Assembly: GCA_965205975.1 (NCBI GenBank)
Contig: OZ242195.1
Location: 4,672,001-4,736,000, forward strand
Direction of reading: 5' to 3'
Length of the DNA stretch: 64,000 bases
Origin: Candidatus Latescibacterota bacterium
Lineage (GTDB): Bacteria; Latescibacterota; UBA2968
In this document: positions 1-64,000 of the stretch, piece after piece
Position numbering within the stretch: the first letter of the stretch is position 1
How the letters are laid out: each line of letters starts with the position of its first letter
Made by a program: the position numbers and the translations under genes
The notes under the pieces: generated by a model
The model's database searches: none
What the model was told of the DNA's origin: nothing
The model's input: only the letters and a program-made list of their open reading frames with translations

Positions 1-1324
1 ATAAATCGCGTTCGATTTCAATACCCGGAATGGGTTCGCCTGTCAAAATGTGACGGATGTATTCCGATGCAAAACCGCGCGAACGGCGTCTGTCGCGTTC
101 GCGATAAGATTGTTCGATGCCCCGCAACATGTTGGTTTTTAAGCGATCTACTTCGGGTTGCGTAAATCCATGGCGTTGGACGCGAATAGCTTCTGTTAAG
201 ACGGCTTCCAGGCCCCGTTCAATTCCCCCTTCTTTGACACCTGCACCCAGGATATATGCAGCTTTGGTTCTGACGAGGTTTCCACGGCTGGAGCCTGCGC
301 CAAGAAATGGCGGATTGGGTTTTTTGGTCATTTCTCTAAATCGCTGATTGAGCATGCTGTTAAACATGTTGCGAATGAGCATGCTGCGATAATCTTCTAC
401 TGTTCCTTCGGGCGCGACATCCTGCATAAAATAAATAGAGATGGAAGACTGCGAATTTTCCGGGTCGGTTGCGATTGCAAAGAGGGTCTCACCGTGGTCG
501 GGAACCGTATAGGCAGCTCGCGCGCGGGGATTATCCGCTTTTGGTATCGGGTCAAAGGTTTTTTTGATCAGGGTTTCAATCGCGTCTGTTTCAAAGTCTC
601 CCACTGCAATGACTGCCATGAGGTCAGGGCGATACCAGTCGCGATAAAAGCGCGTGAGGGATTCGTGCTTAAATGTGTCGAGCAATGCTTTTTGGCCGAT
701 GGGCAAACGCTCGGCATAGCGCGAGTCTTTGAGTAAGACTGGCAATTGTTTGTCGCTCATGCGCGCTCTGGCTCCGCGTCCCGAACGCCATTCTTCTATG
801 ACCACACCTCTTTCTTTTTCGATTTCTTCGGGATCAAATTTTACCCGATGCGCCCAGTCGCCCAGAATGCGAAATGCTTTTTCCATTACTTCGGTGCTGT
901 CTGTGGGCACGCGAAGCATATAGACGGTCTCGTCAAAACTCGTGTAGGCATTTAAGTGCGCACCAAAGCGCATGCCAATACTTTCGAGGAAATCGATTAT
1001 TTCCTGTTTGGGAAAGTTGGCCGTGCCATTAAATGCCATGTGTTCGGCAAAGTGCGCCAGTCCCTGCTGGTCTTCGTCTTCCAGAATGGATCCCGCATTG
1101 ACTACGAGGCGCAATTCGGCGCGGTTTTCCGGTCGTTTATTTTCCCGGATTACGTAGCGAAGCCCATTTGCCAGTTCGCCCGTTCGCACAGCAGGGTCAA
1201 TGGATAGGGTGGGTGATGGTGGTTGAGGGGCTGGTGGTTGAGGTGTTTCAACTTCTGTCTGTGTTGTTGCACACGAGGTTATGACACACGCGCAGCAAAG
1301 GAGGATAAGATAGTTCCTGATCAT
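1..1324 (-). CDS. M16 (insulinase/PqqL-like) zinc protease, lipoprotein; 3' end runs off the window
   Basis: Manual minus-strand translation from ATG 1324: MIRNYLILLCCACVITSC (lipobox-like) ... EDQQGLAHFAEHMAFNGT (inverted HxxEH zinc motif). Absent from the ORF track because it is truncated. Confidence 0.9.
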   Translation of the reverse strand, partial: MIRNYLILLCCACVITSCATTQTEVETPQPPAPQPPSPTLSIDPAVRTGELANGLRYVIRENKRPENRAELRLVVNAGSILEDEDQQGLAHFAEHMAFNGTANFPKQEIIDFLESIGMRFGAHLNAYTSFDETVYMLRVPTDSTEVMEKAFRILGDWAHRVKFDPEEIEKERGVVIEEWRSGRGARARMSDKQLPVLLKDSRYAERLPIGQKALLDTFKHESLTRFYRDWYRPDLMAVIAVGDFETDAIETLIKKTFDPIPKADNPRARAAYTVPDHGETLFAIATDPENSQSSISIYFMQDVAPEGTVEDYRSMLIRNMFNSMLNQRFREMTKKPNPPFLGAGSSRGNLVRTKAAYILGAGVKEGGIERGLEAVLTEAIRVQRHGFTQPEVDRLKTNMLRGIEQSYRERDRRRSRGFASEYIRHILTGEPIPGIEIERDL

Positions 1325-1347
1325 GATATTCCCTTCTTTTTCAGTTA

Positions 1348-2685
1348 TTACTCCGGACGCCAGATCGCATCCAATTTGCGATGTGTAAATGTTTTGGCAT
1401 TTTCGCCGATGTAATCGCCTGCAATATGTCCTTCACCTGTTACTACGTATTTGTAGATGACGAGACCTTCGAGACCTACGGGTCCGCGGCTGTGCAGGCG
1501 GTTGGTGCTGATGCCCACTTCGGCGCCGAGGCCATATCGAAATCCGTCGGCAAATCGGGTTGACGCATTGTGCAGGACCGATGCCGAATCCACGGCTTGC
1601 AAAAATCTCTTCGCGGCTTGTTGGTCTTCGGTTACGATCGAATCGGTGTGGTGGCTGCTGTATTCATTGATGTGGGCGATTGCTTCTTCGACCGAATCGA
1701 CGGTCTTGACCGATAGGACGTAGTCGAGGTATTCGGTTGACCAGTCGCTGTCACTGGCCGGGGTCAGGGCATCTGCGCTGGCGGCGAGGTCCAGGGTGCG
1801 GGCGTCGCCGCGGATTAGAACGCCCTGGTCGGTGAATTGTTGAATTGCCGTGGCGAAGAAGTTTCTGGCAATTTCGGCGTGTACGAGCAGGGTTTCGGCG
1901 GCGTTGCAGGCGGCTGCGTACTGCGTTTTGGAGTCGATGGCGATACGTACGGCTTTTTTTAGATCGGCGTCCTTATCCACGTACACATGGCAGATGCCGT
2001 CGGCATGCCCCATGACGGGGATTTTGGTGTTGTCCATGATGTATTGCACGAGTTCATTGCCGCCGCGCGGGATGATCAGGTCGATGAGGTCGTGTAGTTC
2101 GAGAATGCCCGCGACTTCTTCTCGCGCTTCCAGAAGGTGCATCCATCCTTCGGGGATGCCGTCCAGATCAGCCGTTGCAGCGACCATAATTTCGGCCAGT
2201 GCGCGGTTGGTGTGAAATGCTTCGCTGCCGCCTTTGAGCATGACGGCGTTGCCGGATTTTAGACATAGTGTCGCGATTTGTACCAGCGCGTCGGGGCGCG
2301 ATTCAAAGACCACGCCGATTACGCCGATTGGGACGGTTACGCGATAGAGGTTGAGGCCTTCGTCCAATTCGGTCGCGGCCTGCGTTTTGCCAATGGGGTC
2401 TTCCTGGGCTGCGACACTGTGAACGCCAACTATTATTTCGCTGTCCAGCTTTTCAGCATCTACTTTCAGGCGCTTGATTAGCGGGAGGGTGATTTTCCCC
2501 TGTGCCAGCATTTTTTCTGCTGCTGCCTGATCGCGTTTGTTAGCGTCTAAAATGCGGTCGCGATTTATATGCAATGCCTGTGCTATGGCCTCGAGCGCGA
2601 CATTGCGCTGTTTTTCCGTTGCCTGACTCAATGTTAGAGCAGCCTGCCGCGCAGTTCTCGCCGCAGCTTTGATATCATCTGCCAT
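1348..2685 (-). CDS. proA: Glutamate-5-semialdehyde dehydrogenase (gamma-glutamyl phosphate reductase)
   Basis: VPIGVIGVVFESRPDA, LKSGNAVMLKGGSEA, NASTRFADGFRYGLGAEVGISTNRLHSRGPVGL motifs. Confidence 0.97.
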   Translation of the reverse strand: MADDIKAAARTARQAALTLSQATEKQRNVALEAIAQALHINRDRILDANKRDQAAAEKMLAQGKITLPLIKRLKVDAEKLDSEIIVGVHSVAAQEDPIGKTQAATELDEGLNLYRVTVPIGVIGVVFESRPDALVQIATLCLKSGNAVMLKGGSEAFHTNRALAEIMVAATADLDGIPEGWMHLLEAREEVAGILELHDLIDLIIPRGGNELVQYIMDNTKIPVMGHADGICHVYVDKDADLKKAVRIAIDSKTQYAAACNAAETLLVHAEIARNFFATAIQQFTDQGVLIRGDARTLDLAASADALTPASDSDWSTEYLDYVLSVKTVDSVEEAIAHINEYSSHHTDSIVTEDQQAAKRFLQAVDSASVLHNASTRFADGFRYGLGAEVGISTNRLHSRGPVGLEGLVIYKYVVTGEGHIAGDYIGENAKTFTHRKLDAIWRPE

Positions 2686-2743
2686 GTTTCCTCCTGATTA
2701 GCTCTCGCTTTGGACTAAAAAATTTATCGCAATGAATAGGCTT

Positions 2744-3100
2744 TCAAACCAGATCCATTCCTTCCTTTAGTGCTTGAAGAACAAAAGCATTTTTAGACAT
2801 TCGCATCGCGTCCAGTTCGGTACGTGTGTACGCAAAAATATCTACGCTGATCCCGACATTTTTGGGGACATAATAGACACTGCGTTCTCGAAATGATAGC
2901 GCACTTTCTCGTAGCACGAGCAATACATCGGCATCGCTTCCGGGAACAGCATCACCACGGGACAAAGAGCCGAATAGAACTGCGCGCTCAATCTCGGGAT
3001 GCCGGGTCTTCAGTATTTTCATCGCTTTCCGAATCCGTTGGATCGTCTTTGGGCGGTTCAAATAGAAAACCCGAACAGAAGGTGATGATTTTTTTGGCGT
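2744..3100 (-). CDS. Minimal nucleotidyltransferase (MNT), partner of the HEPN gene; start uncertain
   Basis: LFGSLSRGDAVPGSDADVL (GS + DxD); overlaps the HEPN gene 3' end. Confidence 0.85.
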   Translation of the reverse strand, partial: TPKKSSPSVRVFYLNRPKTIQRIRKAMKILKTRHPEIERAVLFGSLSRGDAVPGSDADVLLVLRESALSFRERSVYYVPKNVGISVDIFAYTRTELDAMRMSKNAFVLQALKEGMDLV

Positions 3101-3446
3101 TTGATACAGCACGATCCGCCTCTCCTTGCGTATAGTATTCAAATGGCGCGCCCTGGGGGTGCGAATTGGGATACCGCGCCGGGATATAATGTTTGTCCAA
3201 CTCTTTTGCCGCATCTAATAGGGCGTCGTCGAGTGGAGAACTATCGGGCAAAGCCTCTAATAGTGCCGCAACAGAATGCCCCCAGGCGACGGCACCGACT
3301 TTTTGAAAGACTGCCTTAACAGCTTTTTCAGCACCTTGCTGAGCGGCAAAGCAGGCCCATTCATAATCGCCATGCTCTGTTGCTCTGCGAGCGTGGGCCA
3401 GGTCGCGTTCCCCCTGTCTAAACCAATCTGCGTGCCGACTTGCCAT
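2988..3446 (-). CDS. HEPN domain protein (HEPN-MNT TA-like pair)
   Basis: WFRQGERDL..A, ACFAAQQGAEKAVKA, GHSV, LDKHYIPARYPN. Confidence 0.9.
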   Translation of the reverse strand: MASRHADWFRQGERDLAHARRATEHGDYEWACFAAQQGAEKAVKAVFQKVGAVAWGHSVAALLEALPDSSPLDDALLDAAKELDKHYIPARYPNSHPQGAPFEYYTQGEADRAVSNAKKIITFCSGFLFEPPKDDPTDSESDENTEDPASRD

Positions 3447-3460
3447 GTTTTTTCCCTATG

Positions 3461-4936
3461 CTAAAAGAATTGCCGCTTTGTGTCAATCCACCGACTGATT
3501 GTGACCTTTTGTCGGGTGAAGAACGATATGCCTTCGGTGCCCTGTACATGTAAATCGCCGAAGAAGGAATTGTTCCACCCGGAGAAGGGGAAGAATGCCA
3601 TGGGCGCGGGTACGCCGATATTGATACCGACCATGCCTGCGTTTACCTCATGGCGAAACTTGCGTGCGGCTCCGCCACTGGATGTGAATAATACGGCTGC
3701 GTTGCCATATCCGCTGGCATTGCACCGCGCAATGGCCTCGCTCAGGTCGTCTGTGTGCATGGTCGATAATACCGGTCCGAAGATTTCTTCCTGCGCAATG
3801 GACATCTGGGGTTTTACCCGATCGAAAATTGTCGCGCCCAGGTAGAAGCCATGTGGTGTTTCTTCGACCTGTACATCGCGGCCATCTACGATCAGTTCTG
3901 CGCCTTCTTGCAGCCCATTTTCAATATGTTGATGGATGCGGTCCAGGTGCGTTTTGGTCACTACCGGTCCCATATCTACACCGGGGTCGCGGTCGGTTGG
4001 TCCCACTCGAAATTCGCGTGCGGTTTCACTGAGCGGTTCCAGGAAACGGTCGCCCGCACCTTCGGCACAGACGAGAACACTGCCGGCCATGCACCGTTCT
4101 CCGGCGCAACCATAAGCAGATCCCATTACGGCAGCTACGGTTGAGTCCAGGTCGGCGTCGGGCAATACGATTAAGTAATTTTTTGCGCCACCGGCTGATT
4201 GTACGCGTTTGCCATTGCGCGTAGCTGTTTCATAGACATAGCGCGCCACGGGTGTTGAACCGACGAATGAAACGGTTTTGACTTCGGGATGGGCGAGCAG
4301 GGCATCTACCGCGTCTTTTCCGCCGTGTGCGATGTTGAATACGCCGGGCGGTAATCCGGCTTCGGCCAATAATTCGCCAATTCGGATCGCGCTCAAGGGC
4401 ACGCGCTCCGATGGCTTTAATACATAGGTGTTGCCACATACCAGGGCAATGGGCAATGTCCACATGGGTACCATAGATGGGAAGTTGAATGGCGTGATGC
4501 CTACGGATACGCCTATGGGTTGCCGAATGGTGTCGCAATCAATCCCCTGTGCGATATTTTCCAGGGAGTCGCCCATCAAGAGCGCAGGCGCACCACAGGC
4601 AAATTCTGCGACTTCGATCCCACGTCGAATTTCACCCCGTGCATCTTCTATGGTTTTGCCGTTTTCAAGGGTTACGAGTTGGGCCAATTCCTCGAAGTGG
4701 GTTTCCATGAGTGCGACAAGCCGGAACATTACGCGTGCGCGATCAACGGCTGGTGTATTCGCCCATTCGGGAAATGCGTCTGCGGCTGATTGTACCACGC
4801 GATCTATCTCTAACGCGCCACATAAGGGTGTTGCGGCAATTTCTGTTCCATCCGATGGGTTGTAAACCGGTGCTGTTTCCGTTGCTTCAGATGCCACCCA
4901 TTCGCCATTGAGGAATAATTTGGCTGTTTCGGCCAT
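3461..4936 (-). CDS. mmsA: CoA-acylating methylmalonate/malonate-semialdehyde dehydrogenase (MmsA/IolA)
   Basis: ITPFNFPSMVPMW, LKPSERVP, AYGCAGERCMA, EEIFGPVL, GINIGVPAPMAFFPFSGW. Confidence 0.93.
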   Translation of the reverse strand: MAETAKLFLNGEWVASEATETAPVYNPSDGTEIAATPLCGALEIDRVVQSAADAFPEWANTPAVDRARVMFRLVALMETHFEELAQLVTLENGKTIEDARGEIRRGIEVAEFACGAPALLMGDSLENIAQGIDCDTIRQPIGVSVGITPFNFPSMVPMWTLPIALVCGNTYVLKPSERVPLSAIRIGELLAEAGLPPGVFNIAHGGKDAVDALLAHPEVKTVSFVGSTPVARYVYETATRNGKRVQSAGGAKNYLIVLPDADLDSTVAAVMGSAYGCAGERCMAGSVLVCAEGAGDRFLEPLSETAREFRVGPTDRDPGVDMGPVVTKTHLDRIHQHIENGLQEGAELIVDGRDVQVEETPHGFYLGATIFDRVKPQMSIAQEEIFGPVLSTMHTDDLSEAIARCNASGYGNAAVLFTSSGGAARKFRHEVNAGMVGINIGVPAPMAFFPFSGWNNSFFGDLHVQGTEGISFFTRQKVTISRWIDTKRQFF

Positions 4937-4951
4937 GATTATCTCCTGTGC

Positions 4952-6409
4952 TCACTCCGCTCCGTGTTGCCGAAATTTTGGTGTTTCGCCGGGTACGGGC
5001 GAGTTGTCAAATGCGCCCCGATGAATTACGGCCTCTTCGCCACCCAGAAATTCAATCATTTCTCGTTGCGAGGTTTTGGCCCGGGTATCCATAGCTTCGG
5101 GATCGATGAGGTCGCGCAATTCGCGTTCGAAATTTTCTATGACTTCCCGATGTTCGGGCGACTGCGCGAGGTCGTGGCACTCTTCGGGGTCGTCTATTGT
5201 ATCGAATAGTTGGGACGGATTATTGACGTGATATATGTATTTGTATTGTCGATTTCGCAACATATACGCCCCGTGTTGTGCACCTATCGCGTGGTATTCG
5301 CTAAATACTGTGCGGTCGCGGTCTTCTTCCCGTGCAATGGACCACAGTGATTCGCCTGGCAACTCTGCGTCGTCTTCGGTTTGTTGCGCGCCCACGGCTT
5401 CCAAAATTGTCGGGAAGCTATCGACGAGCGAGACAGGTGTTTCCACGACTTTGCCCGCGGGGACGTCGGGACCTGCCATCAGAAATGGCACGGCGGCCGA
5501 TTCTTCATACATGGTAAATTTGCCGTAGATACCGCGTCCGCCCATGTGCTCACCGTGATCTGTTGTGTAGATTATGCGGGTTGTGTCGGTTAGTTCCAGT
5601 TCGTCCAGGGTGTTTAGCACCCGACCAATTTGGCTGTCCAGATATGTGCATACGCCGTAGTACGCGGCATTTAGTTGTCGCACGATGGCTTCGGGGAATT
5701 GGGGATCAAATGTGAAGAATCGCCTGAAGTAGTCCATTGCGGGATGATCGGGCCAGTCCTCGGTTCGCCATTGCGGCGGCATGGGCAATTCGTCCGGGTC
5801 GTAGATGTCATATAAGTCTGGCGGAGAGATATACGGCGGGTGTGGGCACACAAATGACAGGAACAGGCACCAGGGAGTCTGGTCTTCCCGGTGCTCTTGT
5901 AACCACTTTATGGCGTGGTCTGCGTTGCGCTGGTCATATTGCAAATACGTCGAGTCGCCCGGTCCCGCTTCTCGAATTCCCGGTCGTTTGTTGCGAAAGG
6001 GCGGCTGTTCCCGGATACTACCCAGTACATCGCCTGTGCCATCTACGACGTTTAATGGTTCGATTTCTTCGGTGAATCCGTGATCTGTGCCCTGGCCCTT
6101 AAAGTGCAATTTGCCAATTGATGTGGCGTTAAAACCCTGCTCGCGCAAGCGGTGGTGCCAGCTCGGCGCGTTTCCGGTGTATGGATGTCCATTGTCCCAG
6201 TTGCCAATTTGATGCACGTAGCGTCCCGTGGCCAGAGATGCGCGCGCCGGTACGCAAATTGGACAGTTGGTATAGGCATTGGTAAACCGCGTGCCCTGTT
6301 CGGATAGCCGATCTAGGTTGGGGGTTTGTACTGTCGGGTGACCATAACATCCGAGTAGATTGCGATTGTGTTGATCGGAGATGATGTAGAGCATGTTTGT
6401 CTGTTGCAT
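4952..6409 (-). CDS. Sulfatase (choline-sulfatase-like)
   Basis: NMLYIISDQH, CVPARASLATG (CxPxR), GKLH, TTDHGE. Confidence 0.93.
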   Translation of the reverse strand: MQQTNMLYIISDQHNRNLLGCYGHPTVQTPNLDRLSEQGTRFTNAYTNCPICVPARASLATGRYVHQIGNWDNGHPYTGNAPSWHHRLREQGFNATSIGKLHFKGQGTDHGFTEEIEPLNVVDGTGDVLGSIREQPPFRNKRPGIREAGPGDSTYLQYDQRNADHAIKWLQEHREDQTPWCLFLSFVCPHPPYISPPDLYDIYDPDELPMPPQWRTEDWPDHPAMDYFRRFFTFDPQFPEAIVRQLNAAYYGVCTYLDSQIGRVLNTLDELELTDTTRIIYTTDHGEHMGGRGIYGKFTMYEESAAVPFLMAGPDVPAGKVVETPVSLVDSFPTILEAVGAQQTEDDAELPGESLWSIAREEDRDRTVFSEYHAIGAQHGAYMLRNRQYKYIYHVNNPSQLFDTIDDPEECHDLAQSPEHREVIENFERELRDLIDPEAMDTRAKTSQREMIEFLGGEEAVIHRGAFDNSPVPGETPKFRQHGAE

Positions 6410-6416
6410 AAAGACC

Positions 6417-6941
6417 TCATTTTTTCCATAAATTCATTACGGCACCATTTGTTCCAAAGACCGGATCGGATGCGGGCATTGGTACTTTGGGTATGTTTTC
6501 CAGCGCGTGTTTGTGTTCACGGGCACTTTCTCGACACAGGTCCGGGTGCTGTCCATCGGGATATGCGCCTACGACCAATAGGTCTGTACTCGCGCCCAGG
6601 TTTTTGTGTCCCACGCCCGCGGGAATTACCATGACATCGCCAGGTTCAATTGTCAAGCGCACGCCCTGTTCACCGCCCATGCACACTCTGGCACTTCCCT
6701 GTGCTATGCCCAGTACTTCGTGCGCTGTGGCGTGGTAGTGGTGAAAGGAATAGATGCCGTTGCGCCATGAACGCGACCAACAATTGGCGGCAAATATCTG
6801 CTCAAATGCCCGCGCGGGGTCGTCTTCGGGTAATGAAAGGGCGTCTTGATAGACTATGAGTGGGAATGCGCTATTTGGAACCACACCGTCGTCTTGAAAA
6901 TAATGCGGTGTTATTCGCACGTCTTTTTGAACGAATTCCAT
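6417..6941 (-). CDS. Cupin protein (YjlB-like)
   Basis: WRNGIYSFHHYHATAHEVLG, GDVMVIPAGVGH. Confidence 0.9.
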   Translation of the reverse strand: MEFVQKDVRITPHYFQDDGVVPNSAFPLIVYQDALSLPEDDPARAFEQIFAANCWSRSWRNGIYSFHHYHATAHEVLGIAQGSARVCMGGEQGVRLTIEPGDVMVIPAGVGHKNLGASTDLLVVGAYPDGQHPDLCRESAREHKHALENIPKVPMPASDPVFGTNGAVMNLWKK

Positions 6942-6972
6942 AAACTATCCTTTCGCGAGGATTCAGGGGGTT

Positions 6973-7755
6973 TTAAGTCATTGTCCTCATTACTTCGATG
7001 CATTCGGCTACCTGTGCCTCTGGGGATGGGGCGTTATTTTCTTCTTCCAGTACCAACCAGCCTGTAAATCCTTGTAGCGCGTTTCGCAATGCTGATAGGT
7101 CTAATACGCCCGTGTCCAATTGTGGTCGGATTGCATGGCCTGCAGCGTCTTCTGAATGGTCTGCGAGGTGGATGATGTGTAGTCTGTTTGAGAGTTCTCT
7201 GACCAATGCGATTGCGTCTTTGCCTGCCCGTATGTGGTGCCCGGTGTCAAAGGCAAATCCGACGTATGACGGTTCGGTATATGACGCGAGTTTGACCAGT
7301 CCTTCTTGTTCAGATTCCCACCAGTGGTTGTGATAGGCGAGTTGGATACCTTTGGGCGCGCAGTGTTCGCCTAACAGATTCAGACCTTCTGCGGTTTTTT
7401 TCCACATTTCGTCTGATACGGTTCTCTGTGTTGGTCGCCGTCCGCTGCAAACAATGTACTGTCCGCCAACAGCGGATACAAAGTCGGCGATCTGATTCCC
7501 CTCAGTTCTGATTTGTTTGCGCGAGGATTCATCCCAATGAGCGGCTCCGTAATGCGCGCCAATTAGTTCGAGATTGGTTTCGGATAGGATGCGTTTGAAT
7601 GCTTTGGGGTCTTGAAAATATCGCTCCAGATTTTTCCAATTTGCTTCCAGTCCCCTGAAACACAGCTTTCCGATTTGGTGAACCACTGAGAGGAAGTCCG
7701 CTTCGTTGGGGTATATCCCTTTGCCATAAGATCTCGCCTGACATCCGAGTTTCAT
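6973..7755 (-). CDS. Sugar phosphate isomerase/epimerase TIM barrel (IolE-like)
   Basis: LAYHNH, FDTGH, IHLAD, WLVLEEE metal-binding motifs. Confidence 0.85.
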   Translation of the reverse strand: MKLGCQARSYGKGIYPNEADFLSVVHQIGKLCFRGLEANWKNLERYFQDPKAFKRILSETNLELIGAHYGAAHWDESSRKQIRTEGNQIADFVSAVGGQYIVCSGRRPTQRTVSDEMWKKTAEGLNLLGEHCAPKGIQLAYHNHWWESEQEGLVKLASYTEPSYVGFAFDTGHHIRAGKDAIALVRELSNRLHIIHLADHSEDAAGHAIRPQLDTGVLDLSALRNALQGFTGWLVLEEENNAPSPEAQVAECIEVMRTMT

Positions 7756-7770
7756 TTTGTCTTCCTCTGG

Positions 7771-8772
7771 CTAAAGCTCGACTGTGATGGCTTTTCCTTC
7801 GCGGGAAGAGAAATATGCACCTTCGCTTACCGCTACTTGTGCGAGTCCATCTCGCAGGCTCGCTCCGGGCGATACATCTGTTCGCCCTTCTTTCACGCAT
7901 TGCGCGAAATGCGTCCACATGTCTGTCGGCGGCTGTCCCGAGCCTGTCCATTCTCCCGATTTTAGATCAATCGGTGTTTTGTCTTCGTTAAATCCGAGGT
8001 GTGTCACGTATCGGATTCTATTGCGTTCTACCGACGAAATATTTCCCCGCAAACCCGCCATCTGATAGATGTTCTGCATCTGGATTCCCGCCATGCTGCC
8101 GGTCATACACACGATTTGTCCGTTTTCGCATCGGGTTGTGATGTTGACAAATTCTACGGCGTCTTTGTCGGGTTTGAACAGGCCGCATTGCTCGTGTCCC
8201 ATGACTTCCACGGGCAAAGAGCCAGTCCACCACAACGCCAGGTCCATGGTGTGTGAGAGCGCGTCGAGGATGCCGCTGTAGTGTTCGGGGAAGAAATACT
8301 GCGGGTTAAAAAATCCGCGCTGAAGTGTTACATTGGTTTGTATCAGGTCGATCTGTTCCGCCAGTGCTTTCATTTCCTGGGCAAAAGCCGTGAAGCGAGA
8401 TTGATATCCCACCATTGCTACGACGTTATTTTTTTCTGCCATTTCACAAATTTCTATGCCCGATTCAATGCTGTCGCAGTATGGTTTTTCGACCAGGAAT
8501 GGCTTGCCTGCCGCGGCTGCATCGCGCATGACGCCTGCGTGATGTCGCGTGTGCGTTGCAATTGCCAGGGCGTCGATATCGTCTCGTGCGATGACTTCCC
8601 GATGGTCGAGTTCGTATTTTACGTTGAAATTTTCAGCCGCGTTTTTGGCGCGTTCTTCATCCAGGTCGCACACGAGTGCGAGTTCGGCTTCATCGCATCC
8701 CAATAGTTCGCGTGCATGCGACGGTCCGCGCTGTCCTGTGCCAATGACCGCTACGCGAATTTTGTTTGACAT
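7771..8772 (-). CDS. Gfo/Idh/MocA family oxidoreductase
   Basis: IRVAVIGTG, LVEKP, MVGYQSRF. Confidence 0.92.
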   Translation of the reverse strand: MSNKIRVAVIGTGQRGPSHARELLGCDEAELALVCDLDEERAKNAAENFNVKYELDHREVIARDDIDALAIATHTRHHAGVMRDAAAAGKPFLVEKPYCDSIESGIEICEMAEKNNVVAMVGYQSRFTAFAQEMKALAEQIDLIQTNVTLQRGFFNPQYFFPEHYSGILDALSHTMDLALWWTGSLPVEVMGHEQCGLFKPDKDAVEFVNITTRCENGQIVCMTGSMAGIQMQNIYQMAGLRGNISSVERNRIRYVTHLGFNEDKTPIDLKSGEWTGSGQPPTDMWTHFAQCVKEGRTDVSPGASLRDGLAQVAVSEGAYFSSREGKAITVEL

Positions 8773-8941
8773 AATACGCTCCTTTCATCCGTGAATATGA
8801 TTTTGAGGTTAAGAAATAACTACCAATCTCTCAATACGTCAACAAAAATAGCCCGTTCTGTCTTGACAAGTGCTCAAAGGTGTCAGTACTTTTGGTTTAA
8901 CAGGTATTGAAACACCCTTAAAAGTGGATACGGAGGATTAA

Positions 8942-9043
8942 ATGAGCGATATAGATAAATCAGAGGGTGCTTATGTTCGCGAGGGCGAGGAGATGGCGTT
9001 CTCGCTTGGGAATCGCGGTGCTGTCAAATTTAATGCGGATTGA
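8942..9043 (+). pseudogene. 33-codon 5' stub resembling the N-terminus of a PhyH-family protein
   Basis: GGAGG RBS then MSDIDKSEGAYVREGEEMAFSLGNRGAVKFNAD*; the EGE..A..LGNRG pattern is recalled from PhyH-family N-termini. Confidence 0.5.
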
Positions 9044-9085
9044 GTGTGAGTGGGATGATGTTAAAGTGTTGGAATCAGTATAGAC

Positions 9086-10543
9086 ATGAAAAAAAAAGAG
9101 AATACATTGCAAAATTTCTTGGCGGGTGTTGCAAAGGTAGTGATAACCGATCCAGAGGCGGGACCGGCCAATGATCCACTTTATGTCAAAGCTCTGGCTC
9201 TGAGGTCTGGTACTGAAACTGCTGTTATTGTGACTGTAGATGTGGTGGCTATAGCTGAAATCGGTTCTATCAGAAATGATTTTCTCGCCAATGTACGTTC
9301 GCAATTGAATAGGGAGTTAAATCTCGATTCTGCGCGTATTCTGATTAATGCCAGCCATTGTCATGGTAAGGTGTGTGCAGATGTGGAAGCGCGAACTGTT
9401 CAGGCGGTCGTGGAGGCGTGGCAAAATATGGTCCCCGTAAGTATCGGTGCTGGCACTGGCTGCGAGGACAGGATTATGGAAAATCGCAGGCTTGTGTTGA
9501 AGAATGGAAAGGAAGCCGATGTCCGTCACGCGTACTCGCTTCCACCCGATGAGGAGGTCGCTTCGGTCGGGCCAGTTGATCCGGAGATTGGCATTCTTCG
9601 GCTGGACAGGGAGGATGGAGAGACACTGGCGGTTGTTTACAATTTTGCGTGTCATCCGATTCTGGAGGTGCCGAGTAGAGAAAATACGGCGGATGTTTCC
9701 GGGTTTGCGTCAAAGGTGATTGAGGATAATTTGAGCGAGGATACGATTGCGCTGTTTTTGCAGGGTTGTGGGGGTGATGTCAATCCGATTTTGTACAAGG
9801 ATGTCAATAATCCTCGGGATGCCGAGATTTTGGGGAATATGCTGGGTCTCAGTACTTTGCAGGGGTTGAAGAAGATCCGCAGTAGTGAAGGAGGGGAGTT
9901 GAAGGTTATCCGTGAGACCATTGAACTGCCGAGGGCTGATCTCGCAGAGCATATCGAATCTCTACAGGCCGAACAGATACAATTGCTTCAAGCTCTGAAG
10001 GGGACGAGTCTCAATTTGAAGACGTTTATTCCGCTGTATGTGAAATACAATCTGTCCCGCGACTTTCCATCTTATTATTCCCATCGTTATTTGCATGAGG
10101 AGATGATGAGGAGAGATGGTTTGAAGAAGCTGGATGCCGAAAATAGAGCGAATATGGACCGATATATTGAGAATATTTACGCGATGGAGCAATTGACGAG
10201 GATCCAGATCAATCTAAATTTGCTAAAAAAACATCAGGCGCGGAATGTGGCTGCTGGAGAGAGGACAATTGAAGTTGAGATGATGGGTCTGAGAGTTGGG
10301 GAGTTTGTTCTGGTGACGTTCCCGGGTGAGTTGTCGGTGGAGATCGGTCTTAATATTAAAAAGAAGTCTCCGCATAAGTTCACTTTTGTCGCGGGTGTTA
10401 CAAATGGTTATATCTATTATACGCCAACGGCAGAGCAGCTCGAAAATCGGGGCGGTGCGCAAGAAGATAGCGATTGTATGCTGGCGCCTGAGTGGCAGAT
10501 GATTTTTGAGGATAAGGTGGAGAAAATATTGGCTGTGTTGTGA
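9086..10543 (+). CDS. Neutral-ceramidase-like amidohydrolase, unknown substrate
   Basis: DPLYVKALAL, NASHCH, NFACHP, FLQGCGGDVNP, FPGELSVEIG, GYIYYTPT. Confidence 0.75.
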   Translation: MKKKENTLQNFLAGVAKVVITDPEAGPANDPLYVKALALRSGTETAVIVTVDVVAIAEIGSIRNDFLANVRSQLNRELNLDSARILINASHCHGKVCADVEARTVQAVVEAWQNMVPVSIGAGTGCEDRIMENRRLVLKNGKEADVRHAYSLPPDEEVASVGPVDPEIGILRLDREDGETLAVVYNFACHPILEVPSRENTADVSGFASKVIEDNLSEDTIALFLQGCGGDVNPILYKDVNNPRDAEILGNMLGLSTLQGLKKIRSSEGGELKVIRETIELPRADLAEHIESLQAEQIQLLQALKGTSLNLKTFIPLYVKYNLSRDFPSYYSHRYLHEEMMRRDGLKKLDAENRANMDRYIENIYAMEQLTRIQINLNLLKKHQARNVAAGERTIEVEMMGLRVGEFVLVTFPGELSVEIGLNIKKKSPHKFTFVAGVTNGYIYYTPTAEQLENRGGAQEDSDCMLAPEWQMIFEDKVEKILAVL

Positions 10544-10575
10544 AGGGTGATTTTTCATTTGATTGGAGGTTTCCC

Positions 10576-11451
10576 ATGAAATATGGACTGAGTGTGGAAC
10601 AGGTGGCGCAGTTCCACGACGATGGTTTTTTGATCGTCCGCGATCAGCTTCCCAAAGAAGCGTACCAACCGTTTACCGATGAAGTTGTTGCTAAAATTGA
10701 TGAGGTGGTGGGCGCGGCGGTGGATGAGGGGCTGCTCGATCCGGGGGATACCTTTCCCGACGCGTCTTTTGAGACCCGATTGGCTCTGGTGTCGAATGCC
10801 TGTTCGGAGCCAGAGCGGATCTGGAAGAATTTTCAGGGGAAGAGGTTTAAGACGCCCGGGATGTTCGCGCTCAGGACGCATCCCGCTATACTGGACGCGA
10901 CTGAATCTCTGATTGGTCCTGAAATTTTTGCCCATCCGCAGTCCAACCTGCGCGCAAAATTACCAGATCTGGAAGCGACCGTGGTGCCGTGGCATCAGGA
11001 CCTGGCTTATCTCATACCAGAGGATGCGGGAGAGACGTTATTTGTCAATTTCTGGATCCCACTGGTTAAGGCGACGGCTAACAACGGGTGTTTGCAGGTG
11101 CTTCGCGGTTCTCATAGGGTCGGTCTTTTGCCGCATGATTATCGGACACCCCACTTCAAAGGGGTCTTCGAAAGCGATCTTCCGGATTTTGAGGTCGTGA
11201 CCTGCGAGGTGGATGTGGGGGATGTATTGTTGACGATGGAGCGGGTTCTTCATCGATCAACCCCGCATACGACAAATTCGGTCAGGTGGAGTCTGGATGT
11301 TCGCTATAGCCGCATTGGGCTTCCGACGGGTCGTGAGGATGTGCCGGGTTTTATCGCTCGAAGCCGGGTTAATCCGGAGAGCGTGGCGAGGTCCCATCAC
11401 GATTGGATCAGGAATTACGAGATGGCGGGTATCGATCCGTTCGGCAATTGA
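10576..11451 (+). CDS. Phytanoyl-CoA dioxygenase (PhyH) family 2OG-Fe(II) oxygenase
   Basis: QFHDDGFL, PWHQD, WIPL, GCLQVLRGSH, HRS, RWSLDVRY; GGAGG RBS. Confidence 0.92.
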   Translation: MKYGLSVEQVAQFHDDGFLIVRDQLPKEAYQPFTDEVVAKIDEVVGAAVDEGLLDPGDTFPDASFETRLALVSNACSEPERIWKNFQGKRFKTPGMFALRTHPAILDATESLIGPEIFAHPQSNLRAKLPDLEATVVPWHQDLAYLIPEDAGETLFVNFWIPLVKATANNGCLQVLRGSHRVGLLPHDYRTPHFKGVFESDLPDFEVVTCEVDVGDVLLTMERVLHRSTPHTTNSVRWSLDVRYSRIGLPTGREDVPGFIARSRVNPESVARSHHDWIRNYEMAGIDPFGN

Positions 11452-11464
11452 GGAGGAGTGTGTT

Positions 11465-12715
11465 ATGGAACTGACAGGAGAACAGCAGGCTGTTCTGGAT
11501 GGGTCACGGGGAGACTATCTGGCAAAGTGCATGCGCTGGCTGGTTGATTGGGGTGAGGTAATGGGGGCAAAACGGCTGATTAAGGTGGATAATACACACG
11601 CTTTGCTGCCAGTGCCCAATTTGATGGCTCAGGGGGCGTCCAAAGAGACGATGGACCGATATATGGCCGATCTCGTGGAGGCGTGTTCCCACGGGACGCA
11701 TCCCGGATGTACCTGTACGGTGCATGCGGCGTTTGTGACTCTGGACGATGTGGATGTGCCCGAGAATGATCCCGAACAGGTGCAGATGCAGAAGGATCTG
11801 GCGGTTCTGGCTGCGGATGCGGGATTTATTCCCACTTTTACCTGCGCTCCGTATCTGGTGGGCAATGTGCCGCTCAAGGACGAGGTTCTGGCGTGGACGG
11901 AGTCGTCTGCGGTGGTTTATGCCAATTCTATTTTGGGCGCGCGGACTACGCGACACGGTACGGAGAGCGCGATTGCCGCCTCGCTTCTGGGTCTGGTTCC
12001 GGAGTTTGGCGTGTTGCTGGATGAGAATCGCAAGGGTACGCTTCGGATAGAGGTGACGGCGGAGTTGGAGGATCCGCCCGATTGGGGTGCTCTGGGCTAT
12101 TTTGCAGGGAAAGCCGCGGGTCTGGGTATTCCGGTGTTCAATGGCATACGACGGCCCTCTCAGGATGAGGCCAAGCAACTCTGTGCGGCTCTGGCGACTT
12201 CGGGCGGGGTGACGATGTGTCACATCGCGGGTGTTACGCCAGAAGCGCCTACGATAGATGCGGCTTTTCAGGGGGATGTTCCAGAGAATTATCTGACGTT
12301 TGATGCAGAGACGTTGAGGGAGACTTATGAGTCTTTGCGGGTGCGCACGGGAGATGAAATCGATTCGGTCATTCTGGGCTGTCCTCATGCGTCTATTAAT
12401 GAGCTTTCGAAAATTGCCGCTCTTTTGAAGGGGAAAAAGGTGGCGGAAGGGGTGCGCCTGTGGATCGATACGGCGCGGGGTACGAAGGGGAATGCGGATA
12501 GGATGGGCTATACGGAGATTATCGAGGCGGCTGGCGGGCGCATTCTTTGCGATACCTGTCCGACCAATATGCGGATTCCGGCGAAGCGCATTGTGACCCA
12601 CGGTTTTAAGCAGGCGCACTATGCGCGGGGGATGGTGGGCGCAGAAGTGATTATTGCCAAGACGGACGCCTGCATACGCGCGGCAGTTGCCGGGAGGTGG
12701 CTCGGAGATGGCTGA
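11465..12715 (+). CDS. Aconitase X catalytic subunit (DUF521)
   Basis: TFTCAPY, WTESSAVVYANSILGART, HIAGVTPEA, LGCPHAS, CDTC. Confidence 0.92.
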   Translation: MELTGEQQAVLDGSRGDYLAKCMRWLVDWGEVMGAKRLIKVDNTHALLPVPNLMAQGASKETMDRYMADLVEACSHGTHPGCTCTVHAAFVTLDDVDVPENDPEQVQMQKDLAVLAADAGFIPTFTCAPYLVGNVPLKDEVLAWTESSAVVYANSILGARTTRHGTESAIAASLLGLVPEFGVLLDENRKGTLRIEVTAELEDPPDWGALGYFAGKAAGLGIPVFNGIRRPSQDEAKQLCAALATSGGVTMCHIAGVTPEAPTIDAAFQGDVPENYLTFDAETLRETYESLRVRTGDEIDSVILGCPHASINELSKIAALLKGKKVAEGVRLWIDTARGTKGNADRMGYTEIIEAAGGRILCDTCPTNMRIPAKRIVTHGFKQAHYARGMVGAEVIIAKTDACIRAAVAGRWLGDG

Positions 12716-13124
12716 TACCATTGATATCAGGGGGCACGGCGTGGTTAAGGGATACGCTGAGGGAGAGGCGCTGGTGGCTGATACGACGCTGTCGTTCTGG
12801 GGCGAGGTGGATGCAATTACGGGCAAGGTGATCGGCGTGGGGCATCCTCTGGAGGGGATTTCTCTGGGGGGGCGCGTGCTGGTTATTCGCTCGACCAAAG
12901 GTTCTTCGGGTACGCCTATGGTTTTAAATCTGGCACAGTTGGAGGGCAATGCGCCTGCGGCTTTTGTCAATGTGGAGGTAGATGGATTGGCAGCTCTTGG
13001 ATGTATTGTCAATGAGATTCCGATGATGACAGAGTTGGAGCAAGATCCTTTTGAGTTGATCGCTACGGGCGACCACGTGGTGGTGGATGCCGATGAGGGC
13101 GTGTTGCGGGTGACGCGGAAATAA
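12708..13124 (+). CDS. Aconitase X swivel subunit (DUF126)
   Basis: AEGEALV, LSFWGEVD..TG, HPLEG, KGSSG. Confidence 0.92.
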   Translation: MADTIDIRGHGVVKGYAEGEALVADTTLSFWGEVDAITGKVIGVGHPLEGISLGGRVLVIRSTKGSSGTPMVLNLAQLEGNAPAAFVNVEVDGLAALGCIVNEIPMMTELEQDPFELIATGDHVVVDADEGVLRVTRK

Positions 13125-13134
13125 GGAATTTAAT

Positions 13135-15054
13135 ATGTTATTGCGCAGGCGTTTAGTACAAATCATACTCATCGCGTTGTTGGTCCAACCGGTGTCTGCG
13201 GCGCCTTCGCCGGATTTTGACGAGAGTGGTGTGGTCGATTTTACCGACTTTTTGTTGTTTGTAAGTGCGTTTGATGCTCGGGAAGGTCAGGAGAGGTACG
13301 ATGCAAAGTACGATTTGAATGGCGATGGCGAGATTGGGTTTGGCGATTTTCTGCTCTTTGTCAGCGACTTTGGCAGGACAGTGGAATTTTTGCGGAACGC
13401 GAGGGCCTATCAGCAGTTTGTGAAGGACAAAGAGAATGGGAGAGAACCCATTTTGCCCGATTTTTCTTATTCGGGCTATCACTATTTCAATAAGCCCGTT
13501 CCCGATGTCACACATCCCGTTTTTGACGTTACGAAGTATGGCGCGATTCCCAATGATGATGTGTCTGACCAGCCTGCTATCCAGGCAGCTATTGCCGCAG
13601 CAGAGGAAAATGGTAGAGGTGTTGTGTTCTTCCCACCGGGTGAATTTCTCATCAACACCGATACGGACAAAAACGATGAGGGCTACAATGAGCCTATCTA
13701 TATCCACAGTAGCAATATTGTTTTGCGAGGCAGCGGTAGCCGCAAGGGGGGTACGGTTATACGAATGGTCAATTACATGTCCCCCCTTCCCGATAGACCC
13801 GGTTATGTGCCCAGTATGTTCAATTTTCAGCCTGTTAGCTTCGCTCGTTCTACCTTAGCGCGTATTACAGAGAGTGCGGAGCGAGAAACTTTTTGGATTA
13901 CAGTGAATAATGCTTCCAGGCTCTCAGTTGGTCAGTGGATTTGGGTCTCTATGACTGTCAGGGATGCAGAAGGAATTAATGCGTTTATTGCCCCTCGTTC
14001 GCCATCCGGCTTGTCGGAACTTTTCGATGTGGGGCTTGATATACGGGAAGAACACAGCATTGCCGAGATTCAGGGCAATCGGATTCGCCTCAATGCACCC
14101 CTGCATACCCGTGTGAATCAAGGGGCAGCGGTGCAGTCCTTGCCGCATCTCGCAGAAGTCGGTGTTGAGGACATCAGTTTTCACGGGTCGTTCTTTGAGT
14201 CATTTGTCCATCATTTGAATCTCATCCACAATGCGGGCTGGAAGCCGCTCTCATTTAACCGGTGTGCCAATTCCTGGGTTCGGCGTGTCTCTTTCATGCA
14301 TGTCAGTGGCGCAATTGGTTTTACTGTTAGTGCTGCCTCATCGGTGTACCAGGTTACAATCGCGGGAAATAAGGGGCATACTGCTTTTAATAGTCAGGGC
14401 AGTTACGGGATATGGTTTGGGCTGTCAGAAGATATTGCAGGTCAGGCTCCCTATAGCACGGCCCCTCTCATCGATGCTCAGAGAAACACCCGTGCGGTTC
14501 CAGGCCAGCATCACGGTACGGGTATGAGTCATGTCTCAACGGGGAATGTGATTTACCACTACGATATGTCTCCAGACCAGCCGCTTGATATCCATAAGAC
14601 GGATCCCAGCTACGCAAATTTGTACGACTGCGTGAATAATGGCAGGTTGTCTGGTAGTAGCGGTGGTGGGGTTCCGCCGCATCATCTCCGGCGTCTTGTG
14701 TTCTGGAATTACAACCACGGGGGCGATGTTACTCACTATGATTTTTGGGCGGGGTATCTCAAATTTTTGTTTCCGATTATTGTGGGCTTTCACGGCAATC
14801 CCGCGACCTTTAATGAGAGTGATCTCGAGGTTTTGGAGTCCAATGGCGAGGCGGTTGCTCCGGAATCGCTTTTTGACGCACAACTCGAATTGCGTCTGGG
14901 CACTTTGCCGGTCTGGGTAAAAGATCTACGCACCGAATGGGAGATGATTCGCAGCATGCCGCTTGAAATCTCAAGAGGCAAGGCTTCGGAGGTAAAAATT
15001 CCTGCGGATTTAAAAGCAGTTAATCCAAATATTTATAGCTGTTATCAGGATTGA
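13135..15054 (+). CDS. Secreted beta-helix (pectate-lyase-like/DUF4955-type) protein with N-terminal dockerin/EF-hand-like pair
   Basis: Signal peptide; DFDESGVVDFTDFL...DLNGDGEIGFGDFL; ILPDFSYSGY; FDVTKYGAIPND; GVVFFPPG; PESLFDAQLELRLG. Confidence 0.75.
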   Translation: MLLRRRLVQIILIALLVQPVSAAPSPDFDESGVVDFTDFLLFVSAFDAREGQERYDAKYDLNGDGEIGFGDFLLFVSDFGRTVEFLRNARAYQQFVKDKENGREPILPDFSYSGYHYFNKPVPDVTHPVFDVTKYGAIPNDDVSDQPAIQAAIAAAEENGRGVVFFPPGEFLINTDTDKNDEGYNEPIYIHSSNIVLRGSGSRKGGTVIRMVNYMSPLPDRPGYVPSMFNFQPVSFARSTLARITESAERETFWITVNNASRLSVGQWIWVSMTVRDAEGINAFIAPRSPSGLSELFDVGLDIREEHSIAEIQGNRIRLNAPLHTRVNQGAAVQSLPHLAEVGVEDISFHGSFFESFVHHLNLIHNAGWKPLSFNRCANSWVRRVSFMHVSGAIGFTVSAASSVYQVTIAGNKGHTAFNSQGSYGIWFGLSEDIAGQAPYSTAPLIDAQRNTRAVPGQHHGTGMSHVSTGNVIYHYDMSPDQPLDIHKTDPSYANLYDCVNNGRLSGSSGGGVPPHHLRRLVFWNYNHGGDVTHYDFWAGYLKFLFPIIVGFHGNPATFNESDLEVLESNGEAVAPESLFDAQLELRLGTLPVWVKDLRTEWEMIRSMPLEISRGKASEVKIPADLKAVNPNIYSCYQD

Positions 15055-15178
15055 CAACTTTGGCAAGGTGATGAGTATAGCAAGACTTCGGAGTAGGCAC
15101 GACTGTTCGGTTGATGTGCAAGGGCAGTATATACAAGGTTATCGGTTCTGTGTAATTAGAGGATTGATGGCCTGTTTT

Positions 15179-16807
15179 TTATTTCGGTTCGACGAATATC
15201 TCTACTTCGTCGATTACAATTGTGGGGGATGTGGCTTCGGGGTCGCTTTTGGTGAGTGCGATGGACAGGTAGTTGTCGCCGCGTTCGACGAGCGGGTCTG
15301 AGAGGACAAACCAGCGCGTGGAAAAGACGGGTTTTTCCGCGAGTGCGCGAAATTCGATCCGCCCGCCCTGCGCGGTACAGGGGATGTTTCTGCCGTCTTT
15401 TTTCCGTGTCGAATCTACGGTTGTGACGCGATCAGAGGATGCGGTGCGTCCGATGGCTTCGTCGGGGATGATATGGCCGTTGAGGCGCACGTCTAATTCA
15501 TCGTCCGCGGTCAGGCCAAATCCCCGAAAGAGGAGGGTCGCGCAATGCGCGTGTTGCAGGTTTTCAAAGAGTTGAAAACGAAATTCACCCGTGGGGCGCT
15601 GTTCGCCGCGCGATAGTCGAAGTTGTTGTGCGTTGATTACGCCTGTGCTGCGTCTGCCATTGGCTCCAAAACCGCTGAATCCGTCCCAGGTGGGATCAAA
15701 AATGTAGTGCCGTTCGCCGCGCGCGACGCGCTCGGGATCGCGGAGTTGGTGGAAGACCTGCATGCCTTGAGGGTAAAAAGGCGGTTGCCATACGGAAGGC
15801 ACAAAATGGTTGTAGATTGATATGCCATGTGCACCGGCGCCGTACATGGTGTGTGCGAGTGCGCGACAGGTGGCATAGCTTAAGGGGATTCGTCCGAGGC
15901 GGTAGCGCGTGCGGTAGCTGTTCCACGGTAGCAGGCCGGGGTAGAGCAGGCACGCTGTTTTCCGGGTTAGTGCCGACCATTCCGAATAGGGCAAATTGTG
16001 GTCCGCATACATCGTATCTTGCGGGCTGATGTAGTCGAGCAATCCATTCTGTATCCAATTGCAAATGTCCAGGCCCTGACTCGCGCATTCTGCTGGCGTT
16101 GCGTATATGCGCGCGCCAAGCATGAGTTTTTTGCCGGTTTCTTTGCCGCGTTCATTCAGTCGCGTGTGGATCTTTTGTATGAGGTCTGTCATGAGGTGTG
16201 CGCGTTCGGCAGCGTGGTGTGGAGGGAAGTAGGCCGTGTCTCGAAAACACAGTTCCACCCCGTCAATGTCAAAGCCGCAGGCGACTTCTTCTACGACGCC
16301 ATAGGTGAATTCTCGAACTTCCCGATGTGTGAAGTCGAGTGCTTCTGGTTCCTGATAGTTCTGCCCGGGGCGCGGATCGTGCAATCGCAGATGCGGATTG
16401 GATTCAATATATTCGGCAATGCCGACGCCCTGTTTGCGGTTGTGCGCGGCATGGCCGTCATTCATGCGGAAGCCAGCGATAAATTGCATGCCGCGTTGGT
16501 GCGATTGGTCGATGAGGATGTCCAGTGGCTGTGTGCCCGCTTCGATTAAGGGTCTGAATCGCTGGTGCTGAGGGCGCTGGTCGTATTCATAGTGTTCGGA
16601 TTGCCAGTAGGCCGTCCATCCTTGAGAGAATATCTCCTGATTGAATATATCTATCCCGCTGTCCGCGACCATATCCACCCATTTGCGCAGGTCTGTTTCT
16701 CTTACTGGATCGGGCAATACCGTGCGTGCGATCGTGGATGGGTCGCTCACATAGAGGATTCGGTGGTCGCCTCGGGGATTCGATCTCTGGTAGGTCATTT
16801 CTGTCAT
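15179..16807 (-). CDS. GHL10-like TIM-barrel glycoside hydrolase homologue
   Basis: GFRMNDGH, ALDFTHREVR, FDIDGVELCF, GISIYN. Confidence 0.7.
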   Translation of the reverse strand: MTEMTYQRSNPRGDHRILYVSDPSTIARTVLPDPVRETDLRKWVDMVADSGIDIFNQEIFSQGWTAYWQSEHYEYDQRPQHQRFRPLIEAGTQPLDILIDQSHQRGMQFIAGFRMNDGHAAHNRKQGVGIAEYIESNPHLRLHDPRPGQNYQEPEALDFTHREVREFTYGVVEEVACGFDIDGVELCFRDTAYFPPHHAAERAHLMTDLIQKIHTRLNERGKETGKKLMLGARIYATPAECASQGLDICNWIQNGLLDYISPQDTMYADHNLPYSEWSALTRKTACLLYPGLLPWNSYRTRYRLGRIPLSYATCRALAHTMYGAGAHGISIYNHFVPSVWQPPFYPQGMQVFHQLRDPERVARGERHYIFDPTWDGFSGFGANGRRSTGVINAQQLRLSRGEQRPTGEFRFQLFENLQHAHCATLLFRGFGLTADDELDVRLNGHIIPDEAIGRTASSDRVTTVDSTRKKDGRNIPCTAQGGRIEFRALAEKPVFSTRWFVLSDPLVERGDNYLSIALTKSDPEATSPTIVIDEVEIFVEPK

Positions 16808-17151
16808 ATTCCCTGGGAAGATGGTATGCCGATCATTGCCAGGCAGTAGGCAAGATAGCTTTTCGGCACCGGTCCCGCAAGCAATTCGGGATTTCCTCCC
16901 GTGTACGAACTATTTTGAAACCTTTAGATGTATGGCGTGTATCTAAGATGTAATAGGGGATGGACAGCAATCTAAAAATATATACGAGATTGTGAAACTT
17001 TGTAAATGTTAAATGCGTTTAAGAAAGGTATATAACAACTCATTAAATAACGCATCTTTGGGAGGGGGTGACAATCAAAATGGTAACGCCAACTGTTGTA
17101 ACAGAATCTCACACCGGGTCGGGTAAAGAGGAACAAGTGGTAGGAGATACA

Positions 17152-18015
17152 ATGGAATACACGCAAAAGGAAACGCAGTACGCGCGCGAAGCTTCTGTTC
17201 AGAGCTATCTCAAGGAACTGCGCAAGTACCCCCCATTGAGCCGAGAAGAAGAACAAAAAGTCCTTCGCAAGGCCAAACGGGGAAATCAAGCGGCGGTTGA
17301 CAAGATTATTACGTCAAACTTGCGTTTTGTCGTCAGTGTTGCGCTCGAATATCAGGGGCGGGGTGTGCCCCTTGCCGATTTGATTGCCGAGGGCAATATG
17401 GGATTGATGGAAGCCCTCAAGCGATTTGACGAAGAACGCGGGTTTAAGTTCATCAGCTATGCTGTGTGGTGGATTCGACAGTGCATTCTCAATGCACTCA
17501 AGCGCACGTCTAATGTGGTTATGCCTGCAAACCGCCAGGAGGATATGGATCGGATGGCGCGTCGCTGGGGGCAGATGACCCAGGAATTGGGGCGCGTGCC
17601 CACGCTGGACGAAGTTGCCAGCGATATGAAGATCAGCAACAAACGCGCAGAGCGGGCGTTGCGCTGTGTGCGCCCAGACCTGTCTCTTTCTATGCCCGTA
17701 GACACGGCGGGCGAGCAGCCGCTTATGAATCTACTCGAGGCCAATGAAGAGGATCCTGATCAGCTCGTGATATACCGGGATCAGTCCGAGTTTATATTGC
17801 GGTCTCTCAATGATTCTTTAGATCCCCGGGAACGAGATGTTATTCGCGGTTATTTTGGTCTCGACGGAAATGAGCGCCAGACGTTGAGTGACATTGGCCA
17901 GTCTCTGGGTGTTACCCGAGAGCGCGTGCGCCAGATTCGCAACCGCGCGCTTGACAAGTTGCAGCGATATTTTCGAAGAAATGTTCCGGGTGGAAAAGTG
18001 GAAGATCTGGTCTGA
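17152..18015 (+). CDS. Sigma-70 family (RpoD/RpoS-like, no region 1.1) RNA polymerase sigma factor
   Basis: YLKEL..YPPLS, NLRFVVSVA, DLIAEGNMGL, GFKFISYAVWWIRQ, TLSDIG..LGVTRERVRQI. Confidence 0.95.
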   Translation: MEYTQKETQYAREASVQSYLKELRKYPPLSREEEQKVLRKAKRGNQAAVDKIITSNLRFVVSVALEYQGRGVPLADLIAEGNMGLMEALKRFDEERGFKFISYAVWWIRQCILNALKRTSNVVMPANRQEDMDRMARRWGQMTQELGRVPTLDEVASDMKISNKRAERALRCVRPDLSLSMPVDTAGEQPLMNLLEANEEDPDQLVIYRDQSEFILRSLNDSLDPRERDVIRGYFGLDGNERQTLSDIGQSLGVTRERVRQIRNRALDKLQRYFRRNVPGGKVEDLV

Positions 18016-18035
18016 TACCATCTTATTTTCGGAGT

Positions 18036-18074
18036 AGAAAAGGCGGTTCTGGTTTTTCCAGAGCCGCCTTTTCT
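18036..18074 (+). terminator. Intrinsic terminator after the sigma factor gene
   Basis: AGAAAAGGCGGTTCTGG...CCAGAGCCGCCTTTTCT hairpin. Confidence 0.8.
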
Positions 18075-18176
18075 GTGCAGGTTTTTTCAGCGAAAAGGGT
18101 TGATTTATTCAAAAATGGAGTGTAGATTCTATTTGCTTTTTGTATTCTTTTACCCGCCTCTCTATTGGGCTTCACT

Positions 18177-18950
18177 ATGAGCCGATTATTAGCATTCCTC
18201 GGTGGTCAACTCGCCGCATTTTTCATCCAGGTTTTCCAGATGTTCTGCTATGGCGTCCAATGCGTGATGGAAATGCGGCATCTCTACCTCTATCGACATC
18301 AGATTATCGGACAGTGTTATGCTGTTGGTGTCAGCTCTCTGCCCCTGGTTTGCCTGATTTCGGCTTTTAGCGGGATGGCGATCGCTATTCAGACGGCTTA
18401 TCAGATGGAAGAGTACGTGCCCGATTATATGGTTGGTGCGCTTATGGTCCGCTCTGTGATACTCGTGCTGTCGCCTATTTTGTTGGGTCTCGTGCTCGCG
18501 GGCAGGGTGGGGGCGGGCGTCGCGTCTGAACTCGGCACGATGAAAGTCTCAGAGCAAGTGGATGCGCTCGCGTCAATGGCTGTCGATCCGGTGGGATATC
18601 TCATGTTACCCCGAATGCTCGCTGGCGCGATTATGGTTCCAGTTCTCGTGATTTATTCCTTTTTGGTCGCGAATATCTGCGGGTTTGGTATGTCGATGAT
18701 CAAGATGGCTATTACGCCTACAGAATTGGTCAAAGGTATGAAGCTCTATTTTGAGGTGTATGATGTTTTTGTCGGGTTGGTCAAATCCGTTGTTTATGGT
18801 GGGTTGTTGACGTTTATGGGATCTTATAAGGGGCTGTGCACCGCAGGTGGTGCACAGGGCGTTGGACGGGCTGCTACGGCTGCAGTTGTGATATCTTCTG
18901 CGCTTGTTCTCATTCTCGATTATTTTTTAACACACGCGTTGTTGTATTAA
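18177..18950 (+). CDS. mlaE: MlaE family ABC permease
   Basis: AGRVGAGVASELGTMKVSEQVDAL, GGAQGVGRAAT. Confidence 0.93.
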   Translation: MSRLLAFLGGQLAAFFIQVFQMFCYGVQCVMEMRHLYLYRHQIIGQCYAVGVSSLPLVCLISAFSGMAIAIQTAYQMEEYVPDYMVGALMVRSVILVLSPILLGLVLAGRVGAGVASELGTMKVSEQVDALASMAVDPVGYLMLPRMLAGAIMVPVLVIYSFLVANICGFGMSMIKMAITPTELVKGMKLYFEVYDVFVGLVKSVVYGGLLTFMGSYKGLCTAGGAQGVGRAATAAVVISSALVLILDYFLTHALLY

Positions 18951-18953
18951 ACT

Positions 18954-19697
18954 ATGGCAAATGAAACGGCTATTGAGTTTGTCGAGGTGTTTAAGTCTTT
19001 TGAAGCACAACCCGTGCTGAAAGGGCTTGACCTGTGGGTTCCCCGGTCTGAGATTACGACTATTTTGGGTCCGAGTGGATGCGGCAAAAGTGTGACCTTG
19101 AAGCATGTTATTGGGATTGAGCGGGCTGATGAGGGAAAGGTCGTCGTTGCCGGTTATGACATGGAGCGGATTCGCCATGGTGAGTTGATCGAATTGCGCA
19201 AGCGCATCGGGGTTTTATTTCAGTCTTCGGCACTTTTTGATTCTATGACGGTAAAGGAAAATGTGGCTTTTGGGTTGCGTATGCACACCAGGATGTCCGA
19301 AGAAGAAATTGCAGAGCGCGTGCATGTCTGCCTCGATGCTGTGCGGTTGGCGGGTACAGAGGCCAAGATGCCGGTTGAGTTGTCGGGGGGAATGAGAAAA
19401 CGCGCGGCACTTGCGCGGGCTATTGCGATGGAACCCGATTTTATTCTTTACGATGAACCCACAACGGGTCTGGATCCAAATACATCCAGTGTTGTGGGTG
19501 ACTATATATTGAAATTGCAATCGGAGCTCAATGTGACATCGGTGGTCGTCACCCACGATATGCCCCTTGCCCGGCGCGTTTCAGATCGGATTGCTCTCCT
19601 CTATGACGGCAAAGCTGTGGTTCAAGGTGCAATGGAAGATGTTGAAGCATCTGGCAATGAGGTTTTCGAATTGTTTGTTCAGGGCAAGTTGGGGTAA
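18954..19697 (+). CDS. mlaF: MlaF family ABC ATPase
   Basis: GPSGCGKS, LSGGMRKR, LYDEPTTGLDP. Confidence 0.93.
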   Translation: MANETAIEFVEVFKSFEAQPVLKGLDLWVPRSEITTILGPSGCGKSVTLKHVIGIERADEGKVVVAGYDMERIRHGELIELRKRIGVLFQSSALFDSMTVKENVAFGLRMHTRMSEEEIAERVHVCLDAVRLAGTEAKMPVELSGGMRKRAALARAIAMEPDFILYDEPTTGLDPNTSSVVGDYILKLQSELNVTSVVVTHDMPLARRVSDRIALLYDGKAVVQGAMEDVEASGNEVFELFVQGKLG

Positions 19698-19700
19698 CTT

Positions 19701-20612
19701 ATGAGAAATCGTCGGCAAGAAATTATTCTGGGTGCAGTTGTATTTTTTGCAGCCGTTATTCTGGTGGTCGGCACGGTGTGGCTCTCTGAGCGCTATGCAG
19801 GTGCGGCTGGTGGATATCGAGTCCATGCTAAGTTCGACAGCGTGCCGGGGCTTCAAGTGGGCAATCCCGTGACGTTTCGCGGGGTGCGGGTGGGAAAGGT
19901 GCTGTCTATCACTCTTGAGGATGGGCTGCCTTATGTTGCACTCGGGTTTGCCACAGTGAGAGATTTGCCTGTGGATTCGCGTTTTTTACTTAAATCCGAT
20001 GGTCTGCTGGGTGGGCAAATGATCGAGATTCAGTTGGGAGAGTCGGAACAGCGTCTTCCAGATGGTGCTGTTGTGCAGGGGACTTCTGCTTCTGATCTCG
20101 ATGCGATGGTGTCTGAAAGCAGGCTTATGATTGAAAAAATTCGCGGTGCAGTAGATGGCGTAGCCAGTGAGAATAATCTCACGCATCTGGAAAGTGTTCT
20201 TTCGCGTATTGATACGACCACGTACTATCTCAACCGATTATTGAATGACGATAATCTGGGTAAGGTCGATAAGATGCTCGACAGTCTGGCGGTGGCAACG
20301 GGCGATGCGAGTGGTTTGATGCGGGATAATCGCGAAAGTTTGAGCATTGCCGTGACCAATATAGCTGTGACGATGGAACGCCTTGCGCGGATTTCGGCAC
20401 GGATGGAATCGACTTCGGTTGCTATGCAGAATACATTTGCCAATCTCGATGATATTTCCAAAGGGATACGAGACGGACGCGGTACGGTCGGGCGTTTGGT
20501 TAAGGACGAAGCGGTGTACGAGCATCTGGATCGCACACTGACGTCTGTGGATAGTCTTATTGCAGATATCAAGCGGAATCCCAAACGCTATCTCACTATT
20601 GAGATATTTTGA
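19701..20612 (+). CDS. mlaD: MlaD/MCE family protein
   Basis: N-terminal TM, GLQVGNPVTFRGVRVGKV, GLLG, DIKRNPKRY. Confidence 0.92.
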   Translation: MRNRRQEIILGAVVFFAAVILVVGTVWLSERYAGAAGGYRVHAKFDSVPGLQVGNPVTFRGVRVGKVLSITLEDGLPYVALGFATVRDLPVDSRFLLKSDGLLGGQMIEIQLGESEQRLPDGAVVQGTSASDLDAMVSESRLMIEKIRGAVDGVASENNLTHLESVLSRIDTTTYYLNRLLNDDNLGKVDKMLDSLAVATGDASGLMRDNRESLSIAVTNIAVTMERLARISARMESTSVAMQNTFANLDDISKGIRDGRGTVGRLVKDEAVYEHLDRTLTSVDSLIADIKRNPKRYLTIEIF

Positions 20613-20622
20613 GGAGTTTACT

Positions 20623-21495
20623 ATGGTTATCAGGATTCTGCTTTTGCTCGTTGCTCTTACAGCTACTATCTCAGCGACCGATCTGGCGTGGTTTCATTGG
20701 AAGGATAATGACACGATCTCTTTTGGCGGGTTTGTACCCGAAATGAGAGCTGTAAAAGCAATTGTGGGAAAAGGTGATGAGGCACCGCGCATTGTGTATG
20801 GTGACCGTCACGGGGCAGTTTACGTGTTGGAAATGCAAGAGGGGCGCTTTCGAGAGGTGTGGAGAAGTCCTCCACTGAGGGCGGAGATTGCAGAAGTTTT
20901 TGTTCTGGATATCGATGTCGATGACGAGCTTGAGATCGTTGCATATACCCATACTGGAGATATTGCGTTTTATCGCGCCACCGATTTCCAGGAGATATGG
21001 CGAAGTCCGGACAATGAGTTTGCATCGGTTTCGGCTATGGTGATTGAAAATATTGACGACGATCCGCAGCTCGAGCTGGTGTTTTGCGGCGAAGATGCTG
21101 CGGAGAGTCGGAGCTATCGGTCGCCGACCGGATCGCGCGATAATCTCGCCCAGGATCGCGCCGCACAGATTGGGCGGTTGTTTGTGTTCGATTGCAAAAA
21201 TCTATTTTTAGAATGGAGTAGTGAGCAGGGGCTGTGGGCACAGAGTATGGCTGTTGGCGATCTCGACGATGACGGTGAGCTTGAGATTGTACTCAATACG
21301 GGGTTTGTTATTGGCGCGACTTATCAGCGCGTTGAGTGGGAATACCGCGATGGCTTTGGTGAGAAGATTGGCTACGCAGACATCGATGGCGATGGCATAC
21401 CCGAGTTGATCGGCGAGACGAAAAAGCCCCATCAATTTATTCGCATTTTTGATGTGGATCTGCAATCCGAGAGTTTTTTGAGTTCGGGTAGATAG
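20623..21495 (+). CDS. Secreted FG-GAP/VCBS repeat protein
   Basis: Signal peptide; repeated DIDxDxxxEI-type motifs (DIDVDDELEI, DLDDDGELEI, DIDGDGIPEL). Confidence 0.75.
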   Translation: MVIRILLLLVALTATISATDLAWFHWKDNDTISFGGFVPEMRAVKAIVGKGDEAPRIVYGDRHGAVYVLEMQEGRFREVWRSPPLRAEIAEVFVLDIDVDDELEIVAYTHTGDIAFYRATDFQEIWRSPDNEFASVSAMVIENIDDDPQLELVFCGEDAAESRSYRSPTGSRDNLAQDRAAQIGRLFVFDCKNLFLEWSSEQGLWAQSMAVGDLDDDGELEIVLNTGFVIGATYQRVEWEYRDGFGEKIGYADIDGDGIPELIGETKKPHQFIRIFDVDLQSESFLSSGR

Positions 21496-21604
21496 AAGTG
21501 TGAAGTAGGAAGTGTGAATAACCGTAGGGGCGAGGCATGCGTCATCGCGGCATGATTTTGAGCCGCGATCCAGAAGGTTTTGCTGATAGCTGACCGCTGA
21601 TAGC
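21496..21604. repeat. Composite intergenic repeat cluster (heptamer repeats, partial GTAG-REP, GTCATC-type palindrome)
   Basis: gaagtgt-gaagtag-gaagtgt; GTAGGGGCGAGGCATGC at 21524; ATCGCGGC/GCCGCGAT inverted repeat 21544-21569; gctgata-gctgacc-gctgata. Confidence 0.7.
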
Positions 21605-21660
21605 TTGTTTATCTTGACGGTCTCTAACAAAATGGGTAAATTCATTCACGAACGAGTTGT

Positions 21661-21737
21661 CGGAGCGTAGCGCAGCTCGGTAGCGCACCATCTTGGGGTG
21701 ATGGGGGTCGCTGGTTCAAATCCAGTCGCTCCGACCA
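21661..21737 (+). tRNA. tRNA-Pro (anticodon GGG)
   Basis: Cloverleaf CGGAGCG...CGCTCCG-ACCA; anticodon arm CCATC-TTGGGGT-GATGG; T-loop GGTTCAAATCC. Confidence 0.97.
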
Positions 21738-21745
21738 TAATAATA

Positions 21746-21778
21746 CAGGGGTTATGCTTTTATTGCATAACCCCTTGT
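21746..21778 (+). terminator. Hairpin after tRNA-Pro(GGG)
   Basis: GGGGTTATGC...GCATAACCCC followed by a T-rich tract. Confidence 0.7.
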
Positions 21779-21837
21779 TTTGTGACTGTTAGACAGACGG
21801 AAGTAAAAATAAATAGCGGCGAGAGGAGGTTTGTGCA

Positions 21838-23598
21838 ATGTCAGACATGTTCTCAGACGATATAACGAAAGCAGATAGTTTGCAAATGAGTGAGGTCTTT
21901 GGATTTATGAATCCTGAATATCACGAGGCTGTGGTCAAACGCGCGCTCAATTCGAGGGATAAGGTGTCAAAAGAAGCGCGGGGATCGCTCAACTCGGCTA
22001 TAAACAGCACAGTAAAAGTACCGCAGTTCCCAAAAGAACCCGCCAGAGCACCGACGCCTTATCTCATGGCGCATGTCCTGAAAGCCGTGACAATATTAGA
22101 CAAGCTAACCGGCGCAGTTTTGAAGGTCTGGGCAGAGTCCCATGATGCGCTCGGCACTGTGGTTGTTAAGCATCTGGCGGATCTGGCAATGCCAGCTGAA
22201 TATCCAGATTTTTCGGGAAATCGGTTCCGAGGCACCTGGTTCAGGGATGCCTGGGCGCATGAGACGGATAAAATTCTCGAACGCCACGGCGAGTTTGATA
22301 AAGATGATGTCGCTTTGATGCTGTGCTATGTATCGGGCAAAATACCCGGGTCTCGAGAGACAAAAGACAATATTTTATCGCAAGGCATCGAATATTTGAG
22401 ATCTCTGCCGCCCAATGCATCTGAATGGGAGCAGGAGATTCCAGAGTTTATCGAAACGCTGAATGCTATCCGAAAGATAAAAGAAAAACAACGCGGTCAG
22501 GCGGTTGAGCTTGACGCTACGATTGCCGATATCGGAGATGCTTTTTCAGCGGAACTGACATTTTTCCAACGAGATGCAACGGCATGGTCTGTGGCGCAAC
22601 TTTCACCGGATGTGGATATTTTAGAGGCACTTCAATTGGCAAAAGAGTTGCAGTGTTTGCTGACCGAGTATCAATCTGTTAATGAAATAGCGCCTATTTT
22701 TAGCGAGGAGCAAATTAGAAGACAGAAACGGGCGGAGTTGGAGTCTCGTATCTTGCCGATGATGGACCGCATAGATCGGCTTATGGGCGGGAACCAGGGT
22801 CCGGATGACGATTCTCCATCGGGGATAGATGTGGTGGACGACTTCGACGACTCGACAGAGCACACCGAAGTCAGAAGTTCCTCTGGTGAAGCAGAAGCAC
22901 AACAGCCTACAGGTGAGGTGGTAGAGCCTCCCGAGGCTCCAGATGAGGATGTGAAATCAGATAGAGAAAATGAGCGCGCGTTTTCCGATGAAGATTACAC
23001 TTCTTTGCTATCGGATAATCAACATCTCAATATTGAGATCGAATCGCTGCAAACCCAATTGGACACGAGTGAGAAGGAGGCCGAAATTTGGCGCGTGGCT
23101 TATATCGAGGAGGCGAGCAAGGGGGCGATAATTGCGGGTGAAGATGAGGATTTGTCTATTGAGGGCGTGAATGATGCTGTCGAGCTTGCCAAAGAAAGAT
23201 TTGACGATAAACTAATCTTCCAACTCAATGGGAAATCGCGCGTTGAAGCTAACCCATTCATTCATCCCAAAGCCGTGTGGGACGCGCTGCAATGGCTGGC
23301 GACCACGTATTATGAGTCTCGCATAGGGAAAATCAGTCTGACAAATCCCGATGTGTCAATCCGCGAAGCGTGTAAGTGGCGGTACAAACGACGGCAAAGC
23401 GATATTACAATGAAGAAGTACAAAAGTTGGTACACCACTATGGTTGGAAACAAGATCCATTGGCTCAAAGAGCATATCGGAACGGGGATCAGTAAGGATG
23501 CACGCTATACCATTCGGATCGCCTTTGAGTGGGACAAGAGCAAGGAGCGTGTTGTTATTGGTTTTATCGGCCAGCACCAACAGACAGACGCGACCTGA
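21838..23598 (+). CDS. Hypothetical 586-aa coiled-coil protein with a putative RelE/ParE(BECR)-like C-terminal nuclease domain
   Basis: Long ORF with GAGGAGG RBS; acidic linker and coiled coil; C-terminus EHIGTG...RYTIRIAFEWD...VVIGFIGQH. Confidence 0.6.
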   Translation: MSDMFSDDITKADSLQMSEVFGFMNPEYHEAVVKRALNSRDKVSKEARGSLNSAINSTVKVPQFPKEPARAPTPYLMAHVLKAVTILDKLTGAVLKVWAESHDALGTVVVKHLADLAMPAEYPDFSGNRFRGTWFRDAWAHETDKILERHGEFDKDDVALMLCYVSGKIPGSRETKDNILSQGIEYLRSLPPNASEWEQEIPEFIETLNAIRKIKEKQRGQAVELDATIADIGDAFSAELTFFQRDATAWSVAQLSPDVDILEALQLAKELQCLLTEYQSVNEIAPIFSEEQIRRQKRAELESRILPMMDRIDRLMGGNQGPDDDSPSGIDVVDDFDDSTEHTEVRSSSGEAEAQQPTGEVVEPPEAPDEDVKSDRENERAFSDEDYTSLLSDNQHLNIEIESLQTQLDTSEKEAEIWRVAYIEEASKGAIIAGEDEDLSIEGVNDAVELAKERFDDKLIFQLNGKSRVEANPFIHPKAVWDALQWLATTYYESRIGKISLTNPDVSIREACKWRYKRRQSDITMKKYKSWYTTMVGNKIHWLKEHIGTGISKDARYTIRIAFEWDKSKERVVIGFIGQHQQTDAT

Positions 23599-23622
23599 GA
23601 AGTGTGAAAGCCAGCTCTCTTT

Positions 23623-24231
23623 TTAGTTTTTCTGAAATTTCTCGGCATCGGTAGGCCATTGAATATCTCTGCACTTATCGGCATGCCATAGCAGTTCGCG
23701 CGAAAGCTTTTGAGCAGGGGGAGGTAATTGAACTATAACGACCTGGAGACCTGCGATCCGACCGTGTTTCATAGCAGGCACACAATCGGTGTCACCCGAT
23801 ACGAGGATGATCCGGTCCACGGCTTTTGAAACCGAAAAAGTCGCAATATCGAGCCCAAGACGCATGTCAACGCCTTTTTGTTCAAAATCCGGGTAAAAAT
23901 CATCATCGGAAAGTGAAGTGCTCTTTACTGGAATCTTTTTGAGCTTGAAGCCCCGAAATTTCAGAACGCCACGACGAACCGCAAAGTAGTCTTTGGCCGC
24001 CAGAATATCCAGCCAGCCATGTGCGTCAAATGTTCTCCTGTCTCCAGACACTGGAAGACGCACTGTACCTGTGTATGGATCGCAGTCGTAATATAAAATC
24101 CGAAAAAGTTGCTCATTCTTATGAATGATACTCAGGGCTACCCTCTCAATAAAATCTGGATTATAGCGATAGACCGGACTTGCTGCTTTCCTCAAATAGC
24201 CCCCATCAATCAAAATCGTCACTTTCGGCAT
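23623..24231 (-). CDS. NYN domain (LabA/DUF88) ribonuclease
   Basis: ILIDGGY, RILYYDC, EQKGVDMRLGLD, LVSGDTDCVPA. Confidence 0.92.
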   Translation of the reverse strand: MPKVTILIDGGYLRKAASPVYRYNPDFIERVALSIIHKNEQLFRILYYDCDPYTGTVRLPVSGDRRTFDAHGWLDILAAKDYFAVRRGVLKFRGFKLKKIPVKSTSLSDDDFYPDFEQKGVDMRLGLDIATFSVSKAVDRIILVSGDTDCVPAMKHGRIAGLQVVIVQLPPPAQKLSRELLWHADKCRDIQWPTDAEKFQKN

Positions 24232-24247
24232 ACACGTACCTCTAATA

Positions 24248-24284
24248 AAAAATAAAAGCCCCTGTGCGTCACCACACGGGGGCT
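24248..24284 (-). terminator. Terminator-like hairpin in the 5' leader of the NYN gene
   Basis: Minus strand AGCCCC-C-GTGTG-GTGA-CGCAC-A-GGGGCT then TTTATTTTT. Confidence 0.75.
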
Positions 24285-24324
24285 AAAAGATAGACTCGCC
24301 TACGAGCGTAGCGGATATGAATCA

Positions 24325-24353
24325 AATGTAGCGTATTCCCTGCTTTTTGTCAA
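24325..24353 (-). promoter_or_regulatory. Sigma-70 promoter for the NYN leader
   Basis: Minus strand TTGACA-17 nt-TACATT. Confidence 0.75.
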
Positions 24354-24398
24354 CTGAACAGCGTGAAGGGATAGGTCTCAAATTTTTCAGGAGGCACT

Positions 24399-25100
24399 AT
24401 GGACAATCAGAAAATTCTGATTGTAGATCACGACCTGCTTGTAATCTCAGAGCTTGCGGGATTCTTGTGGGATGAACCCTATGAAATATGCCTGGCAGGA
24501 TATGGGATAGAAGGTCTTGAAATTTTGAGAAAAGAGGATATTGATCTTGCTGTTGTTGAGCTACATGTAGAGGGTATAGATGGTATAACGCTATTGAAGC
24601 ATGTGAAGGAGGAAAAAATTCAGACAGCTATGCTGATCATGACGAGTTTGAGATCTGCAGAATTGGGCGAACAACTGATCAAGGCTGGCGCTGCAAGTGT
24701 ATTTGACAAACCAATAGAGAGAGATGTTTTTTTGAAACAGGTCAAAAGATATATGCCTCCACAAGATATGTGGAAGACCAGGTTTGAAGTATTTTTGGAG
24801 GATCATTACAGCAATTCAGATCTAAAATTTGAAGACGTCATGCGCTATTTCCGATTTTCTAAGTCGCATGGTTACGCATTGTTCAAAAAACATTTGGGCA
24901 AGACCTTTCGTGAAGCATTGAGGGAGGTTAGAATTGAAAAGGCAAAATTATTGATTGAAGAAACGCCATTGCCAATTTTTGAAATTGCAGCACACTGTGG
25001 TTTTCGTTCATCATCGCGTTTAAACGAAGCTTTTAAGAGATTATATGGCATGTCTCCTCGTGCTTATCGACAAAAAGAGGACATACGCGTAAGAAATTAG
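24399..25100 (+). CDS. Response regulator: receiver-like domain plus AraC HTH
   Basis: ILIVDHD...DLAVVE (Glu at the expected phospho-Asp position); LREVRIEKAK, EIAAHCGF, FKRLYGMSPRAYR. Confidence 0.88.
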   Translation: MDNQKILIVDHDLLVISELAGFLWDEPYEICLAGYGIEGLEILRKEDIDLAVVELHVEGIDGITLLKHVKEEKIQTAMLIMTSLRSAELGEQLIKAGAASVFDKPIERDVFLKQVKRYMPPQDMWKTRFEVFLEDHYSNSDLKFEDVMRYFRFSKSHGYALFKKHLGKTFREALREVRIEKAKLLIEETPLPIFEIAAHCGFRSSSRLNEAFKRLYGMSPRAYRQKEDIRVRN

Positions 25101-25153
25101 ACATATAATGCAAAAAAGAGGACATACGCGTAATAAATCAGACGTACGCGTAA
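25080..25153 (+). repeat. Four phased direct repeats GAC(A/G)TACGCGTAA, 20-21 bp period (second copy degenerate)
   Basis: Copies start at 25080, 25100, 25121 and 25141. Confidence 0.8.
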
Positions 25154-25311
25154 TTTTTTGCTGTTGAAATTGTAGTAGCAATTGTGTTATTTTTGGAAAC
25201 GTGTGAATAAAAACTCAGGAAAGCTCAACGGCTGCGGGTTGTTTTTCTGGGTCCTTCCAGAAAAATTAGGGACCGGTCCTCCCTTCCCGCAGCCTATTTT
25301 ATTTTTCTTAC

Positions 25312-26802
25312 CTATGGATTGAAGACCTCAAATTTGCCGTTCTTGACGATCAGGATAATCGGGTCGTAAATCGCGTCTCCATTGGCGTCAAAAGAGAATT
25401 TGCCCAGGATCGTGTCCAGGTCTCTGGTTTTTGCCAGGGCGTCTCGAATTGCTCTTGAGTCAATTGATTGGGCATTGGCGATGGCGTTTGATAGGATATG
25501 GACAGTGGTGTATGATTGTGCGGTGAATGCGCTGGGTTCAACACCGGCTCTCATTGTGTAATTATCGACGAATGCGCGATTCCCCGGCGTGTCAGCCGTG
25601 CTGGTCCATGCGGTAAAACTAATCGCTCCCTCGGCGGCAGCACCGGCGCGTTCTATTTCGCCTGGGGTCAGGGTCTGCGTGATGAAGTGAACTTCGGGAG
25701 GAATACCGATTTGCCGAGTCTGGATCAGTATATCATTCGCCTCTGTTATTGGAAGCGCAGAGAGGAAGATGGCGTCTGGATTCGATTCTTTTATTCGGGT
25801 TAATTGTTCCGAGAAGTCAGTCTGACCAACCTGGAAGGACTCTGTGATCAGAACTTCGACGCCGTTTTGATGGAGTGTTTCTTTAATTATTGCGTCGCTA
25901 TTTGGGGCAAAGACATCGCCAGCCTGGAATATTGTGGCGGCCTTTTGATAGCCGAGTTTCTTATGCGTTGTCCTGACACCACCGGGTATAAGCCAGTTAA
26001 CTGTGAGACTGGTGCGGAAGAGGAAATCGCCCATTGCGCTGAGGCCAGGGGAGGCTGAGGTTGGACTAATCGCCACGACTTCGTTTTGTTGGGCGATGGG
26101 AAATGCCTCACGGGCTGAACTCGAGGTGTACGGGCCGATGATGACAGATACACCGTCTTGATGAATCAGTTTATTATAAGCTTCAACAGAGCCTTCTGGC
26201 GTGCTGCGATTGTCTTCCATAATGAAATTGATTTTTGATCCGCCGAATAGCGATGAACGGTTGATTTCTTCGCGTGCGAGTTCAAAGCCAGCTATAAGCG
26301 ACTGACCACCTGCACTGAGTTGTCCCGTCAGAGGCAGGACGACGCCAATGGTAATTTCTGCTGGGAGACCTTCTAATGTCAGTTGTGCCTTCTCGCCAAT
26401 GGGTAAGTTGAGCCGTACTTTGTCGCCTGCGTTAATTGGAATGCTGGTCCAGGCTCCGATCTCGATCCCGTCTTGTGAGGCACGCGCTTGATAATAACCA
26501 TTGCCCGCTGTGATCTCTATCCGCGCACGACCGTTCTCATCGGTCATGTCTGACCACTGATAATCCGCTTTTTGTCCCGCAATAGAACGCGCAAATTCTA
26601 CTTTTGCCCCGCTTACAGGTGCGTCGTCCTGCTGCACAGTGGCTAAGACCACAGCATTTTGTTGTGCGGCCAATTTGCTCAGGGGACGGCCAATCTGTTC
26701 TTCTGTCCCAATTTCTGACTGCGTTACGCGCTCACTGCCACAATTCCATATCATTCCTGCGGCAAGGGCTATTGCGATTATACTGCGAATATTTTGCAAC
26801 AT
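25312..26802 (-). CDS. Branched-chain amino-acid (LivJ/K-type) ABC substrate-binding lipoprotein with an extra N-terminal beta-sandwich domain
   Basis: Signal ...IWNC; ITIGVVLPLTG, GFELAREEIN, IIGPYTSS, GQTDFSEQL, GKFSFDANGD. Confidence 0.88.
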   Translation of the reverse strand: MLQNIRSIIAIALAAGMIWNCGSERVTQSEIGTEEQIGRPLSKLAAQQNAVVLATVQQDDAPVSGAKVEFARSIAGQKADYQWSDMTDENGRARIEITAGNGYYQARASQDGIEIGAWTSIPINAGDKVRLNLPIGEKAQLTLEGLPAEITIGVVLPLTGQLSAGGQSLIAGFELAREEINRSSLFGGSKINFIMEDNRSTPEGSVEAYNKLIHQDGVSVIIGPYTSSSAREAFPIAQQNEVVAISPTSASPGLSAMGDFLFRTSLTVNWLIPGGVRTTHKKLGYQKAATIFQAGDVFAPNSDAIIKETLHQNGVEVLITESFQVGQTDFSEQLTRIKESNPDAIFLSALPITEANDILIQTRQIGIPPEVHFITQTLTPGEIERAGAAAEGAISFTAWTSTADTPGNRAFVDNYTMRAGVEPSAFTAQSYTTVHILSNAIANAQSIDSRAIRDALAKTRDLDTILGKFSFDANGDAIYDPIILIVKNGKFEVFNP

Positions 26803-26828
26803 GGTGGTCTCCTGAAAGCGGTATAGAG

Positions 26829-26864
26829 AAAATCCCAGGACGGTTTTTCCCATCCTGGGATTTT
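26829..26864. terminator. Hairpin downstream of the DUF5069 gene
   Basis: AAAATCCCAGGA...TCCTGGGATTTT. Confidence 0.7.
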
Positions 26865-26885
26865 TTGTGCGAGATGGACGGGTGT

Positions 26886-27326
26886 CTATCCCGTCAGTTG
26901 TGTGTGAAATTCTGTCCAGTCATCGAGGTTGTTCAGGTTGATGGCGTCGAGAATTGTGCCGTCGTCGTCAATGCCTGCTGCACCGAGGATGGCCCCGCGG
27001 ACATCGTCTGCGTGGTTATAACCCTCGATTGCGGCGTTGAGTTCTGCAACGGCATTGCTGTCGAGGCTGCCGCCGCTCTGTGTGATTACCCATGCTTCAA
27101 ATTCCGGATAGGAGGGTAGATTTTCGGTGAGATAGGCGACGGTGGTATCGCGGTCGAGACCCAGTCCATCGAGAACCATCTGGTCGTAGCCCATGCCGCA
27201 CTGGTCATATCCTTCTTCGAGGTTGCCCGTGGCACCCAACAGGACTTTGCTCCACAGGCGAGGAAGATGGAGTACGCCCGCTGGTCCTGCTACACCTGAA
27301 CTGATGAGGGGGATTGTTCCTGCCAT
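26886..27326 (-). CDS. DUF5069-like protein
   Basis: PLISSGVAGPAGVLHLPRLWSK, GMGYDQMVLDGLG, LNNLDDW. Confidence 0.75.
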   Translation of the reverse strand: MAGTIPLISSGVAGPAGVLHLPRLWSKVLLGATGNLEEGYDQCGMGYDQMVLDGLGLDRDTTVAYLTENLPSYPEFEAWVITQSGGSLDSNAVAELNAAIEGYNHADDVRGAILGAAGIDDDGTILDAINLNNLDDWTEFHTQLTG

Positions 27327-27403
27327 TTTTTACTCCTTTTGAATATGGTTCATCGACCAGCACGCGAATGATTGGGGAGGTGCTGGTGATCTGAACCGCG
27401 TTA

Positions 27404-27459
27404 AACGAATCAGCGAATCAACGAATAGACGAATCAACGAAGCGGTGTACAACTGGTTC
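27404..27459. repeat. Octamer tandem repeat (AACGAATC) plus GTACAACTGGTTC tail
   Basis: About 4.5 degenerate copies; same unit and tail recur at 43755-43825. Confidence 0.8.
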
Positions 27460-27491
27460 AAGCCAGTTTGTCAGCGCATCGGTATGGCCGT

Positions 27492-28001
27492 TTATTTTGC
27501 CAAAGCACCTTTTTGATCTTTGTTGAGTGTCCAGGTATCGACGACACCGTTTGAATATGTTACGGTGAGTTGTGTGCCGATAAATTCATATTGCGTTCCG
27601 TTGTCGTGGGTAAGTGTGACGCGCGCATCGTCAGAGGAGATTTGTCCCGTGCCATTTTGGGTGGTTGTGTCATAAACTACATCTGTGCTATCTGTCGCTA
27701 CATCGCCGATTCTGAGTTTGGATTGATATGTAAATGTCGTGCCTTGCAGATCGTATAGACGGTCTATGACTCTGATGCTCTGTCTGTCGTCGGTTAGGGA
27801 AAGATGTACTTTAGCCTGGGTGGGTGTGGTTGGAAACCATTCGATGAGGCCGCTGATTTGCGGACTCTGGATGATTTCACCCTGCGCGGGTTTGCGAGAC
27901 TCCAATAGCCAGGTTCCGCGAAGCTCTGCCTGGTGTTTGGTGTCGTCGCTGCAACCAATTAGTAAGGTACAAAAGACGAGTGTTATAGATGTGCGCAACA
28001 T
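27492..28001 (-). CDS. Hypothetical lipoprotein (lipocalin-like)
   Basis: LLIGC lipobox; LRGTWLL. Confidence 0.7.
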   Translation of the reverse strand: MLRTSITLVFCTLLIGCSDDTKHQAELRGTWLLESRKPAQGEIIQSPQISGLIEWFPTTPTQAKVHLSLTDDRQSIRVIDRLYDLQGTTFTYQSKLRIGDVATDSTDVVYDTTTQNGTGQISSDDARVTLTHDNGTQYEFIGTQLTVTYSNGVVDTWTLNKDQKGALAK

Positions 28002-28137
28002 AAAAATCTCCTGTCAAGACGTCAAGGGTCGATCAAAGCAAAACGGTTGCGTTTCGCGTGCGAACAATAAAAAGGGAATTATTGCCTTGTCAAGGACAAA
28101 CTGTTGTGTGCAGTGGGTTCTCGTTCTATATTTTGAT

Positions 28138-28236
28138 CCGCAGATGAACGCAGATGGACGCAGATGTGTAGGGGCAGTGCCTCGTGCCTGCCCGCCAGAT
28201 GGACGCAGATGTGTAGGGGCGAGGCATGCCTCGCCC
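28138..28236. repeat. CGCAGATG(G/A)A decamer repeats interleaved with two GTAG-REP palindromes
   Basis: GTAGGGGCAGTGCCTCGTGCCTGCCC at 28168 and GTAGGGGCGAGGCATGCCTCGCCC at 28213. Confidence 0.8.
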
Positions 28237-28274
28237 GTCATTGCCTTTAAATGGGAGCGATGGAAATGGAAGAG

Positions 28275-29201
28275 ATGGCGCACAGACCAAAGCGGTCTTT
28301 GAAAAGCTATGTTGGTATCGCGCTGAGGGGTGTGTGCATGGGGGCTGCCGATGTTGTACCCGGCGTGTCGGGGGGCACCATGGCGCTGATTACGGGTATT
28401 TATGAAGAGTTGATTCTTTCGATCCGTTCTTTTGATGCGCGATCTGCACGGCTTCTGATGGGGTTGCGAATAAGAGAGTTGTTCGATTATGTGCGCTGGC
28501 CTTTTTTGTGCGCGCTTGTCGCAGGGATTCTCTTTGCGATTTTTTCACTGTCGCGCGCGATTACTTATTTGCTGGAGAATGAGCCTGTTTCCCTGTGGTC
28601 CTTTTTCTTTGGGCTGGTGTTGGCGTCTGTTTTTACGGTGGGGAGGCGCATTCCGCAGTGGAATTTGAGAATGTTTTTGGGTGCTGTTGGGGCAACGCTA
28701 TGTGCATATTTTCTGGTCGGGTTGGTGCCGGTTGAAATGCCGCATAGCCCGCCGTATATTTTTTGTTCTGCTGTGGTTGCGATTTGCGCGATGATTTTGC
28801 CCGGTATTTCCGGGTCCTTTGTGCTGGTCTTGCTGGGGCAATATCCCTATCTTCTCAACGCAGTCAATACGCGCGATCTGTTTACAATTGCACTGTTTGG
28901 TGCGGGTGCTGTGGTTGGACTTATGGCGTTTTCGCGCGTTCTGAACTGGTTTTTTCGGCATTATCACGATTTGACGATTGCGCTGTTGACCGGGCTGATG
29001 CTGGGGTCGCTCAGGAAGATCTGGCCGTGGAAAGAGACGCTGGAGACGATGGTCAATGGGCACGGGGAGGTGGTGCCTCTGGTTCAGGTGAATGCGTTGC
29101 CCGAGGTGTGGTCGGGCGAGGTGATGGAGGCAATAGGACTCGCGCTTTTTGGTCTGGGGCTGGTGCTCGTTCTCGAGCGTTTGGCCGGGCGCAGGAGGTG
29201 A
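28275..29201 (+). CDS. DUF368 family membrane protein
   Basis: MGAADVVPGVSGGTMALITGIYE, AMILPGISGS, GSLRKIWPW. Confidence 0.93.
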   Translation: MAHRPKRSLKSYVGIALRGVCMGAADVVPGVSGGTMALITGIYEELILSIRSFDARSARLLMGLRIRELFDYVRWPFLCALVAGILFAIFSLSRAITYLLENEPVSLWSFFFGLVLASVFTVGRRIPQWNLRMFLGAVGATLCAYFLVGLVPVEMPHSPPYIFCSAVVAICAMILPGISGSFVLVLLGQYPYLLNAVNTRDLFTIALFGAGAVVGLMAFSRVLNWFFRHYHDLTIALLTGLMLGSLRKIWPWKETLETMVNGHGEVVPLVQVNALPEVWSGEVMEAIGLALFGLGLVLVLERLAGRRR

Positions 29202-29287
29202 GATTCTGAATTTTTCTTGACAGGTCCGCGTTTTGGAAAATACATTGTTATGAAATATTTCTTCATCCTTAACCTATCGAGGTAAAT

Positions 29288-30181
29288 ATGGCAAATTCAG
29301 ATTACACAATTGGCGTGGTTGGCGTTGGTCGAATGGGCGCGAATATTGCGCGTCATCTCAATGACGAGGGGTTTTCGGTCGAGGCGGTGTACGATATTCG
29401 CGCAGAGGTCGCATCGGATCTTGCCAGCGAGTTGGGTTGTGAGGCATATACAGGACTCGCGGGTGTGACGGCTGCTGCAGATTATATCATTACGGTTGTG
29501 ACAGATGACGCTGCGATGGGGGCTATTTATGCCGAATCTGGCGATAGTCTGTTGCAAGGTGCTCAGGGCAAGATTTTTATCAATTGTGCGACGATTACGC
29601 CACAGATTCACGTGGATGTCGAGGGTCTTGCAGAGCAGGCGGGTGCGAGCAGCCTGGAGGGGTGTATGGCCAGCAGTATTACACAGGCGCGTGACGGTAC
29701 GCTGTATTTGATGTGTGGCGGCAAGCGCGCGGTTTTTGACCAGGCGAGCCCGATTCTCGAGTCTATGAGTACAAATTTGATCTATATCGGTACGGCAGGA
29801 CAGGCCGCGCAGGTCAAGGCGCTCGTCAATATGGTTATGAATATCAATACCGCTGGTCTGGCAGAGGGGCTGGGGTTGGGTGCCGCGCTCGGCCTGGATT
29901 TGAATATGCTCATGGAGGTGTTTTCACAAACCGGGGCAAATTCTCGCGTGCTGGAGACCGATGGGGAAGATATGGTCATCCGCGATCACGAATGTTATTT
30001 TTCGGCTGACCATGCGGCGAAAGATTCGGGGATTGCGCTTTCGCTCGCTCAGGACGCGGGTGTCAATCTCCCATTGGCAGAGGCGACAAAAGCCCAGTTT
30101 GAGCTTTTGAAAGAGAAGGGCAAGGGCGATTTGGATAAATCGGGTGTTGCCGAGTTGACTTTCCCGGGGCGGGATGATTAG
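29288..30181 (+). CDS. NAD(P)-dependent beta-hydroxyacid dehydrogenase family protein
   Basis: IGVVGVGRMG, GTLYLMCGG, VKALVN. Confidence 0.9.
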   Translation: MANSDYTIGVVGVGRMGANIARHLNDEGFSVEAVYDIRAEVASDLASELGCEAYTGLAGVTAAADYIITVVTDDAAMGAIYAESGDSLLQGAQGKIFINCATITPQIHVDVEGLAEQAGASSLEGCMASSITQARDGTLYLMCGGKRAVFDQASPILESMSTNLIYIGTAGQAAQVKALVNMVMNINTAGLAEGLGLGAALGLDLNMLMEVFSQTGANSRVLETDGEDMVIRDHECYFSADHAAKDSGIALSLAQDAGVNLPLAEATKAQFELLKEKGKGDLDKSGVAELTFPGRDD

Positions 30182-31366
30182 ATGCAGAGACGAGATCTCA
30201 TAGCGGCTATTGACCGGAAGTGGGTGGCGGAACGGACGCTGGAGTTGGTCGATATATACAGTGTTACTATGGACGAAGCCGAAGTGTGCCGCGCATATCG
30301 CGATATGATGTGCGGGATTGGGTTGGAAGTGGATGTGCGGGAAGTTACTCCGGGGCGGAACAATCTCTATGCGCGTATTGCAGGGCAGGGGGATGGTCCT
30401 GCGCTTATGCTCAATGGGCATCTCGATACGATTCCCGTGGGGGACTGTCCGCCCGCTCGTCGCGAGGGCAACCGCGTGTACGGACGGGGGGCGACCGATA
30501 TGAAGGGGGGAATGGCTGCGGCGTTGGGCGCGGTTAAGGCGCTCATAGAGAGCGGTGCGGAATTGCAGGGCGATTTGTGGCTGACGGCGGTTGTGGGACA
30601 CGAGGAGATTGAGGCGCAAAAGGACGGGCCATGGGCGCTGATTGCCGATCGCAATAGCGGCCGGATTGGCGGTGACCGGATTTTGATTGTCGAGGGGCGC
30701 GACGCGCTGTGGGTGATGAGCATGGGGTCGATGGTTTTTTCTATTACGCTCGAATCGGACGCTGGCGGCAAGCATACGCAGTACGTGCCTTTTTCGGAGA
30801 ATCCGATCCGCTTTGTGGGCGCGCTTATTGAGCGGATCCATCAGTATCAGCTTGAACTCGACGCTGGTCCGGCACACGCGCTTGCCGGGGCAGAGCGGAT
30901 TGATCTGGGCATTGTCACCGGGGGCGACTATTTTAATCGAACGCCTCTGTGTTGCACGCTGACCGGGACCCGACGCTGGTTGCCGGGGCGCACTGCGCCA
31001 CAGGTTTTGGCGGAGTTGGAAGATCTGGCGCGGCCGTTTGCCGAAGCCGGGAAGTTGAGTCTGCGGGTCGAGATGGAGCACGAGCGCGAGCCTTTTGATA
31101 CCCGTGCCGACGATGCGGCAGTGCAGGCGGTTGCCCGGGCGCATACACAGGTGACGGGCCAGGATGCGGAGCTGGTGGGGATGCGGATTGTGGGGGATGC
31201 CAATTTATACGTGCATGGGACGGGGGTGCCGACTTTTTACTACGGTCCCTCGAATGAGACAGCACACGCGGATGTGGAGTGGGTGGAGGTGGATCGGTTG
31301 GATCGGGCGGCGCAAGTGTACGCGTTGGCTGCGGCTGATTATTGTGGTGTTGTGGGAGAGGAATGA
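30182..31366 (+). CDS. M20 family (ArgE/DapE-like) metallohydrolase
   Basis: LNGHLDTIP, YGRGATDMKGG, VGHEE, AHADVE. Confidence 0.9.
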   Translation: MQRRDLIAAIDRKWVAERTLELVDIYSVTMDEAEVCRAYRDMMCGIGLEVDVREVTPGRNNLYARIAGQGDGPALMLNGHLDTIPVGDCPPARREGNRVYGRGATDMKGGMAAALGAVKALIESGAELQGDLWLTAVVGHEEIEAQKDGPWALIADRNSGRIGGDRILIVEGRDALWVMSMGSMVFSITLESDAGGKHTQYVPFSENPIRFVGALIERIHQYQLELDAGPAHALAGAERIDLGIVTGGDYFNRTPLCCTLTGTRRWLPGRTAPQVLAELEDLARPFAEAGKLSLRVEMEHEREPFDTRADDAAVQAVARAHTQVTGQDAELVGMRIVGDANLYVHGTGVPTFYYGPSNETAHADVEWVEVDRLDRAAQVYALAAADYCGVVGEE

Positions 31367-31432
31367 TAGAGGTTTAACGCTCCGTACAAAAGACAATAGG
31401 GCTGTACATTTCAATGTACAGCCCTTTTTTAG

Positions 31433-32284
31433 TTATCTTTTCGTATCTTTTGGGGGGTCGAGGTATTTGACAAAGGCCACTTCGTTGCGCGCTTCGTTAT
31501 AGATCAATTCGTCTGCGCTGGTTTTGACCATTAGCAGGCCAAAGCCACCCGGGCGCAACCCCTGGTTTTCTCTGACGCTCATGTGGGCGATGGGATCGTC
31601 GGGGTTGTTGAGGGCCGCATGTTCGAGTTCATCCATGTCAAAACCCGGTCCGGGATCTGCTATGCGGAACATGAGCATGCGCTCAAAGCGGAGAAATGCG
31701 ATTCGAACCTTTTTGCTCGGGTCGAGCTTTCCGCCCCATTCAATGGCGTTGGCGAGGAGTTCGTAGAACGACATCGCGATGGTCTCGCGGAGGTCTTCGG
31801 GCAAGTCGGCTTCCAGTTGCATTACGAAATTTCGCATCCGCCCCGCTGATTTTTGATCGCAGGGCACCAGGATTTCAACCCAGTTTGGGGTTGCCGATGT
31901 CACTTCGATAAATGTTTCCTGGCGACTTGCGCTAAGGCCATCCTGGACGAGGCGTGTCAATTCCTGGGGGTCTATGGGTTTTGGGATATAGTGGTATGCC
32001 TGTTCGCGGATTGCTTTGAGGAGGGTGTCTGAGGTGTCATCGGAGGTCATGACGATGACTGGCGGCGGTGAGGGCAGGGTTTTTACTTTTGACAACAATT
32101 CCAAACCGTTGAGTCCGGGCATCCATATATCTGTAAGCAGCAAGTCGAATGAGGTTGTGGAGATTCGGTCATAAGCCTTTGTCCCATCGGTAACCGTTTC
32201 TGTTGTGTGCCCGGCGTCTTCGAGTATGGCTTCTACCAGCACTCTGGTTGAGCCGTCGTCTTCTGCGATTAGTATTTTGGACAT
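31433..32284 (-). CDS. Receiver domain fused to RsbW-like anti-sigma kinase (HATPase_c_2)
   Basis: ILIAEDD, LTDIWMPG, YIPKP; ELLANAIEWG, IADPGPGF, RPGGFGL. Confidence 0.88.
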   Translation of the reverse strand: MSKILIAEDDGSTRVLVEAILEDAGHTTETVTDGTKAYDRISTTSFDLLLTDIWMPGLNGLELLSKVKTLPSPPPVIVMTSDDTSDTLLKAIREQAYHYIPKPIDPQELTRLVQDGLSASRQETFIEVTSATPNWVEILVPCDQKSAGRMRNFVMQLEADLPEDLRETIAMSFYELLANAIEWGGKLDPSKKVRIAFLRFERMLMFRIADPGPGFDMDELEHAALNNPDDPIAHMSVRENQGLRPGGFGLLMVKTSADELIYNEARNEVAFVKYLDPPKDTKR

Positions 32285-32298
32285 GTCTGGTGCTCGGT

Positions 32299-32997
32299 TC
32301 AAAAGGATAGGGTGAGTTCTTTGAGTGCATTTTGGACAGCAGATAGCTCGTGTTCGAGCTTTTGACAGGTTGCGGAGGCCTGGCTCAGGTTGTTCGATTT
32401 GCCCATTTGCTCGAGTGCGAAAGCTGCTTCGTATGCTGTTTTGGCGTCAAAATTGGCGATAGCGCCCTTCAGCGCGTGGGCTGCCTGGCGCAGGTCTTCA
32501 GACGATTGTTGGTCAATTGCCCGGTGCAATGCGGCAATCTGGTCGGGTAGTTCTTCTGTGAAAATATCAACCATTTTTTTGAGAATTTGCCTTCTTCCGC
32601 CTACCCGTGTCATGATACGATCGATGTCAATAGGAGGTGTTTGGACGTTTTCGGGCTGTATATTCAAATTTTGCAAGACGGCAAAGAGTTGGTCTGCAAG
32701 GACGGGGCGGATGAGCGTTGCTGCGGCACCTGCGCTGAGACAGGGTTGATCGTGTTTTTCGTGTGATACGAGACCAATAATGGGTATGCCCGGTTGTGTC
32801 CGCGCAATTTGCTGTTCAAAATTTTTACACTCATCTATGTCCATCATCGCGAAACGATAAGACAGGGCTTTTTCAGGCGGTTCGGGAACTGCCACGACCC
32901 GATAGCCCATTTGCTCGAGTAGCGCGTAGAGCAGGTGGCGATGGATGGGGTTGCGATCTATAATGAGCGCGTCATAAGAAGTTGGGAGATGGTCCAT
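32299..32997 (-). CDS. Degenerate receiver plus Hpt domain protein
   Basis: LRQAAHALKGAIANFDA Hpt motif. Confidence 0.85.
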   Translation of the reverse strand: MDHLPTSYDALIIDRNPIHRHLLYALLEQMGYRVVAVPEPPEKALSYRFAMMDIDECKNFEQQIARTQPGIPIIGLVSHEKHDQPCLSAGAAATLIRPVLADQLFAVLQNLNIQPENVQTPPIDIDRIMTRVGGRRQILKKMVDIFTEELPDQIAALHRAIDQQSSEDLRQAAHALKGAIANFDAKTAYEAAFALEQMGKSNNLSQASATCQKLEHELSAVQNALKELTLSF

Positions 32998-33208
32998 CGA
33001 ATCTGGCTCCAGGATTGTTAAAAAAGTCATTTGCATAATAGGTACAACAGATTGGCAGTTTGTGTCAACCACAATTGTTTGAGGTTGTGGGGTGGCGCGA
33101 ACTAATATGAAGAAGTAGATTTTTGATTGACTTCTGTTTTTGTGTGTATAATCTTAGTGGTGAAATGGTTCCTCGCAATCGTTATTCCGATAGCATCAGG
33201 AGGTGTGT

Positions 33209-33448
33209 ATGGATCTTAAAGATTTGGACCGTATCCACAAGGAGCAGGCTGAAAGACAAAAGTTCAAAAGCATTCTTCAACGTTTTGAAGAAGGGAACAA
33301 TTTGAGGAATGGGTTTATTGTCATTGCTATTGTGATTGTCCTGGTTATTTTGATTTACGGTGTGAAAGAAATGAATTTTCTCTTTGAATCTATTCCGGGC
33401 GGTGACCCGGTAGAACAAGTAACACCCCGGGGAACAGAGGGTGAATAG
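33209..33448 (+). CDS. Small single-TM membrane protein
   Basis: AGGAGG RBS; hydrophobic FIVIAIVIVLVILIY. Confidence 0.7.
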   Translation: MDLKDLDRIHKEQAERQKFKSILQRFEEGNNLRNGFIVIAIVIVLVILIYGVKEMNFLFESIPGGDPVEQVTPRGTEGE

Positions 33449-33458
33449 AGCAGATTGA

Positions 33459-36353
33459 ATGGGTAAACGCGATACACATACGGTTGATTCTACTGGTGGT
33501 TTTCAACAGATTCGGGATGCGTTAGACGCATTGCAGCGGAGTGAAGAGCGTCTAACACACGCGCTCAATGCCGGTGGGATTGGTCTGTTTGATTGGAATA
33601 TACAGAACGATAGTGCCGTGTGTACAGACCGGTATTTCGAACTTTTTGGTTTTCCTCCACGAGATACAATGGTCTCTGAGGCCGAGTGGTTGGCGTGCGT
33701 TTATCCAGATGATCGCGATCGCGCACAGAAGGAGGTCAGACAAGCCCTTGAAGGCCGCGCTCCTTATGACACTGAATATCGAATTGTACATGCCAATGGC
33801 GAGGTGAGATGGGTCAGCAGCAAAGCCAAAGTATTTTTTGACGCAGGTGAGGAAGTGCCGGTTCGCATGATTGGGGCGGTGGCCGATATTACCCGACAAA
33901 AGCGGGCAGAAGGTGCGCTTGGCGAGCAAGTGGCTTTTCAGAATGCGCTCATACAGGTCAGTCGCGCCGTGCAACAGATGACGCGGCCAGAGCATCTCGA
34001 GGTGGTTGTTCGCGTGTGTAGAGAACAGTTACTGGCTCTTGATGTATCAGTTGTCGCCATTGCCGTGCATCGATTGCTCGATCCCAAAACGCGTACTTTT
34101 GAAACGTACGAGGTGATGCCTTCGGGGCAGATCAATTGCATGGTGCGCGAGGTGCCGAATGTATATCGGATGTGGCAACAGCAGAAAACAATTTATCGCG
34201 AGAATCTCGTAGAAAATATGGGGGGGTTGTCACAGGTGGGATTCAAGGCCATAGCTGCGCGATATGGGGTTGAGGTGCGGTGTATTCTCGATATTCCCCA
34301 TGTGCGGGGCACGCTGGCTTTGATGGGTAGTGAGGTTTCTGCCTTTTCAGAGGCCGAAGTTCTGTTTTTGGAAAGTATTGCAGAACAGGTCTCGATGGGT
34401 ATTACCCGTTTAGACGACCTCGAGCGCCTCGAAGCGCAGAACAAAGAGCTTGAAAATGCCCGCCTGGTAGCTGAAGCAGCAAATCAAGCTAAGAGCCAAT
34501 TTTTGGCCAATATGAGCCACGAGATTCGCACGCCAATGAATGGCATTATGGGGATGATTGAGTTGCTGGGCAATACCGAATTGACAGAGCGGCAAAAAGA
34601 ATACGCCGATCTCGCTTATAATTCGGCAGATACGTTACTGGTGTTGCTCAACGATATTCTCGATCTGTCCAAGGTGGAGGCCGGTAAGCTCGAATTGGAA
34701 AGCATTCCGTTTGCACTGAGAGATACGCTTGGCGATACGTTGCAAACGCTGGCTGTTCGGGCGAGTGAGAAGGGGCTTGAATTGACCTATCGGATTGCAC
34801 CAGAGGTTCCCGACGACCTGATAGGCGATCCCATTCGCCTGAGACAAGTCGTTGTCAACCTGGTGGGCAATGCCATCAAATTTACAGAACGGGGGAATGT
34901 AGATATCGATGTTGACCTGATAGAGGTGCGCGAGGAGAACGCAAAAATGCGATTTGAGGTGCGCGATACAGGTATCGGTATTCCATCACAGGTACAACAA
35001 CAGATATTCAGTGCGTTTGATCAGGCCGACAGTTCAACGACGCGGCAATACGGCGGCACGGGTCTCGGTTTGACTATTTCTGCCCAACTTGTGGAACTGA
35101 TGGGTGGAAAACTCGATGTGAAAAGCGAACTGGATAAGGGCAGTATTTTCTTTTTTGAAGCCAGTTTTTCGCGTCGGACCAACGGTGTGTTATACCGGGA
35201 TGTTTTGCCCGATACGTTGCATGGTATGCCCGTATTGGTCGTTGATGATAACAATACCAATCGGGTGATTTTTGAAGAGATGTTGTCCTGTCATGGTTTG
35301 AAACCCGCTCTGGCTGAGAATGGTCAGATAGCATTGGAAGAGTTGCTGCGCGCACAACGGGCAGGTAGCCCATATCCACTGGTTTTGCTCGACGCGGAAA
35401 TGCCGGTTATGGACGGTTACGCGCTCGCAAGGCAGATTGCCGCTGATGCAACGCTGCAATACACGCGTGTGGTGGTTTTGACCTCTGCTGGTCGCCCGGA
35501 TGTGGCTTCTACCAGAGAAATGCTGGCCGGGCACTTGTCCAAACCCATCAAGCAATCCGATCTTTTTAATTTGATCGCTGACATATTTGAGGAATCTGCG
35601 CCAGATGCTTTGGGGGCGGGCGATATTGTAACCGATAAGGCGCAGAAATCTCTTCACATTTTATTGGCCGAAGACGGTCTGGTCAACCAGCGCGTTGCCA
35701 TTGATATGTTACACCAGCGCGGTCACACAGTCGTTGTGGCAAATAATGGTGTGGAGGCTCTGGAAGCACTTAAAAAAGACGATGTTTTTGATCTGGTGTT
35801 GATGGATGTACAAATGCCCGAAATGGATGGGCTTGAAGCTACAAAAAAAATTCGCGAGCGAGAGAAGGTGTCGGGGGGGCATATTCGCATTGTTGCGATG
35901 ACAGCCGATGTGATGAAGGGCGACCGCGAGCTTTGCATAGCGGCCGGCATGGATGGATTTGTCGCCAAACCACTTCGATCTCGCCTCCTTTACGAGGCGG
36001 TGGAAACGACGGGTCCCACCTCGCACCAGGCGCTCGATTGGGGGGCGTCATTGCAACATGTTGGTGGGGATAAAGCACTTCTCGTGCGGCTATCCGAGAT
36101 GTTTTTAGAAACGAGAGGAGATTTGATAAGCCTGCTCGAAGATACAGAAACGCTTCGCCAGGGCGCGCGTGAATTAAAAGAAAATGCCGAATTGTTTTAC
36201 GCGAATGACCTGAGGGAAGTTGCCGCGACAATTGAGGAGCTGGCAAAGGATGAGAATTGGGCAGATGTTGATCGCTTTATGGAAGATTTAAGAGGGCATG
36301 TAGAATCCCTTGCAGCCGCGCTCGAGGTGCAGGGACATTTGGTTCACAAATAG
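33459..36353 (+). CDS. Hybrid sensor kinase PAS-GAF-HisKA-HATPase-REC-REC-(pseudo)Hpt
   Basis: [37 protein letters not shown], two receiver domains. Confidence 0.95.
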
Positions 36354-36366
36354 GAAGGAAAATAGA

Positions 36367-36711
36367 ATGGCTTTTGAAGAAACTATGCAGGGGAATATTC
36401 GCATTATAAAGCTCGACGGTCAGGTGACAGACCGCGAGATGTCGGAGTTGGCCGATTATGTAACTGAATTTCTCGGAGAGAATAATGGAATGAAAGTAGT
36501 TTTGGATTTGGGGCAGGTGCGGTGGTTAAACAGCATGGCATTTGGGGTTTTGACCGCGCTTTTGCAGCGTTTGCGCCAGGCCAACGGCGATTTAAAACTC
36601 GCCAATGCCCACGATCATGTGATTAGTGTTTTTGTGCAGACGCAGTTGATTAAAGTTTTTGATCTGCACGATTCCGTAGATGAAGCTGTTGCGGCATTTC
36701 AGGCGGCGTGA
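36367..36711 (+). CDS. STAS domain anti-sigma factor antagonist
   Basis: VVLDLGQVRWLNSMAFG (conserved Ser), GDLKLAN. Confidence 0.9.
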   Translation: MAFEETMQGNIRIIKLDGQVTDREMSELADYVTEFLGENNGMKVVLDLGQVRWLNSMAFGVLTALLQRLRQANGDLKLANAHDHVISVFVQTQLIKVFDLHDSVDEAVAAFQAA

Positions 36712-36765
36712 ATCTTTTTCTTGCCTGAGAATGAAATTGTGGTATTTTTTTAAATAAATAGCAAA

Positions 36766-36842
36766 CGGGGCGTGGCTCAGCCCGGTAGAGCGCCTGCTTC
36801 GGGAGCAGGAGGCCGGAGGTTCAAATCCTCTCGCCCCGACCA
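36766..36842 (+). tRNA. tRNA-Pro (anticodon CGG)
   Basis: CGGGGCG...CGCCCCG-ACCA; anticodon arm CCTGC-TTCGGGA-GCAGG; GGTTCAAATCC. Confidence 0.97.
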
Positions 36843-36850
36843 ATAGATTT

Positions 36851-36884
36851 AAGGGGTCGCGTTATTTAACGCGACCCCTTTTTT
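36851..36884. terminator. Terminator between the tRNA and convergent phoR
   Basis: AAGGGGTCGCGTTA-TT-TAACGCGACCCCTTTTTT. Confidence 0.85.
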
Positions 36885-38706
36885 ATACGCCTGGCAATGT
36901 CAATCCAAATGTCGATCCCTTGCCCTGTTCACTCTCGACATAGACCCGCTCGCCGTGTGCATCCATGATGTGCCGAACAATTGACAAGCCCAGGCCCGTC
37001 CCGCCCATTGCCCGCGAGCGCCCTTTATCGACCCGATAAAATCGCTCAAAAATACGATCCATATCTGAAAGCGGAACCCCAATACCCGTGTCCTTTACTT
37101 CAAGTGCAATGCGACGCTTGCGGGTCTGCGTCGCATTTTCACCATGTCTATTGCGACGGTTTTCTCGATCATTTTCCACATGCTCGAAATCCCGCGTCTG
37201 AATCCAGATTCCACCTTCTTCAGGTGTGTATTTTACGGCGTTGTCGAGCAAATTGAACAATGCTTGTTCGATGAGCTTGCGATCGCACTGTACCTGCACG
37301 TTTTCTTTTGTGTTTATCTCAATGGTAAGGGTTTTTTCTTTTGCCAGTGGGCGTATTTGTCCAACGACGGAATTGACTATCTCATGTAGGGGATAAACGT
37401 CGATCTCAAGAGGTAGCGCACCTGATTCTATACGCGACAAATCCAGAATATCTTCTACCAGATTGTGCAGGCGATCCGCATGGATGTTAATCATTCGCAC
37501 GAATCGCTGTGAGGCTTCCCGGTCGTCTAAGGCGCCGTCTGCCAGCGTGGATGCACATCCCTTAATGGTGGTAAGCGGGGTGCGCAATTCATGGGAAACA
37601 TTGGCGACAAAATCTTTGCGAATGCGCTCCAGGCGGCGCAGTTCCGTGATATCGTAAAAAATAGTTACAGAACCCGCGATATGATCATTTTGCAAAATAG
37701 GTGCAATCTGCACATCGAAATGTCGCTCTCGGTCGTCTGAGCGGGTGAGATCTAAAAATACCGCTTGTCCGGTTTTCAGGGTTTGATCAATTGCATTTTG
37801 CACATCCCGATGGCGCACAAGCTCAATGGGCATGCGCCCTTCAATGGCGTCAGGCACTCCAAATAGCTTTTCAAATGTCTGATTGCCCATCAGGATGCGA
37901 CCACTCTGGTCCGTGACCAGAATCGCTTCTGTAATGCTCGTCAAGACGGCTTCTAAACGCGATTTTTCAAGTGTAACTTGCCCGATGTGCGTCTGGACCT
38001 GCCGGCGCATGTCGTCTAATGCGGTGCCCAAATCGCGCAATTCTCGCGTGGATCCAACGCGGAGTGTGCGGTGTTTTAATCTTCCAGAAGCAATGTTTTT
38101 GACGAACCAGATGGCGTCTAAAATTGGACGCGAGATATATCGCGAGGTGGCATAAGCCAATAACAGGGCGAGGCATAATCCCAGTATCGATACTATCCAT
38201 ATCGCCTGTGAAATCAGTTGTTTTATCTGCTCTATATCGCGCAGGGGCAGGGCCAATCTCAGGACATAATGTCCATCGCCAATTTCCGGTACTGCCGTTG
38301 CTACATATAATATTTCGGTATCCAGAGTATTGCTATAACGCAAGCTGCTTCCCCGTCCCTGTTGACGTGCCGCGCTGATTTCTGGATGATCGGCGTGATT
38401 CTCCAGAGCGCTCAGATCGGATGGATCGGTTTCCGAATCGGCCAGTACACGTCCCTGTCCGTTGATCAGCATTGCACGCACGCCCAAACGCAAGCCCACT
38501 TCGTTGACGAGTGGGACGAGTCCCTCGTCGGTATTTGCCACCTCGCTGAGATGCACGCGGGCAAAACGCACCTCGCGCAAAAGTCTCTGCTCGAGATGAG
38601 AAACCCAAAAGGCGCGTATGGCGTGATCCAGATATAGATGTGCAGATGCCAGTACCAGTATCAGCACAGAAAGGCAGGCGAGCATCCATTTCCAGTGCAA
38701 ACGCAT
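36883..38706 (-). CDS. phoR: PhoR-like sensor histidine kinase
   Basis: ENHADHPEI, HAMP, PAS, DFVANVSHELRTPLT, FERFYRVDKGRSR..GGTGLGL. Confidence 0.88.
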   Translation of the reverse strand: MRLHWKWMLACLSVLILVLASAHLYLDHAIRAFWVSHLEQRLLREVRFARVHLSEVANTDEGLVPLVNEVGLRLGVRAMLINGQGRVLADSETDPSDLSALENHADHPEISAARQQGRGSSLRYSNTLDTEILYVATAVPEIGDGHYVLRLALPLRDIEQIKQLISQAIWIVSILGLCLALLLAYATSRYISRPILDAIWFVKNIASGRLKHRTLRVGSTRELRDLGTALDDMRRQVQTHIGQVTLEKSRLEAVLTSITEAILVTDQSGRILMGNQTFEKLFGVPDAIEGRMPIELVRHRDVQNAIDQTLKTGQAVFLDLTRSDDRERHFDVQIAPILQNDHIAGSVTIFYDITELRRLERIRKDFVANVSHELRTPLTTIKGCASTLADGALDDREASQRFVRMINIHADRLHNLVEDILDLSRIESGALPLEIDVYPLHEIVNSVVGQIRPLAKEKTLTIEINTKENVQVQCDRKLIEQALFNLLDNAVKYTPEEGGIWIQTRDFEHVENDRENRRNRHGENATQTRKRRIALEVKDTGIGVPLSDMDRIFERFYRVDKGRSRAMGGTGLGLSIVRHIMDAHGERVYVESEQGKGSTFGLTLPGV

Positions 38707-38707
38707 T

Positions 38708-39406
38708 CTATACTCTATCTCGGCGGAAGCGATAGCCCACGCCCCGCACGGTTTCGATCCATTCGTTTGCTTCGCCGAGTTTCTCGCGCAACCGCCTGAT
38801 GTGGGTATCGACTGTGCGCCCATAGCCGCTGTACTCATAACCCCATACTGTGTCGAGTAAATCGTCGCGCGTTTGCACGCGCCCGCGGCGTTCGATCAAG
38901 GTCAGGAGCAACTTAAACTCTGTGCCGGTCAATTCTAATGGATCGCCATTTAAGAGGGCCTGGTGTGCGGCTTTATCGATAGAAATCGGTCCCGTATGTA
39001 ACCAGGCCTCGGTCTCTGTGGTCAATTGCGAGCTACCCTGACTGCGCCGCAGAATCGCCTGCGCTCTCAAGACGAGTTCGCGTGGGGAAAAGGGTTTGAC
39101 GACGTAGTCATCGGCTCCCAATTCCAATCCCACAATGCGATCTACTTCCTCTTTGCGTGCGGTTAACATCAAGATGGGTATGTGACGGATTCGAGCATCT
39201 TGTTTTAATTGTCTGCACATGTCCAGCCCATCGATGCCCGGTAGCATCAGGTCCAGTATGATCAGATCTGGTAGAGTTTCCTGAACGCTCTGGAGGGCAC
39301 GCTCGGCATCTTCTGCTGTTTCAACATCTAACCCAGCCTGATCGAGGTTGTAGCGCACCATTTCCAAAATATCGGGTTCGTCTTCAACCACCAGAACTTT
39401 ATTCAT
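38708..39406 (-). CDS. phoB: PhoB/PhoP-like OmpR family response regulator
   Basis: LDLMLPG, GADDYVVKPFS, RTVDTHIRRLREKL, ETVRGVGY. Confidence 0.88.
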   Translation of the reverse strand: MNKVLVVEDEPDILEMVRYNLDQAGLDVETAEDAERALQSVQETLPDLIILDLMLPGIDGLDMCRQLKQDARIRHIPILMLTARKEEVDRIVGLELGADDYVVKPFSPRELVLRAQAILRRSQGSSQLTTETEAWLHTGPISIDKAAHQALLNGDPLELTGTEFKLLLTLIERRGRVQTRDDLLDTVWGYEYSGYGRTVDTHIRRLREKLGEANEWIETVRGVGYRFRRDRV

Positions 39407-39472
39407 TTTTATCTCCTGGTCTGAAAATGTAAGTACATATTTCTACAGTATAAATATAATACGGTGGTCAAA

Positions 39473-41728
39473 TTATTGTAAACGTTTTAGGACAAAAACC
39501 ATGTCAATGGCTTGCAATTGTTCGGCCAGCTTATCCAGGGTGTTTAGTTCAGATAGGTTGACAGGTGTTTGCAATAGGCGCTGAATATCGCGATGGTCAA
39601 AAATGCGTTGGGGTAGTGTTTCGTAGCCTTTTGCTTCTACGTGGATCTGGCTGGTCACAGGTACCCAAATTTGAAATGTTCCGCGTGGAGCTTCTGTTTG
39701 CAGGACTGTTCTGCCAATGGGATCAACGGCTCGAATCATGGCTTTGGGCACGGGAGAATTGTCGGCCATTTCAATTTTCCCTCGCACAATAGCCTGAACA
39801 GGTTTGGGGGGCGCAAAATTCTCTGTTTGGAAATAGATTGGATTCGTCCATGCCACGCGCGACGTATCTGCACCGTAGCACCGCGCGAGATACCAGCAGT
39901 TGACAGAGTCTTCGAGTGTTATTGATGTCCGATATTTTCGCGGCTGTTTTTTTAAATTCCAACTCTGGATTACCCGTGCATTGCGAACCAGTTCAATGCG
40001 CGTCAAATACGCATCGGATTTTGCGGCTGCCCAGGCGTTAATTGTTGCTCGTCTTTTGCGGCCTGTGGGCAATTGGTTACCGGGTCCGGCTGCAAAGACG
40101 GATAATGAGATTAGAGGTCCGTTGGTTATCATATTTTGGCCGTTGGCAATTGCGCGCATCAGTCTATCAGCGGTCAGGTCGCCGGACACTTGTGTGTATG
40201 TGCGAAAATGTTTGGCGGAAAGCGCTGTACCCGCAATGCGGTATCCCCGATTGAGCAGTGCAAACCACAGTGCTCGTATATCGGGATGCGCGACGTCGAG
40301 TGCGTCAAAAGCCGGGCCTGCGAGAATATCGAATAAGTTCGATGTGCCAAAAATATCTGTATAGCCAACAATACCGCGATCTAAATGCGTCTGGGCATGT
40401 ACCTCGAATCCGTTTTTTTCAGGGGTAAATAGCCTTGTGGTGCCCAATACCCATTGTTTTCCCCCGCGTGTTTCAACATATTTGCCGGGTAGCGTCAGTA
40501 TCGAATTTCCATTCGCATTCACCGGCAAGGCTACCCAGTCCAGTCCGTGTGCCCGCGCATCATTGGCAGTGCTGTTGAGAAGATCGCCAGCCACCCATCC
40601 TCGTGCACGGAGGTCTGTCCAGGGTTCGAAGGGCAATTCTACCAGGTGTTCTCGACCAGCCTCGAGGTGTAAGACCTGTGGTTCTGGCGGCAGGTGCGTA
40701 AGACCGCGCATTGCGGATACGGTGATTGTTTGGGGGGGTACATCAATTGCAAATGCACTGTCGGCAACAAAACCGCGTTCTGCAAAGCCCGTTTGTAAAA
40801 TAGTTCCCAGAGAATCGGCGACGATTACCCGGCCCAATAGGGGTTGCCCGGTTTCGGCATTAAAAAGACGACCGCGCAGTCGGACCGCTTTTTTGTCGCC
40901 AACATAGGTTTGGGCGCTGAGGTAAGCCAACCGCGCCCGCACATAGACGCCGCCCACATTTTCATCGGCGTCGCGCAATGTGGCTGTCGCTGTGCCATTT
41001 TCTATTCGTGCCCAGGGGGTTATTTGTCCGCGACTCGCTTCGAAGATGACCACGGCTCCATCATGAGAAACCACACTGTCCTGTCCCGTTGCCTGCATGT
41101 GGTGAGGCAGCGCAATAATACTGTCTTGTATGGTCACGCGCACCCTTGAGACGCGCGCACCACGTATGGGAAAATCTGTTGCTTTTAATTGAAGACCAGA
41201 GGGCATTCGCGATGCAATTTTGTGCAGACGCACGTCGTCAAAAGCCGCTTCTTTTCCGTGTGTGAGACAAATCACACGCCCAAATACGGCTTTTGTGGGT
41301 ACCACAAAAGTTCCGTCCCATTCCGTCCACGACGCGTTTGTTACTTCTGTTGTTATTCTGCTTTCGCCCACTGGCGTCTGATCTTCTGACAACCATCGGA
41401 TGCGTGCAGAAGCCCTTGCGCTGTCGGTACGCGCCCATCCGGTTAAGACATAAACGGCTCCCGGCTGAATACTGACGGGATCGCTGATCAATGCAGTGGG
41501 TTCTCCCCGCGGTCCACCTATCATAAGGACTGAGGTTTTGCCGCTGTGGGCGCGTTCGCGTTCGACCATGATCCGTGTGGAATCGGGTACGGGAGACCAA
41601 TTTACAGGTATCTGAGATGCTGTGATTTGTTCAAACCCCCCGTTGGGCACGTCCGCCCAGAGGTGGGGGGCGAGCGATAAAAAGAAAAAAAGCGGTAGGA
41701 GGTGAGACGTGAGACGTGAGAGGTCCAC
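39473..41728 (-). CDS. Secreted multidomain protein: CBM-like N-terminus plus degenerate CehA/McbA(PHP)-like region; start uncertain
   Basis: Signal ...LAPHLWA; PNGGFE; GWVAGDL; WFALLNRGYRI; TNGP; AWTNPIYF. Confidence 0.65.
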   Translation of the reverse strand: MDLSRLTSHLLPLFFFLSLAPHLWADVPNGGFEQITASQIPVNWSPVPDSTRIMVERERAHSGKTSVLMIGGPRGEPTALISDPVSIQPGAVYVLTGWARTDSARASARIRWLSEDQTPVGESRITTEVTNASWTEWDGTFVVPTKAVFGRVICLTHGKEAAFDDVRLHKIASRMPSGLQLKATDFPIRGARVSRVRVTIQDSIIALPHHMQATGQDSVVSHDGAVVIFEASRGQITPWARIENGTATATLRDADENVGGVYVRARLAYLSAQTYVGDKKAVRLRGRLFNAETGQPLLGRVIVADSLGTILQTGFAERGFVADSAFAIDVPPQTITVSAMRGLTHLPPEPQVLHLEAGREHLVELPFEPWTDLRARGWVAGDLLNSTANDARAHGLDWVALPVNANGNSILTLPGKYVETRGGKQWVLGTTRLFTPEKNGFEVHAQTHLDRGIVGYTDIFGTSNLFDILAGPAFDALDVAHPDIRALWFALLNRGYRIAGTALSAKHFRTYTQVSGDLTADRLMRAIANGQNMITNGPLISLSVFAAGPGNQLPTGRKRRATINAWAAAKSDAYLTRIELVRNARVIQSWNLKKQPRKYRTSITLEDSVNCWYLARCYGADTSRVAWTNPIYFQTENFAPPKPVQAIVRGKIEMADNSPVPKAMIRAVDPIGRTVLQTEAPRGTFQIWVPVTSQIHVEAKGYETLPQRIFDHRDIQRLLQTPVNLSELNTLDKLAEQLQAIDMVFVLKRLQ

Positions 41729-41780
41729 CCAACACCGCCCCAATGTTTTCCATCTGTGTTTATCTGTGTTCATCTGTGGT
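41702..41780. repeat. GTGAGAC heptamer and (C/T)ATCTGTG(T/G)T decamer repeats
   Basis: gtgagac x2.7 at 41702-41720; decamer x3 at 41751-41780. Confidence 0.75.
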
Positions 41781-41786
41781 TGCTTT

Positions 41787-43745
41787 TCACTTTTCCATGA
41801 CAAATTGAATATCATCTGCCCAGGGATCTACCCGCGTCAGGCGCACGCTTATGAGTTCACCCGCGCTGATCTGTCCGGATAGGCGCATGTCAACTTGTAA
41901 AGCGTAGTCCAGGATTTCGATCCGGGCGCGCTGATCCCAGATATTTAGTACGAGTGCGTCAAATACCTGTCCTCTGTGTTGCGAGAGATGGTGGTATATC
42001 CAGTAGCGCTCTCGTCGCTGTTCCAGGCGATTGATCAGGCGGAGGCGTTCTTCGACGTAGGGACAGAGTTCTGTCAGGTCGTCCAGAGAATAGGGCAAGG
42101 CTTTATTGTCGATGATGGCGACGAGTTGTCGCTGTGATATCAGGTCCAGAAATCGCCTCAAGGGAGATGTGGTCTGGCAATAGGGTTCTACCCCCAGGCC
42201 ACCGTGCAGACCGGGTTGTAGTGAGATTGCCGCTGCGCGCATGCGCGTCAATACCCGATACCGGTGCAATTGCTCGATGTCCGTGGGTTCTAAGTCGGAG
42301 AGGTCGGGTGCGTCCTGTACGCGAAAGATCGCGGGTGCGTTTTGTTTAACACACAATTTGGCGGCTTCGACATTGGCTTTGACCATCAGTTCGCTGACCA
42401 GCAAATCAGCCCTGGAGTCGCGTTTTTTTATTTCGATGTTCACGGTTCCGTCTGCCGAGACATTCACGCGGCGATCAATTTGATCAACTGCTATAGCACC
42501 GGCTTCTACGCGGTGTATCAAAAGCGATTCTGCCGCGTCAAATAGGGCTGATAACATCGCGTGTCTGGGGTGCGTCGCATCGTTGAGTATTGTGTCTGCT
42601 TCGTCATAACTCAGTTTTTCACAACATCGGATGACGGAAAGCGTCCAGGTCGGGGTTTTCATTACGCCATCTGAGCCCACATCCCACAAGAGGCTGACGG
42701 TCAACCGATTCTCATGCGGGATAAGACTGCCCAGGTTTTCTGATAAGACGGGTGGCAACATGGGATATTTTGCTTCTGGCAAGTATAGACTTGCGCCACG
42801 GTTTCTGGCTTCTTCATCGAGAGATGAATGCGCGGGGATCAGTGCGGAGACATCGGTGATATGCACACCAACTTGATAGCTGCCGTCTTCTCGAAATTGA
42901 ACCGATATTGCATCGTCCATGTCCGTTGTCGATGCGTCGTCAATGGTTACGGTATCCAGATATGTCAGATCCTGACGGTGCGCAAGTTGCGATTCGCTAT
43001 ACATTGCCTGGATCTCGTCTGCTTCTTTGATCAACAGGTCGGGAAAATTCAGGGGTATGTCTTCGCGCATCAATTCGACAAAGGCATGCTGATCCCATAC
43101 GCCTTCGGCAACTAAGCGATCAAAGGCTTTGCGTGCAGAGAAGGTCTTGCCAGCCATGCGTTCCAGCCAGTGTGCATGTTTGCTCTGGTCGCCGTATATT
43201 GCGACGTCTTTTAGCTGGTCGATCCAGTCGTTTTTGCTGGTGCCCTTATATTGGAGCCATTTCAAAAATGCCTCTCGTTCCGCTTCGCGCTCTTTGCCAC
43301 GGGCGACCACTTCCAGTCTGTGGCTGACCTCTGACCGATCAACTGCGCGAAATCCCCGTCCTTCAGTATCGAAGTGGATACTTGTTTCCAATGCGACTAA
43401 AAATGCCGACATGTGCTCCGATGTCGGCGTGTTATTGTAATACAGTTCAGCCAATTCGTTCAAGTGCCAGATTTCATCATCTTCTACGACGAGTTCCCAC
43501 AGGTCGCAAAGGTCAATGTCGGCGCTTGTGGTTTCTGCACGATTGAGCCACGTCGCGCCAGCGGTTTTGTCATTTCCGATGTGTCCGGTTGTCTGAAGTA
43601 TATTTTCTATGGGTACATTGTGAGATGTACGCGTCGATACCGCAAATCTGGCTCTGGTATGTGAGATGTTGACGCACACGCCCGCCATGAGCCGATTTCT
43701 GTAGCGGAACAAAGCTATTTCGTTTTCTTTGGGTAAGGTGTTCAT
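41787..43745 (-). CDS. RNB domain exoribonuclease (RNase II/R family)
   Basis: TIDDASTTDMDDAIS, GVHITDV, SLYLP, TSPLRRFLD. Confidence 0.92.
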   Translation of the reverse strand: MNTLPKENEIALFRYRNRLMAGVCVNISHTRARFAVSTRTSHNVPIENILQTTGHIGNDKTAGATWLNRAETTSADIDLCDLWELVVEDDEIWHLNELAELYYNNTPTSEHMSAFLVALETSIHFDTEGRGFRAVDRSEVSHRLEVVARGKEREAEREAFLKWLQYKGTSKNDWIDQLKDVAIYGDQSKHAHWLERMAGKTFSARKAFDRLVAEGVWDQHAFVELMREDIPLNFPDLLIKEADEIQAMYSESQLAHRQDLTYLDTVTIDDASTTDMDDAISVQFREDGSYQVGVHITDVSALIPAHSSLDEEARNRGASLYLPEAKYPMLPPVLSENLGSLIPHENRLTVSLLWDVGSDGVMKTPTWTLSVIRCCEKLSYDEADTILNDATHPRHAMLSALFDAAESLLIHRVEAGAIAVDQIDRRVNVSADGTVNIEIKKRDSRADLLVSELMVKANVEAAKLCVKQNAPAIFRVQDAPDLSDLEPTDIEQLHRYRVLTRMRAAAISLQPGLHGGLGVEPYCQTTSPLRRFLDLISQRQLVAIIDNKALPYSLDDLTELCPYVEERLRLINRLEQRRERYWIYHHLSQHRGQVFDALVLNIWDQRARIEILDYALQVDMRLSGQISAGELISVRLTRVDPWADDIQFVMEK

Positions 43746-43754
43746 AGAGGAACG

Positions 43755-43918
43755 ACGAATCAACGAATCAACGAATCAACGAATCAACGAATCAACGAAT
43801 CAACGGAACGGGGTACAACTGGTTCGGTACAATTCATCAATGTAGGGGCGGTGCCCCTGTGCCCGCCCGTTGGGTGGTAGGGTGGGGTTCGTCTATTCGT
43901 CTATTCGTCTATTCGTTT
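43755..43918. repeat. Composite element: (ACGAATCA)x6, GTAG-REP, inverted (TTCGTCTA)x3
   Basis: Arrays at 43755-43802 and 43888-43918 face each other around GTAGGGGCGGTGCCCCTGTGCCCGCCC (43842-43868). Confidence 0.85.
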
Positions 43919-43969
43919 GCAAATAAAACGGCAGACGATACAATCCGTCTGCCGCGAGTCGATGCATCC

Positions 43970-44407
43970 CTATATTGTGGGCAATAATGCCTCGGGATGT
44001 TTTCGCGCATCCACGTTGGTATGGATTTGCGCGATTGTCCCATCGGGTGCAATGAGGTATGTCATGCGTTTGGCTGCGCGGTCTGATGCCAATTGACAAG
44101 CCCCATAAGATAGACAGATTTCGCGTTCTGTGTCGCACAACAGGGGATATTCAAATTCCTGTGTTTTTGCAAATTTGGCGTTGGCGGCAACGCTGTCTGT
44201 GCTCACGCCCAGAATTTGCACATTTCTATCGGCATAGTCACGGATTCGCTCCTGGAATCCCACACCTTCAGCCGTTCAGCCACCTGTGCTTGCTCTGGGA
44301 TAAAACCAGAGTACGACGGTTTTGCCGCGATAATCACTGAGTTTTACTTCATTGCCTGTGTGGTCTTTGACCAGAAAATCAGGCGCGATATCGCCAACAT
44401 CGAGCAT
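43970..44407 (-). CDS. bcp: Selenocysteine-containing BCP/PrxQ peroxiredoxin (145 aa, Sec44)
   Basis: AGGAGG RBS; MLDVGDIAPDF...VVLWFYPRASTGG-[TGA 44278-44276]-TAEGVGF, with TGA at the peroxidatic Cys position of FYPxxxTxGCT and in frame with the downstream ORF. Confidence 0.88.
44242..44260 (-). promoter_or_regulatory. Candidate bacterial SECIS hairpin
   Basis: GGAUUC-CAGGAGC-GAAUCC stem-loop starting 15 nt 3' of the UGA. Confidence 0.6.
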
Positions 44408-44565
44408 TATGACCTCCTGAGAAAAATTGAAGTGTTGACAGACGGTGGCAATATAGGCAAACAGGATGTGTAAATCCAGTGGGAAAAAGGGAGAGAAACA
44501 AATCTTTACCGCATTCTTTATTCTCTGTATCTTGGAATTGACGACTGATAACTGAGGACTGATTT

Positions 44566-45279
44566 ATGAAAATTGCACATATTTCCGATTTCCATCTTCG
44601 CCACCATCTCGCTGGCGAGAATATCAGGTGCGGGCCTGATCTTATAGCCGAAGGTGCGCGTCATATTGCCGCGCATTCTCCCGATCTGGTCGCTATTACG
44701 GGTGATCTGGTTGATTATCCGCTCGATGCATTGGACGATCCCGATACGGTTGCGCTGGGGGAGAAAGATCTCCATCTCGTGCGCGAATGTTTTGACAGTC
44801 TTTCTTGTCCTGTTGCGTATGTGCCTGGCAATCACGATCATCCCACGTCTTTTCGCCGCGTTTTTTCCGATCAGCCTTTTGATTTTGATGTGCAGGGTTT
44901 TCGCGTGGTTATTTTTTTTGATGAGGAGGGGGATCACAATGTGCCGCAGCGCGTTGGGGCGGAACGAGCGCGGTTTTACTCTGTGTTGGCAGATGACGAC
45001 CCGCGTCCGCAAATTCATTTGCAACACTATATGATATTTCCCGAGCATAGCGGAGGATATCCATATAATTATGGCGATGCGGCGGAGTTGAATGCTGCAT
45101 TGCTTGCAGATTCGCGCCGCAAGTTCGTGCTTAGTGGGCATTATCACGAGGGAGAGGATCTTATGGCAGAAGGCCATATATCTTTTGCGACGGCGCGTGC
45201 TTTTCGAGAACCACCCCATCCCTTCCGCGTGTATGAGATTACGGATGCGGATATTACACAGGCTGAATACACTTTGTGA
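44566..45279 (+). CDS. Metallophosphoesterase (Icc/CpdA-like)
   Basis: HISDFH, ITGDLVD, PGNHD, SGHYH. Confidence 0.9.
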   Translation: MKIAHISDFHLRHHLAGENIRCGPDLIAEGARHIAAHSPDLVAITGDLVDYPLDALDDPDTVALGEKDLHLVRECFDSLSCPVAYVPGNHDHPTSFRRVFSDQPFDFDVQGFRVVIFFDEEGDHNVPQRVGAERARFYSVLADDDPRPQIHLQHYMIFPEHSGGYPYNYGDAAELNAALLADSRRKFVLSGHYHEGEDLMAEGHISFATARAFREPPHPFRVYEITDADITQAEYTL

Positions 45280-45866
45280 GTGGAGGATGTGTGACGTTCA
45301 AGGCGCGACATATTTTTCTACTAATTGCTGTAATCGTTTTGGGGATCTGCGTTTTTGTGGTTTTTTTAGATTACCGAGATGATTTTCGCCGCGCCCTCGA
45401 TGTGCCGCCAACTTCGCATTATGCCGATGATATACCCAATTTGGTTACGGCGTATTACACGCGTTCGGATGTATCAGATATAGAGTGGACGCTTTCCGAA
45501 GCTCTTGCGCCCGACCAGCCGATTCGCCGTTTGGTTTTTGTACTTTTTCTTGTGTACACACCACAGGAGAAGCGCGTTGTCGCATTTTTGCATTATGCGC
45601 AGTTTGGTCCTGTGCAGGGTATTGAGCGGGCTTCCCTGTATCATTTTGATATTCATCATTCCAAACTCACGGCTGGCGAGGTTTTGCTGCTGTGTGATCT
45701 GGCGCAGGGTGCGGATGTTCCGATGAATGATCCCATTGCCGCGCTGGAGTGCCGCGATGCGCTTTTGTCTGATTTGTTCGCGCGCGGTTTTTTGTCCCAG
45801 GCTGTTTACAGTAGCGAGCGCGACCGCGCGCTGTCCCTTTCTGTCAATCCCATACCGGTGAAGTGA
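45276..45866 (+). CDS. Membrane-anchored protein resembling a degenerate transglycosylase domain
   Basis: N-terminal TM; FGPVQGIERASLYHF...LTAGE resembles GT51 motifs; no EDxxF seen. Confidence 0.5.
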   Translation: MSGGCVTFKARHIFLLIAVIVLGICVFVVFLDYRDDFRRALDVPPTSHYADDIPNLVTAYYTRSDVSDIEWTLSEALAPDQPIRRLVFVLFLVYTPQEKRVVAFLHYAQFGPVQGIERASLYHFDIHHSKLTAGEVLLLCDLAQGADVPMNDPIAALECRDALLSDLFARGFLSQAVYSSERDRALSLSVNPIPVK

Positions 45867-45911
45867 TGGTTCGCTGTGAGGATATGGTGAAAAACAAAGG
45901 TTTTATTGCGT

Positions 45912-46487
45912 ATGTCAAAGACAAAATGGTGCGTAAAACTCGATTATGCGAAAACAATTGCCGATCCATTGCGCCGTCGGCTCTATGTTTGCGCGCTTGT
46001 GGCCGCAGCATTGCCGCAAGCGAAAAAGTTTCCGTATGTCATCGTTGGTGGCAATGCCCTGGAGTTCTATACGCTTGGTGCTTATGCCACTGTGGATGTC
46101 GATCTCGTGAGTGAAAGGCGAACCGAAATTGGCAATTTGTTGGAAAGCTGGGGGTTTGATCAGACGGGCAGGCATTGGCATCACGTGGGGCTGGATATTG
46201 CGATTGAGATTCCCGATGATGTTCTCGCGGGATCTGAAGATAAGGTGACACAGGTCGAGATTGAGGATTTGACTGTCTATATTATCGGTGTGGAAGATCT
46301 CATTATTGATCGGCTGGGTGCTTATGTCCATTGGGATTCAACCGATGATGGAAATTGGGCGCAGGAACTCATGGCGCTATACCAACAAGATATTGATTGG
46401 GCATATCTCAAAACCCGCGCTCAGACAGAAGGCGTGATAGAGGCATTGATTGCGTTTAGAGATCAGGCTGAGGAGGACAGAGGTTGA
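45912..46487 (+). CDS. Nucleotidyltransferase-fold protein (DUF6036-like)
   Basis: VIVGGNALEFYT...ATVDVDLV, EDLIIDRL, IDWAYL. Confidence 0.75.
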   Translation: MSKTKWCVKLDYAKTIADPLRRRLYVCALVAAALPQAKKFPYVIVGGNALEFYTLGAYATVDVDLVSERRTEIGNLLESWGFDQTGRHWHHVGLDIAIEIPDDVLAGSEDKVTQVEIEDLTVYIIGVEDLIIDRLGAYVHWDSTDDGNWAQELMALYQQDIDWAYLKTRAQTEGVIEALIAFRDQAEEDRG

Positions 46488-46714
46488 AAACTGTAAATTT
46501 TGATCAACACGTTCGAGAGATACGACCGCGTGCGAGACGCTATCAACTCGAGCAACGCACGCGGCGACGTCAGCGCCTGCCCCGTCGTCGTCCTCGCGAT
46601 GCGGAGGCACGTCGGAGTCTGATTCAGTTGGCGTTGAAACGTCGGGCGCAGTGGTTGGAAGACGGTAGATTAGAAAAGATCGGCCCCAGACACTATCGCT
46701 TGCATCTCGATTAA
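46484..46714 (+). CDS. Small Arg-rich hypothetical protein coupled to the NTase
   Basis: 4-nt TTGA overlap and GAGGAGG RBS. Confidence 0.55.
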   Translation: MKTVNFDQHVREIRPRARRYQLEQRTRRRQRLPRRRPRDAEARRSLIQLALKRRAQWLEDGRLEKIGPRHYRLHLD

Positions 46715-46915
46715 AGGCGAGTGATGAATAGAGATACGCGCGATTAAATTGTCGCCTTTTGCTGAGGATGCGGATCAATATCTCTACTTTGGCGGTTTTG
46801 ACGCAAATTTCCTTGATGCACACGATACCGCCTGGATTTACCGCGCGCATGTGGATACGGTTACTGAATAAAGCATTTTTTGGGATTGCATCTTATCTAC
46901 GATACGAGGTGACAC

Positions 46916-46981
46916 ATGAATATACCCCTGCTTCGCAGCCTGTCACTGAAGCGTTTTCGGAGTCTTTCATCGGCAGTACTA
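46916..46981 (+). pseudogene. 5' stub of an SMC/RecF/OLD-type ATPase gene cut by the IS
   Basis: GAGG RBS; MNIPLLRSLSLKRFRSLSSAVL matches the typical L.L.(N/R)FRS first strand; no Walker A follows the IS. Confidence 0.55.
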
Positions 46982-48427
46982 GTGGGTCATTTGCTTTGGT
47001 TATAGCCAATGCGTAATTTTAGATATATCTTTATGCATCAGCAAGAGCTTTCACATTTTCGTCTTTATCGTGGAGGTATAATGGCCCGAAGGCAAAATAA
47101 CCCCCTGCGTATTTTAACAGCAGAAGAACGCACCACCCTGTATGCCATCAGCCGTAGTTTAACACAACCGGCTGCCCCTGTTGCGCGTGCCAAAGCCTTA
47201 CTGGCCGTATCCGAAGGGCATTCGTTTAGTGAAGCGGCTCGAAGGGCAGGTCGTCGCAGTGGTGATGCCGTCAGTCAGTTAGTCGCCCGCTTTAATCAAG
47301 AAGGGATAGCAGCCATAGAACCCCGATACGGGGGTGGACGACAAGTGATCTATACAGAAAAAGAACGCCAACGTATTCTTTGTGAGATAAACCGTGTGCC
47401 AGATCGCATACAGGATGGGACAGCAACCTGGTCGCTTTCGACGCTTCAAGCAGCACTGAGAAAAGCCCCTGATGGGTTGCCCAATGTCAGCACCTATACG
47501 ATTTGGACCGTATTGCATGACGCGGGCTGGACCTATCAAAAGGATCGGACATGGTGTATGACTGGTCAAGTGGTACGTAAGCGAAAAACAGGTGTGGTCA
47601 CCGTGACTGATCCGGATGCACAAGCAAAAAAAAAAGCTCATTGAGAAAGCCTACACGCTCGGTGAAAAAATGGGGCTATCCGTCTGGTGTGAGGATGAAG
47701 CCGGTCCCTTTCAAACCATCCCTTACCCCGGACAGCGCTGGCATCCTGAAGGGCGACCCCATCGTTTGCCACACGAGTATGTTCGATCAGGTACAGCCAA
47801 GCTGATGACGCTGTTCCATCCCAAAACAGGTCGCCTGCGTGTGCGGGGAACCACAAGCACAGCCAATCAGGTTTTGCACCCCTGGCTGAAAGAAGAACTC
47901 ACCGCGATCCTGAAAGGCTTACCAAAGGTAAAAAAGACGCATAAAGCAAAGCAGAATCGCGCATTATGGCAGACCTGGCAAGCGGGATTAGAGATGCCTA
48001 TAACCCTGCCTGAAGACCTCCCGCCATTGCGCCTGCTACTTGTGATGGATAACTTGAAAGGACATCACACGACATCGTTGATCTTATGGCTATTCTCTCA
48101 AGGGGTTATGCCGCTTTATACCCCCCTTGGCGGATCTTGGTTAAATATGACAGAGTCCATACAGCGCATCTTGAAACGGCGAGGACTGGACGGACACTAT
48201 CCCCAAACACCTGAGCAAATCATCGACTGGTTGGAAGCCACTGCTGCGGGATGGAATGGTAATCCAACGCCTTTCGAGTGGGGTGGTAAAAGAGCAAAAC
48301 GACGACAGCACAGCAGAGATAGACGCTATGCCATAGGCGGATCAAGGGCCTTCACCAGATCACCTTTGAGACGGTCTAAATCTGCACTCTATCAATGGCA
48401 ACGCGCATACCAAATGACCCACTAGTA
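46977..48427 (+). mobile_element. IS630-family insertion sequence
   Basis: Perfect 17-bp inverted ends TACTAGTGGGTCATTTG / CAAATGACCCACTAGTA (including TA); HTH ORF plus DDE ORF. Confidence 0.92.
47081..48425 (+). CDS. IS630 transposase split into two frames at an A10 run (47081-47644 HTH; about 47625-48425 DDE)
   Basis: RAKALL...[34 protein letters not shown]. Confidence 0.88.
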
Positions 48428-48650
48428 TTTGGCCAGAAACAATTGGATAATTTGTATTTAGTTAGCTTTTTCACTAATCATAAGACAATTTTAGAGAGAA
48501 CGGGACAGATTAATATGAGGGTCTTTTCAAGATGCTTCATTATCTTTTGATACATTTCATCATTTGTTTGCATCAACTCCTCCTGTGTCAACCACATTGC
48601 CAATTGTAACTTATTTCAGACTGAGAAGATTCCATTTGACATTGAATATA

Positions 48651-48686
48651 AAAAAGTCGTGAGTGCGCAAACCCTCACGACTTTTT
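48651..48686 (-). terminator. Terminator closing the island operon
   Basis: AAAAAGTCGTGAG...CTCACGACTTTTT, 24 nt past the kinase stop. Confidence 0.8.
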
Positions 48687-48709
48687 CGTTTTACTGATAA
48701 TTTATGGCC

Positions 48710-49297
48710 TCAGTTTCCAGTTGGACCTATCCAATGCCGACAGACATCATCAAATCCTTTCTTCCCACGTACCCATTTTAGAATAACTTCAATAATCCTA
48801 TCCAACTCATAGTTACCATTAACAACCAAATCGGCCCGTTCAAGCAGAAGCTTCTTGACCTGTTCCTCGGTGGAGTGCTTTTCAATTTGGGCAAGATAAT
48901 CCAGATCATCTGAAGGTTTATTCTTCAATCTTGAAAATCGAATCGCTTCGTCTACCTGGACATAGATAAGCGATAGTTCAGAAGGTAGGACTATTTTCCG
49001 GATTTCATTCAATACCTTTAGATGGCGTATCCCATCAACAACCAGATTCTGGCCTGGTATCCAATCAACCTGATTCAACACGGACCAACAGAACTGGCGG
49101 CAGTCATTCTCTACCAAACTTTCTCCAATATCCTGCAAAATTTCTCTGGAGTTTTCCAGTCCTCGTCTTTGAGCGATACTCCGCACATAGTTTCCAAAAC
49201 TTACCCTCGGAAAACCTAATTGCTGCGCTACACACTCTGATATAGCTGTTTTTCCAGTTCCAATTTTACCTGAAAAACCCAGCACAAATGGTTTCAA
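48710..49297 (-). CDS. P-loop nucleoside-monophosphate kinase-like protein
   Basis: GFSGKIGTGKT, VSFGNYVR, REILQDIGE, VVDGIRH. Confidence 0.85.
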   Translation of the reverse strand: MKPFVLGFSGKIGTGKTAISECVAQQLGFPRVSFGNYVRSIAQRRGLENSREILQDIGESLVENDCRQFCWSVLNQVDWIPGQNLVVDGIRHLKVLNEIRKIVLPSELSLIYVQVDEAIRFSRLKNKPSDDLDYLAQIEKHSTEEQVKKLLLERADLVVNGNYELDRIIEVILKWVRGKKGFDDVCRHWIGPTGN

Positions 49298-49311
49298 GTG
49301 CCCACTTCCCC

Positions 49312-49854
49312 TTACTCGCGGCTAAATGGAATTTCAGATGCCCTTTTTATGACCACCCATCCTCGACGGTCTCGTTTCTTAACATCCAGCGGTTTTGTAG
49401 TACGTACGTGCCGTATTTTCATTAAAGTAGCAAATGAAGCTTTTTGACGGCTTGTCCAGAATTCCGGATCTTCGGCACAAAGAGCTTCAGTAAATTGAGT
49501 CCGTATTTCTCTCCAAGACTCTGAATCCAACAAATAAAACCAGGCAGTACTCACTTGACATATTCCAACTATTGGTCCTCCTGATTTTTTAAGTAAAACT
49601 AAATCGCCTTTATTTACCTGCCCATAGGGAGCACACCTGTTGGATGAAAACCTTGATTCTACAGTCTTCTTACCATCAAGAATAAACTGAAGATAAGGTT
49701 CGATAAAGATTGCAAGATGAACCGCATACGGTGCTGGTTCCTCAGGATTGAATTCCTGAAGATAGCTATTCCAAAAAGTATCCTCCCTGAATTCTGACTG
49801 CAGATAATCAATGATAAATGAACTAAAATTCCTGAGAGAACGGAAATCCTCCAT
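49312..49854 (-). CDS. ASCH domain protein
   Basis: PYLQFILDGKKTVESR (GxKxxExR), GDLVLLK..GPIVG. Confidence 0.87.
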   Translation of the reverse strand: MEDFRSLRNFSSFIIDYLQSEFREDTFWNSYLQEFNPEEPAPYAVHLAIFIEPYLQFILDGKKTVESRFSSNRCAPYGQVNKGDLVLLKKSGGPIVGICQVSTAWFYLLDSESWREIRTQFTEALCAEDPEFWTSRQKASFATLMKIRHVRTTKPLDVKKRDRRGWVVIKRASEIPFSRE

Positions 49855-50424
49855 AGCTTAGATTCTCCCCTTTTTCGATGTCTATGATTCTGTTGATTTG
49901 ATCAGAAGTAACAGACACCAACTTTGCTTCGTCTGGTTTCAACTGACCTTTCAGATTTTTCGAAACGGCTATGTGGGGAGAGGTACCACAGGCCAATGCC
50001 TGAAAGATAAGTTCTAATACGTTAAGACCATCGCACGCGAACACACGGTTTCCTGATGTCCAAACATCAACCTGTTGACGACGGGGATCTCTTCGGCTTA
50101 CGGTAGGATTGACATGCACTCCAAAGGAATGCGTGAAAATACGCTTCATACCAGGGAGGGGCAAGAAGAACTACCGATGCTTGAAAATCGGGAGGTGGAT
50201 CTCTAAGAGCGTCATTCGGCTTGTCGGGCTTGTCGGAACGCACCAGATGATATTGTTCTGACCGTTTCGCCGTTCAACCTCATCTGTCTGACAACGTCCA
50301 GAATGTGTGAAGGGTAAACTCCTGGAAGTGACATCAGTATCTGATCCAGATTTTTTTAATTCCGTGTAACGGCTTTATTTATCTAATCTTCGACCTTTCT
50401 TTCGAATTCGTTGGCAGCAATCAT
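49823..50424 (-). pseudogene. Decayed DPPW/Y-type amino-methyltransferase-like gene
   Basis: ATGA-coupled to the radical SAM stop; in-frame stops at 50385 and 50358; LPGVYPS; second frame VVLL-APPWY-EAYF (50162-50148); third frame SRRDPRR..DVWTSGNR. Confidence 0.65.
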
Positions 50425-51443
50425 CTGTTTAATGACACTCCTTTAAGTGGCACATCGACAATACAGCACTCCCTTTCAGTACCTGTAAAACGACATTCCA
50501 AACTTTGTTGCCAAGCTTCTATGGCTATCCATTGATTCTTCAGAGCTTCTTCAAATCTTTGTGTTAACCTCTTACCCATTGGTGCAAATTCGCGGATCTC
50601 AAGCGGGACTATACGAAGCGGCAAATTTTCATCCAGTGTCTGAAGGCGATCAAGAAAATGGTTCATATCGTCTTCTATTTTGTTTGACGACAATGATGTA
50701 AATGTCGCGTAGCCATACAGATCGATTTTGAGATGTAGAAATCTTTTCATCAATTCAAACTGACGACCAAAAAGTAAGGGGTCTGCTTGGGTGTTAAAAG
50801 AAAATGATTCAGGACTAAAACCTTTGAAACAGCATACTCGGCCATAATTAGAAAATCCCTCTATTCGTTCAAGATCAATGTCGGAGAGATAATTCCAAAA
50901 ATAGTCATTGCTCAGATTATCGTCTGACCAAAGATAAACTTGCTGCTCAATACCACGTTCCTGAATTTCTTGCATCATCCACGGTACCCATTCAGGAACT
51001 AAATCAGGCTGTCCTCCTGTTAGATCAATTACACATGGAGGATTGGACTGATCAAGATAGAGGTCAATCAGTTCGGCAGGTTTGACCAAGGTAGAGAATT
51101 TGTGATTAGCAGATAGCAATTCGAAGGGCACATAGCAATACCAGCATCTCCAATTGCACGAGGCATTTTGAAAAACCTGTGCTCGCATCTTATCTTTTGG
51201 TGCTATATCAAGAGCTCTGCAGACCGGATCAATTGGTAAGGGATTCTCTGGCCACCCCTCGCTCGTTTTACGACCAAAATGCCGTATGCGACCTAGGCCC
51301 TTACAATTAGGAGGCTCACTCAGATCCTGCTCTTGTTCTGTGCCGATGAAATTGGTGATGAGCAGACGACGGTTCTCAAGATCTACTGATTTTTTCCTGA
51401 GGTGTTCAGAAAATTCGTCTGTATTGATCGTCTTGCTGCTCAT
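50421..51443 (-). CDS. Radical SAM protein of unknown subfamily
   Basis: CNWRCWYC (CxxxCxxC), IDLTGGQPDL. Confidence 0.9.
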   Translation of the reverse strand: MSSKTINTDEFSEHLRKKSVDLENRRLLITNFIGTEQEQDLSEPPNCKGLGRIRHFGRKTSEGWPENPLPIDPVCRALDIAPKDKMRAQVFQNASCNWRCWYCYVPFELLSANHKFSTLVKPAELIDLYLDQSNPPCVIDLTGGQPDLVPEWVPWMMQEIQERGIEQQVYLWSDDNLSNDYFWNYLSDIDLERIEGFSNYGRVCCFKGFSPESFSFNTQADPLLFGRQFELMKRFLHLKIDLYGYATFTSLSSNKIEDDMNHFLDRLQTLDENLPLRIVPLEIREFAPMGKRLTQRFEEALKNQWIAIEAWQQSLECRFTGTERECCIVDVPLKGVSLNR

Positions 51444-51461
51444 GTCACAACCACCTCTTTT

Positions 51462-52052
51462 TTAAGACTGCCTTTTCTTCTGTCTGATTGGAGGCACCTT
51501 CTCCCCCTTTACAGTCAAAGTAGGTAATTTCTCATTTATATAGAGCATAACAAGCTCTGTAACGTACTTGATCTCTTTCTCCGTGAGGTCTCTGCCGAGT
51601 GGGATATCGTGCCAATATTCCATGCATTTCCGACAACAACAGGCAGTAGCATGTTGCGCATAATAGATCGAATTACCCTTGAAAGGAGTTTGACGTCCAT
51701 CCCGATTGGGCTCCGCAGGCCCTACGTACTTACGAATCCTGTGTTCTGCAGCTTCTTTGAGACGAATTAGACCCTTTCTACGAGCATGATTTATTGCTCT
51801 AAGGTCAATATCTTTGTGCCAATAGTGGTGACGAAAATATTCTATCTTCAATGAATCAAATGTATGCTTAACATCTGACAAATTGCGTTTATGTACCCGC
51901 TTCCAATCAACTAAATCAGCATCACATTGGCGACATCTTCCTTGCTCATTCTTCTGCTTCATCCGTTGGGTAGCTTTGAAGCAATGAAGGTTGTCTTCGC
52001 AATTTGTGCTGGTGCATGTAATCTTCAACGGTTTCAGTTCTTTTTTAGCCAT
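51462..52052 (-). CDS. DUF4186 family protein with Cys-rich N-terminal extension
   Basis: PAEPNRDGRQTP, AQHATACCCRKCMEYWHDIP; N-terminal CTSTNC...HC...CRQC. Confidence 0.87.
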   Translation of the reverse strand: MAKKELKPLKITCTSTNCEDNLHCFKATQRMKQKNEQGRCRQCDADLVDWKRVHKRNLSDVKHTFDSLKIEYFRHHYWHKDIDLRAINHARRKGLIRLKEAAEHRIRKYVGPAEPNRDGRQTPFKGNSIYYAQHATACCCRKCMEYWHDIPLGRDLTEKEIKYVTELVMLYINEKLPTLTVKGEKVPPIRQKKRQS

Positions 52053-52062
52053 GCGTCAATCC

Positions 52063-53511
52063 TCAATACAGACCATCATCTATTGCACGCATTAGTAGAT
52101 CTCTATCGAATTCGTTGAGGTAACTAAGATCTACGTGTTCGAGTAGTATATCCCGAGCGGTGACCCAGGGTAGAGGATCTGTTTTCTGCAGGTTGCTGGC
52201 TGCTCCCCACCAATTTAACTTCTGTGACGACAGTCGATATGCTATGTAATTGGCAAGAGCATCTGCCTCTACACTTTCCTTTTCAGCCACTTCGGGAACG
52301 ACCCTTTTCAACCATTCTACTTTTCCTTCAGCAGCCTCAACACATTTTTCAGCAAGTTCCTCCGCGCGTCCCGCAAGCATGACATCATCAGCGAAATCAT
52401 TCGCAGCGGCCTCCTCATCAGAGCCTTGCCTTTCTATTGGATCAGTCTCAACCATAGCATATTCTTCGCTGTCGGGATCTTCGCCCGCATGGGCAAGTTC
52501 ATGCAAAAGATCGAATAGCCAACGCGCTAATGAATTCGTCCCTTGTTTCAGTACGATCACATTCCGGTATTCTATCCGCCAACAGGCACCATGGAACGCG
52601 CCTGGATCACGCAACGGCAACACGGGTATACCTAAGCCCCATACATAGCGTAGCACATTTTCAAATGTGACAGATCCATAGGAAGACAGTATCTCCTCTC
52701 TCACTTTGAGACCATTTGTAGGCACTTTTTGTGGTTTCAGATCCTGCGTTGTATCAAGAAGATGCAGACCCAAAATATGGGCAAACATAGTATAGGCACT
52801 TAATCTGGTTCTTTTTGCATATACAGGAGTTTTAAATCTTCCAGCTCTCGCAATAGCAGAATCCATTATTAATGGACGAGAACCAAAGATCAGAGTAGGA
52901 GACCATCCAAATACGCGAGCAATTGCTGTAGCAACCTGCAATGGTACATTTCCGGTTTGGCTCTTTTCATTCTCTTGTTCTATGTATGCGACTAAATCTC
53001 GCGGCAGTAATCGATTGAATATAAAATTCTTCTCAAAACCGGATTTTTCCATCCGACTGAAGATTTTTTCCAGTGAAAATCGTTCTGAAGAAAGAAAAAG
53101 GTCCTCTTGCATTTCAATACCTAGAGCTTCTACGATCTCTTTCAATCGTTCAAGATTGGCAGTCGCATATTCATTTGCTTCGTATCGCTGTATTTGTTGC
53201 TCTTTGAGTCCGAGACGATGGGCAAGTTCCTTCTGAGATAACCCCATAGCAATCCGAGCCTGAATGAGAGCACGAGGAAGATCAGTAAGTGAAAGACGTT
53301 CGAGAACATCGCGCTTACCTTCTACAAGCGCGTCGTATTCCTTTACCTGCATACGGAGTTCCTCATATTGACTTCTCAATGCATCCTGATGAGCTTTCTG
53401 GAGTAGAGGATGAATATTCTTATCTTTATTTTCAGCCAACTCCGCCAAAGCACCCTCAAACTTCCTCATCTGGGCCTTGGTGATCCGATATTGTCTCTCG
53501 TTTTTGATCAT
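52063..53511 (-). CDS. XRE-family HTH fused to ImmA/IrrE (DUF955) metallopeptidase
   Basis: MIKNERQY N-terminus; LSQKELAHRLGLKEQQIQRYE; LLHELAH (HExxH); EEAAANDFA. Confidence 0.9.
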   Translation of the reverse strand: MIKNERQYRITKAQMRKFEGALAELAENKDKNIHPLLQKAHQDALRSQYEELRMQVKEYDALVEGKRDVLERLSLTDLPRALIQARIAMGLSQKELAHRLGLKEQQIQRYEANEYATANLERLKEIVEALGIEMQEDLFLSSERFSLEKIFSRMEKSGFEKNFIFNRLLPRDLVAYIEQENEKSQTGNVPLQVATAIARVFGWSPTLIFGSRPLIMDSAIARAGRFKTPVYAKRTRLSAYTMFAHILGLHLLDTTQDLKPQKVPTNGLKVREEILSSYGSVTFENVLRYVWGLGIPVLPLRDPGAFHGACWRIEYRNVIVLKQGTNSLARWLFDLLHELAHAGEDPDSEEYAMVETDPIERQGSDEEAAANDFADDVMLAGRAEELAEKCVEAAEGKVEWLKRVVPEVAEKESVEADALANYIAYRLSSQKLNWWGAASNLQKTDPLPWVTARDILLEHVDLSYLNEFDRDLLMRAIDDGLY

Positions 53512-53513
53512 AT

Positions 53514-53957
53514 CTACCACCCACTTAGGTCTATGGCTATAATCCCTTTTGGATCGCCCGTAGCTTTATCGGTCTGGAAAAAATCGAGAAAAATCCTGTA
53601 GGGAGGCGTAGTTTCTGCCTCAAGATGAGCAGGAAAGAATTCTCCATGGTATTTGGCTTTTTGTGCCGCCCGTTGATTATCGAAGTTTAACAGAACGGGA
53701 TCAAGTAATGCCAGATCAACCCCGCTGTCATCCCAGCATGCATCAAAATCTCCAGGGATTTCTTTATCTGTAACAAAACTTCCATCTATGTAAACAGTCG
53801 AGCAGCCGGCTGCTTTCAAAGACTTTAATCCTTGCTCCAGGCCATCTAAGAGTCTGCGCCTATGAGCGGTCACACCGAATCTGATTTTGAATTTTTCCCA
53901 AGTTGTCCAATATATGCCGACGGGTAAGCATCCGTTAGAATCGAAAAGTGGTATCAT
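53514..53957 (-). CDS. Pol-beta-type nucleotidyltransferase (DUF6932-like)
   Basis: MIPLFD.NG.LP.G; YIDGSFVTDKEIPGDFD; PKGIIAIDL. Confidence 0.82.
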   Translation of the reverse strand: MIPLFDSNGCLPVGIYWTTWEKFKIRFGVTAHRRRLLDGLEQGLKSLKAAGCSTVYIDGSFVTDKEIPGDFDACWDDSGVDLALLDPVLLNFDNQRAAQKAKYHGEFFPAHLEAETTPPYRIFLDFFQTDKATGDPKGIIAIDLSGW

Positions 53958-54031
53958 AGATTCGCCGTATCTTCTGACAGATTCCGACGGGTAGCAGCTG
54001 CCCGCCAAAGCTAAATCCAATAAAGTATAAA

Positions 54032-54072
54032 TTATCAACACAACAATATAGTTGTGTTGATAAAAATGTCAA
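54032..54072 (-). promoter_or_regulatory. Island promoter with a perfect palindromic operator
   Basis: Minus strand TTGACA(54072-54067)-16 nt-TATATT(54050-54045); TTATCAACACAAC-aatata-GTTGTGTTGATAA. Confidence 0.8.
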
Positions 54073-54112
54073 GAACTAATTTTTCGTTTTCGGATTACAT
54101 TTGAAAGGTTAT

Positions 54113-54886
54113 TCAACTCATTTCAAGAATACCCAATCGATCTTCACGCAAATGATTTCTCAACTCGCGATAATATTGTTCTCGGACTTCTATGCTTTTC
54201 ATGTTAGCATCAATGGTATATCCTGCGGGCTTAAACACCATAAACATCACTTTCCGGGGAAACGCATCAATATTGATAGATGCGCCGTGGACCATTGCCG
54301 TGGTGCAAACCGTCATCTGTCCTGCCTTTGCAAGCAAAGGAACCGGATCGGCAAAAGGCAACTCGGGAAGTTCTCGAAATGGGACTGGATTCCGAATATA
54401 AGTCCCGTGCTTTTCCACATCCTCTGCAATCAAACGGTGGCTGCCGGGTCGGTACATGAGAGGTGCCCGTTTTTCCGTCACATCGCTCAACCAGAGCAGA
54501 CAACTGCAAAGCATCTGTTTGGGTGTGACATCCAGGTCTGAAAGACTATATTTTATATCCACATGTTCGGAAAAACTGAATAGTGCGCCGGGCTGTGGAT
54601 AGGAGGTGACAACAAACGCATTAAAAAAATGCACGGCATCGGCCCCCAATGTCTTTTTCGCCACAGCTTCCAAAAACGGATCCTGGATCAGATCCAGCAA
54701 TTCAGGCTCGAGAAAATACCGTTGTCCCACACGATACTGGGTCGGTTTTCCATCTTCCGGGCCTTCAAACGGCAGCATCCGATCAAAAACCCTCGAAACA
54801 CGATCCAGCCGCGCTTTACTAAAAGGCGTATCGATAGTTACCGCCCCGACCTCTTCAAATTGTGCAATTTCAGATTCGCCAATCAT
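54113..54886 (-). CDS. PhyH family dioxygenase
   Basis: QFEEVG, EHVD, WLSDV, RPGSH, MVHG; AGGAGG RBS. Confidence 0.85.
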   Translation of the reverse strand: MIGESEIAQFEEVGAVTIDTPFSKARLDRVSRVFDRMLPFEGPEDGKPTQYRVGQRYFLEPELLDLIQDPFLEAVAKKTLGADAVHFFNAFVVTSYPQPGALFSFSEHVDIKYSLSDLDVTPKQMLCSCLLWLSDVTEKRAPLMYRPGSHRLIAEDVEKHGTYIRNPVPFRELPELPFADPVPLLAKAGQMTVCTTAMVHGASINIDAFPRKVMFMVFKPAGYTIDANMKSIEVREQYYRELRNHLREDRLGILEMS

Positions 54887-54906
54887 AACATACCTCCTAT
54901 ATCCTT

Positions 54907-56136
54907 CTACGCATCCAGCCATGCATCCTCAAACACCCGACATCCGACGCCCTCCTGCCCCATGGGACTGCATGCGTAGAGTGTGATATACTGGGACTCA
55001 TTGAGAGGACCAACAGTACTGTACGAAAAGGTCTCCGGCTCGATAACCTTGTGGCACCAGGTCTGACCTTCGTCATCGCTAAAATAGATCGCACCGCGCT
55101 GGCGCTCTGTAGCGTGCTGCCGCTCGGATTCGGGCAGGCTGGAGCCATTGGGAATAGAAAAGAGCAAACGCCTCCCGCCCCTGGCAAGCGTACCGTGGCA
55201 GAGCACCCCACTGATATCGACGAGAAAGGGCCGGGACCACGTCTTGCCACAATCCGTCGAAGTATGGGCAATGCGCTGCACAGGACCGGGACGCACCTCC
55301 GAGAAGGGAACGTGGGCTTCGAGCATACCGCGCGAATTCAGCCTGCGGACGAGCAACAATTCCTCACCGCGGTTAATCGACACAGCGGAAGCTTCATTAC
55401 CCAGATAATCTGTAATAAAGCCATCCACGCGCCAGGTCTCACCCTGGTCATCGCTATAAATAACGGCAGAACCGGACTGGGGATGGTTGCGAAAATAATC
55501 CGTAACGGCCTCCCCCTCGGGCACCACAGTAACAGGTCCCCCCAGAACGTACCGCCCCCGATGAGGACCTTCGGAAATCGCGTGAACCTGACCCACCGCG
55601 TTAAACATAATCAGCGTACCATCGGAATACCGGTGATTCAGAGGCGACCGGTCCCCGAGCAACATCTCCATAGTCCAGGTATCGCCATCGTCATCCGAAT
55701 CAAACCGGCAAAGAACCATAGGCGTATCGCGCCCCACGGCATCGATATCGATACCGGACTGCGCCCGCATCTCGCCATAGTCCTTGTCGTAAATATTCTC
55801 CGTACCCCGCAAATCAACCATAGACAGAACAGACACGCGCTCACGTCCATCACGTTCGGAAAGATACGCAGACACCGCGTAGTGGGTGATCCGACCCGAA
55901 ACCGCCTTCGCTGGCGACCACGTCGCGCCCCAATCTCTGCTCCTGCTCGTCAGAATCACCTTCGGATCGTCGTCGCGGCCTCCGCGCAACCTACCCTGAC
56001 AAAAGGCGATCAACACGCCAGCGCGCGTAACGACATACGACGGCTGAAACGTGCGACACACCTCCTCACCGTGCACCTCAAAACCAGGCTCAAAAGCCAG
56101 CGTCCGTTCACTCAAACCATTTTCAAGCTGCCTCAT
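54907..56136 (-). CDS. Sialidase-like BNR/Asp-box protein
   Basis: Five Asp boxes: SRDWGATW, SDDDGDTW, SDDQGETW, STDCGKTW, SDDEGQTW. Confidence 0.87.
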   Translation of the reverse strand: MRQLENGLSERTLAFEPGFEVHGEEVCRTFQPSYVVTRAGVLIAFCQGRLRGGRDDDPKVILTSRSRDWGATWSPAKAVSGRITHYAVSAYLSERDGRERVSVLSMVDLRGTENIYDKDYGEMRAQSGIDIDAVGRDTPMVLCRFDSDDDGDTWTMEMLLGDRSPLNHRYSDGTLIMFNAVGQVHAISEGPHRGRYVLGGPVTVVPEGEAVTDYFRNHPQSGSAVIYSDDQGETWRVDGFITDYLGNEASAVSINRGEELLLVRRLNSRGMLEAHVPFSEVRPGPVQRIAHTSTDCGKTWSRPFLVDISGVLCHGTLARGGRRLLFSIPNGSSLPESERQHATERQRGAIYFSDDEGQTWCHKVIEPETFSYSTVGPLNESQYITLYACSPMGQEGVGCRVFEDAWLDA

Positions 56137-57488
56137 ACGCTCTTCTCCTGATCAAAAGGCTGCTCCGAGTGATAAATCTCCCGATCCGCCTCCAGCAGAA
56201 ACGACCCGTCTGACTGTTTAATCCATTGCGGAACATCGGAGTGACCTTCTCTATTCGGCACAACCCCCATCAAAATGGGATCTTCTGTCTCCTCGAGAAA
56301 CGCGGTTAATTGCCCCTCCAAATCATCGCGAACCTTTGAAAAACGCGGATCATCTGCAACATTGTTCAACTCATACGGATCGTCTGCCAAACTGTAAAGC
56401 TCCCGATCCGGTGCCGGTCTTGAAAAAAGTGCCTGAACAACCTCTCGCCTGTTCTGAAAACGATTCACCCACCCATTATCGACATAATTTGGCACCCGCG
56501 CAAAATTGCGGATCAGCTTGAACTGATCTGACCGAACGCACCGCATCGGCGTATAATACCAGTTCCCAGCACGCCGCCCCCAGGTCTGCTCGCTAAACAC
56601 CACAGACCGACCGGCCCATCCCGCACCGGAAAACAACCCCCGAAAACTCCGCCCCAGAATACCATCCGGTTTCTCCAGACCGCACAATTCCATCAACGTC
56701 GGCAGCAGATCCAGATTGCTAATCAAATCGCCATACACAGCACCAGGAGCAATCTCAGACGGGTATCTCATAAGCAAAGTCGTGCGGATACCCGCATCGT
56801 AAAGCGTGTGTTTTGCCCGCGCAGTCGCCACACCGTGTTCGGTAGTAAACACCACAACGGTCTCATCCGCCATCCCACAATCATCAAGTGCATTCAAAAT
56901 CCGCCCCACTTTTTTATCCAACGCCCCAATCTGCCGACACAACGCGGCGAGATCTTTACGCACCTCCGAACAATCGGGCAGATCCGGCGGCACAACCATC
57001 CTCTCCGCAAGATCTGGATCGTAATCCAGACCAAAAGGTCTATGTACCTCCGAGAAAGAGACCTGCAAAAAAAAGGGACGCTCGATAGACGGTGCTTCTT
57101 CTCGCAAAAAACGCTCGACCAGCATTTCCACACCAGCCTTCCCCTCTATCACACGCGAAAAACCCGCCCAGGATGGATCATTCAAAATCATCAACCGGTT
57201 GCTCAGCACCGTCTCATAGCCCACATCCTGAAAATAACGCGCCATACACACAGCATCATCACGATATGGAAATTGTCCCCACACACCGATCATATGCGGC
57301 ATCTGGCTGCAATACAAGCCAACGCGACTGGGAATACAAATGGGTGCCGTCGCGATAAATTGCGAAAACCGGGCACCCTGAAAAGCCAACCGATCCAGAT
57401 TTGGCGTCGATACATCAGGCCGGTCATAACAACCGAGCCAATCGCCCAAATCGTGACAGTCGATAAACACAACATTGGGTTGTTTCAT
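56133..57488 (-). CDS. Sulfatase (N-sulfoglucosamine sulfohydrolase-like)
   Basis: PNVVFIDCHD, CIPSR, EVHRPF, AKHTLYDAG. Confidence 0.9.
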   Translation of the reverse strand: MKQPNVVFIDCHDLGDWLGCYDRPDVSTPNLDRLAFQGARFSQFIATAPICIPSRVGLYCSQMPHMIGVWGQFPYRDDAVCMARYFQDVGYETVLSNRLMILNDPSWAGFSRVIEGKAGVEMLVERFLREEAPSIERPFFLQVSFSEVHRPFGLDYDPDLAERMVVPPDLPDCSEVRKDLAALCRQIGALDKKVGRILNALDDCGMADETVVVFTTEHGVATARAKHTLYDAGIRTTLLMRYPSEIAPGAVYGDLISNLDLLPTLMELCGLEKPDGILGRSFRGLFSGAGWAGRSVVFSEQTWGRRAGNWYYTPMRCVRSDQFKLIRNFARVPNYVDNGWVNRFQNRREVVQALFSRPAPDRELYSLADDPYELNNVADDPRFSKVRDDLEGQLTAFLEETEDPILMGVVPNREGHSDVPQWIKQSDGSFLLEADREIYHSEQPFDQEKSV

Positions 57489-57639
57489 ATCCTGGTTCCT
57501 CTATCTCATCAAAGACCTGAAATTGCCACATCGCACATCTTGTGGAAACAAAATGTGGGCAACCAGTATCACAGTTTTCAGGTTGTCACATTAACTCTGG
57601 TATAGACACATAATAATATAAGCCTTTTGTGTAATAATA

Positions 57640-57667
57640 TTGACAAAAAATTATAAATAGATATACT
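57640..57667 (+). promoter_or_regulatory. Sigma-70 promoter, probably giving a leaderless abiEi mRNA
   Basis: TTGACA-16 nt-TATACT; ATG follows 7 nt after the -10 box; no SD. Confidence 0.7.
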
Positions 57668-57674
57668 TTGACAC

Positions 57675-58280
57675 ATGTCTAAAAATTCACCTGAAAATCA
57701 AGTTCTGGAGCTGGCACAGCAAGGTCTCTTGAGAGTTTGCGATCTGACATCCCGGGGCCTTCACCCCGAATATCTGCGCCGACTATATCAGAAGGGACTG
57801 GTACGACGGGAGGGAAGAGGCCTGTACATTGCAGCCGACGCCGAGATTTCGGTACACTATGGGCTGGCGCAAGTAGCAAAGCGCGTTTCCCACGGGGTAA
57901 TTTGTCTGCTGTCAGCCTTGAGCTTCCACGAAATCGGCACACAGCTACCGCATCAGGTCTGGATGGCCATTGACCGCAGAGCAGCCAGGCCAAAGATGCA
58001 ATTTCCTCCTCTGAGAGTGATGCGGTTCTCCGGTGCTGCACTGACTGAAGGAATCGAAACATATCGGATTGAAGGCGTTCCCGTTCAGATTTTTAACCCC
58101 GCCAAAACAGTTGCGGACTGCTTCAAATACCGCAACAAAATCGGCCTGGACATCGCTCTTGAAGCGTTGAAAGAATGCATCCGCGACCGTCGCACCACAA
58201 TGGACGACCTCTGGCACTTCGCAAAGGTCTGTCGCATGACCAATGTGATGCGGCCCTACATGGAAGCTATCGTGGCATGA
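57675..58280 (+). CDS. abiEi: Type IV TA antitoxin, AbiEi family
   Basis: GRGLY, VICLLSALSFH, PAKTVADCFKYRNKIGLD. Confidence 0.9.
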   Translation: MSKNSPENQVLELAQQGLLRVCDLTSRGLHPEYLRRLYQKGLVRREGRGLYIAADAEISVHYGLAQVAKRVSHGVICLLSALSFHEIGTQLPHQVWMAIDRRAARPKMQFPPLRVMRFSGAALTEGIETYRIEGVPVQIFNPAKTVADCFKYRNKIGLDIALEALKECIRDRRTTMDDLWHFAKVCRMTNVMRPYMEAIVA

Positions 58281-58315
58281 AAAGAGCGCGTCCCAAAAAC
58301 CAGCAAAACGGGTAG
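58277..58315 (+). pseudogene. 12-codon stub at the position of the AbiEii toxin
   Basis: ATGA overlap; MKRARPKNQQNG* runs into a terminator hairpin. Confidence 0.55.
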
Positions 58316-58344
58316 AGCGTCTCGTAATTCTCTACCCGTTTTTT
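58305..58344 (+). terminator. Terminator after abiEi
   Basis: AAAACGGGTAGAG...CTCTACCCGTTTTTT. Confidence 0.8.
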
Positions 58345-58466
58345 ATTTTTCTAAAAAAATTTTACATTCTCTGAATCTTTCATCTCTTCGGCTTTGTCAG
58401 AGTCGATACCGCACCAAAACAATGCATAAATGCATAAATGACGGAAAGGGAAAGGAAGGAGAAAAC

Positions 58467-58600
58467 ATGCCAGACGAAAGCAACCAACTCTACCTCTATG
58501 AAGCTCTGGAACTCAGGGCTGAATACGATGCCAGAATCAAAACCCTGAAAGATTGCCTGTCAGAAACCAGGCAAAATCGCATTAGCCTCTATTCACTCTA
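58467..58600 (+). pseudogene. 5' stub of a coiled-coil (DIP1984-like) gene
   Basis: AAGGAG RBS; MPDESNQLYLYEALELRAEYDARIKTLKDCL, then the frame runs antisense into the PhyH gene. Confidence 0.45.
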
Positions 58601-59464
58601 TCCAATCGCTGATCGCTTTGGCAGCGCGGCTCTAAACGCCGCCACACTCTCCCAATCGGGACCCAGTGCGTGCCGCGAGAATATCGGATCTGGCTGCCGA
58701 TACATCAAATGCGCCGTGCGCCGAATCCGCTGCGTCTGCCGGACAGTCCCGCAGTGATAACTGGCAATATTGAACATCACAGCAGACCCCGCTGGCGCGT
58801 GAACATCGACCCGACCGATCCGTCGGGGATTTGTGCGACCAAAAGAATCTGTCCAAATCGGCTTATCCGGATCTACATACGCCGTCTCATCATCATCAAT
58901 CCGCAAAACACCCTCGCCCCATCCGGATTTCCCCTCCCGCGTCTTGGGCAATTGACGCTTGGTCTCGGCACTCTCTGGAATAAGACTCGTGCAGTGGGAC
59001 CCGGCATCCACATCATCCAGATAGTAAATCACCTGTATCGCCGGGGCAAAAAACGCATTCCGATCAGCACCCTCCACAATACCGTTGTACTCCCGGTGCC
59101 ACTGCCGCGAGAGACAGAGCGGATCGCCGCCGTCAATATCCTCTGGCGGATCGGCGGCACACACCTCGCGCCGCAAAAAACTCAGACTGCTAAACTGAAC
59201 ACCCGCTCCGAGAATGCAATGCACCAGTGGCACGACCGACGGATGGTGAACCAGGCCATCCAGCGCCTCTGTCCTGTGCATCAACTCCGGTGCCCTGCAG
59301 CCCACCGCTATATGCCCCGGACGAGGTCCAGGCTCCCATTCCTTCGGGTTCGCGGCCACATCCGCATCAATCCCATCGTTAATCGCCGCCACCTCCTCCG
59401 GTGAAAGCGCCCCCTCCACCACGGCATACCCGTTCTCCGCAAAACATCTCAGCATCTCGTCCAT
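58598..59464 (-). CDS. PhyH family dioxygenase (HxE variant)
   Basis: FAENGYAVVEGALS, QWHRE, YYLDDV, AGSAVMFN..YHCG. Confidence 0.85.
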   Translation of the reverse strand: MDEMLRCFAENGYAVVEGALSPEEVAAINDGIDADVAANPKEWEPGPRPGHIAVGCRAPELMHRTEALDGLVHHPSVVPLVHCILGAGVQFSSLSFLRREVCAADPPEDIDGGDPLCLSRQWHREYNGIVEGADRNAFFAPAIQVIYYLDDVDAGSHCTSLIPESAETKRQLPKTREGKSGWGEGVLRIDDDETAYVDPDKPIWTDSFGRTNPRRIGRVDVHAPAGSAVMFNIASYHCGTVRQTQRIRRTAHLMYRQPDPIFSRHALGPDWESVAAFRAALPKRSAIG

Positions 59465-59492
59465 CGCATCGCTCCTTTGAAAAGACATCGCG

Positions 59493-60590
59493 TCAAACCG
59501 AATATCTCTCAAGAACATCCCGGTCAATCTCAATCCCCAGCCCGGGACCCTGGGGAACCGCGAGAAAACCATCCACGGGCAAAATAGGCTCTTTGGACAA
59601 CCCTGTTCGAAGCCCATTTTCCGTCATATCGCATTCAAAAAAAGAAGGGACTAGATTCATAGAACCGGACGCATCTGGCATCGACGCCTGCCAGTGCAGA
59701 GTAGCGGCAAGGCCAACGACTGCCCCCCACATATGCGGCATAACCGGAATATAATTGGCACTGGCCATCGCCACAACCTTTCTCGCCTCTGTAAACCCGC
59801 CGACAATCGCGATATCCGGCTGCACAATATCCACCGCCCGCCGCTGAATAAACTCCCGAAATGCCCAGCGACCCTGCAAACCCTCGCATCCCGCAATCCG
59901 CATCCCGAGCGCCCTTTTAATTTCTACATACCCGGCCACATCATCCCTCGAAGTCGGTTCTTCATACCAGAACAGATCGTACGCTTCCATCCTGCGTCCC
60001 ACCTCAATCGCCGTACCCACATCATAGGCCAAATTTGCATCCACGCACAAAAGAATATCATCGCCAATCGCTTTTCGCACAGCAGCCACATTCTGCTCAT
60101 CGTACGCCTTCCCCAATCCAACCTTCATCTTCATCGCGGGAAAACCCCGATCCACATATCCCCTGGCCTCATCCATCAACGCCTGTGTATTATCCGGCCT
60201 GTCTTTCCTGAACAACCCACTGGCATAGCAGGGGATACGGTCCCGAAATGCACCCCCCAGAAGGCGATAAACCGGCACATCAAGTGCCTTACCCATAATA
60301 TCCCACAACGCAATATCCACGCCGCTGGTCGCCCCCACATTCCTCAGACTCCCCGAACTGTTCAGCGCATTCCAGATCACTTCGCAATCGAACGGATCCT
60401 GCCCGATCACATGCCACTGAATATCCGACTCACCAATCGACCCCGCCCCCTGTCCCCATCCCGTAATGCCCGCATCGGTCAAAATCTCCACCAGAGTAGA
60501 TGACCGCTCCGTAATCCACGCAAAAGAATTTCCGAACTTCTCGGTCACGGGATAGCGCAAACGATGGTATTTAACATCCGTAATCTTCAT
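59493..60590 (-). CDS. Mandelate racemase/muconate lactonizing enzyme family protein
   Basis: SGVDIALWDIMGK, MKMKVG, VDAN, WYEEP, VQPD, GPGLG. Confidence 0.93.
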   Translation of the reverse strand: MKITDVKYHRLRYPVTEKFGNSFAWITERSSTLVEILTDAGITGWGQGAGSIGESDIQWHVIGQDPFDCEVIWNALNSSGSLRNVGATSGVDIALWDIMGKALDVPVYRLLGGAFRDRIPCYASGLFRKDRPDNTQALMDEARGYVDRGFPAMKMKVGLGKAYDEQNVAAVRKAIGDDILLCVDANLAYDVGTAIEVGRRMEAYDLFWYEEPTSRDDVAGYVEIKRALGMRIAGCEGLQGRWAFREFIQRRAVDIVQPDIAIVGGFTEARKVVAMASANYIPVMPHMWGAVVGLAATLHWQASMPDASGSMNLVPSFFECDMTENGLRTGLSKEPILPVDGFLAVPQGPGLGIEIDRDVLERYSV

Positions 60591-60778
60591 ATTCTCTCCC
60601 ATACATTGATCCAATATCTGGTACCCGAAAATAAAACCTCACTTTACCAAAGTCAACCAGCACCGAACTTCAGAATATCATCTTTCCCATCTGGACTTGC
60701 AATTCATTCTGACCTTGCCCATATTTGAATAACAATTTAAAAAACCAATACGCACTCTCATGACAGATGCGATAACAA

Positions 60779-61420
60779 ATGATCGCCACGATATTTGACA
60801 TTGATGGAACCCTGGTCGAAAGTTTTGATTTTGATGGGACCAGCTACATCTCTGCGATAAGAGAGGTTCTGGGCGAAGTTTGCATCCACGATGATTGGAG
60901 CCAATACAAAAACGTAACAGATTCAGGTATGTTGCGAGAAATAATGAAAGAGAATAAGATCCGAGAAAACGGACAAATTGAAGAAGTCCGCAAAAAATTC
61001 GGTGAATTAATTGCGCAGTATCTTGAAAATGGTGGCGAATGTCGCTCAAAGAAAGGGGCGATTTGCCTGATTGACAAACTTCTATCTGATCGGCACTATA
61101 AAATTGGAATTGCCACAGGCGGCTGGAGACATACCGCCAGAATGAAACTCAGGCATGCGGGATTTGGCTTGAGAAATACGGTACTGTTTTCCAGTGATGA
61201 CAGTGACGAGCGTGTGGAAATCATGAAGAAATGCCTATCTGCATTGGGGGACCGTTTCCATCGCGTCGTATATATCGGTGATGCTGTATGGGATATCCAG
61301 GCAACCAAAAAACTGGGATGGCACTTCATCGGCGTAGGACCACGCTTAAAGGGAAAATGTGAGTTTTGGGTTGAAGACTATTCAAACTACCATACATTCA
61401 TGAGGATGTTACACGCTTAA
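60779..61420 (+). CDS. HAD family hydrolase
   Basis: IFDIDGTL, IATGG, YIGDAVWD. Confidence 0.9.
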   Translation: MIATIFDIDGTLVESFDFDGTSYISAIREVLGEVCIHDDWSQYKNVTDSGMLREIMKENKIRENGQIEEVRKKFGELIAQYLENGGECRSKKGAICLIDKLLSDRHYKIGIATGGWRHTARMKLRHAGFGLRNTVLFSSDDSDERVEIMKKCLSALGDRFHRVVYIGDAVWDIQATKKLGWHFIGVGPRLKGKCEFWVEDYSNYHTFMRMLHA

Positions 61421-61441
61421 CAAAAAGAATGGAGATAAAAA

Positions 61442-61672
61442 ATGCATGAACGTATTATTATTGATCCCAAAGTTTGTCATGGACAAGCCTGTATTAAGGA
61501 CACTCGTATCCCAGTGCATTTAATCCTCCGGATGATGGCCAATGGGGATACCTTTGATGATATCCTGGAAGAATATCCTTCACTGACCAGAGAAGACATT
61601 CATGCCTGTTTCGACTATGGGGCCGCACTCGCTGAAGAACAGGTAACCCCTATAGAAACTTTGTCGAGATAA
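61442..61672 (+). CDS. DUF433 antitoxin
   Basis: IIIDPKVCHGQACIKDTRIPV, EYPSLTREDI. Confidence 0.92.
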   Translation: MHERIIIDPKVCHGQACIKDTRIPVHLILRMMANGDTFDDILEEYPSLTREDIHACFDYGAALAEEQVTPIETLSR

Positions 61673-61674
61673 GC

Positions 61675-62031
61675 ATGAAGATTGCCGTTGATGAACATAT
61701 TCCCTTGATGACTGTGCAAGCTCTGCGAGAGATGGGGCACGAGGTACGCGATATTCGCGGTACTCCTGATGAGGGCATGCAGGATGACGAACTGTGGAGT
61801 ATGGTACAGAGACAGAGATGTTTGTTTATCACAGCAGATAGAGGCTTTACACAGTATCGTACAGAGAGACATCATGGCGTGTTGATCGTCCGGCTGCGTC
61901 AGCCGAATCGACATAGAATTCACCACCGGGTCATGCAGGGAGTAACTCAATTTGCCGAAACCGATTGGCCCGGTTTACTGGTGGTCATGAGAGATACAGT
62001 CCAGAGCAGTTGGCGGGCAGAAGCGAAATAG
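61675..62031 (+). CDS. DUF5615 PIN-like toxin
   Basis: IAVDEHIP, LREMGHEV, DDEL, ITADRGF. Confidence 0.88.
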   Translation: MKIAVDEHIPLMTVQALREMGHEVRDIRGTPDEGMQDDELWSMVQRQRCLFITADRGFTQYRTERHHGVLIVRLRQPNRHRIHHRVMQGVTQFAETDWPGLLVVMRDTVQSSWRAEAK

Positions 62032-62146
62032 CATACTTCAACTACTTATCTTGACTTATTACTTATTCCGACCTTGCCCATATTTTAATGGATAAACTGA
62101 TCCAGAAATTTCCGTTGTTCATCCCTCTTTACACAGGAATAGTAAA

Positions 62147-62434
62147 ATGGCTTCTTGGCAAATTAAACAACTCGAAAAAATGAGTGAAATGGACTCCGAT
62201 TTGATAGATGATATACTCCATTATCTACACCAATCAAACCCTGTACGCCTTGAAAAACTTGTAATAGGTGCCTATCTCGATCGTGATATTAACCTCGGCA
62301 AGGCAGCGGAACTTCTCGGCCTCCATAGAGAAGAACTGAGACAACGCTTCCTCAAACAGGGCATTCCACTGCGAGAAGGAAGCCAATCCGTTGATGAATT
62401 AAAAGCTGAGATTGCTGCTGCTGATCAAATATGA
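62147..62434 (+). CDS. UPF0175 family protein (putative antitoxin)
   Basis: AYLDRDINLGKAAELLGL. Confidence 0.8.
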   Translation: MASWQIKQLEKMSEMDSDLIDDILHYLHQSNPVRLEKLVIGAYLDRDINLGKAAELLGLHREELRQRFLKQGIPLREGSQSVDELKAEIAAADQI

Positions 62435-63198
62435 GCAACGTAATGACGCTTAAAGAGCTAAAACAAATCGCAGCGTCTATTGGTAAAATTCAAGGATGGG
62501 ATTTCTCCGCCGTAAGAGATGGACGAGATCCCGTACCCTGGGATTATCTTACTCTGGTTCGCAACTACCTCACCTCATCATCTCGCGTCCTTGATATAGG
62601 GACGGGTGGCGGTGAAAAGTTTCTCACTCTATCACCGAACTTCGGCAGGGGCATTGGTATCGACATTAGCGACGAAATGATTCAAACAGCTCATGAGAAC
62701 CAATCCAAAATGCAGATAAACAACGTCTCTTTCAATGTCATGAGTGCTGATGCTCTGCAATTGCCTGACTCAAATTTTGATATTGTCTTGAATCGACATT
62801 CAGTTGTCAATGTAGATGAGATTTTGCGTGTGCTACGCACGGGAGGGTATTTTATCAATCAGGGCGTGGGACATCGCAATACGTCCAATATCCTGGCGGC
62901 GTTCGGTTGGACAAGCAACAGTTTTGGCGAGGATTGGTGGTCGCCTGATAGAGAATTCGCCAAAACTTTCCAGCAACTCGGCAATCGCATCATCGCGCTC
63001 ATGGAATATAACGTCGCGTATTGGTTCTGTGATGTTGAATCACTTCTCTTATGGCTACACACAGTCCCATTGCCAGAAAAATTCGAAATCGAAAAACACT
63101 GGCAAGGCGTTAACCAGATTCTTGAAAAGTACACCACTCAGCGGGGCATCGAAACCAACGAACACCGCGAGTTGCTTATTGTACAGAAGAGTGCTTAA
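62431..63198 (+). CDS. Class I SAM-dependent methyltransferase
   Basis: GWDFS, VLDIGTGGGE, FDIVLNRH, RVLRTGGYF. Confidence 0.9.
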   Translation: MSNVMTLKELKQIAASIGKIQGWDFSAVRDGRDPVPWDYLTLVRNYLTSSSRVLDIGTGGGEKFLTLSPNFGRGIGIDISDEMIQTAHENQSKMQINNVSFNVMSADALQLPDSNFDIVLNRHSVVNVDEILRVLRTGGYFINQGVGHRNTSNILAAFGWTSNSFGEDWWSPDREFAKTFQQLGNRIIALMEYNVAYWFCDVESLLLWLHTVPLPEKFEIEKHWQGVNQILEKYTTQRGIETNEHRELLIVQKSA

Positions 63199-63219
63199 CA
63201 GCTTCCAGAGGAGAACCCA

Positions 63220-64000
63220 ATGGCCGAACCCAAAGGTAAAGCCTTTCAGACCATGCGGGATACCGCTCCCAGAAATACCTATCGAGGCGCTGTTGTAGGA
63301 TGCGGCAGAATGGGCAGCACCATTGACGACGAACACATCGGCATGCCCCATTACCCATGGCCCTGGGCACACGCGCCTGCAATGATAGAAGCCCGGGGAA
63401 TTGATCTCGTTGCCGCCGCTGATGATGACCCCGCCAAACTCGAGGACTTCAAACAGCGCTGGGACGTTTCAGCCCTGTACACCGATTACCGGGAGATGGT
63501 CGAAAAAGAACAAATCGACGTGGTCTGCCTGACCACCCGCCCCGAACCCCGCGCTGAAATAACGGTCGGCCTGGCCGAACTGGGCGTCAAAGCCATCTTC
63601 GCCACCAAACCGATGTGCCGCACATTGGCTGAAGCCGATGCCATGATCGACGCCTGTGCCAAAAACAACGTCATCCTCTCAATCGCCTGCCATCTCAACT
63701 GGTATAGCTACTACACAAACGCCCGCCGACTCATTGCCGACGGCATCATTGGCCCCTTAAAAACAATGATCTGCCACAGCCCCTCCAGCCTTTCCAATAT
63801 TCAAAGCCACACCCTGACCTTACTCCGCCTCTTTGCCGGCGCGCCAGCCCAATGGGTAGTCGGTCTCATCGATACAGACAAACAGGCACAGTCCAACACC
63901 GACATCCCCGGATCGGGAATCATCGTATATGAAAACGGCCTCCGCACCATCTTAAACTCCCGCTCCGAAACCAGACCCTTTGCCTGGTCCCTGGAATTCA
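63220..64000 (+). CDS. Gfo/Idh/MocA family oxidoreductase; runs off the window
   Basis: Manual translation MAEPKGK...AVVGCGRMG...YTDYREM...AIFATKP; GAGGAG RBS. Confidence 0.88.
   Translation, partial: MAEPKGKAFQTMRDTAPRNTYRGAVVGCGRMGSTIDDEHIGMPHYPWPWAHAPAMIEARGIDLVAAADDDPAKLEDFKQRWDVSALYTDYREMVEKEQIDVVCLTTRPEPRAEITVGLAELGVKAIFATKPMCRTLAEADAMIDACAKNNVILSIACHLNWYSYYTNARRLIADGIIGPLKTMICHSPSSLSNIQSHTLTLLRLFAGAPAQWVVGLIDTDKQAQSNTDIPGSGIIVYENGLRTILNSRSETRPFAWSLEF

Follow-up and report, generated by a model that had tools for sequence, protein, structure and literature searches.

Why has one gene in the middle of a compact operon fallen to pieces while its six neighbours stay open? The question arises in the window, by which we mean the whole 64,000-nucleotide stretch of DNA analysed here, taken from the genome of a Candidatus Latescibacterota bacterium (G000). 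The original prediction placed there a methyltransferase pseudogene spread over three reading frames, with two stops, two frame breaks and an altered catalytic residue, and proposed that this component had been lost selectively. The broken gene is a real and inherited pseudogene, carrying disabling lesions relative to an intact orthologue in independent assemblies. As to what was lost and why, we give an even chance to the following reading: the gene is a gutted S-adenosylmethionine (SAM)-dependent amino-group transferase, the fifth gene of a mobile defence cassette built on modified nucleotides, and it was lost as an accessory writer.

The cassette lies on the minus strand and runs in the order DUF6932, HTH/peptidase, DUF4186, radical SAM, transferase, ASCH and kinase. 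The DUF6932 protein (53514..53960; PF22014, E 1e-37; PADLOC PDC-M63A, E 3e-10) carries GS plus DxD, which we take to be a nucleotidyltransferase motif pattern and which suggests that activity; a comparison with the sequences of solved structures gave no match. It is followed by an XRE-type HTH protein with an ImmA/IrrE-like metallopeptidase part (HELxH; 52063..53520; HTH_3, E 6e-13; Peptidase_M78, E 0.0017, below the cut-off), which is probably a regulator or antitoxin and whose matches to RmrA are confined to the HTH. Next come a DUF4186 protein with conserved Cys/His motifs (51462..52052) and a radical SAM enzyme (CxxxCxxC; 50421..51443), whose fold is nearest to those of PFL-activating enzyme (Z 16.1) and QueE (Z 12.9). 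Beyond the broken gene stand an ASCH protein of the PUA superfamily (49312..49854; PF04266, 21.9 bits against a cut-off of 21.2), which has its own purine-rich stretch upstream, and a P-loop kinase with domain matches of the nucleoside-monophosphate/dephospho-CoA kinase type (48710..49297). A sigma-70-like promoter (54032..54072, minus strand; 11 of 12 consensus bases) has its -10 box overlaid by a perfect inverted repeat of 13 bp, a probable operator for the HTH protein; taken as a class, promoter-like sites show no enrichment (8 found versus 10.9 in shuffles). A hairpin with a 10-nt loop and a T-tract 3' of the kinase (48650..48686, minus strand), spotted by eye and missed by the scanner, is probably the terminator. 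None of the PADLOC and NCBIfam models describes the cassette, to which they give partial domain matches only. The six neighbours are open in the ORF list, as originally stated, and all six are open as well in G009, a genome of the same genus, with pN/pS values of 0.15-0.49 between the two.

The remnant of the transferase gene extends from 50424 to 49832 on the minus strand, its ATG at 50424 overlapping the stop codon of the radical SAM gene, and it reads in three frames. Segment 1 (50424..50215) corresponds to codons 1-70, the N-terminal helical domain, and contains a TAG stop at codon 14 (50383..50385) and a TAA stop at codon 23 (50356..50358). Segment 2 (50213-50109) holds strand 4 with its DPPWY motif, which here is APPWY (GCC at 50162-50160). 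Segment 3 (50107-49832) gives the C-terminal 92 transferase codons and forms most of the 113-aa tail ORF (49823..50164), which overlaps the ASCH start. The three segments, the APPWY and the two stops are therefore present as first described, with coordinates confirmed on the sequence. The remnant pieces had no match in Pfam. When the tail was used as a query for longer proteins, it gave 67 matches, mostly of 380-450 aa, the best of which, P0002 (426 aa), is 96% identical to it. In tblastn, P0002 matched all three segments in order, as had been expected of pieces of one protein: its residues 1-67 align with segment 1 (79% identity, E 4e-26), residues 165-199 with segment 2 (97%, E 3e-17) and residues 335-426 with segment 3 (96%, E 3e-52). 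This ordered match lifts the segments far above chance, and because residues of P0002 are missing between the matches, the changes of frame mark places where DNA has been deleted.

The two "frame breaks" are thus real as changes of frame, but alignment to P0002 and P0069 makes them the joints of large deletions and not small indels. Measured against P0069, a gap-free relative of 428 aa, the gene has lost codons 71-166 and 202-336. The first deletion (junction at 50214, about 287 nt) takes HPLDxxW, motif I (GxPS) and strands 1-3, and the second (junction at 50108, about 404 nt) takes strands 5-7 and reaches into the C-terminal domain; both sizes are derived from the protein alignment. The lengths add up, in that the 593-nt remnant plus 287 and 404 gives 1284, or 428 x 3, and each joint retains one base. 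The remnant keeps 197 of 428 codons, over half of the gene length being gone, and on the P0069 model the DPPWY strand alone survives, so that most of the predicted SAM-binding fold would have been removed by these two events. A 9-nt tandem duplication (50219..50236) had been tied, at about 50218-50236, to the first break. It is in frame (RQA-RQA), and since RQARQA also occurs in the full-length P0069 and in P0073, we rejected it as the cause. A scrambled or split gene was rejected as well, as tblastn of P0002 against the whole G000 genome returned the three segments only, with all other matches at E>=0.5.

Could the lesions be errors of assembly or sequencing? G000 is a single-contig genome and the evidence comes from contigs only, but the probability of such errors is practically negligible. 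G009 matches the cassette with 96.6% identity over 5359 nt and no gaps; it has the TAA, the D>A change and the two deletion joints in common with G000, but Trp at codon 14. Furthermore, contigs rather than reads from four out of four further runs, belonging to four studies (two sponge metagenomes, one marine metagenome and one coded organism), each span 49650-50650 in one piece without gaps and carry both deletions with identical junctions. The presence of both deletions in G009 and in all four runs answers the concern about assembly raised at the outset. Four additional runs from three samples contain all sampled words and may be the source of the window, while RNA runs contain only 0.06-0.23 of these words.

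The point lesions, on the other hand, vary among these alleles. Codon 14 is TGG (Trp) in G009, X8 and X10, Asp184 is kept in X6 and X10, and the TAA is found in five of six alleles (shared with G009, X5, X6 and X8), X10 having seven unlisted differences. Since the deletions are shared and both the codon-14 stop and the D>A change are variable, the deletions are older than these two point lesions: they arose in the ancestor of several related Latescibacterota-type lineages, and the point lesions came later. The alleles show every one of the four pairings of codon-14 state with Asp184 state, a mixture that must stem from recombination, repeated mutation or chimeric contigs; up to 27 letters in 1001 separate the six deletion alleles. 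Among 21 genomes of the genus, only G000 and G009 match. A scan of metagenomes with P0002 found no DNA of a close intact allele; run X5 contains, besides its deleted allele, a short 151-nt contig of an intact-type one. At the protein level, the same 90% cluster keeps full-length DPPWY proteins (P0002, P0069 and P0075) together with P0072, a close full-length allele with an independent Asp-to-Val change at the same catalytic Asp.

What the gene encoded when whole can be read from its relatives. In accordance with the original prediction, intact homologues are single ORFs of 400-440 aa with DPPW, located between radical SAM and ASCH genes. Across 100 aligned homologues, Asp184, Pro186, Trp187 and Tyr188 are present in all and Pro185 in 99, motif I reads G-x-P-S/T, HPLDxxW, SRRD and WTSGNR are conserved, and the C-terminal Glu414 is invariant. 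Class I SAM transferases carry a motif IV of the pattern (D/N/S)PP(Y/F/W) after strand 4; the homologues have this pattern, and the strand preceding it comprises residues 178-183 in the P0069 model. The AlphaFold model of P0069 (pLDDT 90.8) gives Rossmann SAM-enzyme matches over residues ~79-285, and 512 chains of solved structures reach Z>=8, with SAM-dependent enzymes in the top rows, so the Rossmann fold anticipated for the homologues is found in this model. Foldseek ranks 1-9 are structures of the BpsA family (E 3e-11 to 4e-9), including rank 1, titled a predicted methyltransferase of P. furiosus, which we take to belong to that family. VIA likewise aligned BpsA at Z 21.4 (rmsd 4.0, 287 residues, 10% identity) over residues 3-340 of the model, N-terminal domain included, with the next methyltransferase at Z 16.2 or less. 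A profile of the transferase searched against the sequences of solved structures gave a best match of only E 0.17. At the level of families, PF10237 (N6-adenineMlase) is matched by 49 of the 100 homologues at E<=0.01 (best 9.4e-9), the likeness running from motif I to motif IV and covering ~100 of 166 profile positions; at the curated cut-off of 23.2 bits, three of eight homologues lie above (26-32 bits), and P0002 (18.1) and P0069 (18.0) lie below. The eukaryotic members of PF10237 are presumably EEF1AKMT1/Efm5 and ZCCHC4. Atlas neighbours were PF10237 clusters first (0.97-0.98; the family being on 19-32% of members) and BpsA_C clusters thereafter (0.92).

The chemistry of the enzyme has to be weighed between these two likenesses. 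BpsA (PDB 5XNC, 6J27; PF01861) is the nearest solved fold, and the conserved C-terminal acidic residues are shared. The GDDD motif, described as indispensable in the BpsA report (PMC12979288), is absent from the transferase family, so that the intact protein is a class I N-transferase dependent on SAM, like BpsA in architecture without being a BpsA. It most likely alkylates N6 of adenine, and methylation of that position is, in our estimate, an even call. The term methyltransferase accordingly stands as far as a SAM-dependent transferase is concerned, whereas methyl transfer itself is likely only, given that the best fold match is an aminopropyltransferase. It is somewhat unlikely that the intact enzyme instead transferred an aminopropyl or aminocarboxypropyl group in the manner of BpsA, or methylated a protein amine, with the cassette making a hypermodified base or a small molecule. 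The rank of BpsA in both structural searches and the proximity of BpsA_C clusters favour such chemistry, as does the invariant Glu414, for BpsA uses C-terminal acids as aminopropyl carriers, according to the same report (PMC12979288). However, G-x-P-S/T replaces GDDD (the equivalence of position being inferred from the fold), none of the 100 homologues matches PF01861 at E<=0.01 as against 49 for PF10237, and no SAM decarboxylase occurs in the cassette or among the scanned flanking proteins. An extra C-terminal helical part (~340-428) and the setting in a mobile cassette further distinguish the transferase from BpsA.

The seven-gene cassette is conserved and mobile. In a survey anchored on the radical SAM gene, which used the best 80 of 165 genome loci, most loci have their genes in the order seen in the window; a hand count gives 38 of the 80 with every one of the six partners intact, and the radical SAM tree bears 16 phylum labels, including an archaeon. 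In a second survey anchored on the transferase (the best 80 of 515 metagenome matches plus three viral loci, n=83), loci with at least 400 nt of flank have the radical SAM gene in 67 of 70 cases and the ASCH gene in 71 of 75, and a profile search returned 2044 cluster representatives of the transferase. Eleven plasmid records match the transferase, seven of them over at least 80% of its length. Roseovarius pTHAF8_a has all seven genes among conjugation genes, and Tolypothrix PCC 7712 has the cassette in an 18.4-kb plasmid insertion, which has been reported with HTH, DUF4186, ASCH and AAA genes and, in the available part of that report, no assigned function (PMC9679502). A search of phage genomes gave no radical SAM homologue and one weak transferase match; three viral contigs carry the transferase.

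Is the transferase more readily lost than its partners? Within the radical-SAM-anchored set (best 80 of 165), 14 of 77 assessable loci lack the transferase or have it broken, compared with 4/78 for the HTH gene, 4/80 for DUF4186, 6/75 for ASCH and 4/74 for the kinase, while DUF6932 is broken or absent more often still (20/78). Fisher P values for transferase versus partner losses are 0.01-0.33 and are overstated, as kin are not independent. The locus classes contain slips: L022, near a contig end, is counted as broken, L060, where ASCH lies 109 nt after the radical SAM gene, is classed as unassessable, and L059 passes as intact; both it and L057 are broken in several genes and may be noisy assemblies. 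Six loci have an ASCH or kinase match within 45-128 nt after the radical SAM gene, seven transferase absences need at least three changes on a quick radical SAM tree (two of which are forced by well-supported branches), and compact operons without the transferase exist in other phyla. Because absence and breakage recur, the gene is accessory in the cassette. The proposal of selective loss thus survives in part: dispensability is supported by the repeated loss elsewhere, whereas toxicity and repurposing are unsupported. The other six genes of the cassette in G000 are probably still expressed, and we lean towards the view that they keep functioning. Their low pN/pS may predate the loss of the transferase, since the remnant itself shows 9 synonymous versus 3 non-synonymous differences between G000 and G009.

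A possible, though doubtful, alternative is that the whole cassette is decaying in the genus, the transferase having merely been hit early and its neighbours not yet. Of 53 genomes searched within the order, just 2 have the radical SAM gene, and in G014 and G020 nothing remains of the cassette but its first two genes, at another locus, which indicates that the cassette is also being lost in the lineage. A stray 76-codon HTH fragment elsewhere in G000, an IS630 just outside the operon and a difference in the last kinase codons between G000 and G009 fit the same picture. Against general decay stand the six neighbours open in both genomes, the six alleles in which no listed change puts a stop in ASCH or radical SAM (partial genes, with 14 differences unlisted), and the operator-like palindrome, which G009 keeps through a symmetric double change in the inverted repeat. 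Compact transferase-less operons in other phyla also speak against it. A very unlikely cause of the loss is positive selection against a toxic or costly enzyme. Losses recur across phyla, the deletion allele is found widely, five members of the cluster, on long contigs, begin downstream of the usual start, and the Asp-to-Val change of P0072 hints at repeated inactivation, which relaxed selection fits equally. Relaxed selection accounts for the same data, gene calling or contig edges may have made those cluster members look shorter, full-length DPPWY alleles persist in the 90% cluster, and an intact-type allele accompanies the deleted one in run X5.

It is highly improbable that the remnant is still useful, whether as a C-terminal peptide or as a relay of short ORFs by which ribosomes stay coupled to the ASCH and kinase genes. 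Its ORFs of 40 aa, 14 aa and 113 aa are chained by near-adjacent stops and starts, and the 26 listed variant sites pooled over six alleles are 12 synonymous and 14 non-synonymous in the ancestral frames, a mild synonymous excess (P 0.008-0.064 versus neutrality). Such an excess can also be brought in from intact alleles by recombination, which is its simplest cause, if not a full explanation. The non-synonymous changes strike the conserved Pro38, Asp184 and Pro185 and create stops, the tail begins within a domain, and ASCH has the purine-rich upstream stretch of its own.

The surroundings of the cassette point to defence. We scanned 91 of 130 script-picked flanking ORFs, shorter and likely duplicate or shadow ORFs having been dropped by eye; 52 of the 91 proteins have any Pfam match, 19 are of defence type and 10 of mobility type. 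The defence-type proteins are five dCTP deaminase-like, three HNH, two PD-(D/E)XK, two HD and two Fic proteins, the remainder belonging to the TIR, WYL, RES, DpnII-like and AbiEii-type AAA families, and these counts stand without a genome-wide baseline, with kin counted as independent. The dCTP deaminase-like, HNH, PD-(D/E)XK, HD, Fic, TIR, WYL and RES families have roles in defence.

A second setting comes from five shorter homologues (L184, L186, L188, L189 and L190), which do not have the N-terminal domain and align at 99.9% in hhalign; no radical SAM or ASCH match occurs in their loci. In all four of the scanned loci, the next gene encodes a Pua-like plus metallophosphoesterase protein. 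Against NF053862 (DS9_1_antiphage, cut-off 420), three tested proteins scored 300, 396 and 444 bits, one of three being above. The pair at L188 adjoins Gabija and lies near adenylosuccinate synthetase, and one pair adjoins a primase-like ORF, which is presumably of P4 type. DS-9 is described as a validated two-gene system of a metallophosphatase and a HAD protein (PMC13092281). A recent preprint reports that PUA-Cal-HAD is activated by Dam-derived m6-dAMP, and that its PUA family is associated both with N6-adenine methylases that have no accompanying restriction enzyme and with adenylosuccinate synthetase (bioRxiv 10.64898/2026.01.15.699771). In both settings, the ASCH cassette and the Pua-like pairs, a PUA-superfamily gene directly follows the transferase, and this is the main ground on which we infer a writer-reader model. 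The link to defence is one of guilt by association, made through a different transferase subfamily, and the validated partner in DS-9 is HAD.

How does the cassette compare with known systems? In PUA-Calcineurin-CE-HAD/DS-9, the short transferase homologues directly precede the Pua-like plus metallophosphoesterase type, and in the window cassette, too, the gene that follows the transferase is of the PUA superfamily (ASCH). The cassette nevertheless falls outside that system, since none of its seven genes matches calcineurin-like or HAD families; radical SAM, DUF4186, kinase, DUF6932 and HTH/peptidase genes are found instead, and the candidate reader domain is ASCH (PF04266) in place of Pua-like (PF24405). 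The (PIN)-GNAT-EVE operons, which are predicted conflict systems (PMC7641849), resemble it in that a modifier enzyme travels with ASCH and an AAA_17-type P-loop protein, but in the window cassette a SAM transferase and a radical SAM enzyme take the place of GNAT as modifier, and EVE and PIN domains are absent. Prokaryotic viperins also have a radical SAM gene near a nucleotide-kinase-like gene, and the window protein gives weak pVip and VakA matches. We rejected it as a viperin: it scores 19.3 bits against 180 for NF038283, its pVip matches cover residues 94-169 only, i.e., the CxxxCxxC region, and its fold is nearer to PFL-activating enzyme than to viperin (Z 11.0).

We rate it somewhat better than an even bet that the cassette is a defence against phages or plasmids that works through modified nucleotides. 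The transferase, perhaps together with the radical SAM enzyme, would write a mark; the ASCH protein would recognise the base or nucleotide that carries it, for instance while the chromosome is being degraded by phage nucleases; and the kinase would handle the monophosphate. The DUF6932 nucleotidyltransferase and the HTH/peptidase protein may then form a regulated output, and both may autoregulate the operon. The writer could plausibly be dispensed with if host adenine methylases supply the mark, as Dam does for PUA-Cal-HAD. The G000 genome has 5 PF02086 and 16 PF01555 matches, which discriminates little because adenine methylases are common in bacteria. Alternatively, the radical SAM enzyme and the BpsA-fold transferase might write a new modification other than a plain methyl group, to be read by ASCH and the kinase, and the mark would switch the nucleotidyltransferase/peptidase output; writer-less versions would then be reader-only systems answering marks from host or invader. 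We hold this version to be unlikely.

On its own, the pseudogene is ordinary; its value is as a pointer to a conserved cassette for which we found no description in the literature searched, a coverage that does not extend to Iyer et al. (2013) or to the preprint's Figure S1 and Table S1, where it could be mentioned. The transferase family behind it comprises 1311 clusters (50% identity, E<=1e-30) with a BpsA-like fold and without the BpsA catalytic motif. The need for a writer could readily be tested on the natural alleles, some of which have the transferase and some of which do not. If the cassette both writes and reads a nucleotide mark, the logic of m6-dAMP sensing would extend to ASCH domains, and functions would follow for DUF4186 and DUF6932.

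Six close alleles of the transferase (P0070, P0071, P0072, P0076, P0077 and P0079) start at residue ~121 or 209, or carry Val in place of the catalytic Asp, and to judge by their protein sequences they are possibly additional independent inactivations. At the operon promoter, a perfect 13-bp inverted repeat covering the −10 box (window 54032-54063) occurs once in the genome; in G009, a genome of the same genus, a symmetric double change preserves it, and in two other members, G014 and G020, it is retained in part. Just past the operon's probable terminator, on the strand opposite to the operon, is an IS630-like element with two overlapping ORFs, HTH and DDE_3 (47009-48425), beside which a DUF6036 nucleotidyltransferase and the 76-aa ORF that comes after it (45906-46714) look like a toxin-antitoxin-type pair.

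A PLD-domain gene is located directly 3′ of the kinase in G009 (L103:8595-9836); no such gene follows the kinase in the window's genome, where an 86.8% identical copy lies ~29 kb off (genome 4749817-4751064) and is followed by a 76-codon HTH-gene fragment (genome 4752390-4752617), a stretch with DNA matches in several further genus members. In G020 (L101:3995-6035) and G014 (L102:3997-6038), the cassette is represented by the DUF6932-HTH pair only (95.5% identical), at a different locus. This pair leads directly into the mid-part of a sulfatase-like frame; the arrangement suggests either that a deletion took away the five downstream genes or that the pair is mobile alone.

Further afield, dCTP deaminase-like genes stand beside the cassette in several Dehalococcoidia/SAR202 loci (L027, L030, L047, L052, L065), as do HD (dGTPase-like) genes in cyanobacterial loci (L014, L026), and these flanks suggest a link to nucleotide-depletion defence. 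In five other loci, a short DPPW transferase (~310 aa) forms a two-gene unit with a Pua-like/metallophosphoesterase (DS-9A-like) protein (L184:4986-7354, L186:742-3110, L188:6908-9363, L189:5950-8354 and L190:6040-8393), the transferase taking the place that the HAD gene holds in the anti-phage system DS-9. The settings of these units include an adjoining primase-like ORF, a viral contig, an adjoining Gabija system and alphaproteobacterial plasmids. Close to the unit in L188 and L189, a protein of 530-550 aa bears an N-terminal P-loop kinase domain (L188:10202-11803; L189:4093-5736); the L188 protein is an adenylosuccinate synthetase-like fusion, scoring 199 bits, under the cut-off, with the PurZ model. 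For self-supplied marking, the short transferase and its DS-9A-like partner are a good direct test case.
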